A stretch of DNA of 64,000 bases, from contig OZ241986.1 of NCBI GenBank assembly GCA_965204375.1, forward strand, positions 192,001-256,000. Reading direction: 5' to 3'. Every line of letters starts with the position of its first letter. Position 1 is the first letter of the stretch. The notes below the pieces were generated by a model. That model was given only the letters and a program-made list of their open reading frames with translations, made no database searches and had not been told where the DNA came from. Positions 1 through 64,000 of the stretch are shown here, in pieces. A program made the translations under genes and the position numbers. Source of the stretch: Candidatus Latescibacterota bacterium (GTDB taxonomy: Bacteria; Latescibacterota; UBA2968).

Positions 1-596
1 TCGGGAAAGGAAACCCATAAGGCAAAGGGCTGGTCCCGATGCTTTTCGATAAAGCGCGTCGTCTGTCCAGCGATCAGGCCAGTGGAGTGATCTTCCAATG
101 GCAATTCGGAGGTGCCGTAGCTGAAGCGGGGGTTCTGGTGGGCGAGTTGGCGATGTGCGGCGGCGACCTTGCGGCGACCCTCTGCAGGTCGGAACCAGTC
201 CATGCCATGCGTCTCCTCGCCGCGACCGCCGTGGGTAAAGGGGTTCCACACGTCGAAGAGTGCCAAATCTTCCTCCCGTTGGAAGCAGTGGTTTTTGCCG
301 ATCAGGCCCGTGGCGTAGCCCGCCGCTTTCCAGAGTTGCCAGGCGTGTTCGGCACCGGCTGGCATCAAGGTCTGGTTGCGTCGGCCTCCGTGCGAGTGGG
401 GAAACTGCGAGGTCCAAAATGAGATGCGCGCTGGCACGCAGAGCGGGTGCGGAGTGATGGCGTTTTCAAAGAGCACGCCGTCGGCGGCCAGGCGTTCCAT
501 CGACGGGGTTTGGCAAAAGGTGTTGCCGTAGAGGTGGCTGGCTGTGGCGCGCTGCTGGTCGGTCATGATTACCAGGATGTTGGGGCGGTCAGTCAT
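1..596 (-). CDS. Sulfatase family protein (5' part; runs off the window start)
   Basis: Not in ORF track. Manual reverse translation from ATG at 596 gives MTDRPNILVIMTDQQRA...TPSMERLAADGVLFENAITPHPLCVPARISFWT...GYATGLIGKNH, with the CxPxR formylglycine motif and GKxH. Confidence 0.9.
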   Translation of the reverse strand, partial: MTDRPNILVIMTDQQRATASHLYGNTFCQTPSMERLAADGVLFENAITPHPLCVPARISFWTSQFPHSHGGRRNQTLMPAGAEHAWQLWKAAGYATGLIGKNHCFQREEDLALFDVWNPFTHGGRGEETHGMDWFRPAEGRRKVAAAHRQLAHQNPRFSYGTSELPLEDHSTGLIAGQTTRFIEKHRDQPFALWVSFP

Positions 597-615
597 GGTG
601 TTCTGCCTCGTTTTT

Positions 616-1878
616 TTATGCGGCTGCCGACATGGCTTTGCTCAATATTTCCGATGTGCTCGGGCGCATGATTCGGGGATCGACTTGATCGCCGTTGCTG
701 AGTGTGTCGCGCACTTGAGAGCCGGAAATAAAGACCGGTTGTTCATCGGGGTGATTTTCCATCAAATCCACGCGTCCAAGTGATTCGTAATAGGCGGCAA
801 ATCCAACGTTCACGGGCTGAATTTGGAGGTCGCCATTCAGGTGCTCAAAAATTTCCTGTGCGTCGAAGTCCCCCCAGATCGCGCTGCCGTCGTGATAGGG
901 GGCATCGGCGTGTTTGCGGCCGATAATGATGTCGGTAAATCCAAAGTTCTGGCGATAAATGGCGTGCATGACGGCTTCTTTGGGTCCGGCGTAAAACATT
1001 TTGATGTCCAGCCCGAGCAAGATGACCCTGTCCGGTACAGATTCTCCGCGTTTTTTCCAAAGTTCCACATCGCTATCCCCTTCGCCCAGTCCTCGAGATG
1101 CGATGAGTGCTTCGTAAGTTTGCATGCGAATTTCTGCACGCACGTCGTCCGATTTGGTTTCGCCCACGAGGGGATTTAAGCACGCGCCTGCGTTGTGTCC
1201 CTGGCGCAGGAGGGTTTCCAAACCATATACCAGTGCGTATTCGTGTGCCCGATGCAGGGCATTGCGCGTTTGAAATGCCACAACGCGGTTCCAGCCTTTT
1301 TGTGTCAGGAGAGGTCTGACTTCTCGCGGGCTGAGGACGTATTGTCCGAAATGTGGATTTTTGGGTTGGGGTAGTACTTGTATTTCACCGCCTATGAGAT
1401 GGGTTTTATCGGCATCGCCATTCAGGACCATATCGGCGCCGGGGTGGTCTGTGCGGTCCGTTAAATATACGCGCTGGAGATATTTGGTTTTGTCCCATTC
1501 AAAGATGTCGCTGATGTCCAGTACCGCCACAATTTCGCCAGATGTGTTTTCCAGCGCGACTTTCTGCCCAATCGAAAGGGTTTTGGCAACATCTGAACTC
1601 ACGGGTAATGATATTGGGATCGTCCAGGCATAGTGCTTGCCAGCCACTTCGATGACGGATTCGTCGAGTACCCGGTGATATGTTTGTGCGTCCATTGGTC
1701 CTGTGAGCGGACTCAATCCGCCGTCGCCAAAACGATAGACCGAGGATAGATCTGCATCGCTGACCGGGACGCGCGTCAGCCCGTTTGCTTTGGACAAAAA
1801 TGTTTCGGCATCTGCTACCATGCGATTGACCGGTTCGGATAGACCTCCGTGGGGTGCAATCAGGGGTGTATCGGACAT
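616..1878 (-). CDS. sat: Sulfate adenylyltransferase (ATP sulfurylase)
   Basis: [14 protein letters not shown] motif, [36 protein letters not shown]. Confidence 0.95.
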
Positions 1879-1929
1879 TTGGGTAAACCTCCAGTGTTGT
1901 TTTTGATATTCTTGATTTACTAAGTCATC

Positions 1930-1957
1930 AATATATCGGTGGCCTACTTTCTGTCAA
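1930..1957 (-). promoter_or_regulatory. Putative sigma70 promoter of sat-sulfatase
   Basis: Minus strand TTGACA-16 bp-TATATT upstream of sat. Confidence 0.5.
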
Positions 1958-1987
1958 GAAATAAAGCGGTTTTGAGCCTCTGCTGCT

Positions 1988-3043
1988 TCAACGCAGTTCA
2001 TCCCATTTGAATTCCAGGCGGATGAGATCCGGGGGTGATTCTCGGTGGTGGAGGGATTTATAGGTTATGACGTTGAAATACACTTTTTTGGCGCGCGTTG
2101 TGAAATAAGGCGTCGCATAATACCCATCGGGTACAATCGCGCCTTCGTAATTGTCCAGTATGGCATAGGAGAGGATGTCGAGTGATTCGGGATCGAATTT
2201 GAATAGACACAGTTTCATGCCGCGTATCGATTCCATGTAATTTCGACCGATGAAGTAGTAGCCGCCATCTCGCTCGAAAAGTCGCGGTCTGCCTATCTGG
2301 GCGCGTATGAAGTTGTAGGTTTGTGTCAGGTTCACTTCTCTGATTAAGCGGAACGATCCATCGGTAAAATGCATTCGCTGGATGCCGTCCAGTCCCCGCG
2401 TGTTGAAGATGTATCCGTCTTCATATCGCAGGAAGGATGTTTCATTGATGGGGGCATTGCCAAAGGCTTTTGTGAGGTTTGTCACAAATTGCCAACTTTT
2501 TCCGTTGTCATCTGATCGAATCACATCCACGTTTGGACTGTTATTTCGATAATGCCGGTAGGGCGTCAGGAGCATATAGGTCGTTTCGCCCTCTGTCAGA
2601 GATTCAAAGGCATAGACATATTCCGTGCCGTTGATGGAGCCGAGTTTTTCCCCGCCTTCAAAATGCACGCCATTATCCGAAGACCGATATGCAAGTAGCC
2701 CGAATTTGTCTTTTGAATTTGGGAAATGCGGATCTACGTACAGGCTAATATCGCCATTGGCAAAGCGGACAAATTCTCCGTTCTGGATCGTGAATCCATC
2801 CAGATGTGCGACAATTTTCCGATCTGAAATTGTCTCCGTGGTGGGGTTGTAGCGAAACATCTCCCAGTCAGCGGCTGGTTCTGTGTTGTGCCGAGTGCCG
2901 CGTTTGTAGGCGATCAGGACATTGTGTTCGTCCAGAAACAAGAGGTGAGGCGCTTTCACATAGGGCAGTGTTTTTTGTTCTGCTGCCCGTATCAGGATTT
3001 CCTGGGTTTTGTAATGAGGTAGAATGGGGATATGAGCGTTCAT
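1988..3043 (-). CDS. BNR/Asp-box repeat (sialidase-like beta-propeller) protein
   Basis: Asp-boxes RSSDNG and RSDDNGKSW; no obvious signal peptide. Confidence 0.65.
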   Translation of the reverse strand: MNAHIPILPHYKTQEILIRAAEQKTLPYVKAPHLLFLDEHNVLIAYKRGTRHNTEPAADWEMFRYNPTTETISDRKIVAHLDGFTIQNGEFVRFANGDISLYVDPHFPNSKDKFGLLAYRSSDNGVHFEGGEKLGSINGTEYVYAFESLTEGETTYMLLTPYRHYRNNSPNVDVIRSDDNGKSWQFVTNLTKAFGNAPINETSFLRYEDGYIFNTRGLDGIQRMHFTDGSFRLIREVNLTQTYNFIRAQIGRPRLFERDGGYYFIGRNYMESIRGMKLCLFKFDPESLDILSYAILDNYEGAIVPDGYYATPYFTTRAKKVYFNVITYKSLHHRESPPDLIRLEFKWDELR

Positions 3044-3052
3044 AATATTTTT

Positions 3053-3682
3053 CTACTGACAATTGTCGCCTGCAAAAAAGGGTATGCCTTGAAGCCATGT
3101 CTGAAAGTCGGCATTGAGCGGCGCGCATAGCTCCGTGTCTTGAAAGATGAATTCTTTCAGGTTCGCCAAGTTTGTCAGGCTCTGCGGAAGTGGACCTGTC
3201 AAGGTATTCTGGTCGAGATACAGTCCTGTCAGGTTGGACAGGTTGCTCAATTCAGAGGGGACGGATCCGTTCAACGCATTTCCGGAAAGATACAGGTCCG
3301 TGAGGTTGGTCAGATTGCCCAATTCGGATGGGATCGGGCCATGCAACTGATTGTTGGAAAGATTCAGTGTTTTGAGGTCGGACAGGTTGCCCAATGCTCC
3401 AGGAAGCGCGCCTGTCAGGTTATTGTTGGCGAGGTCCAGGGAGATGATCCGTTCGTTAGAGATTGTGACGCCATGCCAGGTCGAGAGGCCGCTGTCGCTC
3501 AGCCAATTTGTCTTGTTCGTCCAGTTTGCTCCGTTGGTGGCATTGTACAGGGCCACCAGTACATCGTGGTCTGCCGCCAGTGATTGTTCTGGTCCTGTGC
3601 TGTTGTTTTTACAACTGAAAAGGAGAAATACCAGCATAATGTAAATGGGGAATGGTCGCATTATGCTATCCTTAGCTGTCAA
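3053..3682 (-). CDS. Leucine-rich repeat lipoprotein (plant-receptor-like LRRs)
   Basis: Lipobox LFSC; LVALYNATNGANWTNKTNWLS cap; 24-aa repeats LxLxxNxLxGxIPxELGNL. True start may be a few codons downstream (MRPFP). Confidence 0.9.
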   Translation of the reverse strand: MTAKDSIMRPFPIYIMLVFLLFSCKNNSTGPEQSLAADHDVLVALYNATNGANWTNKTNWLSDSGLSTWHGVTISNERIISLDLANNNLTGALPGALGNLSDLKTLNLSNNQLHGPIPSELGNLTNLTDLYLSGNALNGSVPSELSNLSNLTGLYLDQNTLTGPLPQSLTNLANLKEFIFQDTELCAPLNADFQTWLQGIPFFAGDNCQ

Positions 3683-3691
3683 TATATAAGA

Positions 3692-3723
3692 AAACAGGCA
3701 CTTAATGTGCGTAAGTGCCTGTT
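3692..3723 (-). terminator. Intrinsic terminator after tRNA-Lys
   Basis: AACAGGCACTTA/TAAGTGCCTGTT hairpin followed by a T-run on the minus strand. Confidence 0.7.
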
Positions 3724-3730
3724 CAGATTA

Positions 3731-3806
<76 letters not shown>

Positions 3807-3826
3807 GTTTTTTTCAGGTGATTGGA

Positions 3827-3855
3827 AATGTAAAGAAGCCTTTGCGCGATGTCAA
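3827..3855 (-). promoter_or_regulatory. sigma70 promoter for tRNA-Lys
   Basis: TTGACA-17 bp-TACATT on the minus strand, overlapping the moaC stop. Confidence 0.7.
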
Positions 3856-4325
3856 GTCTTGCGAATATAAGTTCCGCTGCGTCCACCGCTTTTTTGCAGG
3901 AGACAGATTTCCCCGATGATCATGTTGCGATCTACTGCTTTGCACATGTCGTAAATGGTCAACAAGGCGATGCTTACGGCGGTGAGCGCTTCCATTTCGA
4001 CACCTGTGCGATCGGGCACGCGCACAGTTGCACGCGCGATAATGCTCGCGTCCTCGACTTCAAAATTGAGTTCAACGCCCGTAATGCCCAGCGGATGACA
4101 CATTGGGATGAGGTCAGAGGTGCGTTTGGCTGCCATGATGCCCGCAATTCGCGCTGTTTCCAGCACATTGCCTTTGGAGATGTTTCCCCCGGTGATGAGT
4201 TGCAGGGTTTCGGGCTGCATTTCAATTTTGCCCGATGCGATCGCTTCGCGGTCTGTCACATCTTTATCTGTGACATCTACCATTTTTACGGATCCCTGTT
4301 CGTCAATATGTGTCAATTTTGCCAT
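3852..4325 (-). CDS. moaC: Cyclic pyranopterin monophosphate synthase MoaC
   Basis: [39 protein letters not shown]. Confidence 0.97.
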
Positions 4326-4331
4326 GATCTT

Positions 4332-5555
4332 TTACCAGCTATTTAATAAAATGAGATCTAATTCGGTTCCCGCAGGTACATGGGCATCTTCGGCATTGAC
4401 TACGAATAAGCTGTTTGCGCGGGCCATTGAGAACAGATCCGCCGAGCCATGGTGCCCAACCCAGGAGCTTTCCCAAATGCCGTTTTTGCCCTGAACACTG
4501 TGCGCGGGTACAAATTGCTTTCGTCCGGGTGTTTGTCGAAAGTCGGCGCTGAGTACTGTGCGGACCGTGGGGAGGTGCAGATCTGTCATGCACTGCATTT
4601 TTCTGATCGCAGGGCGCATGAGCAGTTCCAGGCCGACCACAGAGGATACCGGATTGCCGGGCAGTCCAAATACCTGTCGCGCACCTTTTACGCCAAATGT
4701 CAGGGGTTTGCCGGGTTTCATGCGGATGCGGTCAAATAGTACTTCGACGCCCAGATCTCGCATGCCGTCTTGTACCAGATCGTATTCGCCAGCGGAGACG
4801 CCGCCCGAAAGGGCGACGATATCACAGGTTTCCAGACCTTCGCCGATGGTTTGTATCAACGCCTGGATATCGTCTTCTACTATGCCGAGATAACGCGCCT
4901 GTGCCCCTGAGCGCAAGACTTGCGCTACCATTGAGTATCCATTGCTGTTTCGAATTTGTCCGGGTTTGGGTTTGTGGTGTGGTTCCACCACTTCGCTGCC
5001 GGTTGCCACAATGCCGACGACTGGCTGGCGATAGACCTCGACATGGACATGCCCCACAGCGGCGAGAATGCCAACTTCGGGGGGGCGTATGACTGTGTTG
5101 GCCTGTAATACGACCTGATTGACGCGCACATCTTCGCCGAGGCGAGCGATATTTCTGCCTGTTTCTGTGGTGTCGAGGACCCGCACTTTTTTGGGATCTG
5201 CGTGCGGTTCTGTGTCTTCGACCATAATTACCGTGTCTGCCCCATCGGGTACAGGTGCGCCTGTCATAATTTGAGAGGCTTGCCCGCATTCCACGCGCTT
5301 TTGCGGCACGGTGCCCGCTGGAATCTCTTCGATCACATCGAGTATGACAGGTTTATCTCCAGACGCGGATGCGATATCTGCGCCCTGAAGGGCATAACCA
5401 TCCATGAGGGCTTTGTCAAAGGGTGGCATGTCGATATCCGAATGCACGTCTTCGGATAAAACGCGCCCGAGCACATCGTCCAATCCAACGCGGATTTTGT
5501 CAATTTTCTGTGTGTTTTCCAGTACTATGCGAATGGCATCATCCATTTCAATCAT
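4332..5555 (-). CDS. moeA: Molybdopterin molybdenumtransferase MoeA
   Basis: PPFDKALMDGYA, IMTGAPVP, SGGVSAGEYD, KPGKP, GLPGNPVS. Confidence 0.96.
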   Translation of the reverse strand: MIEMDDAIRIVLENTQKIDKIRVGLDDVLGRVLSEDVHSDIDMPPFDKALMDGYALQGADIASASGDKPVILDVIEEIPAGTVPQKRVECGQASQIMTGAPVPDGADTVIMVEDTEPHADPKKVRVLDTTETGRNIARLGEDVRVNQVVLQANTVIRPPEVGILAAVGHVHVEVYRQPVVGIVATGSEVVEPHHKPKPGQIRNSNGYSMVAQVLRSGAQARYLGIVEDDIQALIQTIGEGLETCDIVALSGGVSAGEYDLVQDGMRDLGVEVLFDRIRMKPGKPLTFGVKGARQVFGLPGNPVSSVVGLELLMRPAIRKMQCMTDLHLPTVRTVLSADFRQTPGRKQFVPAHSVQGKNGIWESSWVGHHGSADLFSMARANSLFVVNAEDAHVPAGTELDLILLNSW

Positions 5556-5683
5556 AACTTTACTCCTTGTTTTATTTTCATTAATCGCGCATAATATACG
5601 TAAACTTGTCCGAAGTATCTGAGATTTTTTTGTATTTTTTATGGGAAAATCGCTATAGCGTGTATCTTAATACGAGGAGCAAT

Positions 5684-6403
5684 ATGTCCAAAACAGCAAT
5701 TATTACTGGCGCAGGCACCGGTATTGGTGCGAGTATTGCCATTGCATTTGCCGAAGCGGGCTATAATCTCGCGCTCGCGGGTCGGCGCATAGAACCGCTT
5801 GAAGAGATAGCGCGGCAATGTGGCTCTGATAATATCGAGATCTGTGCTACCGATGTTGCCGACCGGCAGGGGGTTCAAGAGCTTGCCAAACAAACGGTCG
5901 CGACATTTGGTCGCGTCGATATTTTAGTGAATAACGCGGGTATCAATAGTAAAAAACGCCACTTGATCGATATTGCGGATGAGGACTGGGATCGTGTTAT
6001 GGAGATCAATCTCACAGGTGCTTTTAATGCGTTTCGCGCTGTTTTGCCACAAATGAAAGTGCAAAATGACGGTCTGGTTATCAATATTTCATCTATGGCT
6101 GGCAAAAGAGCGGGTATGATCAGTGGTGTGGCTTATTGCGCGTCCAAATTTGGCATGGCCGCGCTGAATCAATCGATCAATGTCGAGTTTCGAGAGGAGG
6201 GCATTCGCGCCTGCTGTATTTATCCCGGCGAAGTCGATACTCCTATCTTAGACCACCGCCCCAATCCCGTTTCAGATGAAAAACGCGCAGCCGCTCTTTT
6301 GCCCGAAGACATTGCTGCCGCCGCACTTATGGTCGCCCAGATGCCAGACCGCGTCATTGTCGAAGAAATTACCATTTTTCCACGCCGCGTGGTTAGTAGA
6401 TAG
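5684..6403 (+). CDS. SDR family oxidoreductase
   Basis: TGAGTGIG, NNAG, YCASK; ATG at 5684 after GAGGAG RBS. Confidence 0.92.
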   Translation: MSKTAIITGAGTGIGASIAIAFAEAGYNLALAGRRIEPLEEIARQCGSDNIEICATDVADRQGVQELAKQTVATFGRVDILVNNAGINSKKRHLIDIADEDWDRVMEINLTGAFNAFRAVLPQMKVQNDGLVINISSMAGKRAGMISGVAYCASKFGMAALNQSINVEFREEGIRACCIYPGEVDTPILDHRPNPVSDEKRAAALLPEDIAAAALMVAQMPDRVIVEEITIFPRRVVSR

Positions 6404-6451
6404 TATATCAGTCCGCTTATGTGCGTGGGTTAGAATTAGTCAGGAAATAAA

Positions 6452-7993
6452 ATGAAAACAGAAATCATCATTAATGTCGCTTCACACGAGTCGCGAATTG
6501 CCATTCTCGAAGATGGTAAGCTCGCGGAAATTCTCGTTGAACGCGCTGAAAAAGAACGCATGGTTGGCGATATTTATCAGGGTGTTGTCACCGCTGTTTT
6601 GCCCGGCTTACAGGCCGGTTTTGTCGATATTGGGCAGGAAAAATCAGCCTTTTTACACGTCTCTGATATGCCTGGTTCGCCCGGCTCAATGGTCGAACTC
6701 GATTCGGAAATCCTCGACGACATCCGGGATCAGAGCAATGGGCAGGGCAAATTCTCTATTGATGAGCTTTTGCGCAAAGGCCAGGAAGTTATTGTACAGA
6801 TTAAAAAAGAGGCTATCAGTACAAAAGGACCGCGCATTACTGCCGTGCCATCGCTCGCCGGTCGGTTTATGGTGCTTGTACCTGATGGCGATAAAGTGGG
6901 TGTGTCGCGCAAAATTACCAATTGGCGTGAAAAGCGGCGTCTTCGGGATATCGGGGGCAATATCAAGCCCGAGGGCTTTGGGCTTATTGTGCGTACCGAA
7001 GCCCGTGGCAAGGGCGAGCGAGAACTCAGGCGGGACCTCAAGCAACTTTTGACAACGTGGAAACGACTTCAAAAACAGGGTAAGAAGAGCAGTGGCCCCC
7101 AATTGCTCCACAAAGAAATAGGCATGACGTCTGGTCTTATCCGCGATTTGTTTACGGAGGATGTTCACCGCCTGGTCATCGATTCGAAACGCGAATACAA
7201 GCAAATTCAGGCATATCTCAAAGGGGTTTCGCCCGAGTTGCGCCAGACCGTCGAATACTACGGTGATTCGCGACCGATTTTTGACGCTTTTGGCATTGAG
7301 GCTGAAATTGAAAAACTCACCGAACGCAAGGTCTGGTTCAAAGGCGGTGGTTATCTGGTTATTGATCCGACCGAAGCACTGGTTGCCATCGATGTCAACA
7401 GCGGGCGCAGCGTGGGCAAAGGGCGTGCCAAGCAGGATGAGACCGTGTTGAAGACCAATTTGGAGGCAGCCCGAGAAGTTGCTCGCCAGCTCCGTTTGCG
7501 CGATATGGGCGGGCTTGTGGTTGTCGATTTTATCGATATGGACCATGCGCGAGATCGCAAGCGCGTTGAAGATGAAATGCGTCAGGCTATTCGCCGCGAT
7601 CGGTCCAAGATCCGATATTCGCGGATTACGGCGTTTGGGCTGATGGAGATGACCCGCCAGCGGGTGCGTCCCAGTTTGATGTCCACTTATTCTACCCCCT
7701 GTCCGCAATGCCATGGTACGGGTTACATTCCGAGCCAGGAAACCGTGCTGTCGCGCATCGAACGCTGGCTCAAACGATCTCGCGCAGCCGCGCTCGAACG
7801 CCGTCTCACCGTGCAGGTTCACCCCACGCTCGGGTTTTATTTGCTCGAGAATCGCAGGGAGCGCCTCAAGGCCATTCGCAAATCTACCCGGGTTTGGCTC
7901 GATGTTGAATCGGCTCCGGATTTGCGCGAAGAAGATTATCGCGTTTTTTCTCGGAAGCGAAAGATCGATGTGACAAATGAAGTTCAAACTTGA
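6452..7993 (+). CDS. rng: Rne/Rng family ribonuclease (RNase G-size)
   Basis: S1 domain GDIYQGVV..LPGLQAGFVDIG, AIDVNSG, LRLRDMGGLVVVDFIDM, CPQCHGTG. Confidence 0.92.
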   Translation: MKTEIIINVASHESRIAILEDGKLAEILVERAEKERMVGDIYQGVVTAVLPGLQAGFVDIGQEKSAFLHVSDMPGSPGSMVELDSEILDDIRDQSNGQGKFSIDELLRKGQEVIVQIKKEAISTKGPRITAVPSLAGRFMVLVPDGDKVGVSRKITNWREKRRLRDIGGNIKPEGFGLIVRTEARGKGERELRRDLKQLLTTWKRLQKQGKKSSGPQLLHKEIGMTSGLIRDLFTEDVHRLVIDSKREYKQIQAYLKGVSPELRQTVEYYGDSRPIFDAFGIEAEIEKLTERKVWFKGGGYLVIDPTEALVAIDVNSGRSVGKGRAKQDETVLKTNLEAAREVARQLRLRDMGGLVVVDFIDMDHARDRKRVEDEMRQAIRRDRSKIRYSRITAFGLMEMTRQRVRPSLMSTYSTPCPQCHGTGYIPSQETVLSRIERWLKRSRAAALERRLTVQVHPTLGFYLLENRRERLKAIRKSTRVWLDVESAPDLREEDYRVFSRKRKIDVTNEVQT

Positions 7994-8018
7994 CATAAAG
8001 TACGACTTCGGATAGATT
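7990..8018 (+). promoter_or_regulatory. sigma70 promoter for rplU-rpmA
   Basis: TTGACA-17 bp-TAGATT overlapping the rng stop. Confidence 0.65.
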
Positions 8019-8132
8019 TAGCCCTCTTTGGATTTTCCGATCCACGCCGGGTCGGGAAGTTTGTTTGTAAATAAAAAGTGGGGGCTGGGGACTGGGCGTT
8101 GGGAACTGGAACAGTTTCTGGAGGTTTTGAGT

Positions 8133-8450
8133 ATGTATGCAGTGGTCGATATCGCTGGCAGCCAATACAAGGTGCAAGAGGGCGATCATATCCGCGTGGC
8201 CCGGCTCGATGCCGAGGAGGGGGATTCACTTACTTTTCCCCAGGTGTTGCTCGTAGGTGACAGCGATGAAATCAAAGTGGGTACGCCTCAAGTTGAAGGG
8301 GCTGCCGTCGAAGTGAGTGTTAAAGGGCATGGTCTCGCAGACAAAGTCATGGTTTTTAAGATGAAGCGCCGCAAAAATTATCGGCGCAAGAGAGGGCATC
8401 GGCAATCTTATACCGATCTTCAGGTTGAAAAAATTGTAGCGGAAAGCTAA
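8133..8450 (+). CDS. rplU: 50S ribosomal protein L21
   Basis: [14 protein letters not shown]...[20 protein letters not shown]; GGAGG RBS before ATG 8133. Confidence 0.97.
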
Positions 8451-8467
8451 AATCAAGGAGGCTTTTC

Positions 8468-8719
8468 ATGGCACATAAAAAAGGTGTTGGCAGTTCGAGA
8501 AATGGCAGGGATAGTGCGGGAAGACGCCTGGGTGTGAAATCCCCTGGCGGCCAGGTTGTCTCTGCGGGAACAATTATTATGCGCCAGCGCGGAACAAAAA
8601 TCCACCCCGGCAATAATGTCAAGAAGGGTAAAGACGATACGTTGTATTCGGTCATCGATGGGCGCGTCAAGTTTGAGCATCTCGGTAAGAAGCGCAAGAA
8701 GGTGAGTGTTTACGCGTAG
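8468..8719 (+). CDS. rpmA: 50S ribosomal protein L27
   Basis: [24 protein letters not shown]. Confidence 0.98.
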
Positions 8720-8779
8720 GTGCGGGTTGAACTGGCCTGAGAGGCGGCCAGTTGTACCCCACTCGAAACCCGCACCCAC
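8716..8779. repeat. GTAG-type REP-like palindrome (family also at 38671-38831 and 43782-43837)
   Basis: GTAG-GTGCGGGTTGAACTGGCC...GGCCAGTTGTAC...AACCCGCAC nested hairpin; core near-identical in reverse complement to 38674-38710. Confidence 0.7.
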
Positions 8780-8818
8780 AGGTTTCAAATCCGTCCGTTA
8801 TCTATGTCAAGAGAATAA

Positions 8819-9748
<930 letters not shown>

Positions 9749-9844
9749 GAAATAGTAGGAGAGAATAGAATTGTCATTGCGGCATGGTTTTAGCCGCCAC
9801 GCCGTAGGCACAACGCCAGTAATCCAGGAAGTGGTTCTTTAGTC

Positions 9845-9890
9845 AGCCCGTTCAATCTCCCCAATAGAAGGGTAGTTGGACGGGCTTTTA
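9845..9890 (+). terminator. Hairpin with T-tail at the left edge of the defence island
   Basis: AGCCCGTTCAA...TTGGACGGGCT-TTT; same stem as the hairpin at 29044-29070. Confidence 0.5.
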
Positions 9891-9920
9891 TCTTATGTAA
9901 AAAACTGAGAGGGCAATCAA

Positions 9921-12056
9921 ATGCAAGATAGCCAGGTTAGTCGCATTCCCAATTTTATCTGGGGCATTGCCGACGATGTGTTGCGCGATCTGTATGTGCG
10001 GGGCAAGTATCGCGATATTATTCTGCCAATGACGGTGATTCGGCGGCTGGACGCGGCTCTTGAACCGACCAAACAGACGGTTCTCGCTATGCGAGACAGG
10101 CTCGACGCTGATGGGGTTATCGAACAGGAAGCCGCGCTAAAGCAGGCTTCCGGGCACGCTTTTTACAATGCTTCGCCATTCACGTTGCGCGATCTTCGCG
10201 CCCGCGCCAGTCGGCAGCAACTTCGCGCTGATTTTGAGGCGTACCTGGATGGATTTTCGGCCAATGTGCAGGATATTTTGAAGAATTTCGAGTTTCGCAA
10301 TCAGATTCCGCGTTTGTCCGATGCCGATGCGCTCGGCGCGTTGATTGAGAAATTTCTGTCGCCAGATATCAATTTAAGTCCCTATCCGGTGGAGAACAGC
10401 GATGGTTCTGTGCGGTTTTCCGGTCTGGACAATCACGCGATGGGTACGATCTTTGAGGAATTGGTTCGGCGGTTTAATGAGGAGAATAACGAGGAGGCTG
10501 GCGAACACTGGACACCACGCGATGCGGTCAAGCTGATGGCGAATCTCATTTTTCTTCCGGTGGCTGACGAGATTGAGTCGAGTACCTATTTGCTCTACGA
10601 TGGTGCTTGCGGTACGGGTGGTATGCTGACTGTCGCAGAGGAGACGCTTCGGGAACTCGCCCAGGAGCGCGGTAAGCAGGTTTCCACGCATCTTTATGGA
10701 CAGGAGATCAATGCCGAGACCTATGCTATTTGCAAGGCGGACTTATTGCTGAAGGGCGAGGGGAGCGCGGCGGATAATATTGTCGGAGGTCCGGAGTATT
10801 CAACGCTTTCCAATGATGCTTTTCCATCCCACAGGTTTGATTTTATGCTCAGCAATCCACCCTATGGCAAGAGTTGGAAGAACGATCTGGCCCGGATGGG
10901 TGGCAAGAGCGGCTTATCTGATCCGCGATTTCTTATCGCTCATGACGGCGACGCGGAGTATTCCCTGCTCACGCGGTCCAGCGATGGGCAGATGCTGTTT
11001 CTCGCCAATCTGCTTTCCAAGATGAAGCGCGATACCAGTCTGGGCAGTCGCATTGCCGAAGTCCATAATGGGAGTTCCTTGTTCACGGGTGATGCGGGGC
11101 AGGGCGAGAGCAATATCCGCCGCTGGATTATTGAGAACGACTATCTGGAGGCGATTGTCGCGCTGCCGCTCAATATGTTCTATAACACGGGTATCGCCAC
11201 GTACATCTGGGTGCTGACCAATCGCAAGCCAGCGCATCGACGCGGCAAGGTGCAACTTATCGATGCGAGTGAGTGGTACAGTCCGTTGCGTAAGAATCTG
11301 GGGGCGAAGAACTGCGAGTTGTCCAGTGATGACATCCGCCGCATCTGCGACGCTTTTCTCGCGTTTGAGGAGACCGGGCAGTCGAAAATTTTTCCCAACA
11401 AGGCATTCGGCTACTATAAGGTGACGGTTGAACGACCGCTGAGGCTTGCTGTCAATCTGTCGCCTGAGCAACGCGCGCGATTCCGGGACGCTTGCCGCGA
11501 AGCGAAGGAAGAACCGCTCGCCGATGTGGTTGATGGGATGTTGGAGACTATCGGCAACGGTCCTCATCTTGATTTCAACTGTTTTATGGATGCGGTCGCT
11601 GCAGAGGCGTCTGAGCAGGGCGTCAAGCTGATCGCCAAGCGGAAGAAGCTGTTGCAAACGTCGCTGGCATTTCGGGATGAAGCCGCCGAACCGGTGATTA
11701 AGAGGGTTCACAAATTGGGCAATAGAGAGCCAGACCCGATTCGCGGTCTGGTAGAGGCGACTGTAAATGACCAGTGCGTTGTCGTTGAATATGAGCCAGA
11801 TAGCGAGTTGCGCGATACCGAACAGGTGCCTCTGCTTGAGGAGGGTGGTGTTGAGGGCTTTTTGAGCCGCGAGGTGCTGCCTTATGCCTCCGACGCATGG
11901 TACGTTTCGACGAGTGTCAAAATCGGCTATGAGATCAGCTTTACCCGTCATTTCTACAAGCCACAACCGATGCGGTCACGAGAAGAAATCCGCGCTGATA
12001 TCAGGGCGTTGGAGCGAGAGAGTGAAGGGGTGTTGGCGGAGATTATGGGGGAGTAG
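9921..12056 (+). CDS. hsdM: Type I R-M N6-adenine methyltransferase subunit M
   Basis: EEAGEHWTPRD, YDGACGTGGML (motif I), SNPPYG (motif IV), MFYNTGIATYIW. Confidence 0.95.
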   Translation: MQDSQVSRIPNFIWGIADDVLRDLYVRGKYRDIILPMTVIRRLDAALEPTKQTVLAMRDRLDADGVIEQEAALKQASGHAFYNASPFTLRDLRARASRQQLRADFEAYLDGFSANVQDILKNFEFRNQIPRLSDADALGALIEKFLSPDINLSPYPVENSDGSVRFSGLDNHAMGTIFEELVRRFNEENNEEAGEHWTPRDAVKLMANLIFLPVADEIESSTYLLYDGACGTGGMLTVAEETLRELAQERGKQVSTHLYGQEINAETYAICKADLLLKGEGSAADNIVGGPEYSTLSNDAFPSHRFDFMLSNPPYGKSWKNDLARMGGKSGLSDPRFLIAHDGDAEYSLLTRSSDGQMLFLANLLSKMKRDTSLGSRIAEVHNGSSLFTGDAGQGESNIRRWIIENDYLEAIVALPLNMFYNTGIATYIWVLTNRKPAHRRGKVQLIDASEWYSPLRKNLGAKNCELSSDDIRRICDAFLAFEETGQSKIFPNKAFGYYKVTVERPLRLAVNLSPEQRARFRDACREAKEEPLADVVDGMLETIGNGPHLDFNCFMDAVAAEASEQGVKLIAKRKKLLQTSLAFRDEAAEPVIKRVHKLGNREPDPIRGLVEATVNDQCVVVEYEPDSELRDTEQVPLLEEGGVEGFLSREVLPYASDAWYVSTSVKIGYEISFTRHFYKPQPMRSREEIRADIRALERESEGVLAEIMGE

Positions 12057-12102
12057 CCTTTATCCCAGTGTGCCCCAGTGCTTAAAAAATGCAGGGGCAG
12101 GC

Positions 12103-12131
12103 TTGAATGTGCGGATAAAGTTGGCTATACT
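12103..12131 (+). promoter_or_regulatory. sigma70 promoter (homologue of 28238-28266)
   Basis: TTGAAT-17 bp-TATACT. Confidence 0.7.
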
Positions 12132-12149
12132 AAATGCAGGTGTGTAAAT

Positions 12150-12188
12150 TCCCACTTCTCACTTCCCACTTCCCACTTCTCACTTCTC
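12150..12188 (+). repeat. Heptamer tandem repeat (YCACTTC)n
   Basis: ccacttc tcacttc ccacttc ccacttc tcacttc directly before the start codon. Confidence 0.85.
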
Positions 12189-14090
12189 ATGTCAGACCTA
12201 CGATTTGACATCACGCCCTTTCTGGATCAAGACGAAGGCCAGCACTTTGATCGCAAGTCGTTGTACGAAGGCGAAGAGGGTGCCAAACGGCCACGGAGTC
12301 GCCGCGCTGTGCGGGATCAGGTTGCGGAATACATCGCTGCTTTCGCCAATGCCGAAGGTGGCGTGCTTATCCTGGGTATAGAGGATGACCGCACCATTAC
12401 GGGCTACCAGCTTCCGCAGGATGCTTTGAACAATATTCTGAAGACCCCGATCACGCGGTTGCAGCCCGCACAGCCCAATGGCTTTATTATGTATGTTGAA
12501 GGGCGCAAAGTGATTGTTTTTGATGTGCCGGCTTCAGATGTTCCCGTTCAAGTAATCGGGGATGGCTTTCCGCTGCGAATGGGTGATCAGACCGTGCAAT
12601 CCAGCGAGAGCCAAATCAATACGCTTAAGTTTGAAGGTATGGCGGAGAGTTGGGAGAGCCGACGGTCGTTGATGACTTTGGCTGATTTGGATGCGCGATT
12701 GTTAGAACGCGCACGACAGGGGGCGGGTTTATCCGCTTTGAGTGATGAAGAGTACTTACTCAAGCGCAAATTGGCTGACCGCCGGGGGCGAGGAATCGTG
12801 CTTAGAAATGCCGCGGCGTTGCTTTTTGCCCGTTACGGGCCGGACCATCCCAATGCCGGTGTCCGTCTGTTTCGCGTCATTGGCACTGAGCGCTATACCG
12901 GTATCGAGCACAATGTTGAAGAACGCCCGCGTTGCGAAGGTAACTTGCCTGCGGTTATATCGGAAATTCGCACGGTTATCAGCGGTCTGCTGCGGCGCCC
13001 GATGCGGCTCGTGGGGAGTCGCTTTCAGGAATCTGCCGAATATCCGGATTTCGCATGGCTGGAGGCGTTGCTCAATGCCATCGCGCACCGCGATTACAGG
13101 ATTGAAGGCACCTGCATAGAGGTCTGGCTATTTGATGACCGCATGGAAGTTGTCAGTCCCGGCGGTCTGGTCGGCAATTTGACCACAGAAGCGTTGCTCA
13201 CGCTCAAGCGCGTTCATCACAGCCGCAATCCTCGGATTATTCGGGTGCTTGTAGATCTCGGTCTCGCACGCGATCAGGGCGAGGGTATTCCGCGTATGTT
13301 CGCAGAAATGGAAGACGCTTTTTTGCCGAGGCCAGACATAGATGCGACCAGCCGCAATGTCATGGTCACGCTTCGAAATACGCTTACCTTAAATGCGATG
13401 GATCGAGAATTTATCTCGGCTCTCGGCGATCTTGAGCTTTCCCGCAATGAGTTTCGGACCTTGCTTTATACGTATCGCCACGGTCAGATAGACAATGCCA
13501 GGCTACGTGCTTTATCCGGTCTGGATACCTTAAATGCCAGTTATCTTTTGCGCGGCCTCCGCGACCGAGATTTGTTGATGCTTCATTCTCATGGCCCCAA
13601 CAGCTACTACACGCTGACTTCTGTTTTGACATCGCAAGTTGGGGTATATAGAGCAAAAGGTGAAAAACTCAGTGCGGATGGGGGGGATATCCGCGAAGGA
13701 CACGAAGGGACACGAAGAAGGGGTAAGCTCGATGCGGATGAGGGGGAGTTCAGCGCGGATGGGAGGGAGCTTGGCACGGATGTAGAGAAGTTTAGCACGG
13801 ATGGGGGGGAGTTCGACGCCGATGGGGGGGAGCTTCCCGATTATATCAGAGTGCGTATTGCAAAACTTGGAAAGCGGCCGCGTCGTGTGCGTGTGCGCCC
13901 CATCATCCATTTAATATGCGATCAAGGGAAATGGGTAACTTCTGCGGAACTTGCCCGGTTTCTCAATATAGGTCAAAGCAAACTAACGGCGGGTTATATT
14001 ACTCCGATGGTGCATAGCGGAGAACTTGAACCGCGCTTTCCAGGCAAGCCCAATCATCCTCACCAGGCTTACCGCGCCAGAGTGCCCTAA
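12189..14090 (+). CDS. Schlafen/AlbA_2 + HATPase_c_4 (RecG-C-like) + wHTH protein, paralogue 1
   Basis: EGQHFDRKS, IAAFANAEGGVLILGIED, EALLNAIAHRDY, SRNPRI, GEGIPRM; 7-aa repeats (xxADGGE) near C-terminus; PNHPHQAY end. Confidence 0.85.
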   Translation: MSDLRFDITPFLDQDEGQHFDRKSLYEGEEGAKRPRSRRAVRDQVAEYIAAFANAEGGVLILGIEDDRTITGYQLPQDALNNILKTPITRLQPAQPNGFIMYVEGRKVIVFDVPASDVPVQVIGDGFPLRMGDQTVQSSESQINTLKFEGMAESWESRRSLMTLADLDARLLERARQGAGLSALSDEEYLLKRKLADRRGRGIVLRNAAALLFARYGPDHPNAGVRLFRVIGTERYTGIEHNVEERPRCEGNLPAVISEIRTVISGLLRRPMRLVGSRFQESAEYPDFAWLEALLNAIAHRDYRIEGTCIEVWLFDDRMEVVSPGGLVGNLTTEALLTLKRVHHSRNPRIIRVLVDLGLARDQGEGIPRMFAEMEDAFLPRPDIDATSRNVMVTLRNTLTLNAMDREFISALGDLELSRNEFRTLLYTYRHGQIDNARLRALSGLDTLNASYLLRGLRDRDLLMLHSHGPNSYYTLTSVLTSQVGVYRAKGEKLSADGGDIREGHEGTRRRGKLDADEGEFSADGRELGTDVEKFSTDGGEFDADGGELPDYIRVRIAKLGKRPRRVRVRPIIHLICDQGKWVTSAELARFLNIGQSKLTAGYITPMVHSGELEPRFPGKPNHPHQAYRARVP

Positions 14091-14134
14091 CGCCTGCATA
14101 TTTGACGTCAGATGACTGATAGGGGAGAACAGCA

Positions 14135-14488
14135 ATGGCAATGAAATCTTTAGATGACCATATTGCGATTACCCCCGGTATATGCAGCGGAAAGCCGCGT
14201 ATTGCTGGCCGTCGCATTACCGTGGCGCATATTGCCATCTGGCATGAACGAATGGGCAAATGTGCAGATGAAATCGCCACGGAATACGATTTGACCTTGG
14301 CCGATGTGTATGCGGCATTGGCCTACTATTTCGATCACCGCGAAGAAATTGACCAATCGATTCAAGAGGGTGAAGAATTTGTGAAGGCTTTACGCCAGAA
14401 GACACCGTCTCGCCTGGGTTTTATGGCAGGGCAGATTGAAGTTCCCGACGACTTCGATAGCATGGGCGACTCTGAGGAAGATAACTAA
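14135..14488 (+). CDS. DUF433 antitoxin-like protein with foreign C-terminal tail
   Basis: ITPGICSGKPRIAGRRITV, LTLADVYAALAYY; near-identical to 28341-28649 for ~88 codons. Confidence 0.88.
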   Translation: MAMKSLDDHIAITPGICSGKPRIAGRRITVAHIAIWHERMGKCADEIATEYDLTLADVYAALAYYFDHREEIDQSIQEGEEFVKALRQKTPSRLGFMAGQIEVPDDFDSMGDSEEDN

Positions 14489-14491
14489 GAC

Positions 14492-17400
14492 ATGGCTGAT
14501 AATGACAAAACTGTTCTCGATGGATGGAAGAAAACACGATCTGGAGCACGGGCTGGTCGGGGTTTTGATTATCAACATCGATTTTCAACTCTTATCCTTG
14601 TTCAGCAATGGGCCGGACTGTTACCTACAGGCAATCTTGTCCCAGAGGGGCTTGAAGATTGTGTTGTAGAGTTGGCGGATCGTGACATTTGGATCCAAAT
14701 CAAATCGAGAGAGCAGGGCACATTCAGCAAAGGCGAAGTGAAAACAATTTTTGAGCAAGCCCGACGGAAAGCCAGCCTTGTCAACAATCAAAAGCCTACA
14801 CAATTGGTTGCTGGTCTTGAGCAACCTTGTCCCGCTGTTACCGGGTACGAGATGGATGGTCTCTTTGATGGCAGAGCCGAGAAGGTTGTTGTTTGCACTG
14901 CACCGGAAGAGGAAATAGTTAATTTATTGTCTCAAAATCTAAATATAGCGGAGATTATCGCCGAAGGACTGATGAGCGACCTGTATAAACTCGTTGCTGA
15001 GAGTTCGGCGGCCAATGCCTCGCTTCCCTTTGAGAGAAGGCGGCGTATATCTACGACAGAGGTTGAATGCCGCATCCTTGAACGTCTTGAGGCTGAAGAT
15101 CCTTCCGCAATCAATCGTGCTTTCGATATAAGAGCTCTGGAGCCTGTTGACTTCGTTACTCCTGTCTCTGAGCCTGGTTTCTATCAGGGCGTTAAAGTTA
15201 AACCTGGACACATTGCCTCCGGGTTAGTTATAGAGCGTCCAGGAGAAACACAAGACGTTGTCCAGGCATTTAAGAAACGTCGGCATCTTCTTGTCACCGG
15301 TCCTTCAGGGGCAGGAAAATCTGCTCTCATTTGGCTGGTCGCACATTCGTTGACTGCTGAGTTCCGCTGGTATCAGATTTCTGCCCAAGCGAACGCGCAA
15401 GATGCTGACGCAATTATTCGTTTCGTGAAGTCACGCCGTCCCAAGAAAGTTTCTCCGATAGGATTGATATTTGACGATGTTGGAGAGTCCAGCAGCAATC
15501 TGTGGGATATTCTTACGAACCAACTCAGAAGTCTGCCAGATGTTTATATATTGGGATCAGTGCGTAATGAGGATATAGCTCTGATTACTAATCAATCTGA
15601 TACCGAATTTTTTGAGATCAGACTTGATAGTGAACTTGCACAGAGTATGTGGGAAGAACTGACCAACGAAGGCCAGACGAAATGGGCTTACTGGCGTGAA
15701 CCTTTCGAACAATCCGATGGACTGATGCTTGAATACGTTCACCTCTTGACGCAGGGCAAGCGGCTTGCCGCCGTGATCGATGAACAGATTCGTCAACGGG
15801 AAAGAGAAAGACGACACGCCGAACTCGCCATAATCAGAGGCACGGCTGTTCTATGTGCTTTCGGTGGCGAAGTTGAGGCTAAAAGGCTCTTCGAATTACT
15901 ACAATTGCCACCAGACCGCGCAGCACAGGCATTAAAGAGATTAATAGACGAACATCTTGTACGCGAAAGCCGTCCGGGTGTGCTCGGAGGCCTTCATGCT
16001 CTGCGATCGAAGGCACTTTGTGACGCTTCCCATGATGATGTCTCTTATCTACGCAGCGACTCGTTATGGCAGTCACTGACGGCTGCAACGAATGAGACAT
16101 TGCCAAGAATTATTCAGTCAGTTCTTAATGAGACACAGAATGAGGCCGAAGCTATGACGCTTCAGAATCTGGCGAAGGCACTTGCAGCAAGCGATGATAT
16201 TGAGGTATGGGCAGCTATTCTTACTGGATTGGGTATAGGTACAATGGAAAAATCTGTCGCTTCATTCATGGCAATGCTTGAAAAGCATGGAGTCCAACGT
16301 ACCCATTGGTTTTTGGCCTCAATGTTTTCGGATGCCGGCATCGATGTCCCTGAATTGTCAGGATTTGAAAACTTAAAGCCCATGCAAAACGCCGTAATAG
16401 CCTTCCGCGCGTTACCGAAACGCGATTTTCGAGCCGACTGTTTACGGATGTTGCCCCAAGGAACGCAAGTTCCGGTATGTACAGATATTCGGCAGCTTAA
16501 CCTATTGCTCTCCTCTCTGGTACCGATACCAGGAGGAGATTCCAGCCGGATTCCGTTCAAGACGGATTTCTCTGGTTATGGTGAGCAGGATATTCATGAT
16601 GTAGCCGCTCTCTTATCGACTGCCTACTTGATCGGGCCCGACGTGGCTAAAGATCTCGTGGCCGCCTTTGGCGGCGAGCAGACCTTGTTTAACTGGTTCA
16701 GTTCCCAGATTCCTTGGGTAACTGTACCTATAATCGAACCACAGGGAACTCATGGACGCACCGTCCGTGCTAACAGGTTTTTTGTAGCCGAGTCACATCA
16801 GACTGATGCTCATAAAACCCTCTGTGATATTTGTGAGACATTGATTGCCATATCGCCAATGTCGGATGCAGCTGCATCCGATGCCATAGGTCTGTCAGGG
16901 CAGCCTATAGAAATAAATGGACTTAGCGATTGGTCAAAAAATATATCCAGAGAGAACCTTCCTTCAAAGGCTCGGGTGGCCTGGAATGTTGCCTTTCGCC
17001 AAATCCTGCTCGCACGAGCAGCGGAGCACAGCCTAACGGATTACACACACGAGATGGCTGATCATGTGAGACACACAGAAAAAATTTTTCGTTTGTTTTC
17101 GGAGCAATGGATTAAAGGACGGAGAATATCGAATAAGGACAGGCTGGCTGCGGAGATCAATGAGATTGTGAATCATGTCGATGACTTGATCTATGCTAAG
17201 CCCAAAACATTAGCGGCCTCAATGACAAGTACCACTGGTGATACAGAAGAGGATGATAAGCTCGGTGCATTATTGACTAGCGTACTTTATAATCTTGTTC
17301 CACGAATGTGTAAAATACCACCTGAGCCCGACGCGAAAGCGGCCGCGGCATTCACCAGCGGCCTCGCTGCACAGGCACGAGAGCATGGAATATCCGAAAT

Positions 17401-18334
17401 CTGGCGTACAACGCCATCACCGCCGTTAGATGAATTAGCCGTACTCGCAGAGCGTCTTGATGGTGTTGCTTGCATCTTGCACGAAATAGCACACGACGAT
17501 ACAGCCAGAGCAATAAAAAAGCTCTGTCAGATAGCCAGAAAGGGGAGGGCGGGAAAAGCTATTCAGGCCGTGGCTGGTCGTTGTCGCTTGCTGGCTAAAC
17601 AACGCTTCCATCGGAGGTTGCGGGCTTTAGAAAACGCGCTTAAAGCACAGGGTTTGACTGCCAGATGCAGGACTCGTCCTGTCAATGACGCCGATAGTAT
17701 TGATTGGCCTGCCGTAGAAGTTGCTATTCTTATCAAGATCACAGATTCTGAAACTGATTGGAATTATCTCGAAGACAGCCTTTCAATTGGAGAAAAGCAA
17801 CTTGCACAAGATTGGCAATTCTGCGTTGTGCCTGTCATAAATAATCAAGTCATTGCAGACTTAGCATTCATTTCTTCATCGCAGGGGCCATTACTTGACG
17901 TGGAATTTGCTCACAAATGGAAAGCTCATATTAACTTGCCATTTCTCTCCTCTGAAGTTTCAAACGCGTTTGATATAGCTGTATCAGCCTGTACGCAGGT
18001 CTCAGCCATCATTAGCTATCGTGATCTGGAAAAACTCCATCCTACGGAAGAAGAAGCTCTCTTGAAGGCCATAGACGACTTCGAGTGCAATCGGAAAACT
18101 GTTGATGCTTTTCAACAAAAGACGGGACAGGAGCTATTTGATGAAGCACTGGTTTATCTCGACGAAATATGGAATCAGATTGTTAGTGAAATTGAGTCCA
18201 TGAAAACAGGTCAGATGGTTGATAACCCATTGTGCCACATCATGGCGGATATGGAAAACGAAAAGGTTATTGAACTGGGTGTTGCAAGGATGCTATTGCG
18301 ACAAGCTGAATGCTACACTGTCGCCGCAGAGTGA
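14492..18334 (+). CDS. Large PD-(D/E)xK-type nuclease (Cap4/DUF4297-like) fused to P-loop NTPase; candidate anti-phage protein
   Basis: GARAGRGFDYQ...EGLEDCVV...WIQIKSR; Walker A GPSGAGKS; Walker B LIFDD; long helical C-terminus. Confidence 0.7.
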   Translation: MADNDKTVLDGWKKTRSGARAGRGFDYQHRFSTLILVQQWAGLLPTGNLVPEGLEDCVVELADRDIWIQIKSREQGTFSKGEVKTIFEQARRKASLVNNQKPTQLVAGLEQPCPAVTGYEMDGLFDGRAEKVVVCTAPEEEIVNLLSQNLNIAEIIAEGLMSDLYKLVAESSAANASLPFERRRRISTTEVECRILERLEAEDPSAINRAFDIRALEPVDFVTPVSEPGFYQGVKVKPGHIASGLVIERPGETQDVVQAFKKRRHLLVTGPSGAGKSALIWLVAHSLTAEFRWYQISAQANAQDADAIIRFVKSRRPKKVSPIGLIFDDVGESSSNLWDILTNQLRSLPDVYILGSVRNEDIALITNQSDTEFFEIRLDSELAQSMWEELTNEGQTKWAYWREPFEQSDGLMLEYVHLLTQGKRLAAVIDEQIRQRERERRHAELAIIRGTAVLCAFGGEVEAKRLFELLQLPPDRAAQALKRLIDEHLVRESRPGVLGGLHALRSKALCDASHDDVSYLRSDSLWQSLTAATNETLPRIIQSVLNETQNEAEAMTLQNLAKALAASDDIEVWAAILTGLGIGTMEKSVASFMAMLEKHGVQRTHWFLASMFSDAGIDVPELSGFENLKPMQNAVIAFRALPKRDFRADCLRMLPQGTQVPVCTDIRQLNLLLSSLVPIPGGDSSRIPFKTDFSGYGEQDIHDVAALLSTAYLIGPDVAKDLVAAFGGEQTLFNWFSSQIPWVTVPIIEPQGTHGRTVRANRFFVAESHQTDAHKTLCDICETLIAISPMSDAAASDAIGLSGQPIEINGLSDWSKNISRENLPSKARVAWNVAFRQILLARAAEHSLTDYTHEMADHVRHTEKIFRLFSEQWIKGRRISNKDRLAAEINEIVNHVDDLIYAKPKTLAASMTSTTGDTEEDDKLGALLTSVLYNLVPRMCKIPPEPDAKAAAAFTSGLAAQAREHGISEIWRTTPSPPLDELAVLAERLDGVACILHEIAHDDTARAIKKLCQIARKGRAGKAIQAVAGRCRLLAKQRFHRRLRALENALKAQGLTARCRTRPVNDADSIDWPAVEVAILIKITDSETDWNYLEDSLSIGEKQLAQDWQFCVVPVINNQVIADLAFISSSQGPLLDVEFAHKWKAHINLPFLSSEVSNAFDIAVSACTQVSAIISYRDLEKLHPTEEEALLKAIDDFECNRKTVDAFQQKTGQELFDEALVYLDEIWNQIVSEIESMKTGQMVDNPLCHIMADMENEKVIELGVARMLLRQAECYTVAAE

Positions 18335-18418
18335 ATCTTATGAGAAATAGTTCTTGTTCATGTAGACCTGTAAAGCAAGATAGGATGGTTGTGTATTGAC
18401 TTGGCTGGGAGAATCATC

Positions 18419-19744
18419 ATGATCAATGAACTCCAACCCTACCTCTCCTACAAATCTTCCGAAGTCGAGTGGATTGGTGATGTACCGGCACATTGGGATG
18501 TGCAACGGCTTAAGTATCTATTGCGGGAGAGAGATATTCGATCTGCCGACGGGAGCGAGGAGTTGCTTAGCGTGTCACAATACACCGGTGTCACGCAGCG
18601 TAAGCGAGTAGATAGTGGAGATGCCCCTGACACGCGAGCAGAATCATTGATCGGTTATAAGTGTGTCGAACTCCAAGATCTTGTAGTGAATATCATGCTC
18701 GCTTGGAATGGTAGCATGGGCGTTTCACAATTCCATGGTATTGCGAGTCCTGCTTACTGTGTCTATCGATTTTTGGCTGGTGTAAATCCATGGTTCTATC
18801 ACTATCTACTTCGTTCTCCGATTTACAAGGCATATATCAAATCGGCATCCACCGGTGTAGTGGAGAGTAGGCTTCGTTTGTACACTGATGATCTCTATCG
18901 ACTTTATGCTATTGTTCCACCCCTCTCCGAACAAATCGCCATCGTCCGCTATCTCAATCAGGCTGACGAGCGCATCCGCCGCTACATCAGCAGCAGGGAG
19001 CGGCTCATTGAACTGTTGGAGGAATATCGGCAGGCGGTCATCCACCACGCAGTCACGCGCGGCCTTGATCCCGATGTGCGTCTCAAGCCCTCTGGCGTCG
19101 AGCAGCTGGGCGATATACCAGCGCATTGGGAGATAAGGCGGCTTAAGACACTTTGCAGCATGAAAAGTGGAGATGGCATTACTGCAATGTCGATTGAGCC
19201 TACGGGTGAATACCCCGTCTATGGCGGCAACGGGCTGAGAGGCTACACATCGAATTACACTCACGATGGCAATTATGTGTTGATTGGCAGACAAGGTGCG
19301 CTATGTGGGAATGTTCATATCGCTCGTGGTCAATTCTGGGCTTCGGAACACGCTGTAGTTGCTTCCCTATCGGCTGGTTATGTTCTTGAATGGTTTGCAG
19401 CTATCCTGAATGTGATGGATCTGAATCAATATTCACTTGCCGCTGCCCAACCTGGACTGGCCGTTGAACGAGTGCTGAATCTAAGTTTACCTGTGCCACC
19501 ACCACAAGAGCAAGCACACATCGCACGCTATATAGAACGTGAAACCGCTGACATTGACGTCGCTATTGACCGTGCTCGGCGAGAAATTGAGTTGCTGGGT
19601 GAATACCGCACGCGGTTGATTGCTGATGTGGTTACGGGCAAAGTAGATGTGCGGGATGCGGCTACGAGGTTGCCCGGTGAGGCGGAGACGCTAATTGACG
19701 CTGAACAGGAAAATCGAGAAAGTACCAGATATGTCATTGACTAA
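18419..19744 (+). CDS. hsdS: Type I R-M specificity subunit S
   Basis: Two conserved repeats YKSSEVEWIGDVPAHW / LKPSGVEQLGDIPAHW; PPLSEQ, PPPQEQ, LIADVVTGKVDV. Confidence 0.93.
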   Translation: MINELQPYLSYKSSEVEWIGDVPAHWDVQRLKYLLRERDIRSADGSEELLSVSQYTGVTQRKRVDSGDAPDTRAESLIGYKCVELQDLVVNIMLAWNGSMGVSQFHGIASPAYCVYRFLAGVNPWFYHYLLRSPIYKAYIKSASTGVVESRLRLYTDDLYRLYAIVPPLSEQIAIVRYLNQADERIRRYISSRERLIELLEEYRQAVIHHAVTRGLDPDVRLKPSGVEQLGDIPAHWEIRRLKTLCSMKSGDGITAMSIEPTGEYPVYGGNGLRGYTSNYTHDGNYVLIGRQGALCGNVHIARGQFWASEHAVVASLSAGYVLEWFAAILNVMDLNQYSLAAAQPGLAVERVLNLSLPVPPPQEQAHIARYIERETADIDVAIDRARREIELLGEYRTRLIADVVTGKVDVRDAATRLPGEAETLIDAEQENRESTRYVID

Positions 19745-20204
19745 CACTGAATTTGCCTCCATCATGCAGGACAAATCGAAACGCATTGAAGGTAATATCG
19801 CTTGGGTCGGGGATGAAGATCATTCCCCTGCTTGTATATTTCGAGCCGATGTCGAGTCAGAGGCAGGTTGGCCTCTCTTCATTCAAGGCAGATACAATCC
19901 GCTGGCGCGTACCCTGACCTATGCACTCATACTGAAAACAGCAGGGCGGATATACGGACTTGATCTGAGCAAGGACCACCATAATCCTCAGTGCGATCAA
20001 GTCGGTGAAAAGCATAAGCATACATGGTCTGAAAATTATCGGGATAAGGAAGCCTATGTGCCAAATGACATTACCGCGCAGGTTTCGGATCCCGTGGCGG
20101 TTTGGAAACAGTTCTGTAAGGAAGCAGACATTGAACACGATGGGGAACTTAACAAGCCCCCACCCTTGCAAGTGGAGATGTTTGATGAACACGAATATCT
20201 GTAA
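19731..20204 (+). CDS. Small His-rich protein (DUF6978-like)
   Basis: RIYGLDLSKDHHNPQCDQVGEKHKHTW...AYVP...FCKEADI; overlaps hsdS stop and next gene start. Confidence 0.6.
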   Translation: MSLTNTEFASIMQDKSKRIEGNIAWVGDEDHSPACIFRADVESEAGWPLFIQGRYNPLARTLTYALILKTAGRIYGLDLSKDHHNPQCDQVGEKHKHTWSENYRDKEAYVPNDITAQVSDPVAVWKQFCKEADIEHDGELNKPPPLQVEMFDEHEYL

Positions 20205-20967
20205 AGAAATACAGAGACAGATTGGGGAACAGTTCACCTGTACGGAGCTTGGTGATTATCTTCGGATTCGCACCCCGTATTTGTATCCCGATGGAGACAA
20301 TATCGATCTATTCTGTAAATCCAAAGGTGATACGGTCACAGTAACCGATCTTGGGGAGACCACGGGCTGGCTTCGGATGCAGTCATTATCGCTGCGCCGA
20401 TCCCCGAAGCAGAATCGGCTGATCGCGGATGTCCTTACAACTCATGGCGTTGAACTATACCGAGGTATGCTTTTGGCCCGATGTCGTCCTGACGAACAGT
20501 TGGCTGCGGTGGTCTCGCGTGTGGCTCAAGCGTCATTACGGGTATCTGATTTGTGGTTCACATTGCGGATCCGAGCGGTCGAATCCATCATGGATGAAGT
20601 CGCCGACTATCTGACCGAATGCGACCTGCCGTTCGTGCGTTCCGAGAAACTGTCCGGGCGGTCGGGACGTGGCTGGACCGTAGATTTTCACATTCGTACC
20701 CACGAGCGTAGCTCTTTGGTTTATGTGTTGAGTACGGCGAATCGTTCCGCTGCGAACAGAGTGACGGAACACATAGTGGCTGCTTGGCACGATTTGCATC
20801 ATTTTACGGCTGGGCCCGAGGCGTTGCATTTCGTCTCTCTTTTCGATGATACCTTAGATGTTTGGACATCCGAGAACTTCCGATTGATGGAACAGCTATC
20901 CACGGTGTCGTACTGGTCGAGACCCGATGAGTTCAAGAACGTTTTGGTACAACAAAACGCAGCATAG
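20185..20967 (+). CDS. DUF1828/DUF1829-like protein (possible restriction-endonuclease-like C-domain)
   Basis: IRTPYLYPDGDNIDLF, VTDLGET, LSGRSGRGWTVDF. Confidence 0.7.
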   Translation: MNTNICKEIQRQIGEQFTCTELGDYLRIRTPYLYPDGDNIDLFCKSKGDTVTVTDLGETTGWLRMQSLSLRRSPKQNRLIADVLTTHGVELYRGMLLARCRPDEQLAAVVSRVAQASLRVSDLWFTLRIRAVESIMDEVADYLTECDLPFVRSEKLSGRSGRGWTVDFHIRTHERSSLVYVLSTANRSAANRVTEHIVAAWHDLHHFTAGPEALHFVSLFDDTLDVWTSENFRLMEQLSTVSYWSRPDEFKNVLVQQNAA

Positions 20968-21017
20968 ACAAACTTTTTTGGAGAATAAAAAGAAAACGCT
21001 TCTGCGGAGGTTTTGAC

Positions 21018-22496
21018 ATGAACGGTCAACGTTCCCCCGAGTACCTGGAAGGTCTTCTCCGAGAGCTATGTGCTTTGCCGCACGAGACCGAGTGGGTAGA
21101 ATTTAAGGAAGACAACACTGACCCACAGGAGATCGGCGAGTATCTTTCTGCCCTTGCCAACTCGGCGGCACTTGTGGGCAAAGCCGCGGCTTATCTGGTG
21201 TGGGGTGTGCGCGATCATGATCACGCAGTCGTGGGGAGCAACTTTGATCCCTGGTCCGCCAAAAAAGGAAGTGAGGAACTGGAAAATTGGCTGCTGCGTC
21301 TGCTCGAACCTAAGATTGATTTTCATTTTTTCCCCTTGAGTACCGAGAAGGGGTCAGTCATCCTGACGGAAATTAACCGTGCTACGCGGCATCCGGTGCG
21401 CTTTGCCGGTCAGGAATACATCCGCGTGGGCAGCTACAAAAAAAAGCTCAAAGACCATCCCGAAAAAGAGCGGGCACTGTGGCGCATTTTTGATCAGACG
21501 CCATTCGAGGAAGGCATTGCGCTTGAACGGGCAACGGGCGACGATGTTGTTCGTCTGCTGGACTGTCAGGCCTATTTCGACCTTCTGAAACTGCCACAGC
21601 CGAAGACACAACGGAGCCTTCTTGAGGTGCTGGCGAGCGACGAATTGATCCGGCCTTCGGTAGCTGGTGGATGGGACATTACTAATCTCGGAGCGATACT
21701 CTTTGCCAAAGATCTCGACAATTTTCGGACCTTACGCCGAAAGGCCGTGCGTGTCATTCATTACAAGGGCAGTGGCCGGTTGGAGGCCTTGAAGGAACGC
21801 GAAGTGCCCAAGGGCTATGCCTGTGGATTTGAAGGGCTGAACGAATACATCCACGCGTTATTACCGGAGAACGAGATTATTGAACAGGCTCTGCGCCGAA
21901 CAGTAGCGACGTTTCCAATCGTAGCCGTGCGCGAACTGGTCGCCAACGCACTCATCCACCAGGATTTTTCGATTACTGGCGCGGGGCCAATGGTAGAAAT
22001 ATTCGAAGGCCGAATCGAGATTACCAATCCCGGCGCACCCCTCGTCGATATTGACCGATTGGTGGATGCAGCACCGAAATCGCGCAACGATAAACTGGCA
22101 TCGCTCATGCGGCGCTTCAACTTGTGCGAGGAGCGCGGCAGCGGCATCGACAAAGTGGTGTTCCAAATTGAGTTGTTCCAGCTTCCCGCGCCGTTGTTCG
22201 AGACGCCAGGAGATGCCACTCGCGTCACGCTTTTTGCTCCTAAGGCCCTGAGGGATCTGGACCGGCAGGAACGAATTCGTGCCTGTTATTTTCACGCCTG
22301 CCTGAATTATGTGATGGGCAAACCTGTCACCAACACCTCAATCCGCACGCGATTTGGCATCCCAGACCACAACGCTTCGACTGCCTCACGGCTATTGAAA
22401 GAAGCTGTCGAAGCGGGTGTCATCGCCGTTGAGATGGCCAATAGCGGCACCAGAAATCGTCGATACGTGCCCTTCTGGGCGGCCCAGGCGGATTGA
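21018..22496 (+). CDS. Schlafen/AlbA_2 + HATPase_c_4 + wHTH protein, paralogue 2
   Basis: ETEWVEFKE, IGEYLSALANSA, RELVANALIHQDF, EERGSGIDKV, RYVPFWA. Confidence 0.88.
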   Translation: MNGQRSPEYLEGLLRELCALPHETEWVEFKEDNTDPQEIGEYLSALANSAALVGKAAAYLVWGVRDHDHAVVGSNFDPWSAKKGSEELENWLLRLLEPKIDFHFFPLSTEKGSVILTEINRATRHPVRFAGQEYIRVGSYKKKLKDHPEKERALWRIFDQTPFEEGIALERATGDDVVRLLDCQAYFDLLKLPQPKTQRSLLEVLASDELIRPSVAGGWDITNLGAILFAKDLDNFRTLRRKAVRVIHYKGSGRLEALKEREVPKGYACGFEGLNEYIHALLPENEIIEQALRRTVATFPIVAVRELVANALIHQDFSITGAGPMVEIFEGRIEITNPGAPLVDIDRLVDAAPKSRNDKLASLMRRFNLCEERGSGIDKVVFQIELFQLPAPLFETPGDATRVTLFAPKALRDLDRQERIRACYFHACLNYVMGKPVTNTSIRTRFGIPDHNASTASRLLKEAVEAGVIAVEMANSGTRNRRYVPFWAAQAD

Positions 22497-22502
22497 CGTT
22501 CA

Positions 22503-22788
22503 TTTGTTTGACGGTTGTTTGACGGTTGTTTGACGGTTGCTTGACGGTTGCTTGATAGAAAACCCGAAAAATGACTCGGCGGGACAGATCTGTTTTTGTA
22601 ACTTACTGTTATCAAATCACTTACTGTTTTGCAATTTGTTTGATGGTTGTTTGATGGTTGTTTGATGGTTGTTTGATGGTTGTTTGATAAAAAACTCGAA
22701 AAATGGCTCGGTGGAGCAGGTGTGATTTTGTAACTCATTGTTATCAAATCACTTACCGTTTTGTAATTTGTTTGATGGTTGTTTGATG
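22503..22788 (+). repeat. 132-bp tandem units, each with 11-bp direct repeats GYTTGAYGGTT
   Basis: 11-mer arrays start at 22506, 22638 and 22770 (period exactly 132 bp). Confidence 0.92.
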
Positions 22789-22891
22789 GAAACCAAATGA
22801 TCACCGACACCACCGAGTGCGGTTTGGAAGATTGTATCTGCGATCTAAGGGTGTAGAGAAGCCTGATTTTGACGAAAGTGAGCACGTTAAC

Positions 22892-24580
22892 ATGAGTGAA
22901 AGTCAGGACATTGCGCTCATTGACGAGTTACGCAGTATGCCGACAGAGACAGAGTGGTTGGAGTTCAAGCGCAATCGCTATGAATTTGAACAGATCGGAG
23001 AATATCTGTCCGCGCTTGCGAACTCGGCGTGCATCGCTGCCAGGCCGGCTGGCTATCTTGTCTTTGGTATTGACGATGAGACACATGAGGTCGTCGGCAC
23101 AGATTTTGATCCCTATAATACCAAAGGGAAGGGCAATCAAGACCTGCTGCCATGGGTCGGGGCGGGATTGCATCCGAATGCTGGATTCGAACCTCGTATT
23201 GTTAATCATCCGGATGGTCGGGTCGTTGTCTTCGAGGTTGGCCCCGCGAGAGATCAACCGGTTAGCTTTCGCGGAAATGCTTATGTACGCGTAGGCTCCA
23301 GCAAGACCGAACTTGGCAGGCATCCTGAGAAGGCTCGCGTGATTTGGACGCGCGGGAGCGACTGGTCCGCAGAGGTGTGTGAACAGGCGAGGCTTGATGA
23401 TCTTGACCCCAATGCCCTGGTCAAGGCGCGCGAGCAATTCGTCATTAAGCATCCGGCGCAGGCGGATGAAGTCGAGGGATGGGACGATGCGACGTTTCTC
23501 AACAAAGCTCGGGTTTTAAAACAGGGTGCTGTGACGAATACCGCACTGCTGTTGCTGGGACGGCCGGAATCGTCGGTTCTACTCTCGCCGATGGTGGCTA
23601 AAATTTCTTGGGTGCTCAAGGACGACCAGAATCGCGAGTTGGATTACGAGCACATTGGGACGCCGTTCTTGCTTGCGGGGGACCGCCTTCTGAAGCGCGT
23701 CCGCAACCTCACTGTGCGCGCCCTGCCGAGCGGGACACTGTTTCCTCAAGAAATTACTCAGTACGACCCATGGGTAATCCGCGAAGCCCTGCACAACAGC
23801 ATCGCACATCAGGACTATCGTCTGCGAGGACGGATTGTTGTCGTCGAATTTCCCGACCGCATCTTACTGACCAATGTCGGGGATTTTCTGCCCGGCGATG
23901 TCGAGACGGTCATCCAACAGGATGCTCCCCAGGCTATCTATCGCAATCCATTCTTAGCTGATGCCATGGTTGAATTGAATCTGATTGATACTCAGGGTGG
24001 CGGCATTAAGCGCATGTTCGATACACAGAGGAAGCGTTTCTTTGCGCTTCCAGACTACGATTTGACGCAGACAAATAGCGTGGCTGTGAGCATCCACGGT
24101 TGCATTCTTGATGAGCGCTATACTCGGCTCCTGATGGAACGAACTGACCTGAACCTCAGTCAGGTTATGCTCCTTGACCAGATGCAAAAGGGAATGCGTA
24201 TTAGCCGGGAAGATCATCGCTCTCTGAAGGCCAGTGGTCTTGTTGAAGGCCGTTACCCTAACTTAATGGTCGCTGAATCGATTGCTAAGGTGACGGATGA
24301 TACTGACCGTTACCTCATAGAACGCGGATTCGACAAGCAGTACTACCTGGATATGATTTTAACCTTGATCCGCGAACATGGCCGGGTCAGTCGTAAGGAG
24401 ATTGATCAGGCCCTGATTTCGAAGCTGCCTGATCGGCTGACGGAGGAGCAGAAGCGGTGGAGGGCTCAGAATCTCATACAGGATCTGCGTCGCTCCGGTT
24501 TGATTGCCAATCAAGGAACCCGTGCCCAACCTGCCTGGGTGCTCTCCGACGCATATCAGGGGAGGACATTTGATAAATAA
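22892..24580 (+). CDS. Schlafen/AlbA_2 + HATPase_c_4 + wHTH protein, paralogue 3
   Basis: ETEWLEFKR, IGEYLSALANSA, IREALHNSIAHQDY, YRNPFLADAMVELNLIDTQGGGI. Confidence 0.88.
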   Translation: MSESQDIALIDELRSMPTETEWLEFKRNRYEFEQIGEYLSALANSACIAARPAGYLVFGIDDETHEVVGTDFDPYNTKGKGNQDLLPWVGAGLHPNAGFEPRIVNHPDGRVVVFEVGPARDQPVSFRGNAYVRVGSSKTELGRHPEKARVIWTRGSDWSAEVCEQARLDDLDPNALVKAREQFVIKHPAQADEVEGWDDATFLNKARVLKQGAVTNTALLLLGRPESSVLLSPMVAKISWVLKDDQNRELDYEHIGTPFLLAGDRLLKRVRNLTVRALPSGTLFPQEITQYDPWVIREALHNSIAHQDYRLRGRIVVVEFPDRILLTNVGDFLPGDVETVIQQDAPQAIYRNPFLADAMVELNLIDTQGGGIKRMFDTQRKRFFALPDYDLTQTNSVAVSIHGCILDERYTRLLMERTDLNLSQVMLLDQMQKGMRISREDHRSLKASGLVEGRYPNLMVAESIAKVTDDTDRYLIERGFDKQYYLDMILTLIREHGRVSRKEIDQALISKLPDRLTEEQKRWRAQNLIQDLRRSGLIANQGTRAQPAWVLSDAYQGRTFDK

Positions 24581-24686
24581 AAATTAATAAAATGCGCTTG
24601 AGAGAGGGTAGTTTATAAAAGGAATATATATAAATATTTGTTTTACATATATTTGCCTTTTATTGATTTTTAATCAGATCATAAAT

Positions 24687-24930
24687 TTTATTAAAGGATT
24701 TATTAAAGGATTTAGCAAAGCCGCGTCGTTTTTCAACTTTCTTGACGGTTACTTGATTGACAATCAACGATGCGAGAACCTGTTTCTCATAAATTATTGA
24801 AAATAAGACATTTATTTTACTTGACTGGTACTTGACTGGCAACCGGCGATATGAGATCATGTTTCTCATAAATTATTGAATATACGACGGTTATTTTACT
24901 TGACTGGTACTTGACTGGTACTTGACTGAA
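24687..24930 (+). repeat. AT-rich region with 12-bp (TTTATTAAAGGA) and 11-bp (ACTTGACTGGT) direct repeats; two 79-bp units
   Basis: Units start at 24781 and 24860 (TGTTTCTCATAAATTATTGAA...), each ending in 2-3 copies of ACTTGACTGG. Confidence 0.88.
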
Positions 24931-24990
24931 GCCCGTTTGGAACGATATATTTTTGTATCCGAAAAGCAATCCGAACCGAGAGAGTAAGGT

Positions 24991-27900
24991 ATGAAGAGTC
25001 GGGATATTAAACTAACACAAGCTCAGAGAGAAGAATTGGATGCGCTTGCGGCGCTGCCTGATGAGCAGATAGATACCTCTGATATTCCCGAGATTCCCGA
25101 GGGGTCTAATTCTGTGCGCGGGCTGTTTCAGAAGTCCGCCAGTGAGCGGAGTAAGGCGATGGATGAGTTGAGAGGCAGACGTCCGTCGGTTACGGATATT
25201 TCTGAACGCGGTTTGGAAGATCGCATTTGCGAGGTGCTGGCTGGTAGAGCGGATAAATCGAGTGCGGGTGATGTAGGGGAACGTCCGGCTGTTTATGGTG
25301 TGGGCTGGCGTTATGGGGATCGCGAGGATTACGACCGCGAGTATTGTGTGGATCTGGCGCAGTTGACTGCTTTTTTGATGGCGACGCAGCCGAAGGTTGC
25401 CGATGCGCTGTCTCTGGGGAGCGATAATCCAACGCGGCGCAGGTTTCTCACCCGGTTGAAGGGCGAGGTTGGCAAACGCGGGATTGTGGATGTGCTTCGC
25501 AATGGCGTTAAGCACTTGTCGCATGATGTTGTGCTTTTTTACGGTGCGCCATCGCCGGGCAACCAACGGGCGGTGAAGCTTTACGAACAGAATCGCTTTT
25601 CGGTTACGCGCCAGTTGTCGTATAGCAATGCCAATAAGCGGCTCGCGCTTGATCTCGCGCTGTTTATCAATGGGTTGCCGGTGGCGACTTTTGAGTTGAA
25701 GAATAGTCTCACGAAGCAGACGGTGGCAGATGCGGTTGAGCAGTACAAACGCGATCGGGATCCGAGGGAGGATCTTTTTCGCATTGGTCGTTGTTTGGCT
25801 CATTTTGCTGTGGATGAACACGAGGTGATGTTTTGTACGCATCTCAGGGGGAAGTCGTCCTGGTTCTTGCCTTTTAATAGGGGGGTGGATGACGGGGCGG
25901 GTAATCCGGTCAATCCCAATGGGCTTAAGACCGATTATTTGTGGCAGGAGGTTCTGACGCGGCAGAGTTTAACCGATATTATTGAGAATTATGCCCTGCT
26001 GGTGGAATCTGCCGATACAAAGACCGGGCGCAAGTCGCAGTCGCAAATCTGGCCGCGCTATCACCAGTTGGATGTGGTGCGGAAGTTGCTGGCTGATGCT
26101 GCGGAGAAGGGTGTGGGACAACGCTATCTCGTTCAGCATTCGGCGGGTAGTGGGAAGTCCAATTCTATTGCATGGTTGGCGCACCGCCTCATTGGGCTGG
26201 AAAAGGATGGTGAGACGGTTTTTGATTCTATTATTGTTGTGACGGATCGGATTATTCTGGACCGGCAGATCAATGATACGATTCGGCAGTTTGCGCAGGT
26301 GGGGGCGACTGTCGGGCATGCTGAAAGATCTGGCGATTTGCGTCGTTTTATCAGCGCTGAGAAGAAGATCATTATTTCTACTGTGCAGAAGTTTCCGTTT
26401 ATCCTGGATGAGATTGGCACAGAACATCGGGGGAATCGCTTTGCGATTATCATTGATGAAGCGCATTCCAGTCAGGGTGGGCGTACGTCTTCGGCGATGG
26501 CGCAGGCACTGGGCGACCATGAGGATGGAGATGATGACGATACGTTTGAAGATAAAATTAACCGGATTATTGAGCAGAAGCGGCTGTTGACCAATGCGAG
26601 CTATTTTGCTTTTACTGCGACGCCAAAGAATAAGACGCTGGAGTTGTTTGGCACGCCATCATCGCAGTCCGATGGTACGACAAAGCATCTGCCTTTCCAT
26701 AGCTATGCGATGAAACAGGCGATTGAGGAGGGGTTTATTCTGGATGTGCTGGGCAATTATACGCCGGTGAAGAGTTATTATCATCTTGCCAAGACAATAG
26801 CAGACGATCCGGAGTTTGACACAATAAAGGCGAAGAAGAAGCTCGTCCGCTATGTGGAGACACATAGCCATGCTATCTGGCTCAAAGCCGAGATTATGGT
26901 TGATCATTTCCACGAGCAGGTGCTGGCACCGCGCAAAATTGGTGGGCAGGCGCGGGCGATGGTTGTAACGGGTGGTATTCAGATGGCGATTACCTACTAT
27001 CACGCCATCCGCAATTATTTGAGGGAGCGCAATAGTCCGCATAAAGCTATTGTCGCTTTTTCTGGTGAGACGGATTACGGCGGTGAGAGGGTGAGTGAAG
27101 CGTCGTTGAATGGTTTTCCGTCATCGCAGATTGCCAGCAAGATTCAGGAAGATCCCTATCGGTTTCTGGTCTGTGCGGATAAGTTTCAGACGGGTTATGA
27201 TGAGCCTTTGCTACATGTGATGTATGTGGATAAGGTGCTTTCTGGTATTAAGGCTGTGCAGACCCTTTCGCGCCTCAATCGCGCCCATCCAGAAAAGCGC
27301 GATACGTTTGTGCTGGATTTCTATAATGATGCCGATGGGATAAGAGATGCGTTTGCCGATTACTACCGCACGACTATTTTGGCGGATGAAACCGATCCCA
27401 ATAAGTTGCACGATCTCAAGGCTGATCTGGATGGTCGTCAGGTCTATTCAGATGTGCAAGTCCACGAGTTGGTGGCGTCGTATTTGAAGGGCGATACTCG
27501 CGGGACTTTTGATCCGATTCTGGATGAGTGTGTGGCGGTCTATCGAAGTGAACTGGATGAGGACGGGCAGGTTGAATTTAAGGGCAATGCCAAGGCTTTT
27601 GTTCGCGCATACAACTTCTTGTCTCAGGTGCTTCCCTACGCGAATGTGGAGTGGGAGAAGCTTTCCATTTTCCTAAACTTTCTCGTTCCCAAGCTGCCGA
27701 CGCCGGTTACTGAAGATCTGTCGCTGGGTATTGAGGGGGCTATTGATATGGATAGCTATCGCGCCGAGAAGCAGGCGACGATGCAAATTATGCTGTCCGA
27801 TGAAGATACCGAGATTGAGCCGGTGCCTACAGGCGGTGGCGGCTTTAAGCCAGAGCCGGAAATGGACCGGCTTTCGAATATTCTCAGGGCGTTTAACGAT

Positions 27901-28170
27901 CTTTTTGGGGATATTCCGTGGACCAATGAGGACCGCATACGCAAGATGATTACCGAGGATGTTCCGAGGATGGTCGATGCTGATAGTGCCTATCGCAATG
28001 CACGGGAACATTCAGATGAGCAGAATACGCGCATTGAACACGATAAGGCGTTGGAGAAGGCGATTATGACGCTGCTTTCGGACGATACCGAACTTTACAA
28101 GCAGTACTCCCAGAATGAGGCATTTAAGCGTTGGCTGGAGAATAGTGTGTTTGAGCTGACCAATCGCTAA
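24991..28170 (+). CDS. hsdR: Type I R-M restriction subunit R with N-terminal BrnA-like extension
   Basis: LDLALFINGLPVATFELKN, QHSAGSGKS, IIDEAHSSQ, FTATPK, FQTGYDEP, QTLSRLNR; alternative start at 25159. Confidence 0.95.
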   Translation: MKSRDIKLTQAQREELDALAALPDEQIDTSDIPEIPEGSNSVRGLFQKSASERSKAMDELRGRRPSVTDISERGLEDRICEVLAGRADKSSAGDVGERPAVYGVGWRYGDREDYDREYCVDLAQLTAFLMATQPKVADALSLGSDNPTRRRFLTRLKGEVGKRGIVDVLRNGVKHLSHDVVLFYGAPSPGNQRAVKLYEQNRFSVTRQLSYSNANKRLALDLALFINGLPVATFELKNSLTKQTVADAVEQYKRDRDPREDLFRIGRCLAHFAVDEHEVMFCTHLRGKSSWFLPFNRGVDDGAGNPVNPNGLKTDYLWQEVLTRQSLTDIIENYALLVESADTKTGRKSQSQIWPRYHQLDVVRKLLADAAEKGVGQRYLVQHSAGSGKSNSIAWLAHRLIGLEKDGETVFDSIIVVTDRIILDRQINDTIRQFAQVGATVGHAERSGDLRRFISAEKKIIISTVQKFPFILDEIGTEHRGNRFAIIIDEAHSSQGGRTSSAMAQALGDHEDGDDDDTFEDKINRIIEQKRLLTNASYFAFTATPKNKTLELFGTPSSQSDGTTKHLPFHSYAMKQAIEEGFILDVLGNYTPVKSYYHLAKTIADDPEFDTIKAKKKLVRYVETHSHAIWLKAEIMVDHFHEQVLAPRKIGGQARAMVVTGGIQMAITYYHAIRNYLRERNSPHKAIVAFSGETDYGGERVSEASLNGFPSSQIASKIQEDPYRFLVCADKFQTGYDEPLLHVMYVDKVLSGIKAVQTLSRLNRAHPEKRDTFVLDFYNDADGIRDAFADYYRTTILADETDPNKLHDLKADLDGRQVYSDVQVHELVASYLKGDTRGTFDPILDECVAVYRSELDEDGQVEFKGNAKAFVRAYNFLSQVLPYANVEWEKLSIFLNFLVPKLPTPVTEDLSLGIEGAIDMDSYRAEKQATMQIMLSDEDTEIEPVPTGGGGFKPEPEMDRLSNILRAFNDLFGDIPWTNEDRIRKMITEDVPRMVDADSAYRNAREHSDEQNTRIEHDKALEKAIMTLLSDDTELYKQYSQNEAFKRWLENSVFELTNR

Positions 28171-28228
28171 GGGCAAGTATTTCGCGTAGCAAAAAATAGC
28201 CTATCTAAAAAATTGGATGGGTTATTTT
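28149..28228 (+). repeat. Direct repeat copy 1 (hsdR 3' end + degenerate hairpin)
   Basis: GTTTGAGCTGACCAATCGCTAAGG...TCGCGTAGC...AAAAA.TTGGATGGG matches 28992-29077. Confidence 0.8.
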
Positions 28229-28237
28229 ATTCTGGTC

Positions 28238-28266
28238 TTGAATATAAGGACAAAGTTGGCTATACT
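28238..28266 (+). promoter_or_regulatory. sigma70 promoter of DUF433-PIN TA operon
   Basis: TTGAAT-17 bp-TATACT; shares AAAGTTGGCTATACTAAAT with 12117-12135. Confidence 0.7.
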
Positions 28267-28340
28267 AAATATAAAAGAGTATCTAAGCGAATAAATGAGC
28301 AGGGAAGATGACGCGCTACTGAAATCCGACTGAAAGTGAG

Positions 28341-28649
28341 ATGGCAATGAAATCTTTAGATCAACATATTGAGATTACCCCCGGTATATGTAGCGGCAAG
28401 CCGCGTATTGCTGGCCATCGCATTACCGTGGCGCACATCGCCATCTGGCATGAACGCCTGGGCAAATGTGCAGATGAAATCGCCACAGAATACGATTTGA
28501 CACTGGCCGATGTGTATGCGGCATTGGCCTACTATTTCGATCACCGTGAGGAAATTGACCAATCGATTCAAGAGAGTGAAGAATTTGTGAAGGCCTTCCG
28601 CCAACAGACCTTCTCAAAGTTGGCTGAAAAACTGCAAGAAAAGAGATAA
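28341..28649 (+). CDS. DUF433 antitoxin
   Basis: ITPGICSGKPRIAGHRITV; directly upstream of a PIN toxin gene. Confidence 0.9.
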   Translation: MAMKSLDQHIEITPGICSGKPRIAGHRITVAHIAIWHERLGKCADEIATEYDLTLADVYAALAYYFDHREEIDQSIQESEEFVKAFRQQTFSKLAEKLQEKR

Positions 28650-28650
28650 T

Positions 28651-28989
28651 GTGGCGAAGATTAAGTTCTACACGGATGAGCATATCTCAAACGCTGTGGG
28701 GATAGGGCTTCGCCAAAGAGGCGTGGATATATTGACTGTTCCAGAAGCGGGAATGCGGGGCGCATCTGACGAAGATCATTTGAGAAAGGCGTGGGAAGAA
28801 GGACGCGTATTCTTTACGCAAGATGATGATTTTCTCCGCTTGGCAGCAGCAGGTGTAAATCATGCTGGAATTGTTTACGCATCTCAAGCATATACGATTG
28901 GTACAATTATCTCTGGTTTAATGTTAATCCATGAGGTATTGGAAGCGGACGAGATGATCGGTCATGTAGAGTATCTCATCAGAATATGA
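28651..28989 (+). CDS. DUF5615 PIN-like toxin
   Basis: KFYTDEHI, LRQRGVDILT, GASDEDHL, RVFFTQDDDFL, HAGIVY. Confidence 0.88.
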   Translation: MAKIKFYTDEHISNAVGIGLRQRGVDILTVPEAGMRGASDEDHLRKAWEEGRVFFTQDDDFLRLAAAGVNHAGIVYASQAYTIGTIISGLMLIHEVLEADEMIGHVEYLIRI

Positions 28990-28991
28990 TA

Positions 28992-29077
28992 GTTTGACTG
29001 ACCAATCACTAAGGCCGAATATACTCGCGTAGCTTAAAAAAACAGCCCGTCCAAAAAGTTGGATGGGCTGTCTTTTT
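28992..29077 (+). terminator. Direct repeat copy 2 containing a bidirectional terminator hairpin
   Basis: A-run ACAGCCCGTCCAA-AAAG-TTGGATGGGCTGT T-run between convergent genes. Confidence 0.8.
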
Positions 29078-29096
29078 GCTTGTATCACTGAAGGGG

Positions 29097-29420
29097 CTAT
29101 TTGATAGCGAGTTCTTCGTCTTCTTCTTCCAGATATACAGTTTCCTGAAAGGGGTCGCGGTCGAGGCGGTCGCCCAGGATAACGGTTAGCACGGCACCGC
29201 CTGCAAATGCGGTTATGAATCGCGCACCGGAAAAGAAGGCGATGGCTGCAGCTATGAGGCTGTTGCTGATTACAGCGGTGATTATGAGGTCATCTGTCTC
29301 GGGTGTTCTGTGGCGTTTGCGATAGGGTTTATCGAATAGCATGCGGAGGGCATTGCCAGCTACTGTGCCGGTCAGGGCGAAGGCTATGAGCAAAATTATG
29401 GAAAATAGTCGAAAGATCAT
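29097..29420 (-). CDS. Small membrane protein, unknown function
   Basis: 2-3 hydrophobic segments, acidic tail; ATGA overlap with upstream gene. Confidence 0.65.
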   Translation of the reverse strand: MIFRLFSIILLIAFALTGTVAGNALRMLFDKPYRKRHRTPETDDLIITAVISNSLIAAAIAFFSGARFITAFAGGAVLTVILGDRLDRDPFQETVYLEEEDEELAIK

Positions 29421-29821
29421 GGAGTGTCCTTATCAAATCCGCCTTCACGCGCCTGGCGGGTCATTTCCTGGATAAGTTTGGGGGCGGGGTCTTCCCATCC
29501 TTCGGGTTTGAGTATTTTGCCGTCTTCTCGGCGAATGACTTTTCCATTTACGACTTTTTGCATGTTTGCATTGTGGACGATGTCGAAAAGTGGGTCGAGG
29601 TTGATGCCGTTGCGTACGGCGAAATCACAGATGTAGTAAATTGCATCGACGAGCGCGTCAGCCTGTTCTGTGACGGTTTGCGCGTCCATTAATTCGTCCA
29701 TTTCATCGTTGACCATTTCTCGTATGAATGCGATGCCTTCTGCTGTCATGTTTTGCGGATGTGCTGGCAGGTCGTCGTTACAGGCCATTGTAAATTCGCG
29801 CACTTGAGCGGTGTATCCCAT
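29417..29821 (-). CDS. MazG-like/PRA-PH superfamily NTP pyrophosphohydrolase
   Basis: DEMDEL...QADALVDAIYY, VHNANMQK, REDGKILKPEGW; start MGYTAQV after GGAG. Confidence 0.82.
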   Translation of the reverse strand: MGYTAQVREFTMACNDDLPAHPQNMTAEGIAFIREMVNDEMDELMDAQTVTEQADALVDAIYYICDFAVRNGINLDPLFDIVHNANMQKVVNGKVIRREDGKILKPEGWEDPAPKLIQEMTRQAREGGFDKDTP

Positions 29822-29841
29822 GCGTACTCCCGGTGATAAAG

Positions 29842-29889
29842 TAAGATGTAGAAGGTGAGACGTCCCCAGCCCCCAGTCCCCAGCCTCCA
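29842..29889 (-). repeat. Composite heptamer repeats (GGGGRCT)n + (TCTYACN)n
   Basis: Same composite arrangement as 61683-61753. Confidence 0.65.
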
Positions 29890-30060
29890 ATTACTATTGT
29901 TCAGTAGAAATTACTCTGATTGAGATAGCTATGCAACACAATGTTTATACGGTTTATTTGGTTACGCGTTTTTGGTCTTTGACTTTTGGGCGTTGCGTCT
30001 ATATTTTTTGGCGCGATATTTTGTTGGCAGGTGACTATGACGTGAAAGGATTTTCATTAT

Positions 30061-31287
30061 ATGGCGAGTATTAATGCAAATTACGACAAATTGGCTGCGG
30101 GATATTTGTTTCCCGAGATTGCGCGGCGGACACAGGTTTTTCTCGATGCGCATCCAGAGGTGTCCGTGATGCGGTTGGGTATTGGTAATACGACCGAGCC
30201 GCTGACGAAGAGCGTGATTGCCGGTTTGCACGATGCGGTGGATCAGATGGCGCGTGTGGAGACGTATCGCGGCTATGCCGATGGTGGAGAGGGCGAGCCT
30301 GAGATGCGGGAAGCTCTGGCGAAGCGCTATGCAAAGTACGGAGTTGATCTCGATGCGTCTGAGGTTTTTGTGAGCGATGGTGCCAAGTCGGATTCGGCGA
30401 ATATCCAGTCGATTTTTGGTATGGATAATGTGATTGCTGTGCAGGATCCGGCATATCCGGTATATGTCGATAGCAATGTGATTGCCGGACGGACGGGCGA
30501 GGCGGTGAACGATCAGTACGAGGGACTGGTTTATATGCCGTGTACTGAGGAGAATGGTTTTATGCCCGAGGTGCCAGATGAAAAGGTGGATTTGATCTAT
30601 ATTTGCAGCCCGAATAATCCAACGGGTGCTGTGGCAACGCGAGCGCAGTTGCAGGCGTTTGTGGATTATGCAATAGAACACAGGGCGGTGATTATTTATG
30701 ATGCGGCTTATGCCGGGTACATTTCGGATGCGGCTTTGCCGCGAACGATTTACGAGGTTGAGGGGGCAAAGTCCTGCGCGATTGAGATCAATAGTTTTTC
30801 CAAAGATACCGGGTTTACAGGTGTGCGCCTGGGATGGACGATTGTGCCGATGGATCTGGTGGTAGAAGACGCAGAGGCGGGCAAGTTGAATACGCTGTGG
30901 GGCAGGCGTCAAAATACGTTTTTTAATGGTGCTTCGAATATTGTGCAATTGGGTGCTTTGTCGGTGTTTACAGAAGAAGGCGAGCGAGAATGCCAGGAGA
31001 TGATTGCGTATTATATGGAGAATGCGCGCATTATTCGGGCGGGACTGAGAAATATTGGGTTGACGGTTTTCGGCGGTGTTCACGCGCCCTATTTGTGGCT
31101 CAAGACACCGAATAGCATGTCGTCGTGGGACTTTTTTGACAAGTTGTTGTCAGAAGCCCATGTTGTGGGGACGCCCGGGTCGGGTTTTGGGCCTGCTGGC
31201 GAAGGTTATTTTCGTTTGAGTTCGTTTGGTCATCGAGAAGATGTCGAGCGGGCAGTGGCGAGTATTCAGGTGAATTTGAAAATTTGA
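30061..31287 (+). CDS. dapL: LL-diaminopimelate aminotransferase
   Basis: GYLFPEI, LGIGNTTEPL, SDGAKSD, DPAYPVY, PNNPTG, SFSKDTGFTGVRLGW, GTPGSGFG. Confidence 0.95.
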   Translation: MASINANYDKLAAGYLFPEIARRTQVFLDAHPEVSVMRLGIGNTTEPLTKSVIAGLHDAVDQMARVETYRGYADGGEGEPEMREALAKRYAKYGVDLDASEVFVSDGAKSDSANIQSIFGMDNVIAVQDPAYPVYVDSNVIAGRTGEAVNDQYEGLVYMPCTEENGFMPEVPDEKVDLIYICSPNNPTGAVATRAQLQAFVDYAIEHRAVIIYDAAYAGYISDAALPRTIYEVEGAKSCAIEINSFSKDTGFTGVRLGWTIVPMDLVVEDAEAGKLNTLWGRRQNTFFNGASNIVQLGALSVFTEEGERECQEMIAYYMENARIIRAGLRNIGLTVFGGVHAPYLWLKTPNSMSSWDFFDKLLSEAHVVGTPGSGFGPAGEGYFRLSSFGHREDVERAVASIQVNLKI

Positions 31288-31296
31288 GGTGAAGAG

Positions 31297-32742
31297 ATGA
31301 CGCGATCCAATCCAAATATTATTTTTATTCTGGCAGATGATATGGGCTATGGAGATCTGGCGTGCCAGAATATAGAGTCTAAAATTCCAACGCCCAATCT
31401 GGACAGGTTGGCGTCACAGGGGGTGCGTTTTACCGATGCCCACGCGCCGTCCAGCGTTTGTACGCCAGCGCGTTATGCGATTCTTACGGGGCGGTATTCG
31501 TGGCGTACTCGGTTACAAGGCGGCGTGTTGTGGCCCTGGGATCCGCCTTTGATTGATCCGGGCCGAACGACGGTGGCGACATTGCTGCGAGATCAGGGGT
31601 ATCGCACGGCCTGTATTGGGAAGTGGCATCTGGGATGGAACTGGGAGACAAAGGATGGACGTGCGGCCTATGAGGGCGCAGAATACGGGGTGCTGGGCAG
31701 GGATCAGCGGTATGAATTGGGTAAGAATATCGATTTTAGTAAGCCGGTCACTGGCGGTCCTGTAGAATGTGGATTTGATTATTACTTTGGCGATGATGTG
31801 CCCAATTTTCCGCCTTATACCTGGTTTGAAAATGATCGGCTGGTGGATGCGCCAGTTGAGGAGAAGCCCGAGGAGATGTTTGGGACGCCCGGAGCTATGG
31901 CGCCGGGATGGTCGCTTGAGGCGGTGATGCCCGAGTTGACCCGACGCGCGGTTCAATATATTGAGGCGGCGGATGATCAACCGTTTTTTTTGTATTTCCC
32001 CCTGACTGCGCCGCACACGCCGATTGTTCCAATAGATGAATTTAAGGGTATGAGCGAGGCGGGTGAGTACGGAGATTTTGTGTGTGAAGTGGATTGGACT
32101 GTGGGCGAGGTGATGGCGGCTCTTGATCGAAGAGGGATTGCCGAGAATACGCTGATTATTTTTACCAGCGATAATGGGCCGGAAAATTTCGCGTATAGAC
32201 GGATCCAGGAATACGGGCATTACAGTATGGATGGCTTGCGAGGGTTGAAACGCGATGTGTGGGAAGGTGGGCACCGGGTTCCGTTTATTGCCAGGTGGCC
32301 CGGTCAGATTGAGGGGGACCGGGTTTGCGATGAGGTGATTTGTATGTCCGATTTTATGGCTACGGTGGCGGCGATAACCGGCGTGTCTTTGTCGGAAGAT
32401 ATGGGTGAAGATAGTTATAATATATTGCCCGCGCTTTTGGATGAGGCTTTTGATACGCCTATTCGGGAGGCAACTGTGCATCACAGTATTCGAGGGAAGT
32501 TTGCCATTCGGAAGGGGCGCTGGGTGTTGATTGATGCACCCAATGGGGATGATAATAAAGAACCGGATTGGTTTGTGGATGAACGCGGATATGTGCCCCA
32601 CGATCATCCGGGCGAACTTTTTGATCTCGAACGCGATCGGATTGAGCGATTTAACCGTTATGGAGAATATCCCGAGGTCGTTGAAGAACTCAAAACTTTG
32701 CTCGAAAAGTATAAGCGAGAGGGCCGAAGTGTTTCGCGCTGA
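31297..32742 (+). CDS. Arylsulfatase (formylglycine-dependent)
   Basis: PNIIFILADDMGYGD, CTPARYAILTGRY, GKWHLG, SDNG, EGGHRVP. Confidence 0.95.
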   Translation: MTRSNPNIIFILADDMGYGDLACQNIESKIPTPNLDRLASQGVRFTDAHAPSSVCTPARYAILTGRYSWRTRLQGGVLWPWDPPLIDPGRTTVATLLRDQGYRTACIGKWHLGWNWETKDGRAAYEGAEYGVLGRDQRYELGKNIDFSKPVTGGPVECGFDYYFGDDVPNFPPYTWFENDRLVDAPVEEKPEEMFGTPGAMAPGWSLEAVMPELTRRAVQYIEAADDQPFFLYFPLTAPHTPIVPIDEFKGMSEAGEYGDFVCEVDWTVGEVMAALDRRGIAENTLIIFTSDNGPENFAYRRIQEYGHYSMDGLRGLKRDVWEGGHRVPFIARWPGQIEGDRVCDEVICMSDFMATVAAITGVSLSEDMGEDSYNILPALLDEAFDTPIREATVHHSIRGKFAIRKGRWVLIDAPNGDDNKEPDWFVDERGYVPHDHPGELFDLERDRIERFNRYGEYPEVVEELKTLLEKYKREGRSVSR

Positions 32743-32753
32743 GCGGTAGAGGA

Positions 32754-33695
32754 ATGAATTTTATGAGATGTATTTTTTGCATCCTGATTGTATTTGCTTG
32801 TATTGGCACGGCCAGAGCAGAGATACAGGTCGCGTTTCGCTTTGAGGCTGTTTTTGGCGAAGTAGGGGGTGGCGATGGGCAGTTTCTCGATCCCGAGGGA
32901 TTGACTCTGGATACGTCGGGCAATGTGTTTGTGGTGGATACCGGGAATGATCGCGTCCAAAAATTGTCTCCAACTGGCACCTTTTTGAGGGCAGTGGGAG
33001 GACCGGGCTGGGAAGATGGGCAATTTAATAAACCGGGTGGTATTGCCGCGAGCAAGGGGCTGGAGATTTATGTAGCCGATGGTCGAAATCGTCGCATTCA
33101 GGTGTTTAATCTCAATTTGCGTCTTCTATCGGTGATTGGCGGGGCGGATGCTGGTGGTTCTATGGATCTGGGTACGCTCAGTGGTATTGCCGTGTCGGAT
33201 GCAGATGAGATTTTGGTGAGCGATATCGATGCGGATCAACTGGTGCAGATCGATACGTATAGCCGCGTTGATCGCAGTTTTGGTGGGTTTGGGTATGGGG
33301 CTGGCAATTTGCGGCGGCCTTTGGGGATCGCAATAGAGGGGCGTGAGGTGGTTTATGTTTGCGATAGCGAGAATGATCGGATTGCGGTATTCGACAGGTT
33401 TGGCAATTTTCAAAAGACGATGGGTAAAGATATTTTATTGCAGCCCTCGGCGCTGTGCGTGGGGCCTGAGCGGACGTTGATTGTAGCGGATACGGGCCAC
33501 CATCGCATTGTGGTTTTTGATCTCGATTCTGGCGGGGTTGCAGGGTTGTTGGGCGGTCCCGATCCGGGAAAGGGTGCGATGGCGTTCCAATTTCCCCGGG
33601 GTGTCGTGCTTGGACGCGCTGGCAGGTTGTTCGTTCTGGATTCGGGTAATGGGCGCATTCAGAAGTTGCAAATACAAGTTTCAAGGATGAAGTAG
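32754..33695 (+). CDS. Secreted NHL-repeat beta-propeller protein
   Basis: Signal peptide; repeats such as GQFLDPEGL...VVDTGNDRVQK, ADGRNRRIQVF, ADTGHHRIVVF. Confidence 0.88.
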   Translation: MNFMRCIFCILIVFACIGTARAEIQVAFRFEAVFGEVGGGDGQFLDPEGLTLDTSGNVFVVDTGNDRVQKLSPTGTFLRAVGGPGWEDGQFNKPGGIAASKGLEIYVADGRNRRIQVFNLNLRLLSVIGGADAGGSMDLGTLSGIAVSDADEILVSDIDADQLVQIDTYSRVDRSFGGFGYGAGNLRRPLGIAIEGREVVYVCDSENDRIAVFDRFGNFQKTMGKDILLQPSALCVGPERTLIVADTGHHRIVVFDLDSGGVAGLLGGPDPGKGAMAFQFPRGVVLGRAGRLFVLDSGNGRIQKLQIQVSRMK

Positions 33696-33799
33696 AAAGT
33701 GTGAAGTGTGAAGTAGGAAGTGTGAAAGGTGAGATGAAACACCAGCCTTTGGGCGGTTGGGTGGGGTTTCTCACTTCTCCCTTCTTCCTTCTTACTTTC
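33689..33799. repeat. Inverted heptamer arrays (GAAGTGT)n ... (TCACTTC-like)n
   Basis: gaagtag aaagtgt gaagtgt gaagtag gaagtgt, then tctcact tctccct tcttcct tcttact. Confidence 0.7.
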
Positions 33800-33855
33800 T
33801 TGGATGTTCCGCAGGGGCGGGATGTCCTATTTTTTTTAGACACGAGACGCGAGAG

Positions 33856-36800
33856 ATGAGTTTTGACACCCTTCGTATTGCTCAGAGTATTGCATTTTTT
33901 TTCTTGTGCGTTGTGACGGTACACGCACAGGTTCCCGTGCCAGAGCAGTTTACGTTGTTCGATGGGGAGAAGGTGTTTCAATCGGATGGGAGCCGCGGGC
34001 CTTTTGCGATTTCTGACCGTGCGATTGAGGCGGCGAGCGAACGGGTTTGGGTAGATGGGGTGTTGCGCATTCGGGATCGAGATTATGTGGTGGATGCCGA
34101 TCGCGCGTTGCTGACGCTTTTGCGAGATGTTGCGCGGGGTGTGGAGATTGTGGTGCGTTTTAGACAGCGTCCTCTGGTGACCGCGCCTGTGGTTCAGCGT
34201 CGCCAGTTTCAACCGGGGGAAGGTGGTGAGGATCAACCGATTGTGCGCGTGTTTTCTCCGCCTGTTGTGCGAGATAGGGATGAAGAGCAGAAGTTGACGA
34301 TTGGCGGTCATAAGAGTATTTCTGTAACTGCGGGATCTCAACACGCGGTTCATCAGGCTTTGCAGTTGCGTATTTCGGGCGAGGTTGCCGAGGGGGTCAA
34401 TTTATTGACTGTGCTGTCCGATCGCAATTTGCCAATAGGCGAGCAGGGGGGATCAAAGCGGTTGCAGGAATTGGATCGCGTGTTTTTTCAGGTTGACGCC
34501 GATCAGGTATCGGCTACGCTCGGCGATCTCGATGTGGCGTTTGACGGGACTGTGTTTGGGCGCTATCGGAGGCAGTTGCAGGGCGCGCGCGTGTTGGCCC
34601 ATCGGGAGAAGGGGCAGGTTGCGGTTTTTGGGGCGGTATCGCGGGGGCGTTGGGAAACGCGGCGGCTGGTGACGGTTGAGGGGTTTCAGGGACCTTATTC
34701 ATTGTCCGGTGGTGGCTTGAGAGGACAAATTGTGCCGGAGTCTGAGCGCGTGTATCTCAATGGGCGATTGCTCATCCGCGGGGATGGGGCAGATTATACG
34801 ATTGATTACGAGCGCGGGCATGTGGCGTTTATGCCTGAGATACCGATTGGGGTCGAGAGCCGCGTTACAGTGGAGTATCAGGTGATTGATGCCGGTATGA
34901 GAAGCCGGCTGATGGGTATGGAGTCCCGCGTGTCGCTCGGTGAGGGAATGTCTGTGGGGACGACGCTGATTCGAGAGTCTGATCGTCCCTCATTGTCGCC
35001 CGGAATAGCTTCAGTGCAGCGTCAGTTGGGGGTGGTGTATGCGACGTACACGCCGTGGTCAAATGCGTGCGTTTCTGGGGAGGTTGCCCTGAGTGATCGA
35101 GATTCGGGAAGCGGGCGGGGGGTTCGCATGGATGGCGCGTTTGCTGGGCGCAATTTTGAAGTCACGGGTCGGTTTCGTCAGGTTGGGGCCGATTTTGAAG
35201 CATTTGAGCGATTGGACAGAGGGCGGGCTGCCGGGCGATGGGGGTGGCAAGCCGATACTGCGCGAACCGCCCAACGCGAGGGCGAGGTGGCTGTGCGTTG
35301 GGATTTGGGCAAGGTGCTTTCTGTTACCGGGGAATACGGTCAGCATGTGGGTGTTGTGCGAACAGATCGGAAGAGTGTGGGGATCCGTTCGCCCGTGGGA
35401 ATGTACCGCTATGAGTCGCTCGGGCGCGATAGTGGTGGGATGCGCCGGCACGAGGGGCAGGTTGAAGTGTCGATGGGGGAGATTGTGCCGGGATTCCGCT
35501 TTTCGCTGGAAAATGGAGTGGGCGATGGTGTGAGTAGCAGTTCGCTTTTTTATGCGGCGCGTCCGCGTGTTTTGCCCCAGGGCATTGACAAACAGGAGTT
35601 GGTGTGGCACATGGGCATTGGCGAAGGACGAAATTGGTCGTGGGTATCGGAGTTGAAATATCGGAAGTTCAGGCAGAGAGAAACGGTGTGGCAGGATAGT
35701 TTGCGCGGTTGGTTGCATACCCACAGGGCACAGGTGACAAATTGGAAGGGCTGGATTTTTTCTGGTTCTTATACGCACGGCGAAATCCAGATCGGGCGCG
35801 AACGTCAGCAGACGACGACGCATCTGGGGCGCGTGCGATTGGGGCATAATCGTCCCGGCTCGTCACATCAGATAACGTATCGCGTTTCGAGTACGCGGGT
35901 CAGTCAGCCCATTTTTGTCGAGGTAGCGTCCGGGCTGGGAGAATATATTTGGGAGGATGCCAATGGCGATGGTTTGCGCGATGTGGAAGAGTTTGTGCCC
36001 GATGTCGATGGCGATTATGTGCGGGTTTATGATTACGGGCAGTTTGCCCCTGCTCGCGATGGTGCGCTGGGCATGCGCGTGGAAATTGATTTTCGGCGTT
36101 TGATTGGAGATGAGCACTTTTTATCCGTTGTTGCGCTGGATGCATCGCTGCGTACAGAGCGGCAGATTGCGATTGGGACAAAGCACGCGGCTCCTTGGAA
36201 TCTGTTTGGTTTTGATGCGGGTGCTGGGATTTTGGGTGCTCGCAGGGATGGGCTGGTGCGTCTTTATTTGTTTCGGTATCACAGGCGGGGATCGCTGCGT
36301 TTGACTGCGCGCGTGCGCGATCAGGTCAATCGGGCGTTTTACGGAGGTGCTGCCGAATTTTTTGTGCAGGGTGGCGCGTTGGGAAAATTGAGGCCTGTCG
36401 ATCGCCTTGAACTGGAGACGGAATTTGATTTGGGGCACAGAGCACGCGAAGGCGCAGGTGCTTTTGCCTATCGCATTGATGGGGCGAGTGGTGCGCTGCG
36501 CTGCGCGTTCAGGTCTGCGCATAAATGGTATTTGCGTTTGGGCGTTTTGAGTGGGCGAGATTGGGAACGCGTCCGGGCGTTGCGTGCGTGGCATATCGGC
36601 GTTCAGCCAGAGGTGATTTACGCTTTGCCCGGTCGCGGGCGATTGCGCGGGCGATTGGATTGGACGCGGGTTTGGGCGACGGATACAGCACCCTTATTTT
36701 TGGGGTTGGCAAGGGGAAATCGCCAGGGACAGAACTGGGCGTGGCGATTGGGGATGGATTACCGTTTTGGCAAATATGTATCGGCGCGGGTGATGTACGA

Positions 36801-36867
36801 TGGGCGCGTAAGACCTGCTCGTCAGACCATACATCTCGGGCGCGTGGAGATGCGGGCGGTGTTTTGA
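33856..36867 (+). CDS. Large outer-membrane beta-barrel protein with SprA-like motifs
   Basis: Signal peptide ending VHA-Q; two motifs SERVWVDG..RDYVVD and SERVYLNG..DYTIDYERG; alternating beta-strands; C-terminal F. Confidence 0.65.
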   Translation: MSFDTLRIAQSIAFFFLCVVTVHAQVPVPEQFTLFDGEKVFQSDGSRGPFAISDRAIEAASERVWVDGVLRIRDRDYVVDADRALLTLLRDVARGVEIVVRFRQRPLVTAPVVQRRQFQPGEGGEDQPIVRVFSPPVVRDRDEEQKLTIGGHKSISVTAGSQHAVHQALQLRISGEVAEGVNLLTVLSDRNLPIGEQGGSKRLQELDRVFFQVDADQVSATLGDLDVAFDGTVFGRYRRQLQGARVLAHREKGQVAVFGAVSRGRWETRRLVTVEGFQGPYSLSGGGLRGQIVPESERVYLNGRLLIRGDGADYTIDYERGHVAFMPEIPIGVESRVTVEYQVIDAGMRSRLMGMESRVSLGEGMSVGTTLIRESDRPSLSPGIASVQRQLGVVYATYTPWSNACVSGEVALSDRDSGSGRGVRMDGAFAGRNFEVTGRFRQVGADFEAFERLDRGRAAGRWGWQADTARTAQREGEVAVRWDLGKVLSVTGEYGQHVGVVRTDRKSVGIRSPVGMYRYESLGRDSGGMRRHEGQVEVSMGEIVPGFRFSLENGVGDGVSSSSLFYAARPRVLPQGIDKQELVWHMGIGEGRNWSWVSELKYRKFRQRETVWQDSLRGWLHTHRAQVTNWKGWIFSGSYTHGEIQIGRERQQTTTHLGRVRLGHNRPGSSHQITYRVSSTRVSQPIFVEVASGLGEYIWEDANGDGLRDVEEFVPDVDGDYVRVYDYGQFAPARDGALGMRVEIDFRRLIGDEHFLSVVALDASLRTERQIAIGTKHAAPWNLFGFDAGAGILGARRDGLVRLYLFRYHRRGSLRLTARVRDQVNRAFYGGAAEFFVQGGALGKLRPVDRLELETEFDLGHRAREGAGAFAYRIDGASGALRCAFRSAHKWYLRLGVLSGRDWERVRALRAWHIGVQPEVIYALPGRGRLRGRLDWTRVWATDTAPLFLGLARGNRQGQNWAWRLGMDYRFGKYVSARVMYDGRVRPARQTIHLGRVEMRAVF

Positions 36868-36976
36868 TCCGCAGAAAAAAACGCGAGTAATTTGAGCGTT
36901 TTTCGCAGATGAACGCAGATGGAAAATCAAATGCAGGAGCGGCATCCCTGCCGCGATTGGGGCTGAGAATAGGTAG

Positions 36977-38647
36977 ATGAATACAGATAAATACATAAAG
37001 GTATGGCGATACTTTCTGCTTGCGATGTGGATGGTCTGTGTCGCGTCCAGCGCGGGGGGAGAGGTGCGTGCGATTGTGAAGCGCGTGCAGGTTGAAGGTG
37101 CGCGGTCTGTAAGTGTGCGCGATGTGCGGGGATGGTTGGTTACGCGGTCAGGGGTTGCGGTGGATTCGGCGTTGTTGCGAAAGGATGTTTCCCGCATTTT
37201 GAAGGGGTATCAGGCGCGTGGATTCTGGCATGTGGCGGTGGCTTTTCCCAGGGTTGCAATGCGCGGTGGCGATGTGGCGGTGGCTTTTGAGATTACTGAG
37301 GGGGTGCGTACACGGGTTGCGTCTGTGGCGTTACACGGTGATTTGATCTTTGAGCAATCGGATGTGCTTATGGCTTTTGGTCTGGCGCAGGGTATGGTGT
37401 TGCTCGAAAGCGATTTGAACCAGCGGTTGGATCATCTGTTGCGTTTTTATGAAGATCGGGGCTACCCGTTTTGTGCGTTGCGTCCAGATGTGCAATTTGA
37501 TGGCGATGGCGCGTGCGTGCAGGTGGTGGTGTCGCCCGGTCCTCTGGTGCATGTCGATGCGGTGCGTTTTGAGGGCAATCAAACGACTCGAGAAGATGTT
37601 TTGTTGCGGCATATTTCGTTTGTGGCAGGCGAGGTCTATGACCAGCGTCGCGTGGATGCTTTTGTGAGGCGGTTGCAGATTTTGCCGTTTATTGACCGGG
37701 TTTATACGCCTGAATTCGTATCTACCAATGATGAGATGACTCTTGTGATCAGTGTGGAAGAGTCGCGACATACGCGCATTGAAGGGGCGCTCGGTGTGGG
37801 ATCTGGACAGGGTTTGACCGGGGAGATTGCGCTCGATGTTCTGAATTTTTCCGGTGGGGGGCGAGAGGGTTATGCGCTTTGGTCTCGGCAGGGGGTGGGG
37901 TTGTCGAATTTGCGCGTGTCGTATCGCGAACCCTATGTGTTAAAAAGTCCGCTTTCTGGTTGGGGGGTGGTGGAGATGGTTGCGCGCCCGGGGTATGTGA
38001 CGCATAAGTTTGGAGGGGGTGTAGATGTTTCTGTGGGTGATGGCGCGCGCTTTTTTGGTGGTGTTGCACACAGGCGCGTTTTGCCCGATTCCACGGGGTT
38101 GGAATTTTACGGGGCTGAAAGGATGTGGTCTCTCGAGTCGGGTGTTCGATTTGATCGGCGAGGGCATTCTATGAGCGGCTGGCTGGCGGAGATCAGGGGA
38201 GAGGTCGGCGAGGTTTCAGGTGGGATCAGGCGGGTGCAGTGGGGGGTTGATGGTCAGGTGTTTTTGCCTGTGGACAGGCAGTCTGTTATTGCGGGACGGG
38301 CGCGCGCTATGTGGGTGGGACAAAAGGGGGATGTGCCGCAGTCTGCCGGTATCTGGCTGGGGGGCGCACAATCGCTGCGGGGCTATCGGGAGGAGATGTT
38401 CTGGGGGACAAATGCGGGGTGGGTCAATGTGGAGTGGCGGTGGTTGTTGGGGCCGAAAGCGCGGCTTTTTGCATTTGTCGATGTGGGCAGGATTGAAGGG
38501 GCAGGGACGCGTTCATGGCCCGTGTCCTATGGTGTAGGTCTTTTGGCAAATGGACGTATGGGTGCAGTTGGGATAGATTATGGTTTGCCACGGGGTGAGA
38601 GTTTGGGGCAGGGTATGGTGCATGTGCGGATGGTCAGTGCGTTTTAG
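36977..38647 (+). CDS. BamA/TamA (Omp85) family protein with POTRA domains
   Basis: Three POTRA-like repeats (VEGARSV, LHGDLIF, FEGNQTTREDVL), LGGAQSLRGY, C-terminal F. Confidence 0.88.
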   Translation: MNTDKYIKVWRYFLLAMWMVCVASSAGGEVRAIVKRVQVEGARSVSVRDVRGWLVTRSGVAVDSALLRKDVSRILKGYQARGFWHVAVAFPRVAMRGGDVAVAFEITEGVRTRVASVALHGDLIFEQSDVLMAFGLAQGMVLLESDLNQRLDHLLRFYEDRGYPFCALRPDVQFDGDGACVQVVVSPGPLVHVDAVRFEGNQTTREDVLLRHISFVAGEVYDQRRVDAFVRRLQILPFIDRVYTPEFVSTNDEMTLVISVEESRHTRIEGALGVGSGQGLTGEIALDVLNFSGGGREGYALWSRQGVGLSNLRVSYREPYVLKSPLSGWGVVEMVARPGYVTHKFGGGVDVSVGDGARFFGGVAHRRVLPDSTGLEFYGAERMWSLESGVRFDRRGHSMSGWLAEIRGEVGEVSGGIRRVQWGVDGQVFLPVDRQSVIAGRARAMWVGQKGDVPQSAGIWLGGAQSLRGYREEMFWGTNAGWVNVEWRWLLGPKARLFAFVDVGRIEGAGTRSWPVSYGVGLLANGRMGAVGIDYGLPRGESLGQGMVHVRMVSAF

Positions 38648-38670
38648 TTTGTGATAAAAAGCGCGAATAG

Positions 38671-38831
38671 ACGGAGCGGTGTACAACTGACCGCCTCTCA
38701 GGCCAGTTCATAGACGAACCCCGCCCCGAACCCAAAACCATTGCGATTTTTGGCGCTGATTCGTAGATTTGTAGATTCGTAGATTCGTAGATTCGTAGAT
38801 GAACTGCTGGCGCAGTTGTACCCCGTTCCGT
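38671..38831. repeat. REPIN/MITE-like inverted pair enclosing (GATTCGTA)x5
   Basis: ACGGAGCGGTGTACAACTG..CAGTTCAT ... ATGAACTG..CAGTTGTACCCCGTTCCGT. Confidence 0.75.
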
Positions 38832-38846
38832 AGAAAGGAGAGTTTT

Positions 38847-40772
38847 ATGTTGAGCAGGATTCGCAGTATCATGCTGGTAACACTTGCCGCGGGTCTCATG
38901 TGGGGCTGTGGCGGCGAGCGCGGGATGGAGCCTTCCGGAGTAGATGAGCAGATTGGACGTCCGCTGAGTAAAATGGCTGTAGCGGGTGGTGGTATGTCTC
39001 AAGCGACGGTAGTGGCGACTGTGTCGCAAGATGATGCGCTTGTGGCAGGTGTGATGGTCGAGTTTGCGCGTTCTATTGCCGGGCAGGCGCCCGATTATCA
39101 GTGGTCGGGTATGACTGATGAGATGGGTCGCGTCACGGTGGAGATATCCGGCCAGGCGAGTGGATATTATCAGGCGCGTGCGTCTCGGGATGGCTCTGTG
39201 ATGGGGCGTTGGTCGAGTATTCCGATCAATGGAGGCTATACGTCAACAGTTGCGTTGCCCATTGGTGGGATGGCACGAGTGATAGGTTCGTCTCGACCCA
39301 TATCAGTTGGCCTTGTCGTGTCCCAAACGGGGCGGCTATCCGCGGTAGGACAGGCGTTTATCAGTGGCTTTGAAATGGCTCGTGAAGAGGTGGAATCGCA
39401 GCCGGGCGGTGCGAGTTTGAGGTTTATTATCGAGGATGATCAGAGTACAATAGAAGGGGGTAAGGCTGCGTATAATAAACTCATTCATGAAGATGGCGTG
39501 CCGGCTATTCTCGGTGTTTTTTCTTCTACCATCGTGCGCGAGGTGTTTCCCATTGCGCAGGAAAATGGGGTTGTGGCGATTAGTCCCACTTCGGCTGCGC
39601 GCGGCCTCAGCGCAATTGGCGATTTTGTTTTTCGCGTCAGTCTTACCGTTGATGCGTTGATTCCGAGCAGTGTAAAACTGACTCGAGAAAAATTGGGCTA
39701 TGAGCGCGTGGCTACGATGTTTGAAAGCGGAGATGTTTTTTCGCAGAGTAGCGACGAAGTGTTGAAAAGTGCCTTTAGTGAGAATGGCGTCGAGGTTCTC
39801 ACTACTGAGACTTTTGAAACCGGCGATATGGATTTTTCCGCACAGTTTTCCCGGATTGTGGCGTTGAATCCAGATGCGATTTTTGTTTCGGCTTTGCCAG
39901 CAGGGAGGATACAGGCTCTGATCGATGGGAGACAACACGGCATTCCTATTCTGATTCCCGGGCTCACTATAGACGAGGTAGATCGCGCTGGGGAGGCGGC
40001 CGAGGGGGCAATTAGTTTTACGTCGTGGAGCAGCACGGGCAATATACCGGCCAATCGCGCCTTTATTGAGAATTACATGGCGAAATACGGCACCGAACCG
40101 AACCGATACGCCGCTACGGCCTACGCGACGGTTCATATTTTTGCAAAGGCGATTGCAGATGCCCCGTCCTCCGATCCGCGCGCAATTCGGGATGCGCTGG
40201 CTCAAATCGAGAATTTGGATACGGTTTTGGGCGCGTTCTCATTTGACGCCAATGGAGATGCGATTTTCAATCCGGCTGTTGTGGTTGTTAAGGATGGGAA
40301 ATTTGAGAATTTTGGGTCGTCACTGCCAACGGCAACTGCGATTATTAACGAGACGAATGAAAGCGGCTTAACCGGAAAAGCGGTTTTCACACAGAACGGC
40401 GATAATATCAAGTTCGTCATCTCAGTCGCTAATGCGTCTCCAGGCGAACACGCTGTCCATATCCACGAAACTGGCGATTGCAGTGCATCGGACGGAACTT
40501 CGGCTGGCGGGCATTGGAATCCCACTGGCGTGGCACACGGAAAATGGGGCGAAGGTGAATTTCATCTGGGTGACATCGGCAATTTGACAGCCAATGCACA
40601 GGGCATGGGAAAACTTGAACTGACGACAAATCTTTGGGAGATGAACACTGGCTCAGATATAGATTTTGTCGGAAAAGCGATTATCGTCCATGCGGATGCT
40701 GATGATTTTGTCTCACAACCTTCGGGGAATGCTGGCCCGCGAATTGGTTGCGGCGTGATTAAAATGGATTGA
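38847..40772 (+). CDS. Lipoprotein: N-terminal beta domain + LivJ-type solute-binding protein + Cu/Zn superoxide dismutase
   Basis: Lipobox MWGC; VGLVVSQTG, IIEDDQS, ETGDMDFSAQ (PBP type 1); HAVHIHETGDC, AGGHWNP, HLGDIGN, IIVHADADD, GNAGPRIGCGVI (SodC). Confidence 0.88.
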   Translation: MLSRIRSIMLVTLAAGLMWGCGGERGMEPSGVDEQIGRPLSKMAVAGGGMSQATVVATVSQDDALVAGVMVEFARSIAGQAPDYQWSGMTDEMGRVTVEISGQASGYYQARASRDGSVMGRWSSIPINGGYTSTVALPIGGMARVIGSSRPISVGLVVSQTGRLSAVGQAFISGFEMAREEVESQPGGASLRFIIEDDQSTIEGGKAAYNKLIHEDGVPAILGVFSSTIVREVFPIAQENGVVAISPTSAARGLSAIGDFVFRVSLTVDALIPSSVKLTREKLGYERVATMFESGDVFSQSSDEVLKSAFSENGVEVLTTETFETGDMDFSAQFSRIVALNPDAIFVSALPAGRIQALIDGRQHGIPILIPGLTIDEVDRAGEAAEGAISFTSWSSTGNIPANRAFIENYMAKYGTEPNRYAATAYATVHIFAKAIADAPSSDPRAIRDALAQIENLDTVLGAFSFDANGDAIFNPAVVVVKDGKFENFGSSLPTATAIINETNESGLTGKAVFTQNGDNIKFVISVANASPGEHAVHIHETGDCSASDGTSAGGHWNPTGVAHGKWGEGEFHLGDIGNLTANAQGMGKLELTTNLWEMNTGSDIDFVGKAIIVHADADDFVSQPSGNAGPRIGCGVIKMD

Positions 40773-40818
40773 TCTATCGCGTTCCCTATGGGCGACGCTT
40801 AGTGTAGAGGACAAGTAG

Positions 40819-40852
40819 AGGGCGAGTTTTTTACTCGCCCTTTTTATTTTTT
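40819..40852 (+). terminator. Intrinsic terminator
   Basis: AGGGCGAGT-TTTTT-ACTCGCCCT followed by T-run, between convergent genes. Confidence 0.8.
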
Positions 40853-40863
40853 GCCAGTGGATT

Positions 40864-41682
40864 TTAGAAAAAGGGGAAAAGTTTTGGGATGTTGGCATTT
40901 GTGAGCGCGCTGCCGTATTCGCAGCCTTCATAAGCTTCGGCATATTGGATTTTTGAGCCGCGTTCTGCACCGTAGTATTTGATCAATAGGTCGCGATAGC
41001 GATCCGCTATGACGCGAAATTGATTGAGGCGATGCCGCAACCATTCGCGGCGGCTCTGTGGGGATTCGGGTACCTGGTCGAGGTGGCCCGCGTTGAAGGG
41101 CAACCATTCGTACATTTGCGATGTGTGGCAGTGGAGCATGTCGAGTTTTTTTTCAATGACATCGTCTATGGCTATGACGACATCGGGAGAGAAAGGTTGC
41201 GGTTTCTGGAAGTTGTCGCTCAGGTACGCGATGACGGGATTGTACGACAGGGCGGGGGTGTCTGTGCAGATGTTGGGCACGGTGACCATGTATGCCGAGT
41301 CTTGCACGAGGATGGATGTGTAGCGGTGATCGGGATGGTAGTCGTTGGGGCGATGGGTCAGGATGAGGTCTGGCGTATAGTTGCGAATCAGGCGAATGAT
41401 TTTTTTGCGGTTTTCGAGGGTGGGTTCAAGTTCGCCATCGTGATTGTCGATTACGTGGTATTCGATGCCCGCGACCGCACCTGCTGCCTGGGCTTCGGCG
41501 CGGCGGCGGCGGGCGAGTTCAACGCCACCAATTTCGTGATGGCCCGCGTCGCCGTTGGTGACAGAGACAAATTTTACCTCGTGTCCGAGGTTTGCGTATT
41601 TGATGGCGATGCCGCCCGCTTTGATATCGCAATCGTCGGGATGAGCGCCAAAGACAATGATTTTCAGGGCATGGTTGTTCAT
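40864..41682 (-). CDS. PIG-L/LmbE family deacetylase
   Basis: GAHPDD, TNGDAG, RRAEA, DYHPDH. Confidence 0.92.
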   Translation of the reverse strand: MNNHALKIIVFGAHPDDCDIKAGGIAIKYANLGHEVKFVSVTNGDAGHHEIGGVELARRRRAEAQAAGAVAGIEYHVIDNHDGELEPTLENRKKIIRLIRNYTPDLILTHRPNDYHPDHRYTSILVQDSAYMVTVPNICTDTPALSYNPVIAYLSDNFQKPQPFSPDVVIAIDDVIEKKLDMLHCHTSQMYEWLPFNAGHLDQVPESPQSRREWLRHRLNQFRVIADRYRDLLIKYYGAERGSKIQYAEAYEGCEYGSALTNANIPKLFPFF

Positions 41683-41691
41683 AGTAGTTCC

Positions 41692-42876
41692 TCAATTTAA
41701 TGGGTTTTCTTGTTTTCCATATAGGCGATAGAGGCCCACACCGCAGGCGAGTGCGCCGAGGCAAAATAAGACGGAGATGCCAAAGGGCCAGATAGGCCCC
41801 TTGTCGATGAGTTTTCCGCCGCCGAGGCTGCCGGAGAGCATGCCCAGGCTCCAGGCGAGGTGGGCTGCGCCAACGACGCGGCCTTTTTCGTCTTCGCGGG
41901 CGATCAATTGTATGAGGCCCGGCATGGTGGTCGATAGAGACCAGGCCGAGGCGGTTGCGAGAATGCCAAAGGCATAAATGCCAGTAAGGGTGTGCGCGGT
42001 GAGGGCGAGACCGAGGGCGCTGATGGCGACGAGCGATGCGGAGACGAGGATGGGACGCCAGCGCCCAATGCGGTCGCAAAGCCGGCCAGTGAGTACTTGA
42101 AAACAGGCTGCAATGATCAGGCTGATGGCACTGTAATTCGTGGCTGCGGTGCTGGTGCCCGCAATGCGAAAGATGAGTAGGGGTAAGAGCAAGGTGACGG
42201 CACCCCAATAGCTGGTGGGCAGGTAGCGGATGCCCAACAGGAGGCATACGTCGAGACGGCGGAGCAGTTGAATGAATTCGGAGAGATTGCGACTATTGTC
42301 GGCAGATTTTGGCGAGGGGATCGCGGGGAGGATCAGGATGCTCATCAGGACGAGCACTACCCCTGCGAGTGTGATGCAAAAACCGAGGGTTTGAAATCCA
42401 AATGTATCCGCGATGGGACCAGAGAGAAAATTTCCCGAAGCCGAGCCGAGGGTGTTGCCGAGAAAATAACCAGCCGATGCGATGCCGATGACAGAGGATG
42501 GGGCTGCGCTGATGAGATAGCTTTGTCCTCCGGCGCTGTTAAAGCCAGAGGAGATGCCAATACCGGTACACAGAGCAGTCAGGAGGAGAGGATCGCCGCT
42601 GTAAAAAATAACTCCGGCGAGAATAGGTCCCAAAGTGCCGAGGACGTAAACGGGTTTGACACCCCAGGTATCGGCAAGGCGGCCCGCAGGTACGGCAAAG
42701 ACACCGCCTAAAATGAGAAATGCTGCACGCAATCCCCCGGAAAAGAGGGGTGTGCCGAGCAAGTCTGCTTCGACATATACGGGGAGGAGGGTGTTGAGGG
42801 GTGCAGAGACAAAGCTGCTAAAAAAAGAGACGATGAGCAGGGCGATGAAACGGCGATTGAGGAGTTCGGAATACAT
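41692..42876 (-). CDS. MFS transporter
   Basis: ~12 TM segments; GRLADTWG and GRLCDRIGR motifs. Confidence 0.9.
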   Translation of the reverse strand: MYSELLNRRFIALLIVSFFSSFVSAPLNTLLPVYVEADLLGTPLFSGGLRAAFLILGGVFAVPAGRLADTWGVKPVYVLGTLGPILAGVIFYSGDPLLLTALCTGIGISSGFNSAGGQSYLISAAPSSVIGIASAGYFLGNTLGSASGNFLSGPIADTFGFQTLGFCITLAGVVLVLMSILILPAIPSPKSADNSRNLSEFIQLLRRLDVCLLLGIRYLPTSYWGAVTLLLPLLIFRIAGTSTAATNYSAISLIIAACFQVLTGRLCDRIGRWRPILVSASLVAISALGLALTAHTLTGIYAFGILATASAWSLSTTMPGLIQLIAREDEKGRVVGAAHLAWSLGMLSGSLGGGKLIDKGPIWPFGISVLFCLGALACGVGLYRLYGKQENPLN

Positions 42877-42901
42877 TTTTTAATTTTTTTTATTTTCGGC
42901 C

Positions 42902-42932
42902 TTGACTCTCCAGTTACTGGAAGGTGTATATT
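42902..42932 (+). promoter_or_regulatory. MerR-type promoter with 19-bp spacer and dyad operator
   Basis: TTGACT-CTCCAGTTACTGGAAGGTG(19 bp)-TATATT; dyad TCCAGT-T-ACTGGA in the spacer. Confidence 0.85.
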
Positions 42933-42977
42933 GTCCTTTGAAGGCCTTCAAACACCCGTATCACATGGAGAGAATCC

Positions 42978-43781
42978 ATGCTCAAAATTGGAGAATTTTC
43001 CAGGCTTGTCGATGTGCCGGTCAAGACGTTGCGCTACTACGACGAGATCGGTTTGTTCAAATCCGATTACATCGATGAGCAAACCGGCTACCGCTTTTAC
43101 TCATTCGAGCAACTCCCGCGGCTCAATCGCCTGCTGGCTCTCAAAGATCTGGGTATGTCGCTGAGCCAGATTGATCAAATGTTGAAAGAAGACCTTTCGG
43201 CTGATCAACTTCGCGATATGTTTTTGGTGAAACAGGCCGAACTCGAAGATCTTGCCAGAGATATCCGAGAACGCATTGCCCGAGTGGAAGCTCGACTGAT
43301 TCTTATCGAAAAGGAGGATAAAATGTCAGATTATGAAGTTGTTATCAAGACAGTTGAACCGGCTCTGGTCGCTTCCAAACAGGGGACCGTTCCACACTTT
43401 GCAGCCATCGGTTCTGTGATGGACCGCCTGTACAATGGGGTTGTCGCCCATATTGTGAAACACAAAGGACAGTTTGCGGGACCGGGCATTACAGTATGGC
43501 ATGAAAATTTCAAACCCGAAGCAAACATACCGATTAAAAAAACCATACCAGAAGGTGATGATGTCAAGATCCGCGAGTTGCCGGGTGATCAAATGGCGTG
43601 TCTGGTGCATCACGGAGGCTTTGAAGGCTTTCCGCAGGCTTATCAAGCGGGCGTTCAATGGATTGAGGCCAACGGCTATGAGATCACCGGACCCAATCGG
43701 GAAGTGTATTTGCAATTCAGACCCGATGGCGATCCGAAGGATTATGTGACGGAAATACAGTTTCCTGTGGCAAAAGTATAA
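42978..43781 (+). CDS. MerR family regulator with GyrI-like effector domain (BmrR-like)
   Basis: MLKIGEFSRL..TLRYYDEIGL..TGYRFY; C-terminal GPNREVYL..TEIQFPV. Confidence 0.93.
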   Translation: MLKIGEFSRLVDVPVKTLRYYDEIGLFKSDYIDEQTGYRFYSFEQLPRLNRLLALKDLGMSLSQIDQMLKEDLSADQLRDMFLVKQAELEDLARDIRERIARVEARLILIEKEDKMSDYEVVIKTVEPALVASKQGTVPHFAAIGSVMDRLYNGVVAHIVKHKGQFAGPGITVWHENFKPEANIPIKKTIPEGDDVKIRELPGDQMACLVHHGGFEGFPQAYQAGVQWIEANGYEITGPNREVYLQFRPDGDPKDYVTEIQFPVAKV

Positions 43782-43837
43782 GCAGGGGCAGGTTTTGAGC
43801 GACGTACAACTGCGATAGCAGTTCAACCCGCCCGTAC
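43782..43837. repeat. REP-like palindrome (same family as 8716-8779)
   Basis: GCAGGGGCAGGTTTTGAGCGACGTACAACTG..CAGTTCAACCCGCCCGTAC. Confidence 0.7.
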
Positions 43838-43857
43838 ATCAGCGTTCGGCATTAGAG

Positions 43858-43893
43858 AAATACCGGGATGATTTTGTGTCCCGGTATTTTTTT
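43858..43893. terminator. Bidirectional intrinsic terminator
   Basis: AAATACCGGGA...TCCCGGTATTTTTTT between convergent genes. Confidence 0.8.
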
Positions 43894-44620
43894 AATATAT
43901 GAAGTCCGATTTGTATTGTTCGATGCAGTCGTGGCGCGTGCCTTCAAAGAGGTAGATTTTGCCGCGTATAGTCGCGGTTTCTCCGGGCGCGAGGGCACCT
44001 GCGCGAATGGACTGGTGCATACAGCGCCAGGGGTTGTGACCCTGAACGGATATAAAGTCTGCCCAGGCTATGCCCGCAATCCATGTGCGCTCTGTGGATT
44101 CGCGCATCAGAATGCCGCCCGTGGCATTGGTGGGTGATGTGGGCCATTTGTCAGACCAGACGGTTTCAGTGTCTATTGCGCTGCGATAGGTGTGGTTGTA
44201 GTGAATGTCGCGGTGGATGAGGGGGACCAGGCCTTCTTCGGCGAGGAACCATGTCCGCTCGTGGTCGTCGTCAAAAAATGCCCGGGTTTCGGAAACTTCG
44301 GGCTGTTTGCCGGGGTTAAAGCAGGGGATGATTGCGGCAATTTCGGGCCAGGTACGGTCGGTTTTGTTGGTGATAGAGAGTTGCAGGTCAGCCCCATTTT
44401 CACGTCCTGCGACGTTGAGACGCAGACCGAGGTCGGGGTGTTCGAGAATACCCTCATTGTCATTTAGTGTTTTTTGCGGTACATGCGCACCACCCGTGTG
44501 CTGGCCCGGGTGTACGGCTTCAAACATGTTCCACTCGTAGAACCAGAGGTACATGGTTAAGTCATCTCGCCCATCGGGCGTGAATGAAAATCCGCGTCGC
44601 CATTTATTTAATGTGATCAT
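43892..44620 (-). CDS. Hypothetical protein
   Basis: 242-aa ORF with protein-like composition; no recognised motif. Confidence 0.7.
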   Translation of the reverse strand: MITLNKWRRGFSFTPDGRDDLTMYLWFYEWNMFEAVHPGQHTGGAHVPQKTLNDNEGILEHPDLGLRLNVAGRENGADLQLSITNKTDRTWPEIAAIIPCFNPGKQPEVSETRAFFDDDHERTWFLAEEGLVPLIHRDIHYNHTYRSAIDTETVWSDKWPTSPTNATGGILMRESTERTWIAGIAWADFISVQGHNPWRCMHQSIRAGALAPGETATIRGKIYLFEGTRHDCIEQYKSDFIY

Positions 44621-44698
44621 TTTTTAGCTTTCAGCGGTCATTCCCAGCCCAATTCCTCCATCCTACAGGTTTTTATCACTCTCCAGTGCAGGCTCTGC

Positions 44699-45502
44699 TT
44701 ATCCTTCAATCCTGCTTATCCTGATTGATCCTGATTTAGATATTTTTGCCATGCCATTGGGCATGAAAATTTCGTGGCGCTCGGGGTCGGAGTAGCCTTC
44801 GATTTCCATGTGGGTGACGCCGGGGCTTTCGATAGCGGCTTTAACAATGTGTTTGTTAAATGTGCTGACAATTTCACTGGAGAGATACTCTGAGACGGGC
44901 AACCAGAGGCATTCTTCGATTTCTTCAGCCTGTATGGAAATATTTTCGCTCAAGGGAGAGAGGCGGCAGACAAAGTAGATGTCCGATTTGTCGTAGCGGT
45001 AGCCGTGCCAGTGCCGGAAGCAGACCAGTTTTTCAAATTTTGTACGCACGCCGGTTTCTTCGAAGACTTCGCGCTGGACGCAGTCGGCAATGTGTTCGCC
45101 CGGGTGCAGAGCACCTCCGGGTAGTTTGTAGTAGGGCGATTCAGAGCGGCGGTGCAATTCGCTGACGACCAGGAGTTCTGCGCGCTCGTTGATGACGACT
45201 CCACCAGCGCCGATGTAATGCGTGGCGTATTCGGGTATGAGAGCGTTGGGTTCGAGGCGTTTGGTGAGTAAAAGATAGTCTGTTCCCGAGTGGTGAAATG
45301 TGAATCCCGATTGTGTTGCCACTGGAATGAGCGCGGCCCGTTCAATGGGGATGTTGATCCAGACGACCTTAAATGCCTCGCGTTTCCACTCCTGGAGGGA
45401 TGCTGAAAGGCGCGTGCGAAATTCCTCGGGGTCAGGCGGCAGTGCTGTTGGATCCAGTTCAATGCCCTGAAAGCGGTTTGGCGTGGCTTCGAGTATTTGC
45501 AT
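44699..45502 (-). CDS. NUDIX hydrolase with pre-Nudix domain (NUDT6-like)
   Basis: GFTFHH, YATHYIGAGG, Nudix box GGALHPGEHIADCVQREVFEETG, SDIYFVC. Confidence 0.9.
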   Translation of the reverse strand: MQILEATPNRFQGIELDPTALPPDPEEFRTRLSASLQEWKREAFKVVWINIPIERAALIPVATQSGFTFHHSGTDYLLLTKRLEPNALIPEYATHYIGAGGVVINERAELLVVSELHRRSESPYYKLPGGALHPGEHIADCVQREVFEETGVRTKFEKLVCFRHWHGYRYDKSDIYFVCRLSPLSENISIQAEEIEECLWLPVSEYLSSEIVSTFNKHIVKAAIESPGVTHMEIEGYSDPERHEIFMPNGMAKISKSGSIRISRIEG

Positions 45503-45591
45503 GGATTACCTCGTTCATAGGATGGTTGTGACCGGCACATGGTAAGGAACATCACAAAATCGGGCAAGGGATTTGCGGTGGGCAGTTCTAC

Positions 45592-45620
45592 TTGACAGCG
45601 GTCATGAGGACAATCATATT
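45592..45620 (+). promoter_or_regulatory. Putative sigma70 promoter
   Basis: TTGACA-17 bp-CATATT upstream of the 45696 gene. Confidence 0.55.
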
Positions 45621-45695
45621 GAATAAAGAAAAAAAATGATGTACGAGGTTGAAACAGTTGATGGGTTGGAGGCGTTAAATTGAGGGAGGGGTAAC

Positions 45696-46892
45696 ATGGT
45701 GTCTATTTTTGATCAGTTGGGTGTACGCACGATTATCAATGCTGCCGGGCCAGTTACGCGTTTGAGCGGGGCGCGCATGGATGAGGATGTGATCGATGCT
45801 ATGCGCGAGGCTTCGCAGGTGTGCGTAGATATCGCAGAGCTACAGGCAGGGGCAGGGCAGTTGATTGCCGAAGTGACAGGTGCCGAAGCCGGATATGTGA
45901 CATCGGGTGCTGCAGCAGGTCTGGTGCTCGCAACGGCGGCATGTGTTACGGGTATGGATCCGGGAAAGATGAACCGATTGCCCGATGCTTCGGGGATGAA
46001 AAATGAGGTGATTATGCCCCGGTCACATCGCAATTTTTACGATCACGCGGTGCGTTCGGTGGGTGTGACGCTCATTGAGGTGGGTATTCCAGATCGGTTT
46101 AGCGGCGCGGGGGTGCGCGATACAGAAGCTTGGGAAATTGCCGATGCGATAACCGATCAGACCGCGGCGATTGTTTACGTGGCGCAGTCTTTCGCGCAGC
46201 CTCCTTTGCCACAGGTGACGGCTGTGGCGCACAAATGCGGTGTGCCCGTCATTGTCGATGCTGCAGGACAGTTGCCGCCAGCGGCAAATTTGAAGCGGTT
46301 TATCAGCGAGGGTGCCGATGCTGTTTGTTTTAGCGGCGGAAAAACTATTGGCGGGCCTCAAGGGGCGGGCATTTTGTGCGGTCGCCGCGATCTGATTTCC
46401 TCGGCGGCATTGCAGCATCTGGATCTGGATGTGCATTATGACCTTTGGAACCCACCTCCTGAATTGATCGATAAATCCGCACTGCCAGGTGCGCCACAGC
46501 ACGGGATTGGGCGACCGTGCAAGGTGGGGAAAGAGCAGATTGCCGGGCTGATGGTTGCGTTGCAAAAGTTTGTCGCAGAAAGCGACGAGGCGCGGCAGGC
46601 TCGCTGGTCGCAGTGCCTTCAAAATTTGGCAGGCGAGATAAGTGATTTGCCGGGGTGCGATATTAGCATGGATGCCTACCGCACAATACCCATTTTGCGG
46701 CTCGTGCTTTCTCCGGCGGAAAGAGGTGTGGAAGTGGCGCGGCAGTTAATGGAAGGTGATCCGAGTATTCATGTTGGGACATCAGGCGTTTACGATGGCG
46801 TGTTGGTTTTTAATCCCATGTGTTTGTCAGGAGATATGATCAAACCGATTGCCGATCGGTTAAAAGAGTTAATTACGAGTTGCGATTCGTGA
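45696..46892 (+). CDS. SelA-like / DgaE family PLP-dependent enzyme
   Basis: IINAAGPVTRLSG, TSGAAAGL, IVDAAG, FSGGKTIGGPQ, IGRPCKVGKE. Confidence 0.85.
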   Translation: MVSIFDQLGVRTIINAAGPVTRLSGARMDEDVIDAMREASQVCVDIAELQAGAGQLIAEVTGAEAGYVTSGAAAGLVLATAACVTGMDPGKMNRLPDASGMKNEVIMPRSHRNFYDHAVRSVGVTLIEVGIPDRFSGAGVRDTEAWEIADAITDQTAAIVYVAQSFAQPPLPQVTAVAHKCGVPVIVDAAGQLPPAANLKRFISEGADAVCFSGGKTIGGPQGAGILCGRRDLISSAALQHLDLDVHYDLWNPPPELIDKSALPGAPQHGIGRPCKVGKEQIAGLMVALQKFVAESDEARQARWSQCLQNLAGEISDLPGCDISMDAYRTIPILRLVLSPAERGVEVARQLMEGDPSIHVGTSGVYDGVLVFNPMCLSGDMIKPIADRLKELITSCDS

Positions 46893-46960
46893 GATTCCCA
46901 ACCATTGTACGCAGGCTTTGCCTGAACACTAATTCCCCCATTTTACAAAGGAGGCGTGCC

Positions 46961-47647
46961 ATGGGTGTTATCACTATTTCAAGGGAATACGGCAGTGATG
47001 GCCGTACTGTTGCCCGGAAGGTTGCCGAGACACTGTCTTATCACAATATAGACAAAGATTTGCTCGTTGAGGTGGCGCAAAAAGCCAAAGTGCCCGTATC
47101 AGAAGTCGAACGCTATGACGAACTACCCGAACATCCCGCACTGAGAATTTTGCGAAAATTTCTCACGCCCGGATATGCAGATACCCTGACGGGGTTGTCG
47201 GAATACGAGTGGTGGGCAGCGGCGACTGTGCCCGAGTTGTCGGACCACAGAGATCAGGCACTGATAACCATGGATGAAGAGGTGTATGCGAAGTTGACCG
47301 CGGAGGTGGAGATGCAGATGGCCGATCAGGGCGATGTGGTTATATTGGGCAGAGGCGGGCAGGCTGTGTTAAAAGACCGCGAAGATACGTTGCATGTGCG
47401 CGTGGTGGCGACGCAAAATTTTAAACTGGATGTGGTGAAAGACCGCGATCAACTGACTAACGACGAGGATGCAATAAGGCGAATGAGAGGGGTGGATGAA
47501 CGCCGCAGGACGTACATCAAACGCCATTATAAGGTGAATTGGGATAATCCACATCTATACTCTGTCATAGTGAATACCGGCTTTCTCGGCGTTGATGGAG
47601 CCGTAGATGCGATTGTTTGTGCTGCACAGAAGGTGATCCGCAGATGA
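46961..47647 (+). CDS. Cytidylate kinase-like family protein
   Basis: VITISREYGSDG, VVILGRGG, LHVRVVA, DNPHLY; AAGGAGG RBS. Confidence 0.88.
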   Translation: MGVITISREYGSDGRTVARKVAETLSYHNIDKDLLVEVAQKAKVPVSEVERYDELPEHPALRILRKFLTPGYADTLTGLSEYEWWAAATVPELSDHRDQALITMDEEVYAKLTAEVEMQMADQGDVVILGRGGQAVLKDREDTLHVRVVATQNFKLDVVKDRDQLTNDEDAIRRMRGVDERRRTYIKRHYKVNWDNPHLYSVIVNTGFLGVDGAVDAIVCAAQKVIRR

Positions 47648-47666
47648 ACGCAGATGAACACAGATT

Positions 47667-47699
47667 GTAGGGACGAGGCATGCCTCGCCCCTCTTTTTT
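47667..47699. repeat. GTAG-type REP hairpin / terminator preceded by 9-10-mer repeats
   Basis: GTAG-GGACGAGGCA-TGCCTCGCCCCT-T-run; cgcagatgaa repeats at 47639-47665. Confidence 0.6.
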
Positions 47700-49111
47700 T
47701 AAAGTCCCATCTCGATATACGCCCGTGCGATTTTTTCTATGGCGATGACAAATGCAGCGGTGCGTAAATCCGGCACGTTGTCGCGCGAATTGCGGATTTC
47801 ACTCATGGTTTGATAGGCGAGGCTCATGGTGTCTTCGAGGCCAGAGCGCACGAGATCCAGTTCATCCGAGCCGTAAGAGAGTCTTGCTTTGAGATGGTCT
47901 GGAACGGGTTTGCCAACCATTTCTTCCAGGGCGGTGATGATTTGCGCGCCGCGATGTGCTTCGTGGCGTCTGTCGAGGCGTCCAAAGCGGATGTGCGAGA
48001 GGTTCTTGATCCATTCAAAATAAGAAACTGTGACGCCGCCCGCATTGAGGTAGGCGTCGGGGATGATGGTTTTTCCCGCTTTGCACAATACGTTGTCTGC
48101 CATGTAAGTGACGGGTCCATTGGCCGCTTCTGCAATTACGGGTGCTTTGATGCGTCTGGCATTTTCAAGTGTGATCTGACCTTCAATGGCGGCTGGTATG
48201 AGTACATCGCATTCTGCTTCGAGCAGGCTTTTGCCATTTGCAATATAGGTAGCTCCCGGAAAGTGTTTTAATGAACCGTGTTCCGCGCGGTAAGCAGCGA
48301 CTTCTTCAATTGAAAATCCCTTATCTGATAGGATTGCTCCTTCGCGTTCAATAATGCCGATGATGCGCGCGCCACCTTCTTCTTCGAGGAATTTGGTCGC
48401 GTGAAAGCCCACATTGCCCAATCCCTGCACGATAATGCGTTTGCCTTCCAAATTGCCTTCCATTCCCGCGTTTTTGACGTCTTCCGAGTTATTAAAAAAT
48501 TCTTTGATGCCGTAAAATACACCCCGTCCGGTTGCTTCGACGCGTCCCTGAATACCCCCCTGGGAAAAGGGTTTGCCCGTTGTACAGGCAATGGCATTGA
48601 TGTCTTCCGGGTGCAGGCTGCGATACGTGTCTGCGATCCAGGCCATTTCTCGTTCTCCAGTTCCCATGTCGGGTGCTGGGACGTTGAGGGCTGGATTGAT
48701 ATATCCCTTTTTGATCAATTCCTGTGCAAAACGTCGGGTAATGAGCTCGAGTTCATGTTCGTTGTATTCGCGGGGATCAATGCATAGCCCACCTTTGGCA
48801 CCGCCAAAGGGCACATCGACGATCGCGCATTTGTACGTCATGAGTGCGGCGAGTGCTTCTACGTCATCCTGGCTGACTGTGGGGGCGTAGCGGATGCCTC
48901 CTTTGACGGGCAAGCGATGCTCGCTGTGTACAGAGCGCCATCCCGTGAAGATGCGATAGCTGTCGCGGAGTTTTACAAAAAAGCGCACCAGGTAAATGTT
49001 GTTGTTGATTTTGATCTGGTCGGCCAGTCCCGGAGGCAAATCGAGCGTTGCTACTGCGCGGTCAAACATGAGGTCAACGCTTTCTTTGAAGCTGGGTTCA
49101 TGTGAGGACAT
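47699..49111 (-). CDS. Glu/Leu/Phe/Val dehydrogenase (glutamate dehydrogenase)
   Basis: PVKGGIRY, VPFGGAKGG, VPAPDMGT, ATGRG, QGLGNVG, EAANGP, NAGGVTVSYFEW. Confidence 0.95.
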   Translation of the reverse strand: MSSHEPSFKESVDLMFDRAVATLDLPPGLADQIKINNNIYLVRFFVKLRDSYRIFTGWRSVHSEHRLPVKGGIRYAPTVSQDDVEALAALMTYKCAIVDVPFGGAKGGLCIDPREYNEHELELITRRFAQELIKKGYINPALNVPAPDMGTGEREMAWIADTYRSLHPEDINAIACTTGKPFSQGGIQGRVEATGRGVFYGIKEFFNNSEDVKNAGMEGNLEGKRIIVQGLGNVGFHATKFLEEEGGARIIGIIEREGAILSDKGFSIEEVAAYRAEHGSLKHFPGATYIANGKSLLEAECDVLIPAAIEGQITLENARRIKAPVIAEAANGPVTYMADNVLCKAGKTIIPDAYLNAGGVTVSYFEWIKNLSHIRFGRLDRRHEAHRGAQIITALEEMVGKPVPDHLKARLSYGSDELDLVRSGLEDTMSLAYQTMSEIRNSRDNVPDLRTAAFVIAIEKIARAYIEMGL

Positions 49112-49143
49112 AAGTGTTTCTCCGGAAATGGTGTGAAGTGCTC

Positions 49144-50052
49144 TTACCCCGTTTTTAACAGATGACGCAAGGCTGGCTCAAGGTGGGGATGGGCAAAGGA
49201 GAAGTTGGTGTTTTCGAGGCGCGAGGAGATAACGCGGGTGCTTGCGAGCAGGAGGGCATCGGCCATTTCGCCCAGTGCGAGTTTGGCGGCAAATGCGGGT
49301 AGCGGAAAAATTGTCGGGCGAGATAAGACGCGTCCGAGGGTTTTGGTAAATTCGCGATTGGTGACAGGTGTTGGAGATACGGCGTTGATTGCACCACTGA
49401 TGGATTCGCGGTCTATCGCAAAGAGGAATAGAGAGATCAGGTCGTCAAGGGTGATCCAGCTCATGTACTGATTGCCCGACCCGATGATGCCGCCCAATCC
49501 CAATTTGAAGGGCAAGAGCATTTTGCCGAGTGCCCCGCCTGCGGGGGATAGGACAAGGCCGATGCGTGGGTGAACGGTTCGTATGCCAGCTTCTGTGGCG
49601 GGTTTGGCGGCGTTTTCCCAGGCGATTGATACGTCGGGGAGAAAGCCTGCTCCGGGCTGGCTGTCTTCGGTGAGGATTTCGTTGTGGCGGTTGCCGTAGT
49701 AACCGATGGCAGAAGCGGAGATGAAGACTTTTGGCGGCGGAGATATAGATGCGAGTGTTTGGGCGAGCAATGTGGTGCCCTTTACGCGGCTGTCGCGGAT
49801 GCGTGCCTTTTGCGCTGCTGTCCATCGTCGGGAGGCGATGTTTTCTCCAGCGAGGTGTATGACGCCATCTATGTTGGTGAGGCGCGAGGGATCGAGGGTA
49901 TCAGAAGATGGATCCCAGGTGATTTCATCGTTGTTGCGAGCAGTGCGTCGGGTGAGAGACAAGACGCGGTCACCTCGCGCGCTCAGTGCGGTTTTGAGTG
50001 CTGAGCCAATGAGGCCAGAAGCACCGGATATCAGGATTTTCATGACGGTCAA
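49144..50052 (-). CDS. TIGR01777 family NAD-dependent epimerase (YfcH-like)
   Basis: SGASGLIG, HLAGENI, SASAIGYYG, GSGNQYMSWI. Confidence 0.92.
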   Translation of the reverse strand: MTVMKILISGASGLIGSALKTALSARGDRVLSLTRRTARNNDEITWDPSSDTLDPSRLTNIDGVIHLAGENIASRRWTAAQKARIRDSRVKGTTLLAQTLASISPPPKVFISASAIGYYGNRHNEILTEDSQPGAGFLPDVSIAWENAAKPATEAGIRTVHPRIGLVLSPAGGALGKMLLPFKLGLGGIIGSGNQYMSWITLDDLISLFLFAIDRESISGAINAVSPTPVTNREFTKTLGRVLSRPTIFPLPAFAAKLALGEMADALLLASTRVISSRLENTNFSFAHPHLEPALRHLLKTG

Positions 50053-50064
50053 CTTTCGGGATGA

Positions 50065-50478
50065 CTACTGTTTATAGAGCATCAGATAGATGATGACACC
50101 GGTAATTGAGACAAATATCCAACTGGGCCAGACCCATTGAGCAAGCCTGCGGTGGCGATCAAATTCGCCTTTGTAGGCTCGCCAGACAAGCGCGATGATG
50201 AAGGGCACATTGACGGCGGCGAGGATGATGTGCGGGATGAGTATGGCAAAGTAGATCGGGCGCGTCCAATCGCGGTGTGGATAGGGCACAGAGCCGACCT
50301 GGCTATGATAGATGAGGTATGAGGTCAAAAAGAGAGCCGATAAGATCAACGCTGTGACCATGCATTTTTGGTGCGTTTTGATGTCGCCGCGTTTGATATA
50401 GATGAATCCCAACAGAAGAAATATGGTGCAAAGTCCGTTGAGAAAGGCGTTTGTCGCGGGCAAGTCTGTGATGGACAT
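50065..50478 (-). CDS. DUF420 membrane protein
   Basis: LPATNAFLN, HQKCM, FLTSYLIYH, HIILA, VSITGVIIYLMLY. Confidence 0.88.
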   Translation of the reverse strand: MSITDLPATNAFLNGLCTIFLLLGFIYIKRGDIKTHQKCMVTALILSALFLTSYLIYHSQVGSVPYPHRDWTRPIYFAILIPHIILAAVNVPFIIALVWRAYKGEFDRHRRLAQWVWPSWIFVSITGVIIYLMLYKQ

Positions 50479-50704
50479 ATTTTGGTCTCAGGTTTCGGCG
50501 TATGACTTTAAAAACGGCGTCCGTCAAGTCAGTCATCATATCGACCAATGTGTATTCATTGCTTTGACTTACTCCCAAAGCTAAAGCATTGGGATGGAAT
50601 TTTCAAGTGTTGTATGGGCTATATGAGCTATCAATTGACTTTATGTTTTTTTTTCTTATCTTTTTCGTTCCATTTTTTGAAGGATTAGATCACTAACGCG
50701 AGGT

Positions 50705-50905
50705 ATGAAAATGGCAGAGGCGGGAAGCGCGTGGTTGACGCCTAAGGAGATCGCGGATCGGTTGAGTAGTCGAAAAGCGAGAGAAGTGCAGGAAGATTTG
50801 CTCTATGGGCGCCGAACACGGCGTGAGATATTGGACCTGGTGATGGAAGCTGTGGGTTGCAATGAATATTCGGCAGAAGATTTTTTGCGTGAAATTGTAA
50901 AATAA
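50705..50905 (+). CDS. Small hypothetical protein (66 aa)
   Basis: GAGG RBS, helical charged composition, AT-rich upstream region. Confidence 0.6.
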   Translation: MKMAEAGSAWLTPKEIADRLSSRKAREVQEDLLYGRRTRREILDLVMEAVGCNEYSAEDFLREIVK

Positions 50906-51071
50906 AAAAAGCAACCAGCGATTAGCTGTCAGCGATCAGCCCGCCCCATCCCCTCCGAAGTCAAAATCGCCGCTTGTTTTGCTGGTTGCTGAAAGCAGAC
51001 CGCTATTTATGTTTGCCGCGTATGGGATTTTCAATACGCGGCTCAATATTTTTTGACCTGTAGGGTACGCC

Positions 51072-52808
51072 ATGTCTGAGGTTTCTAAATCTGATTATCT
51101 GGTCATTGGCAGTGGTATTGCGGGTCTCTCGTTTGCGCTTAAAGCGGCAGAGACCGGGTCTGTCACCCTGATTACAAAAAAAGAGTTTCAGGAATCCAAT
51201 ACCAATTACGCACAGGGCGGTATTGCTTCTGTTTTGCATCCCGACGATTCGTTTGATCTGCATCGGGAAGATACGATTCAGGCTGGCGCGGGTTTGTGTC
51301 GTGAAGATGTGGTGGATCTGGTGGTGCGAGCAGGTCCCGATATGGTTAAGGCACTCATTGCCTGGGGGGCTGAGTTTACGCGGGCGAGTGATTCGCAACT
51401 GCCGTTGTACTCCGATTCAGAAGTTCAAAATCTCGCGCTCGGGCGCGAGGGCGGGCATTCAAAAAGTCGCATTGTATATGCCGCGGACCTGACCGGGCGG
51501 GAGATTGAGCGGGCGTTGACCGAAGCAGCGTCAGCACATCCCAATATCGCGTTGTACGAGCATCACATGGCGATTGATTTGATCACGGAACACCATGTGT
51601 ATGGTTCAAAAATTTCAACGCCGGGGAAGATTCAGTGTTGGGGCGTTTACGCACTGGATGCCATGCAGGGGCAGGTGAAGACGTTTTTGGCAAAGTTTAC
51701 GTTGTTGTGTAGCGGTGGGTGTGGTCAGATTTATTTGCATTCGACCAATCCGGCTATTGCTACGGGTGACGGTATTGCCATGGCGTATCGCGCGGGTGCA
51801 AGTGTGGGCAATTTGGAGTTTATGCAGTTTCATCCCACGACGCTTTATCACCGGGATGCAGATTCATTTTTGATTTCTGAAGCGGTGCGCGGGCATGGCG
51901 GGATTCTGGTAGATCGGGCGGGGCGGGCGTTTATGGCCGATTATCACGAGATGGGACCGCTTGCTCCTCGGGATGTGGTCGCGCGGGCAATTGATAGCGA
52001 GTTAAAAAAGAGCGGTGATCCCTGTGTGTTTCTCGATATTACGCATTGTCCGGGCGCAGAGCTTCAGGAACGTTTTCCCACGATTTATGACCGGTGTTTG
52101 CAATTTGACATTGATATAACGCAGCAGCCCATTCCGGTTGTGCCCGCTGCACACTATATGTGTGGTGGGGTGTTCACGGATACGCGGGGGCGCACGGATA
52201 TCGAAAGGCTTTACGCTTCGGGTGAGGTCGCCTGCACGGGGTTGCACGGGGCAAATCGCCTGGCGAGCAATTCGCTGTTAGAAGCTCTGGTTTTTTCCGA
52301 TCGCGCGTTTTCCGATATCCGACAGCACATAGATGCGCGGCTCGATTTTCCCGATGTGCCGGCATGGCAAGACGATGATGTGTTTAATACAGAAGAATGG
52401 GTGTTGCTATCACACGACCGGCAAGAGGTACAGCGTTTGATGTGGGATTATGTGGGGGTTGTGCGGTCGGATTTTCGCTTGAAGCGCGCAGCCCGTCGCA
52501 TTGGCGTGATTGTGCAGGAGGTCGAAGAATTCTATAAGCGCACACAAGTTACCGAGGCATTGCTGGAGTTGCGCAATATGACGACTGTTGCCGCGCTGAC
52601 TGTGCGCTGTGCATTGTCTCGGCGCGAGAGTCGGGGGTTGCACTACACACTCGATTGTCCTGCGCCATTCAAGTCTGCAGATGATACGGTGGTGTCGCCT
52701 GGGAGACGTGGGGTGCGGGATTGCCGGTTATTGAAGTGTGATCCGCAGATGACGCAGATGAACGCAGATGAAGAAGAGGGCTGGTGGGTTGGGCAGGCTG
52801 ACCGCTGA
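51072..52808 (+). CDS. nadB: L-aspartate oxidase
   Basis: IGSGIAGL, YAQGGIA, REGGHS, QFHPT, PAAHYMCGG, GLHGANRLASNSLLE, ESRGLHY. Confidence 0.96.
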   Translation: MSEVSKSDYLVIGSGIAGLSFALKAAETGSVTLITKKEFQESNTNYAQGGIASVLHPDDSFDLHREDTIQAGAGLCREDVVDLVVRAGPDMVKALIAWGAEFTRASDSQLPLYSDSEVQNLALGREGGHSKSRIVYAADLTGREIERALTEAASAHPNIALYEHHMAIDLITEHHVYGSKISTPGKIQCWGVYALDAMQGQVKTFLAKFTLLCSGGCGQIYLHSTNPAIATGDGIAMAYRAGASVGNLEFMQFHPTTLYHRDADSFLISEAVRGHGGILVDRAGRAFMADYHEMGPLAPRDVVARAIDSELKKSGDPCVFLDITHCPGAELQERFPTIYDRCLQFDIDITQQPIPVVPAAHYMCGGVFTDTRGRTDIERLYASGEVACTGLHGANRLASNSLLEALVFSDRAFSDIRQHIDARLDFPDVPAWQDDDVFNTEEWVLLSHDRQEVQRLMWDYVGVVRSDFRLKRAARRIGVIVQEVEEFYKRTQVTEALLELRNMTTVAALTVRCALSRRESRGLHYTLDCPAPFKSADDTVVSPGRRGVRDCRLLKCDPQMTQMNADEEEGWWVGQADR

Positions 52809-52834
52809 CTACTGACAACTTTTCAGGAGTTTTT

Positions 52835-54652
52835 ATGCGCGACGGCATTGCCGTGATTGATTTTGGCGGGCAATATGCCCATTTGATTGCCAATCGGATT
52901 CGCAGGTTGCGGGTTTATTCTGAGATTTTTCCGCCGGATGTTGATCCTGCGGCATTGCAGGGCGTGTCGGGCATGATTTTTTCGGGTGGTCCATCCAGTG
53001 TATATGATCCCGATCCGCCCGCGTTTAATCCTGGATTGCTCGATACTGATTTGCCCGTGCTCGGGCTGTGTTATGGACATCAGTTGTTGTGCATGCATCT
53101 GGGGGGCGAGGTTGTTGCTGGTGAGGTGCGCGAATACGGTTCTGCCAGGTTGAATATTGCATGTGGGTCGGATTTGTTTGCCGGGCTTGGGGATTCCCAG
53201 GTGGTGTGGATGAGTCACGGCGATGTGGTCGCAACGCTGCCCAGGGGTTTTGAAATTTTGGGGGCGACCGAGGATTGTCCTTCGGCAGCGGTTGGCGATG
53301 TTAAACGCCGAATCTACGGCTTGCAATTTCATCCCGAGGTGGCACATACGCCGCGTGGATTGGATATTCTCGATAATTTTTTGACGATATGCGATGCACC
53401 TCGAACCTGGACTATGGGCAATTATGCCGAGGTGGTTATGGAGGAGATGCGGGAGAAGGTGGGGGATCGCAATGTGTTTTTGCTGGTGTCGGGTGGAGTT
53501 GATTCTTCAGTGGCTTTTGTGCTGTTTAACAGGGCGCTGGGCGCAGACCGGGTGTTGGGGTTGCATATTGACAATGGTTTTATGCGAAAGGGCGAGACGG
53601 CTGCGGTGGAGGTTTTTCTGAAAGAAGAGGGGTTTGACAATCTGATTGTCAAGGATGCCAGTGACGATTTTTTGTTGGGTGTGGAGGGTCTGGTTGATCC
53701 AGAAGCAAAGCGCGAGGCGATTGGACACACATTTTTAGAGGTGAAGGACGAGGTGATGGCGCACTTGCATTTGGATGCAGATCAGTGGGTGTTAGGGCAG
53801 GGTACGCTTTATCCCGATACCATAGAGTCGGGAGGGACAGAGCACGCTGCGTTGATTAAGACGCACCACAATCGCATTGATTTGATCGATGAGTTGATTG
53901 CACAGGGCAAGGTTGTCGAACCTCTGGCTCAGTTGTACAAGGATGAGGTGCGCGAGTTGGGAAGCGCGTTGGGGTTGCCCGATCATCTGGTGTGGCGACA
54001 TCCGTTTCCCGGTCCCGGTCTGGCTGTGCGCTGTTTGTGTTCCGATGGCGAGGTGGATGGGGGTGATATTGTAGCGGCAGAACGTGCGGCTTCTGAGATT
54101 GCTTCTGAGGTAGGTTTGCAGTTGCAGGTTTTGCCCGTTAGAAGTGTGGGGGTTCAGGGTGATTTTCGCACGTATTCGCATCCCGCGATTGTTTCGGGTT
54201 TTGATCTGGATACGCCCGACAGCGATTGGCGCGTGCTCGAAGATATGTCAACGCGGATTACCAATAGCGTGCCGGGTGTTAATCGCGTGGTTTGTCTTAT
54301 CGCGCCAGATGTGTTGCCCGGGTTGCGTCCCAAACGCGCATTTTTGACCTATCAGAGGCTCGATGTTTTGCGGGAGGCCGATGCCATTGCCATGCGAATA
54401 CTCGATCGCGCAGGTCTTATGCCCGCTGTATCCCAGATGCCGACTGTTCTGGTGCCGTTGACGACAGATGGACAGGATGAAATTGTGATTTTGCGTCCGA
54501 TTACGACTCCGGATTTTATGACCGCACGATTTGCCGAGTTGCCCCACAATCTGGTGCGCGATATGGCAGACGAGATACTGAATCTACCGGGTGTCGCTGC
54601 CGTGGGTTACGATATCACTCACAAACCGCCAGGGACTGTGGAATGGGAATGA
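52835..54652 (+). CDS. guaA: GMP synthase (glutamine-hydrolysing), long form
   Basis: IDFGGQY, GLCYGHQ, QFHPEV, SGGVDS, IKTHHN, RHPFPGPGLA, KPPGTVEWE. Confidence 0.95.
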   Translation: MRDGIAVIDFGGQYAHLIANRIRRLRVYSEIFPPDVDPAALQGVSGMIFSGGPSSVYDPDPPAFNPGLLDTDLPVLGLCYGHQLLCMHLGGEVVAGEVREYGSARLNIACGSDLFAGLGDSQVVWMSHGDVVATLPRGFEILGATEDCPSAAVGDVKRRIYGLQFHPEVAHTPRGLDILDNFLTICDAPRTWTMGNYAEVVMEEMREKVGDRNVFLLVSGGVDSSVAFVLFNRALGADRVLGLHIDNGFMRKGETAAVEVFLKEEGFDNLIVKDASDDFLLGVEGLVDPEAKREAIGHTFLEVKDEVMAHLHLDADQWVLGQGTLYPDTIESGGTEHAALIKTHHNRIDLIDELIAQGKVVEPLAQLYKDEVRELGSALGLPDHLVWRHPFPGPGLAVRCLCSDGEVDGGDIVAAERAASEIASEVGLQLQVLPVRSVGVQGDFRTYSHPAIVSGFDLDTPDSDWRVLEDMSTRITNSVPGVNRVVCLIAPDVLPGLRPKRAFLTYQRLDVLREADAIAMRILDRAGLMPAVSQMPTVLVPLTTDGQDEIVILRPITTPDFMTARFAELPHNLVRDMADEILNLPGVAAVGYDITHKPPGTVEWE

Positions 54653-54957
54653 AAGGCAAAAGCGGAGAAAATATAGCCTATTACGAGACCATAACGCCTA
54701 TAACGGTCTTGTCCGTGCTGTCAGAAAAAGGCGTTCCCGTTCAATCGCGATGGAGAGCAAAATAAATGGGCAGAACGGGGTTGTGATTTTGCGTCTGATA
54801 GGGTTGTTTTTTTCACTTTTTTGAATTGAAATGGAATAAAATGTACACTTTTTTTGTGAATAGTTAGCAAGTGCGGGTCTGCTAACAAAAATTATATACC
54901 CTTGTTTTTTAGTGTCTTAGAATATTCTGAGGCACTTTTTTTTGTTTTTTTGAAAAT

Positions 54958-54973
54958 AGGCACGGCATTTGCA
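54958..54973 (+). promoter_or_regulatory. Putative sigma54 (-24/-12) promoter of the peptide cluster
   Basis: AGGCACG-GCAT-TTGCA versus consensus TGGCACG-N4-TTGCW; upstream dyad GTTAGCA-N10-TGCTAAC at 54863-54886. Confidence 0.7.
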
Positions 54974-55046
54974 GATATGCTGTGCGTAAATCGCGTGAAT
55001 AGGATTGAGGCGGACGGGATGTCCGCGATGATAGAGGGTTGAAGCT

Positions 55047-56300
55047 TTGAAAAATACTACAGTTGCATTTTATAGCCAGCATCTCATTGGCGTTGGGCAC
55101 CACTTTCGCAATCGACAGATTGTCAATGAACTGGTCAAGACCTGCGATGTGTTTTTCATCGATGGCGGGCGACCAATTCCCGAGGCTGATCTCGATAAAC
55201 GGGTGGTGCGTATTCTCCTGCCGCCCCTTCGCTCGGGCGCACAGGGCATTGAGTCTGTTGATACGGAGAGAGATTTGCAGACTGTGATGCACGAGCGTCA
55301 GGTCAGGCTTTCCGAAGCTATGGAACAGATTTGTCCGGATGTGTTTTGTGTTGAATTTTTCCCTTTTTCCAGATGGTCGCTCAAGAGCGAAATCCTCAAT
55401 ACAATAGTCAGGCTCAATGAGGTCAATCCCGACGCGCAGGTGTTGTGTTCTCTGCGCGATATTCCAACGCGGGCAAAAAGCAATGTGTTGCAACCGACTG
55501 CCGCGCTTGTCCAGAGGCGGGATGGGGACGCGATGCGGTTTTATTCGGTGCCTTTTGGCGGGATACATCACGAGTATTTAGCTTTTAATCGGCGGTATTA
55601 CGAGGAGGTCGTGCCCGTGTTGAATCAGTATTTCGATGCGGTATTGGTGCATGGCGATTCTCAACTATCCCGGCTGGAAGATCACTTTCCCTGGACTGCT
55701 GATATCAGTATTCCCGTGGTTTATACGGGGTTTGTTTCTGAGAAACTCGAGAACGCATCTCGGCCCAATAGTGCGCCGAATCGGTATGTGCTGGTCAGTG
55801 CTGGCGGTGGAACTGAGGGGCTTGCGCTTGTTGCGCCATGTATTGAAGCGTGGAAACAATTGGATCAGGGCGATGCGCACGATGGACGCGAGATGGTGAT
55901 TTTTACTGGTGCGTTTATCGATGAAACGCATTTTGACGCTTTGCATGCGTTGTGCGGTGATGGTCCGTTTCGCATTGAGCGTTTTACGTCCAATTTTTTG
56001 GCCTGGATGAAACACGCGGATTTGTCGATTAGCCGGGCGGGCTACAATACGTGTATGAATGTACTTGAGACAGGTGTTCCATCGATTCTGGTGCCGAGTA
56101 TTGCGATGGATGATCAGGAATTTCGCGCGCAGGAACTGATGGGGTTGGGTATTGCAGGGGTGATACACCCCGATCAACTCGGTGCGGAAAAGATAGCAAA
56201 AGCTATTGCCGAAATGCTCGAAAGTTCTGTGCCCAAACACCATCTATCCCTGGACGGTGCCGAGCAAACGCGAAAATTTATAGACAGCGGTGCAAGGTAA
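55047..56300 (+). CDS. GT-B glycosyltransferase (COG4671 / GT28-C-like)
   Basis: YSQHLIGVGH, VEFFPF, SLRDI, VLVHGD, VSAGGG, SISRAGYNT, DQEFRA; TTG start. Confidence 0.85.
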   Translation: MKNTTVAFYSQHLIGVGHHFRNRQIVNELVKTCDVFFIDGGRPIPEADLDKRVVRILLPPLRSGAQGIESVDTERDLQTVMHERQVRLSEAMEQICPDVFCVEFFPFSRWSLKSEILNTIVRLNEVNPDAQVLCSLRDIPTRAKSNVLQPTAALVQRRDGDAMRFYSVPFGGIHHEYLAFNRRYYEEVVPVLNQYFDAVLVHGDSQLSRLEDHFPWTADISIPVVYTGFVSEKLENASRPNSAPNRYVLVSAGGGTEGLALVAPCIEAWKQLDQGDAHDGREMVIFTGAFIDETHFDALHALCGDGPFRIERFTSNFLAWMKHADLSISRAGYNTCMNVLETGVPSILVPSIAMDDQEFRAQELMGLGIAGVIHPDQLGAEKIAKAIAEMLESSVPKHHLSLDGAEQTRKFIDSGAR

Positions 56301-56315
56301 AAAACGAGGTGAAAG

Positions 56316-57719
56316 ATGAAAATTTATGTGTCACATCCGTATCACGACCGCGAGAAAGTGATGGCGTCGAATAGCGGGGCGTCCCTTTCGGGTTTTAACC
56401 ATGTGCAGGCGTTATCGAAGTATTGCGATGTGTATATGCCAGCGTCTGAAGCGGTGGATTATGGTCCGAATTTGCACGGTATTCAACCCGCATTTGAGAC
56501 GATTGATTCATCTCGCCAGTGGTTTGCGCGGCAGGATTTTGATGGTCTGTTGATGTTTGAACCCAGGGCAGATGACCTGGCGTTTTTTCGCCATGTGTGT
56601 CCCGCACCCATTGTGCTTCGGCTGTCGTGTTCTTTTGGACACAATCGGGATTTTGTCGATAAGGTGCTGAATTGTTATTCGCTGTTGCGGCCTTATGATG
56701 CCCTGTCGCCCAAGTCGGTGTATGTCGCTGACGAAGTGGGCAAGTTGGTGTTTGACAGATCGTATTTGCACGCGATTACCAATGGGGTAGATGCCGAGGT
56801 GTTTGTGCCAATGGATAAGTTGCACGCGCGCAAAGAGGTCGCGGATAAGACGGGTGATCAACGTTTCTTAGAGATGCCTGTGGTGGGTTTTTGCGGACGG
56901 TTTGAGCCGGGCAAGGGCGCGTATCCGTTTTTGCGGATGGCCGATTTGAATCCCAATGTGTTGTTTGCTGTGATTGGCAAGCAGTTCGCACCCGTGACGC
57001 ATCCTCCCAATGTGATCTTTTTGGGTGCGCAACCCTATACGCAGATGTCGCTGTATTACAATATGCTCGATGTGTTGTGCGCGCTGTCGGTGTATTCGTA
57101 TGAGTCTTGTCCCTCAACTGTGATAGAGGGCATGGCGTGTGGTCTTCCGGTTGTTGCGACAAATTTTGCGGGCGCGCCAGAGTTGTTGGGCAGTTGTGGG
57201 CGGTTGATTGAGATTGAGCGATTTGAAGATGAGCCATTGAATGTGACGGGGTATATCGCCCCTGAGGTGATTTCAGATGCTGTGCGCGATTTGTTGAATA
57301 GCAAAACGGAGCGTGTAGATATGGGGGAGCGTGCTCGCAAACGCGTGCTCGATTTTTCCTGGGATCATACGGCGCAGCAGCATATGACACTATTTAAAAA
57401 TCTGCGGATCAAACGCGATGCATCCGCCTGCCCGATACCAATAACCGTGAGTTTTACACAGGGTTGTGATGTATCTGGCGTGCCGAAAAGCATGTCTAAG
57501 GGATTTAACTATTTGGGAAGCGTGCAAGGTCCTTTGCCGCGCATTTCGTTTTTTGGGCAAGACCTGCCCCTTCTTGAAGGCTTGGTCCTTCACTTGATGC
57601 AACATTTACATCCAAACGAAGTCGAGGCTGTTCTGATGGGTTTATGCGAGACGCGCGCAATGGCCCACAAAACGCTTCGCAAAATCCGACACTTCAGCGA
57701 TATGCTCACGGCTCCCTGA
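56316..57719 (+). CDS. GT4 family glycosyltransferase with C-terminal extension
   Basis: ITNGVD, FCGRFEPGKG, ESCPSTVIEGMACGLPVVAT, FSWD, plus ~110 extra residues. Confidence 0.85.
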   Translation: MKIYVSHPYHDREKVMASNSGASLSGFNHVQALSKYCDVYMPASEAVDYGPNLHGIQPAFETIDSSRQWFARQDFDGLLMFEPRADDLAFFRHVCPAPIVLRLSCSFGHNRDFVDKVLNCYSLLRPYDALSPKSVYVADEVGKLVFDRSYLHAITNGVDAEVFVPMDKLHARKEVADKTGDQRFLEMPVVGFCGRFEPGKGAYPFLRMADLNPNVLFAVIGKQFAPVTHPPNVIFLGAQPYTQMSLYYNMLDVLCALSVYSYESCPSTVIEGMACGLPVVATNFAGAPELLGSCGRLIEIERFEDEPLNVTGYIAPEVISDAVRDLLNSKTERVDMGERARKRVLDFSWDHTAQQHMTLFKNLRIKRDASACPIPITVSFTQGCDVSGVPKSMSKGFNYLGSVQGPLPRISFFGQDLPLLEGLVLHLMQHLHPNEVEAVLMGLCETRAMAHKTLRKIRHFSDMLTAP

Positions 57720-57774
57720 TTGGTCCTATAGGGATACGGTTTATGTTGAGGTGGTAAAGAAAGGAGGTGGAGAA

Positions 57775-57999
57775 ATGACTGAGCGCATTACATCAAGGCC
57801 AGCACAATTTTTTGTGACCTGTGTTCAGCTTCCCGGTCAAGAAAGCGAACTGGCACATGGTGAGATGGCGAATACTGCAGGAGGATGCATTTTGCCAGGA
57901 GAAGATCCACTTGAGCATCTTGAAGATATTATTGATTATGTCGAAGATGCGGTGGATTATATCGGAGATGCGGTGAGTGAATGGTGGGCTTCTTGGTAG
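57775..57999 (+). CDS. Double-glycine-leader precursor peptide A (74 aa)
   Basis: AAGGAGG RBS; leader ends ELAHGEMANTAGG; acidic 37-aa core. Confidence 0.8.
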   Translation: MTERITSRPAQFFVTCVQLPGQESELAHGEMANTAGGCILPGEDPLEHLEDIIDYVEDAVDYIGDAVSEWWASW

Positions 58000-58098
58000 C
58001 AATCGCACCACGCCCCGTAAGACGCTATTTCTGTTGTTCAGGTACTGGACGAAAATCATTTTTTCTGAATATTACAATTCATTTACCTGGAGGATATC

Positions 58099-58470
58099 AT
58101 GTATAATCGCGTGACTACAGATTCAGACGCCGCTTTTGCCTCTTGCACAACACTGCCTATCTATCAAAAAACGCTTAATGCTGAAGAGATGGCGGATATT
58201 GATGGCCTGGGAAGTGTGACAGATGCTATTGATGCAGCGGTAGATTATGTTTCTGATGTTGTTGATAAAATAGGAGATAGTGTTTCTGATTTTGTTGATT
58301 CGTTGTATTTTTACCCTCAGGATGCTGAGCCCATATATCTGCCTGATCCAACTACTATCCCAGCACCACCTGATACAATGAGGATGGTTACTAATGTAAT
58401 GTATTCCTGCGATGTGACGATCGCGGAGTTAGCTTCTGGTGCGATTTGTCCGTGTATGCCGCCGCCGTAG
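58099..58470 (+). CDS. Precursor peptide B (123 aa), leader homologous to A
   Basis: GGAGG RBS; leader ends TLNAEEMADIDGLG; core shares DYVxDxVDxIGDxVS motif with A. Confidence 0.78.
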   Translation: MYNRVTTDSDAAFASCTTLPIYQKTLNAEEMADIDGLGSVTDAIDAAVDYVSDVVDKIGDSVSDFVDSLYFYPQDAEPIYLPDPTTIPAPPDTMRMVTNVMYSCDVTIAELASGAICPCMPPP

Positions 58471-58662
58471 GTCCGATGTGCATCAACCCGTCATTCCCGC
58501 GCATGCCCCACGGCGTGTGTAGGAGTGACGGTGTTATATGAGGTAGGACTTACGTCACTCAGTACTGGAGAGTAGATAGCTTGCCTGACAGAGATTCTCA
58601 GAGCATTTTAGAAATCAGCATTGTAGTTGAGTTATAGACATGTTGCAGGACGGTTGGAGAAA

Positions 58663-61600
58663 ATGAATCTTTCGCACTTTTTCACCAAAAACTCGGTGCG
58701 TTCACAATCTGTTCACTTTCCCTTTGGAGGTGTTGTTTTTCAACAGGGTCAGGCGGGTGAGGCGTTTTACATTGTGCAGTCTGGACGGTTGCGGGTGATT
58801 AAGGAGGATGCGAATGGCAATTCGACAACTGTGGGCTATTTGTATGCGGGCGATCATTTTGGCGAAGGGGCATTGTTGAGTGGGCAAGGGCATCGGGCAT
58901 CGGTGCGTGTGGTTGAGGATGCGGATGTGTTGCAGGTGCCGAAGGATGAGTTTTTTAAGACTGTGAGAAAAAATTCTGACGTACGAGGTTATCTCGAAGA
59001 ACAGGTCGCCTGTATTGCGTATCGGGATTTTACGCGTTTTTTGAAAGGGGATGTTCCAGGCGAGGTGATGCGGGTGTTGTTCGCGCGGTTGAAGCGCGAG
59101 GTGGTTGAGCAGGGAATGACGGTTGTTGACCGAGGTCAGTTGGGTCATCGGTTTTATTTGATTGGCAGCGGTCAGTTGGAGGCTGTGTCAGAAAATGGGG
59201 ATACGGTGGTTTTAAACGCGGGTGATTATTTTGGTAATGAGAATTTGTCAGGTGATAAAAGAGTGATTCGCAGTCGGCGTGATAGTGTGCTTTTTTATAT
59301 AGATAAAAGCAATTTTAATAAGTTAAAAGCTATGATGCCGGGGTTTGAAGAAAGACTGGAGAGAGGACGTATATCGCGTGGAGAACAGCGATCGAATGAG
59401 TCATTGTTTCGACACGAACGACAAGTGCCCGAACCACCCGTTGACCGGTCTGATGAAAAACTGGCATCCAATATAGCATCCAATGTGGTTAATATCAGAA
59501 TAGACGGTGCAAAACCACAGGTGCCTACATTATTTCGCTTTCCATTTTTGAAGCAACACGATCAATCGGATTGTGGTGCGGCGTGTTTGGGCATGATTTG
59601 TAAGTATTACAATATGCCTATTGGGTTGAACAGGCTGCGCGATATGTCCAATGTGTCGCGGTATGGCACGTCGATGGCGGCATTGGCTGAGGCTGCGGAA
59701 ACCCTGGGTTTTATCACGCGCGGCGTGCGCACGGGATATGAGGCTCTGATAAAAACAGAATTGCCAGCCATTCTCCACTGGGAGGGCAATCATTTTGTGG
59801 TCTTGTATCAGATCAATAAAAAGGAGGTGAAGATAGCAGACCCCGGCGTGGGTATTCGCAAGCTGTCGCGGGCAGAGTTTGAGAAGGGGTGGACAAACAG
59901 GGCACTGTTGTTGGAATACACGGATCAGGTGGCGGAGAATGAACCGTCTCAGTCTTCTTTTAAGCGATTTTTTCCGTTAATCAGGCCCTATACAGGCATT
60001 TTGATTGAGGTATTGCTGGCGTCTCTGGTGCTCAGTTTGTTTGGTCTGGCATCGCCCATTTTTATGCAGACGATTGTCGATCAGGTCTTAGTGCATCACG
60101 ATAAGGATTTGTTGAACTTGATGCTGGTGGGTATGGTCGTGGTTGCGTTGTTCCAGATGGGCACATCAACGTTGCGCGTCTATTTAATCGGGTATATGAG
60201 TGCGCGGTTGAGCATTGCGATGTTGTCGCGTTTTTATCGGCATTTGCTGGCGCTGTCCATGCAGTTTTTTGCTCTCAGGCGCACGGGCGATTTGACCACG
60301 CGATTTAAAGAGAATGCAACGATTCGGCGATTGTTGACAGGTACGACGGTTTCTGCAGTTCTGGATTTTATCATGCTTTTTGTCTATCTGGGCTTGATGT
60401 TTTATTACAACACTGAACTGACGCTGGTCATGCTGATTTTTGTGCCGCTCCCTGTAGGGCTTACGCTGATTTACACGCCCATTTTGAAGGCTTTCAGCCA
60501 GCGCGCTTTTTTGGCGCGTGCCGAACAATCATCGGTTTTAATCGATTCGCTTCATGGCATTGATGTGGTCAAAGCCTCGGCGGTTGAGCGCGCGACGCGG
60601 TGGCATTGGGAAGGTAAGTTTACAAAGGAAATTCAGATTGGCTTTCAACGGTTAAAAATGCAGATGTTGTTTGGAGGGATAGGAAGTGTGATCAATTTGT
60701 TGAGCAGTACGGTGATTTTGTGGTATGGCGCCTCATTGGTGATTGAAGGGAACCTGTCGGTTGGACAGTTGATGGCGTTTAATGCGCTGATTGGCAATGT
60801 GATGGGCCCCATTATGGGCTTGATTGGGATATGGCCGCAGGTGCAAGAAGCGCGTATTGCTCTGGATCGGTTAAATGATGTGTATGATACGCAGATGGAG
60901 GATGCGCGACAACAGGGTCAGGGTTTGGTCTTAAAGCCTTTGGAAGGGCGTGTGGTTTTTGAGCGGGTGTTTTTCAGATACGGTATCGGTTCTGATGAAC
61001 CTTATGTGTTGAATAATATAGACTTGACACTTGAACCGGGTCAAAAAGTTGCAATTGTGGGACGCAGCGGCGCGGGTAAGACGACGTTGGTGAAACTGGT
61101 GCCTCGTTTATTTGATCCGTCAGAAGGTCGCGTGACGCTCGATGGGATGGATGTGCAGGATCTGGACCCTCATTGGTTGCGGCGACAGGTGGGTATGGTG
61201 ATGCAGGAACCGTTTTTGTTTTCTGGCACGATTGCAGAAAATATCGCCATTGGTCAGACAGACGCGGACATGGACCGCATTTTGGAAGTGGCAAAGCTAT
61301 CGTGTGTACACGATTTCGTAAGCGATATGCCTTTGGGGTATGAGACAAAGGTGGGCGAGCGGGGTGTGGGATTATCGGGTGGACAACGACAGCGGATCGC
61401 GATTGCACGGGCGCTGTATTGCGATCCCAAGATTTTGATTTTTGATGAGGCGACCAATGCCTTAGATACGGATTCAGAACAGGCGATTCAGGCGAATTTA
61501 GATCTGTTTTTGGATGATCGCACGGCGTTGATTATTGCGCATCGGTTGAGTACTGTGCGCGATGCGGATGCAATTGTGGTCCTGGACAAGGGGCACATTG

Positions 61601-61683
61601 TGGAGATGGGCACACACGATGAGTTGATGGTGCAACAAGGTTTGTACTATCACATGTGTAGTCAACAGTTGCAAGTAGTATGA
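58663..61683 (+). CDS. Peptidase-containing ABC transporter (2x cNMP-binding + C39 peptidase + TMD + NBD)
   Basis: cNMP motifs GEAFYIVQSG..GDHFGE..RASVR and FYLIGSG..GDYFG; C39 QHDQSDCGAAC, HWEGNHFVV, IADP; GRSGAGKT, LSGGQRQR, IFDEAT. Confidence 0.95.
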   Translation: MNLSHFFTKNSVRSQSVHFPFGGVVFQQGQAGEAFYIVQSGRLRVIKEDANGNSTTVGYLYAGDHFGEGALLSGQGHRASVRVVEDADVLQVPKDEFFKTVRKNSDVRGYLEEQVACIAYRDFTRFLKGDVPGEVMRVLFARLKREVVEQGMTVVDRGQLGHRFYLIGSGQLEAVSENGDTVVLNAGDYFGNENLSGDKRVIRSRRDSVLFYIDKSNFNKLKAMMPGFEERLERGRISRGEQRSNESLFRHERQVPEPPVDRSDEKLASNIASNVVNIRIDGAKPQVPTLFRFPFLKQHDQSDCGAACLGMICKYYNMPIGLNRLRDMSNVSRYGTSMAALAEAAETLGFITRGVRTGYEALIKTELPAILHWEGNHFVVLYQINKKEVKIADPGVGIRKLSRAEFEKGWTNRALLLEYTDQVAENEPSQSSFKRFFPLIRPYTGILIEVLLASLVLSLFGLASPIFMQTIVDQVLVHHDKDLLNLMLVGMVVVALFQMGTSTLRVYLIGYMSARLSIAMLSRFYRHLLALSMQFFALRRTGDLTTRFKENATIRRLLTGTTVSAVLDFIMLFVYLGLMFYYNTELTLVMLIFVPLPVGLTLIYTPILKAFSQRAFLARAEQSSVLIDSLHGIDVVKASAVERATRWHWEGKFTKEIQIGFQRLKMQMLFGGIGSVINLLSSTVILWYGASLVIEGNLSVGQLMAFNALIGNVMGPIMGLIGIWPQVQEARIALDRLNDVYDTQMEDARQQGQGLVLKPLEGRVVFERVFFRYGIGSDEPYVLNNIDLTLEPGQKVAIVGRSGAGKTTLVKLVPRLFDPSEGRVTLDGMDVQDLDPHWLRRQVGMVMQEPFLFSGTIAENIAIGQTDADMDRILEVAKLSCVHDFVSDMPLGYETKVGERGVGLSGGQRQRIAIARALYCDPKILIFDEATNALDTDSEQAIQANLDLFLDDRTALIIAHRLSTVRDADAIVVLDKGHIVEMGTHDELMVQQGLYYHMCSQQLQVV

Positions 61684-61753
61684 GGGGCTGGAGACTGAGG
61701 GCTGGGGACTGGTGAGCAGGTGGTCGTCTCACGTTTTACTTCTTACGTCTTAC
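61683..61753 (+). repeat. Composite heptamer repeats between ABC transporter and HlyD genes
   Basis: ggggct ggagact gagggct ggggact ... tctcacg ttttact tcttacg tcttacc. Confidence 0.65.
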
Positions 61754-61771
61754 CGCTTTTAAGGAGCCTAA

Positions 61772-63154
61772 ATGGCAGAACGGCTTTTGGAGACATCGCC
61801 CGAGACAATGTCTCCCGGTATAATCCAGGGACAAGATGACGCGGCAGAAGAGGTGCATGCGTTTATGGGGTCTTTGCGGCCCTTTTGGGGGCGTGCATTG
61901 CTCTATATTGTCCTGCTGTTTGTGATTGTTGCCATTATCTGGGCGTGGTGGAGTAAGGTAGATGTGGTGGCATCAGCACCTTTTCGATTGGTGCCTTTGG
62001 GACAGGTGAAGACGATGCAGGCGCAGCGAGGTGGTGAAATTGAGTTGATTGGTGTTAAAGAAGGGGATCATGTCGAGAAAGGTGAGGTGTTGTTTAAGCT
62101 GAAATCGTGGGAGACGTGGGGAGAGTTGCGGGAATGGGAACAGGCAAAGATGGCTTTTCAAAAGGCGCAGTACGATCTCAAGGCGGTGTTGCCACAAAGA
62201 ACGAGATTAAATCGAGAGACGATAGGATCATTGGAACAACGTCTTTCTGTTTTGCAGCGGTTTATGGAGGCACATCAGAATGCGCTGGAAGATTATCAAA
62301 GCGATGTGGGCGGTGTTGAGGGATCGAAAACCAAAATATCTGACGCGGGGTTGCAAGCGCAGATCGGTTTTCGACAGGCTGAGATTGATCTTATGAAACA
62401 GGAATTTTTGCAGCAAAAAACGCTGTTTGAGCGCGCATTGATCAGCCGGGCGGATATGAATCGCGCGCGTGTGCAGTATTTGAGTGCATTGTCCGCGCTT
62501 CCGGGACGCATGTCGGAGATATACAAGAATGAAATGGCTGTGCAGGATCTCAAGCGTCAAATCACAGAAGCGCGGATTGCACACGAGCGCGAGGCTTCGC
62601 AGATGCGATACGCTTATGAAATCGCACAATTGCGATTGGAGCAGGCGCGCAAACGCATTGATCGCACCCTCGAAGCCGAGTCGGATTTGATTCTGGCGCC
62701 TGAATCAGGGATTGTCACACAGGTGATGGTGAATGCAGTTGGACAGGTGATCAGTAAGGGGCAACCTTTGGTTGCACTGGCACCGGCCTCAGCGCCGGTG
62801 GTTGCAGAAGTGATGGTGTTGAATAAAGATGTGGGCTTGCTCAAACCCGGGCAGTTGGTTAAGCTGAAATACGATGCGTATGCCTTTCAGGATTTTGGTA
62901 TCAAACGCGGATGGCTTACATCCATCTCGCCCGATGCGGTGATCAATGAAAGTATTGGACCGATATTTAAGTGCGTTGTCGAATTAGAAGAAAATACGAT
63001 GCGCGTGAAAGGATATGACAAGCCTCTGATGTTTGGTATGAAGGGCACGGCTGAGATGATGACAGATCGCCAATCGGTCTTGCTGATGTTGCTGAGTCCT
63101 TTGCGACAGCTTTACGAGTCGGCAAGGTACGATGTTCAGGAGGGCGCATTGTGA
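61772..63154 (+). CDS. HlyD family type I secretion membrane-fusion protein
   Basis: N-terminal TM, VKEGDHVEKGEVL, coiled coil, APESGIV, DVGLLKPGQ.VKLKYDAY, GMKGTAE. Confidence 0.93.
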   Translation: MAERLLETSPETMSPGIIQGQDDAAEEVHAFMGSLRPFWGRALLYIVLLFVIVAIIWAWWSKVDVVASAPFRLVPLGQVKTMQAQRGGEIELIGVKEGDHVEKGEVLFKLKSWETWGELREWEQAKMAFQKAQYDLKAVLPQRTRLNRETIGSLEQRLSVLQRFMEAHQNALEDYQSDVGGVEGSKTKISDAGLQAQIGFRQAEIDLMKQEFLQQKTLFERALISRADMNRARVQYLSALSALPGRMSEIYKNEMAVQDLKRQITEARIAHEREASQMRYAYEIAQLRLEQARKRIDRTLEAESDLILAPESGIVTQVMVNAVGQVISKGQPLVALAPASAPVVAEVMVLNKDVGLLKPGQLVKLKYDAYAFQDFGIKRGWLTSISPDAVINESIGPIFKCVVELEENTMRVKGYDKPLMFGMKGTAEMMTDRQSVLLMLLSPLRQLYESARYDVQEGAL

Positions 63155-63924
63155 TGTCAGAGGATGCTATACTGGTTCAGGTCAATGATGTCGAGGTGTC
63201 GTTGCGCCAGGTCGTGCGACAATTGGGTGTTGCTGATAATCTGCATTTTTTTAATGGGTTTGCGTGCGGGGAATTGATACGGCAACTCGCCCGGCGCGAG
63301 GGTGTTTGTGCAGCGCGTGAAGATATTCAGCGGAAGGTAGATGAATGGCGGTATCAACATCGCCTGGAGCGGGTGGAAGATACAGAGGCCTATCTCGCAA
63401 AGCGAGGTATTACGCTTCAGGATGTGACAGAAGATGCCGAGGTGAGACAACTGGAGTATTTGCTGTCTGAGAAGATTGCCAAAGGACAGGTCGAATCCTA
63501 TTTCGCTCAACACACACTGGCGTTTGATGAGGCGGAGATTTGCTGGATTTTTCACACGGATAAGGGTGTGATTGACGAGATTGATTTGCAGATTCGAGAC
63601 GATGGTGCAGACTTTTACGCGATGGCGCGTCGATTTTCTCAAGATGCACGCACGCGATCAGGGAGTGGCTTTTTGGGCCGCGTGCGGCGCAAGCAGTTGC
63701 CAAAGGGGATTGCTGCGCGCGTTTTTGCCGTGTCACCAGGTGAAATTTTGGGTCCGGAAAAAGTATCGAAAGGCTTTGCGCTGTACCTGGTGCAAGAACG
63801 CTACCCGGCAACACTAAATGAACGAACAAAAAAGGAGATCCGCAAGCACCTGTTTAATCAGTGGTTGCAACGCGAAGTACAGAAGGCAGATATACGGTAT
63901 CCGATTTGGCAGGCGGAAAGTTAA
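63151..63924 (+). CDS. Parvulin/PpiC-like peptidyl-prolyl isomerase (peptide-secretion associated)
   Basis: SurA-like helical N-region, DFYAMARRFSQD..SGFLG, GEILGP; overlaps HlyD stop. Confidence 0.8.
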   Translation: MMSEDAILVQVNDVEVSLRQVVRQLGVADNLHFFNGFACGELIRQLARREGVCAAREDIQRKVDEWRYQHRLERVEDTEAYLAKRGITLQDVTEDAEVRQLEYLLSEKIAKGQVESYFAQHTLAFDEAEICWIFHTDKGVIDEIDLQIRDDGADFYAMARRFSQDARTRSGSGFLGRVRRKQLPKGIAARVFAVSPGEILGPEKVSKGFALYLVQERYPATLNERTKKEIRKHLFNQWLQREVQKADIRYPIWQAES

Positions 63925-64000
63925 AAAATCAAAAGGACAGGTCCGCACTAAGGCATCACAGCTTCTTTGCCCTGATATTCTCGGATCCAGCCTTTTAATG

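Follow-up and report, generated by a model that had tools for sequence, protein, structure and literature searches.

Glycocins of the sublancin, glycocin F, thurandacin, pallidocin and thermoglycocin type fold into a helix-loop-helix core with nested disulfides, carry thiol-disulfide oxidoreductase genes in their clusters and, as far as they are known, originate from Firmicutes. Class IIb microcins such as MccE492 are Gram-negative double-glycine peptides with a critical Ser, a GT-B enzyme and export by a PCAT and HlyD; their glycosyltransferase (GT) glucosylates enterobactin, which esterase/acyltransferase-type partners join to a C-terminal Ser-rich tail. Glycosylation of Ser, Thr or Cys is described as the defining modification of glycocins and the PCAT as the enzyme that removes the leader (PMC12457901, PMC11912497); the characterised transferases are given as predicted GT2 enzymes (PMC11912497). 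Cyanobacterial bacteriocin clusters of groups I, II and VI encode a long-type C39 ABC transporter with an N-terminal CAP_ED domain, HlyD, a SurA-like rotamase and arrays of double-glycine precursors, many of them negatively charged (Wang et al. 2011, PMC3140520); the term "glycosyl" does not occur in the main text of that paper. The locus analyzed here has features of each of these systems, and no published description of such a cluster was found in the literature.

The locus lies in a 64,000-nucleotide stretch of DNA, hereafter the window. An ORF check recovered, with unchanged coordinates, the seven co-oriented genes of a preliminary description, in the order GT1, GT4, preA, preB, PCAT, HlyD and parvulin-like protein between 55047 and 63924 (see table), and family matches agreed with its account of two GTs, two homologous precursors, a C39 exporter, HlyD and a parvulin-like protein. 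The cluster, thought at that stage to be probably complete, is indeed complete within its bounds, which are set upstream by a terminator-like hairpin behind guaA (a GMP synthase-like ORF ending at 54652) and downstream by a convergent PhyH gene (283 aa, L005:948-1799 on the minus strand, equivalent to window 63948 onward; PF05721, 2.2e-17), beyond which lie the housekeeping genes ddl, ispDF and queA. The last ~53 nt of the window, suspected earlier of holding the end of a convergent gene, are the 3' end of this PhyH gene. Family profile searches found no LanM, YcaO, radical SAM, GT2 (PF00535) or CPBP domain among the seven products, in keeping with the absence of these tailoring enzymes and of an obvious immunity gene remarked on previously.

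Table. Features of the locus; positions refer to the window.
Feature	Position	Strand	Description
Terminator-like hairpin	54911..54936	+	11-pair stem, then T run TTTTTTTGTT; downstream of guaA; upstream cluster boundary
GT1	55047..56300	+	417-aa GT-B, GT28/MurG-like (COG4671-type); PF04101 Glyco_tran_28_C 9.4e-15
GT4, whole gene	56316..57719	+	PF00534 1.2e-18
GT4 catalytic part, residues 1-367	56316..57416	+	GT-B fold, retaining type, E-x7-E motif
GT4 C-terminal ~100-residue domain and stop codon	57417..57719	+	Candidate leader-binding (RRE-like) module
preA leader	57775..57885	+	37 aa, ends ...EMANTAGG (double glycine); RBS AAAGGAGGTG; leader HMM E 9e-19
preA core and stop	57886..57999	+	37 aa, net charge -11; starts Cys, ends DAVSEWWASW
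preB, whole ORF	58099-58470	+	No family match; homologous to preA
preB leader	58099..58209	+	37 aa, ends ...EEMADIDGL (G at -2, L at -1); leader HMM 2.3e-19
preB core and stop	58210..58470	+	86 aa, net charge -12; two V-S-D motifs, Pro-rich stretch, C-terminal Cys-bearing tail
PCAT	58627..61683	+	Two cNMP-binding domains (PF00027), Peptidase_C39 (PF03412) 7e-40, ABC_membrane (PF00664), ABC_tran (PF00005)
HlyD periplasmic adaptor	61772..63154	+	TIGR01843 209.9 bits (cut-off 208.65); PF13437
Parvulin-type PPIase-like (rotamase) protein	63151..63924	+	PF00639 4.6e-13; start overlaps HlyD stop by 4 nt
PhyH-family dioxygenase gene, 3' end	63948..64000	-	Convergent; downstream boundary; cluster membership not established

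The preA ORF was listed as 57751-57999, but translation probably begins at the ATG at 57775, preceded by the RBS AAAGGAGGTG. The preA leader has an N-terminal R-I-T-S motif and a conserved Cys16, and its register, read off the sequence, is L-12, E-8, M-7, G-2, G-1. The cleavage register of preB would lie after G-L; PCAT cleavage after a Gly-Lys motif is on record (PMC12457901). The two precursors are homologous to each other (BLASTP 8e-11), and orthologues of preB were found in the fetched loci L020, L066, L070, L076 and L102. Ser68 of preA is encoded at 57976-57978, and the Ser residues of the V-S-D motifs of preB at 58252-58254 and 58285-58287. Neither precursor matched a Pfam or NCBIfam family at E<=0.01, the NHLP and Nif11 leader models included; unlike the cyanobacterial precursors, they form a family of their own. 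With 32 representatives in a set of 1.84 billion proteins, this family is narrow; it combines a long conserved leader, whose profile matches 124 intact ORFs in 53 stretches, with hypervariable, mostly acidic cores. RBS and start context are conserved in the window, and judged by sequence the precursors are real genes. Purely anionic cores at a locus that has no immunity-type gene are unusual for killing peptides.

The likely true start of the PCAT is the ATG at 58663, preceded by GGAG. The exporter had been credited with an intact Cys/His/Asp set, and Cys316 (QSDCG), His389 (GNHFVV) and Asp405 (IADPG) are all present, as are the Walker A, signature and Walker B motifs; the protein scores 535.8 bits against TIGR01193 (cut-off 523.85). 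Both PF00027 stretches are N-terminal to PF03412, PF00664 and PF00005. The parallel drawn earlier between the cNMP-PCAT/HlyD/PPIase trio and cyanobacterial clusters holds for groups I, II and VI (PMC3140520), which share the N-terminal-cNMP C39 ABC transporter, HlyD and the rotamase protein; the window exporter differs in having two cNMP stretches and belongs to another phylum. The parvulin-like protein, with no evident signal peptide, was tried as a TIGR04500 "putative peptide maturation system protein" and rejected at 88 bits, below the cut-off of 180. Its residues 5-249 align with profile positions 87-336 of 340, the pattern of a TIGR04500 relative that lacks the N-terminal part.

Both transferases look catalytically intact. 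The C-terminal part of GT1 gave weak matches to MurG, a macrolide GT, YjiC and OleD, and its G-x-G-H-H loop is invariant. Residues ~129-365 of GT4 matched profiles of solved GT4 enzymes (GlgM 8e-12, BshA, MshA, PimB), and E263 and E271 of the E-x7-E motif are invariant in 10 orthologues. Judged from the N-terminal sequences, neither enzyme has an evident signal peptide. GT1 stands alone in the window locus; many sister loci carry a third GT domain, with GT1 forming half of a ~840-865-aa two-domain fusion (L061, L068, L019, L071) whose extra GT4 domain is N-terminal in L061 and C-terminal in L068. Glycocin clusters likewise combine a double-glycine-type leader, a GT and cleavage and export by a C39 PCAT, and the G-G leader of preA and the intact PCAT agree with this scheme. 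The remaining comparison bears out the early judgment that the locus is unlike known glycocins. In place of a SunS/GccA-type GT2 of GT-A fold, it encodes a GT28-like (PF04101) and a GT4 (PF00534) enzyme, both GT-B, and clusters of this kind hold two or three GT domains. The anionic cores contain one Cys (preA) or three (preB), and disulfide-forming or thiol-disulfide oxidoreductase genes are missing among the seven. HlyD, cNMP domains and a PPIase are present, and the host is an uncultured member of the Latescibacterota with an HlyD-type adaptor in export, not a Firmicute.

The C-terminal domain of GT4 is highly conserved among orthologues and gave no match to Pfam (E<=10) or to PDB sequences. 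It is private to this system as judged by searches of 5.8 billion proteins (32 proteins at >=57% identity) and of 185,579 species genomes (35 loci, nearly all Latescibacterota). RRE domains are winged helix-turn-helix folds of three strands followed by three helices, and a predicted model of the GT4 domain (pLDDT 66) shows strands and then three helices. In a wide VIA-align search, the lasso B1 RREs, from proteins solved with leaders bound (5v1u_A, Z 6.3; 6jx3_B, Z 6.2), PqqD (3g2b, Z 5.5) and CteB (5wgg, Z 5.2) all ranked in the top 14 of 48,161 chains, a Z of 5-6 being a range that the tool itself calls common. Foldseek returned nothing at E<=0.001, hhalign against 27 PqqD sequences gave a probability of 2%, which indicates no homology by profile comparison, and PF05402 did not match the domain, also in the genome search. 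The model resembles, at modest Z, leader-binding RRE domains, in which a tailoring enzyme is likewise combined with a small domain of strands and three helices; its assignment as an RRE is weak, and leader binding is a candidate function only. Fusions of RREs to glycosyltransferases have been reported from genome mining, with PF00535 (PMC12710340) or a transferase of unspecified type (PMC7470986). The PF00535 (GT2) fusions listed differ from the enzyme in the window, a GT4 whose extra domain is C-terminal.

All 20 of 20 genomes of sister species contain the cluster, with as many as three copies in one genome, and it is also found in two other genera. GT1 orthologues were found in all 20 genomes of the genus (73-94% identity) and in one genome each of genera g5 and g8; the GT4 C-terminal domain is present in 25 of the 53 genomes of the order (g1, 20/20 plus the window's own; g5, 1/1; g8, 2/2; g10, 1/1, a remnant), and every one of the 24 with an intact domain also holds precursors. 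GT genes adjoin precursors in 31 of 53 fetched stretches, 30 of them with both GTs and one (L074) with only a GT1 fusion. The gene order of the window is repeated in 30 other fetched loci, so the arrangement is far beyond chance. Genus g6 (15/15 genomes, 92-100% complete) retains the precursors with PCAT, HlyD and PPIase at 61-81% identity, and no GT1 orthologue was found in the 13 g6 genomes searched, nor the GT4 C-terminal domain in any of the 15. In genome G080, GT4 is reduced to a 90-residue remnant. On a PCAT tree, GT-bearing clusters fall on both sides of the midpoint root and the GT-less ones form a clade sister to the main GT-bearing group; this topology indicates that the GT-less state arose by loss. 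Since both types occur in few clades and the label changes only twice, the contrast amounts to one major loss event with parallel changes in four paralogous peptide families rather than to a large number of independent events.

These changes concern particular precursor residues. The core motif [VIALMFTW]-S-[ED] (hydrophobic-Ser-Glu/Asp), defined after inspection of the same data, occurs in 56/66 precursors of GT loci and in 5/50 of GT-less loci; 2000 composition-preserving shuffles averaged 16.6 and never exceeded 29 for the former, and 4.6 are expected for the latter. Where the GTs are missing, Ser is replaced in four homologous core families. The aligned column that includes Ser68 of preA (family A) holds Ser in 13/13 cores beside GTs and 0/18 without; the corresponding figures are 6/6 and 0/7 in family A3 and 3/3 and 0/6 in the Cys-rich family, both with Ala instead, and family C changes from D-R-x-S-E to R-x-[KMRN]-D. 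Exceptions are the Gly-rich WDW family, with Ser in only 1/8 GT-locus members, and the 10/66 GT-locus cores lacking the motif, both g8 precursors included. In the leader, Arg at profile position 8 is found in 66/66 precursors of GT loci compared with 23/50 of GT-less loci, and the rest (Cys, L-P, E-M-A, G-G) is kept in both groups. Part of the N-terminal leader motif persists in GT-less lineages, so its role may lie with the exporter or the PPIase instead; likewise, since GT-less cores differ in median net charge (-2 versus -8) and in length, the peptides may have changed type more broadly, with the loss of Ser as one aspect. Together, the precursors in all 24 intact-domain genomes and the loss of Ser, Cys and Arg positions along with the GTs support a functional tie between GTs and precursors, and the co-loss pattern supports, without proving, leader-guided O-glycosylation.

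Cys at core position +1 is found only beside GTs (22/66 versus 0/50), and leader Thr at position 10, present in 43/66 GT-locus leaders, is not among the four commonest GT-less states (gap, Ala, Leu, Gln). The peptides might accordingly be glycosylated elsewhere, through an S-linkage to the core-initial Cys of the kind known from glycocins or on a Thr or Ser of the leader, or might bear the sugar as a transient intracellular mask until export, in place of an immunity gene. The mask would suit a window locus devoid of CPBP genes, two of which occur in all GT-less loci examined, and the weak similarity of GT1 to macrolide-inactivating self-immunity GTs (NF000362 OleI, 9.9e-5). We nevertheless consider these variants improbable: 44/66 GT-locus cores, preB-type included, lack the Cys, whereas the Ser motif is present in 56/66; CPBP genes also occur in the GT-bearing L019, L061, L079 and L081, so GTs and immunity genes are not alternatives; and the cluster has no gene for a glycosidase that could remove a mask.

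In the same genome, GT1 paralogues (43-45% identity) belong to a polysaccharide-type cluster (L018), where they sit beside an ABC-2 transporter and GT4 genes, which means that the GT1 fold is not peptide-specific; others, in L024 and L025, adjoin HlyD/ABC/MacB exporters at sites with no recognisable relatives of these precursors. It could be argued that the GTs ignore the peptides and make or decorate some other molecule, for instance a glycolipid, a glycan of the envelope or a small compound that is attached to the peptide afterwards (the GT-B enzyme of siderophore microcins acts on enterobactin), and are kept near the exporter for co-regulation or co-export; exporter and precursors do function without GTs in g6. 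On this account, however, position-specific loss of Ser, Cys and Arg wherever GTs are missing is unexpected, as is an extra GT4 domain found only in these clusters. Moreover, the seven products, all otherwise accounted for, include no esterase, acyltransferase or siderophore enzyme, the motif Ser is internal, and the cores end in ...WWASW (preA) and ...CMPPP (preB) rather than in a Ser-rich tail. A non-peptide target is therefore unlikely.

We thus favor the view that preA and preB are probably O-glycosylated in the cytoplasm by the adjacent GT-B enzymes, on Ser of the hydrophobic-Ser-Glu/Asp motif and perhaps also on the core-initial Cys. The preliminary proposal of GT-Bs as peptide tailoring enzymes is supported in part, as regards their tie to the precursors. 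GT4 would bind the leader at its N-terminal motif (R-x-T-S, with the invariant Arg) by means of the private C-terminal domain and place the first sugar on the core Ser, and GT1 would supply a second sugar or act at another site. A disaccharide, as originally suggested, is a guess; modification of Ser and of the core-initial Cys as separate sites would explain the data just as well. The parvulin-like protein may chaperone the precursor, the PCAT would cut after G-G (preA) or G-L (preB), and a cyclic nucleotide would gate the exit of the anionic glycopeptides via HlyD and a channel in the outer membrane. If true, this would give bacteria a new enzymatic way of making glycosylated peptides.

Analogy with sister clusters makes a bacteriocin-like nature of the products the most likely one. 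In L061, L081, L019, L079 and L058, precursor genes and CPBP/Rce1-like genes alternate, and these immunity-like genes of relatives point to bacteriocins rather than signals. The signalling or surface role first put forward in place of killing has accordingly become less likely. Glycopeptides acting as anionic secreted signals, or as metal- or surface-binding peptides of a host-associated community released under cyclic-nucleotide control, are a less probable alternative: an immunity-type gene is missing from the window locus, neither of the strongly anionic cores has a membrane-spanning stretch, the exporter has two cNMP-binding domains, and at least seven sister species (L020, L064, L066, L070, L076, L077, L102) retain the intact two-precursor locus beside guaA. 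Against such a role, the window locus lacks genes for a receptor or sensor kinase, and sister clusters with the same leader family include Gly/Ala-rich membrane-type cores as well as Cys-rich ones, both typical of bacteriocins. The hypervariability of the cores and the presence of more than one locus in a genome are, in addition, the usual pattern of antagonism genes.

The cluster lies in a 6.34-Mb single-contig genome and comprises seven ORFs separated by short gaps: a GT28-like glycosyltransferase (GT1), a glycosyltransferase with a private C-terminal domain (GT4), two homologous double-glycine precursors (preA and preB; 8e-11), and the export genes PCAT, HlyD, and PPIase. PCAT retains intact ABC motifs as well as the C39 residues Cys316, His389, and Asp405. 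guaA and a terminator-like hairpin precede the cluster; a convergent PhyH gene, the final ~53 nt of which fall inside the window, and then housekeeping genes follow it. The preliminary description had set out this seven-gene arrangement, and every detail checked (ORFs, domains, C39 triad, precursor homology, and boundaries) was correct. The operon is real, complete, and strongly conserved. A multi-pass membrane ORF accompanies the convergent PhyH gene and a second PhyH gene lies 6 kb beyond the first; none of these has an evident tie to the peptides.

Features of the cluster and of related loci (window positions unless another stretch, L, or genome, G, is named; G000 is the window's own genome)
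Feature	Position	Strand	Length	Remarks
Cluster	55047–63924	+		
GT1		+	417 aa	PF04101, 9.4e-15; weak C-terminal similarity to MurG, macrolide GTs, YjiC, and OleD
GT4		+	467 aa	PF00534, 1.2e-18; profile matches solved retaining GT4 enzymes across residues ~129–365
preA	from ATG at 57775	+	74 aa	strong RBS just ahead
preA leader Cys16	57820–57822	+		
preB		+	123 aa	
X20 RNA contig, within preB	58132–58330		201 nt	
PCAT		+	1018 aa	two cNMP-binding stretches, C39 peptidase, ABC membrane domain, ATPase domain
HlyD		+		between PCAT and parvulin-type gene
PPIase (parvulin-type)		+	257 aa	TIGR04500 relative, 88 bits against cut-off of 180
PhyH-family dioxygenase and membrane ORF	L005:948–2281 (window 63948 onward)		283 and 155 aa	PhyH gene convergent
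IS3-type pair (by sequence)	L021:3702–4891			
IS110	L059:8453–10084			
HTH_Tnp_1 and rve	L018:10473–11721			
GT4′-GT1 fusion locus	L074 (G009:C2:2139001–2159000)			
Interrupted GT4 C-terminal domain	G009 2171579–2171883			stop codons
Radical SAM/SPASM gene	L019:13351–14781	−	476 aa	two genes upstream of GT fusion
TMEM260-like ORF	L058:12664–15003	+	730–780 aa	GT-less genus
Corresponding ORF	L060:6139–8334	−	730–780 aa	GT-less genus
GT28-like paralogue cluster	L024:4007–13760			sister-species genome
GT28-like paralogue cluster	L025:1791–11405			sister-species genome
Second GT1-like copy	L018:3956–6550 (G000:C1:4440956–4443550)		864 aa	C-terminal half of GT4-GT28 fusion

Each of the 20 genomes of the genus has GT1 orthologues (73%–94% identity), frequently more than one, and they also occur in one genome each of two other genera of the order (g5 and g8). 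A profile of preA and preB, run against 1.84 billion proteins, retrieved just 32 representatives. Of 168 genomes from the phylum, 41 had matches to a 31-sequence precursor profile, all confined to two families of one order (22/30 and 18/22 genomes); the other twelve families, with 115 genomes, had none. Scanning 185,579 species genomes with a pattern from the GT4 alignment gave 35 loci, whose titles name Latescibacterota or Latescibacteria in 33 cases, Poribacteria in one, and "bacterium" in one.

We compared the window with 52 further stretches. GT genes adjoin precursors in 31 stretches including the window (both GTs in 30), and most of these keep the same PCAT, HlyD, PPIase order; the co-occurrence of GT, precursor, and PCAT genes that the preliminary description proposed to look for is indeed found. 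Another 17 stretches carry precursors and exporter without GT genes, and five carry orphan precursors. In most GT loci other than the window's, GT1 forms half of a ~840–865-aa protein bearing an extra GT4 domain (N-terminal in stretch L061, C-terminal in L068); these loci thus have three GT domains, the window locus two. Open frames of 845–880 aa are not GT1-GT4 fusions but join GT1 to an additional GT4 domain. One locus (L074) combines a GT4′-GT1 fusion and the exporter with three precursors that bear the Ser motif described below, but is without the GT4 that has the C-terminal domain; an intact copy of the latter lies at another site in that genome. Transposase genes lie within or adjoin several clusters, and one GT4 C-terminal domain is interrupted by stop codons; these loci turn over quickly. 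A radical SAM/SPASM gene near one GT fusion may be part of a neighboring or extended RiPP cluster.

Precursors number one to six per cluster. Their leaders (~37–44 aa) follow the pattern N-R-[VIM]-T-[ST] ... F-x-x-C-x-x-L-P ... L-x-x-x-E-M-A-x-x-x-G-G. Leaders of the preB type end in G-L in canonical register (L-12, E-8, M-7, I-4, G-2); since PCAT cleavage behind a Gly-Lys motif is on record (PMC12457901), cleavage after G-L is plausible. The cores are hypervariable, including acidic amphipathic and Gly/Ala-rich hydrophobic types, poly-Cys tails, and Pro-rich tails; both window cores are acidic amphipathic (net charge −11 and −12).

A sister genus without the transferases provides a natural comparison. 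All 15 of its genomes (92%–100% complete) encode one to five precursors of the same leader family, and its PCAT, HlyD, and PPIase are 61%–81% identical to those of the window. No GT1 orthologue was found in the 13 genomes searched, which gave only ~29%-identical MurG-like matches, and none of the 15 has the GT4 C-terminal domain. In one genome of another genus (G080, g10), GT4 is reduced to its last 90 residues, adjoining an IS110 transposase. In a PCAT tree (FastTree, rooted at midpoint only), GT-bearing clusters lie on either side of the root, and the main GT-bearing clade has the GT-less clade as its sister; two changes of the GT label are needed, most simply two losses.

The precursors differ along with the transferases. 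A core motif defined post hoc, after inspection, [VIALMFTW]-S-[ED], is present in 56/66 precursors of GT loci, 5/50 of GT-less loci, and 8/8 orphans; as the two groups represent few clades, these statistics overstate independence, and the contrast really amounts to a single large loss together with parallel changes in four paralogous families of peptides. Composition-preserving shuffles (2000) gave a mean of 16.6 and a maximum of 29 for GT loci, and a mean of 4.6 for GT-less loci. The aligned column holds Ser in 13/13 GT-locus versus 0/18 GT-less members of family A (D-x-V-S-E-W-W versus E-A-I-[VF..]-E-Y-F), in 6/6 versus 0/7 of family A3 (D-Y-I-S-E-E-F-G-I-D-L-P versus L-V-A-E-I-F-G-V-T-L-P), and in 3/3 versus 0/6 of the poly-Cys family ([IV]-S-E versus [VT]-A-E); family C has the same pattern (D-R-x-S-E versus R-x-[KMRN]-D). 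Exceptions are ten of the 66 GT-locus cores, including both g8 precursors, which lack the motif, and a Gly-rich WDW family with Ser in this column in only 1/8 GT-locus members. In addition, cores from GT-less loci are less acidic (median net charge −2 versus −8) and shorter.

Two further positions behave similarly. Cys at core position +1 is found in 22/66 GT-locus precursors, 0/50 GT-less precursors, and 1/8 orphans. In the leader, Arg at profile position 8 is present in 66/66 GT-locus versus 23/50 GT-less precursors, and Thr at position 10 in 43/66 GT-locus precursors, falling outside the four commonest states in GT-less ones; the leader Cys, L-P, E-M-A, and G-G positions are retained in both groups. 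We read the Ser/Cys/Arg pattern as relaxed constraint at sites that the glycosyltransferases had used. The Ser, perhaps together with the +1 Cys, would be the sugar acceptor, and the leader Arg-x-Thr motif would be a docking element. The GT-B enzymes probably glycosylate the precursors, the S-E/D serine being the likeliest site. A Cys equivalent to preA Cys16 occurs in 51/66 GT-locus versus 34/50 GT-less precursors; the role of this mid-leader Cys is independent of the transferases.

Residues ~368–467 of GT4 are conserved across all orthologues. For this domain, four orthologues gave no Pfam match at E ≤ 10, there was no PDB sequence match, and a search of 5.8 billion proteins returned only 32 at ≥57% identity; in G080 it survives by itself, as a remnant. 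In a model of the domain (25-sequence alignment, pLDDT 66), strands precede three helices; the model of full-length GT4, of poor quality (pLDDT 59), was excluded from fold searches. Foldseek found nothing in the PDB at E ≤ 0.001, with helices of ribosomal protein eL36 at the top. In an exhaustive VIA-align comparison with 48,161 chains, the top 14 included four structures of leader-binding RREs (leader-recognition domains of RiPP tailoring enzymes): leader-bound TbiB1 (Z = 6.3 over 62 aligned residues), leader-bound lasso B1 (6.2), PqqD (5.5), and the CteB RRE (5.2), values that the tool calls common and that eL36 helices exceed (7.3). When the domain alignment was compared with 27 PqqD-like sequences from the phylum, hhalign returned a probability of 2%, and an ESM Atlas feature search was uninformative (best score 0.76). 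Given the common-range Z values and the negative profile comparison, we take a possible RRE-like fold as a lead, not a finding. Uncharacterized RRE-glycosyltransferase fusions have been noted by genome mining; PMC12710340 lists them as GT2 (PF00535), and in PMC7470986 they are unspecified, whereas the enzyme here is a GT4.

The export trio corresponds to the long-type C39 ABC/HlyD/SurA module described in cyanobacterial bacteriocin clusters (PMC3140520). RiPP glycosyltransferases characterized to date are few and mostly GT2 enzymes of Firmicute glycocins (PMC11912497). The cluster had been proposed to be unlike known glycocins, and this view holds: it lacks a GT2 enzyme as well as a disulfide-stapled core, the features that define them. 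The partner enzymes of siderophore microcins are likewise absent from it. No description of this cluster type was found in the full-text literature, supplements being outside that scope, and a sponge Latescibacterota paper (PMC12993501) gives generic antiSMASH classes only.

All 30 bins of the cluster are covered by contigs of RNA library X9 and equally by DNA contigs from that sample (X6), so DNA carry-over is possible. RNA library X20, from another study, gave one contig, within preB; the run was found using the same stretch and is therefore unsuited to ranking genes. Library X24 had nothing over the cluster. Evidence for transcription is thus weak. Among 16 flanking products of eight sister loci, no sugar-nucleotide genes were found beside the GTs, which leaves no basis for guessing the sugar.

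The CPBP/Rce1-like family includes many bacteriocin immunity proteins. In sister clusters, precursors are interleaved with membrane proteases of this family (PF02517), and DUF3267 proteins, S41 or M16 peptidases, and TPR proteins are also present, with REC-AraC or sigma-54 regulators upstream. These CPBP-type genes and the hypervariable, multicopy cores point to antagonism. A non-killing role, for which the purely anionic window peptides and the lack of all these extras from the window locus speak, is less likely. At two loci of the GT-less genus, a divergent ORF ~1.2 kb from the precursor array encodes, in L058, a TMEM260-like protein O-mannosyltransferase-type GT-C protein (PF11028).

We conclude that the cluster is probably a new form of glycosylated double-glycine RiPPs. 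A fuller reading, which we hold tentatively and at a little under even chances, is a new RiPP class in which GT4, through a fused, sequence-novel leader-binding domain, and its GT28-like partner put O-linked (possibly S-linked) sugars on the S-E/D sequon of hypervariable anionic peptides, a cyclic-nucleotide-gated PCAT releases them, and the GT-less sister genus is a natural control with the sequon erased from every peptide family; RRE-like docking, sugar number and type, and biological role are parts that we infer. If true, peptide glycoengineering would gain a new enzyme type, a leader-guided pair of GT-B enzymes that act on a short acidic sequon, the precursors would be a new family from a phylum represented here by uncultured (MAG) genomes, and the widespread cNMP-PCAT/HlyD/PPIase module would gain a function where coupled to tailoring enzymes. 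The loss lineage singles out preA Ser68, Cys38, and Arg4 for mutation and yields ready negative-control substrates, making the hypothesis directly testable in E. coli.

GT1-like proteins also occur elsewhere. In the window's own genome, a second copy has ABC-2 membrane/Golvesin_C and additional GT4 genes as neighbors; the setting is of polysaccharide type, and no precursors were detected there. GT28-like paralogues with ~43%–45% identity to GT1 lie in two other export-type clusters of sister-species genomes, one with a REC-AraC regulator, GT, HlyD, 123-aa ORF, TPR and Peptidase_C39_2 protein, ABC transporter, and S8-DUF1611 protein, the other with S8-DUF1611, a PP-binding carrier, GT, MauE, Yip1, HlyD, and MacB/FtsX with ABC genes; these may be further peptide-export systems with a GT1-family enzyme.
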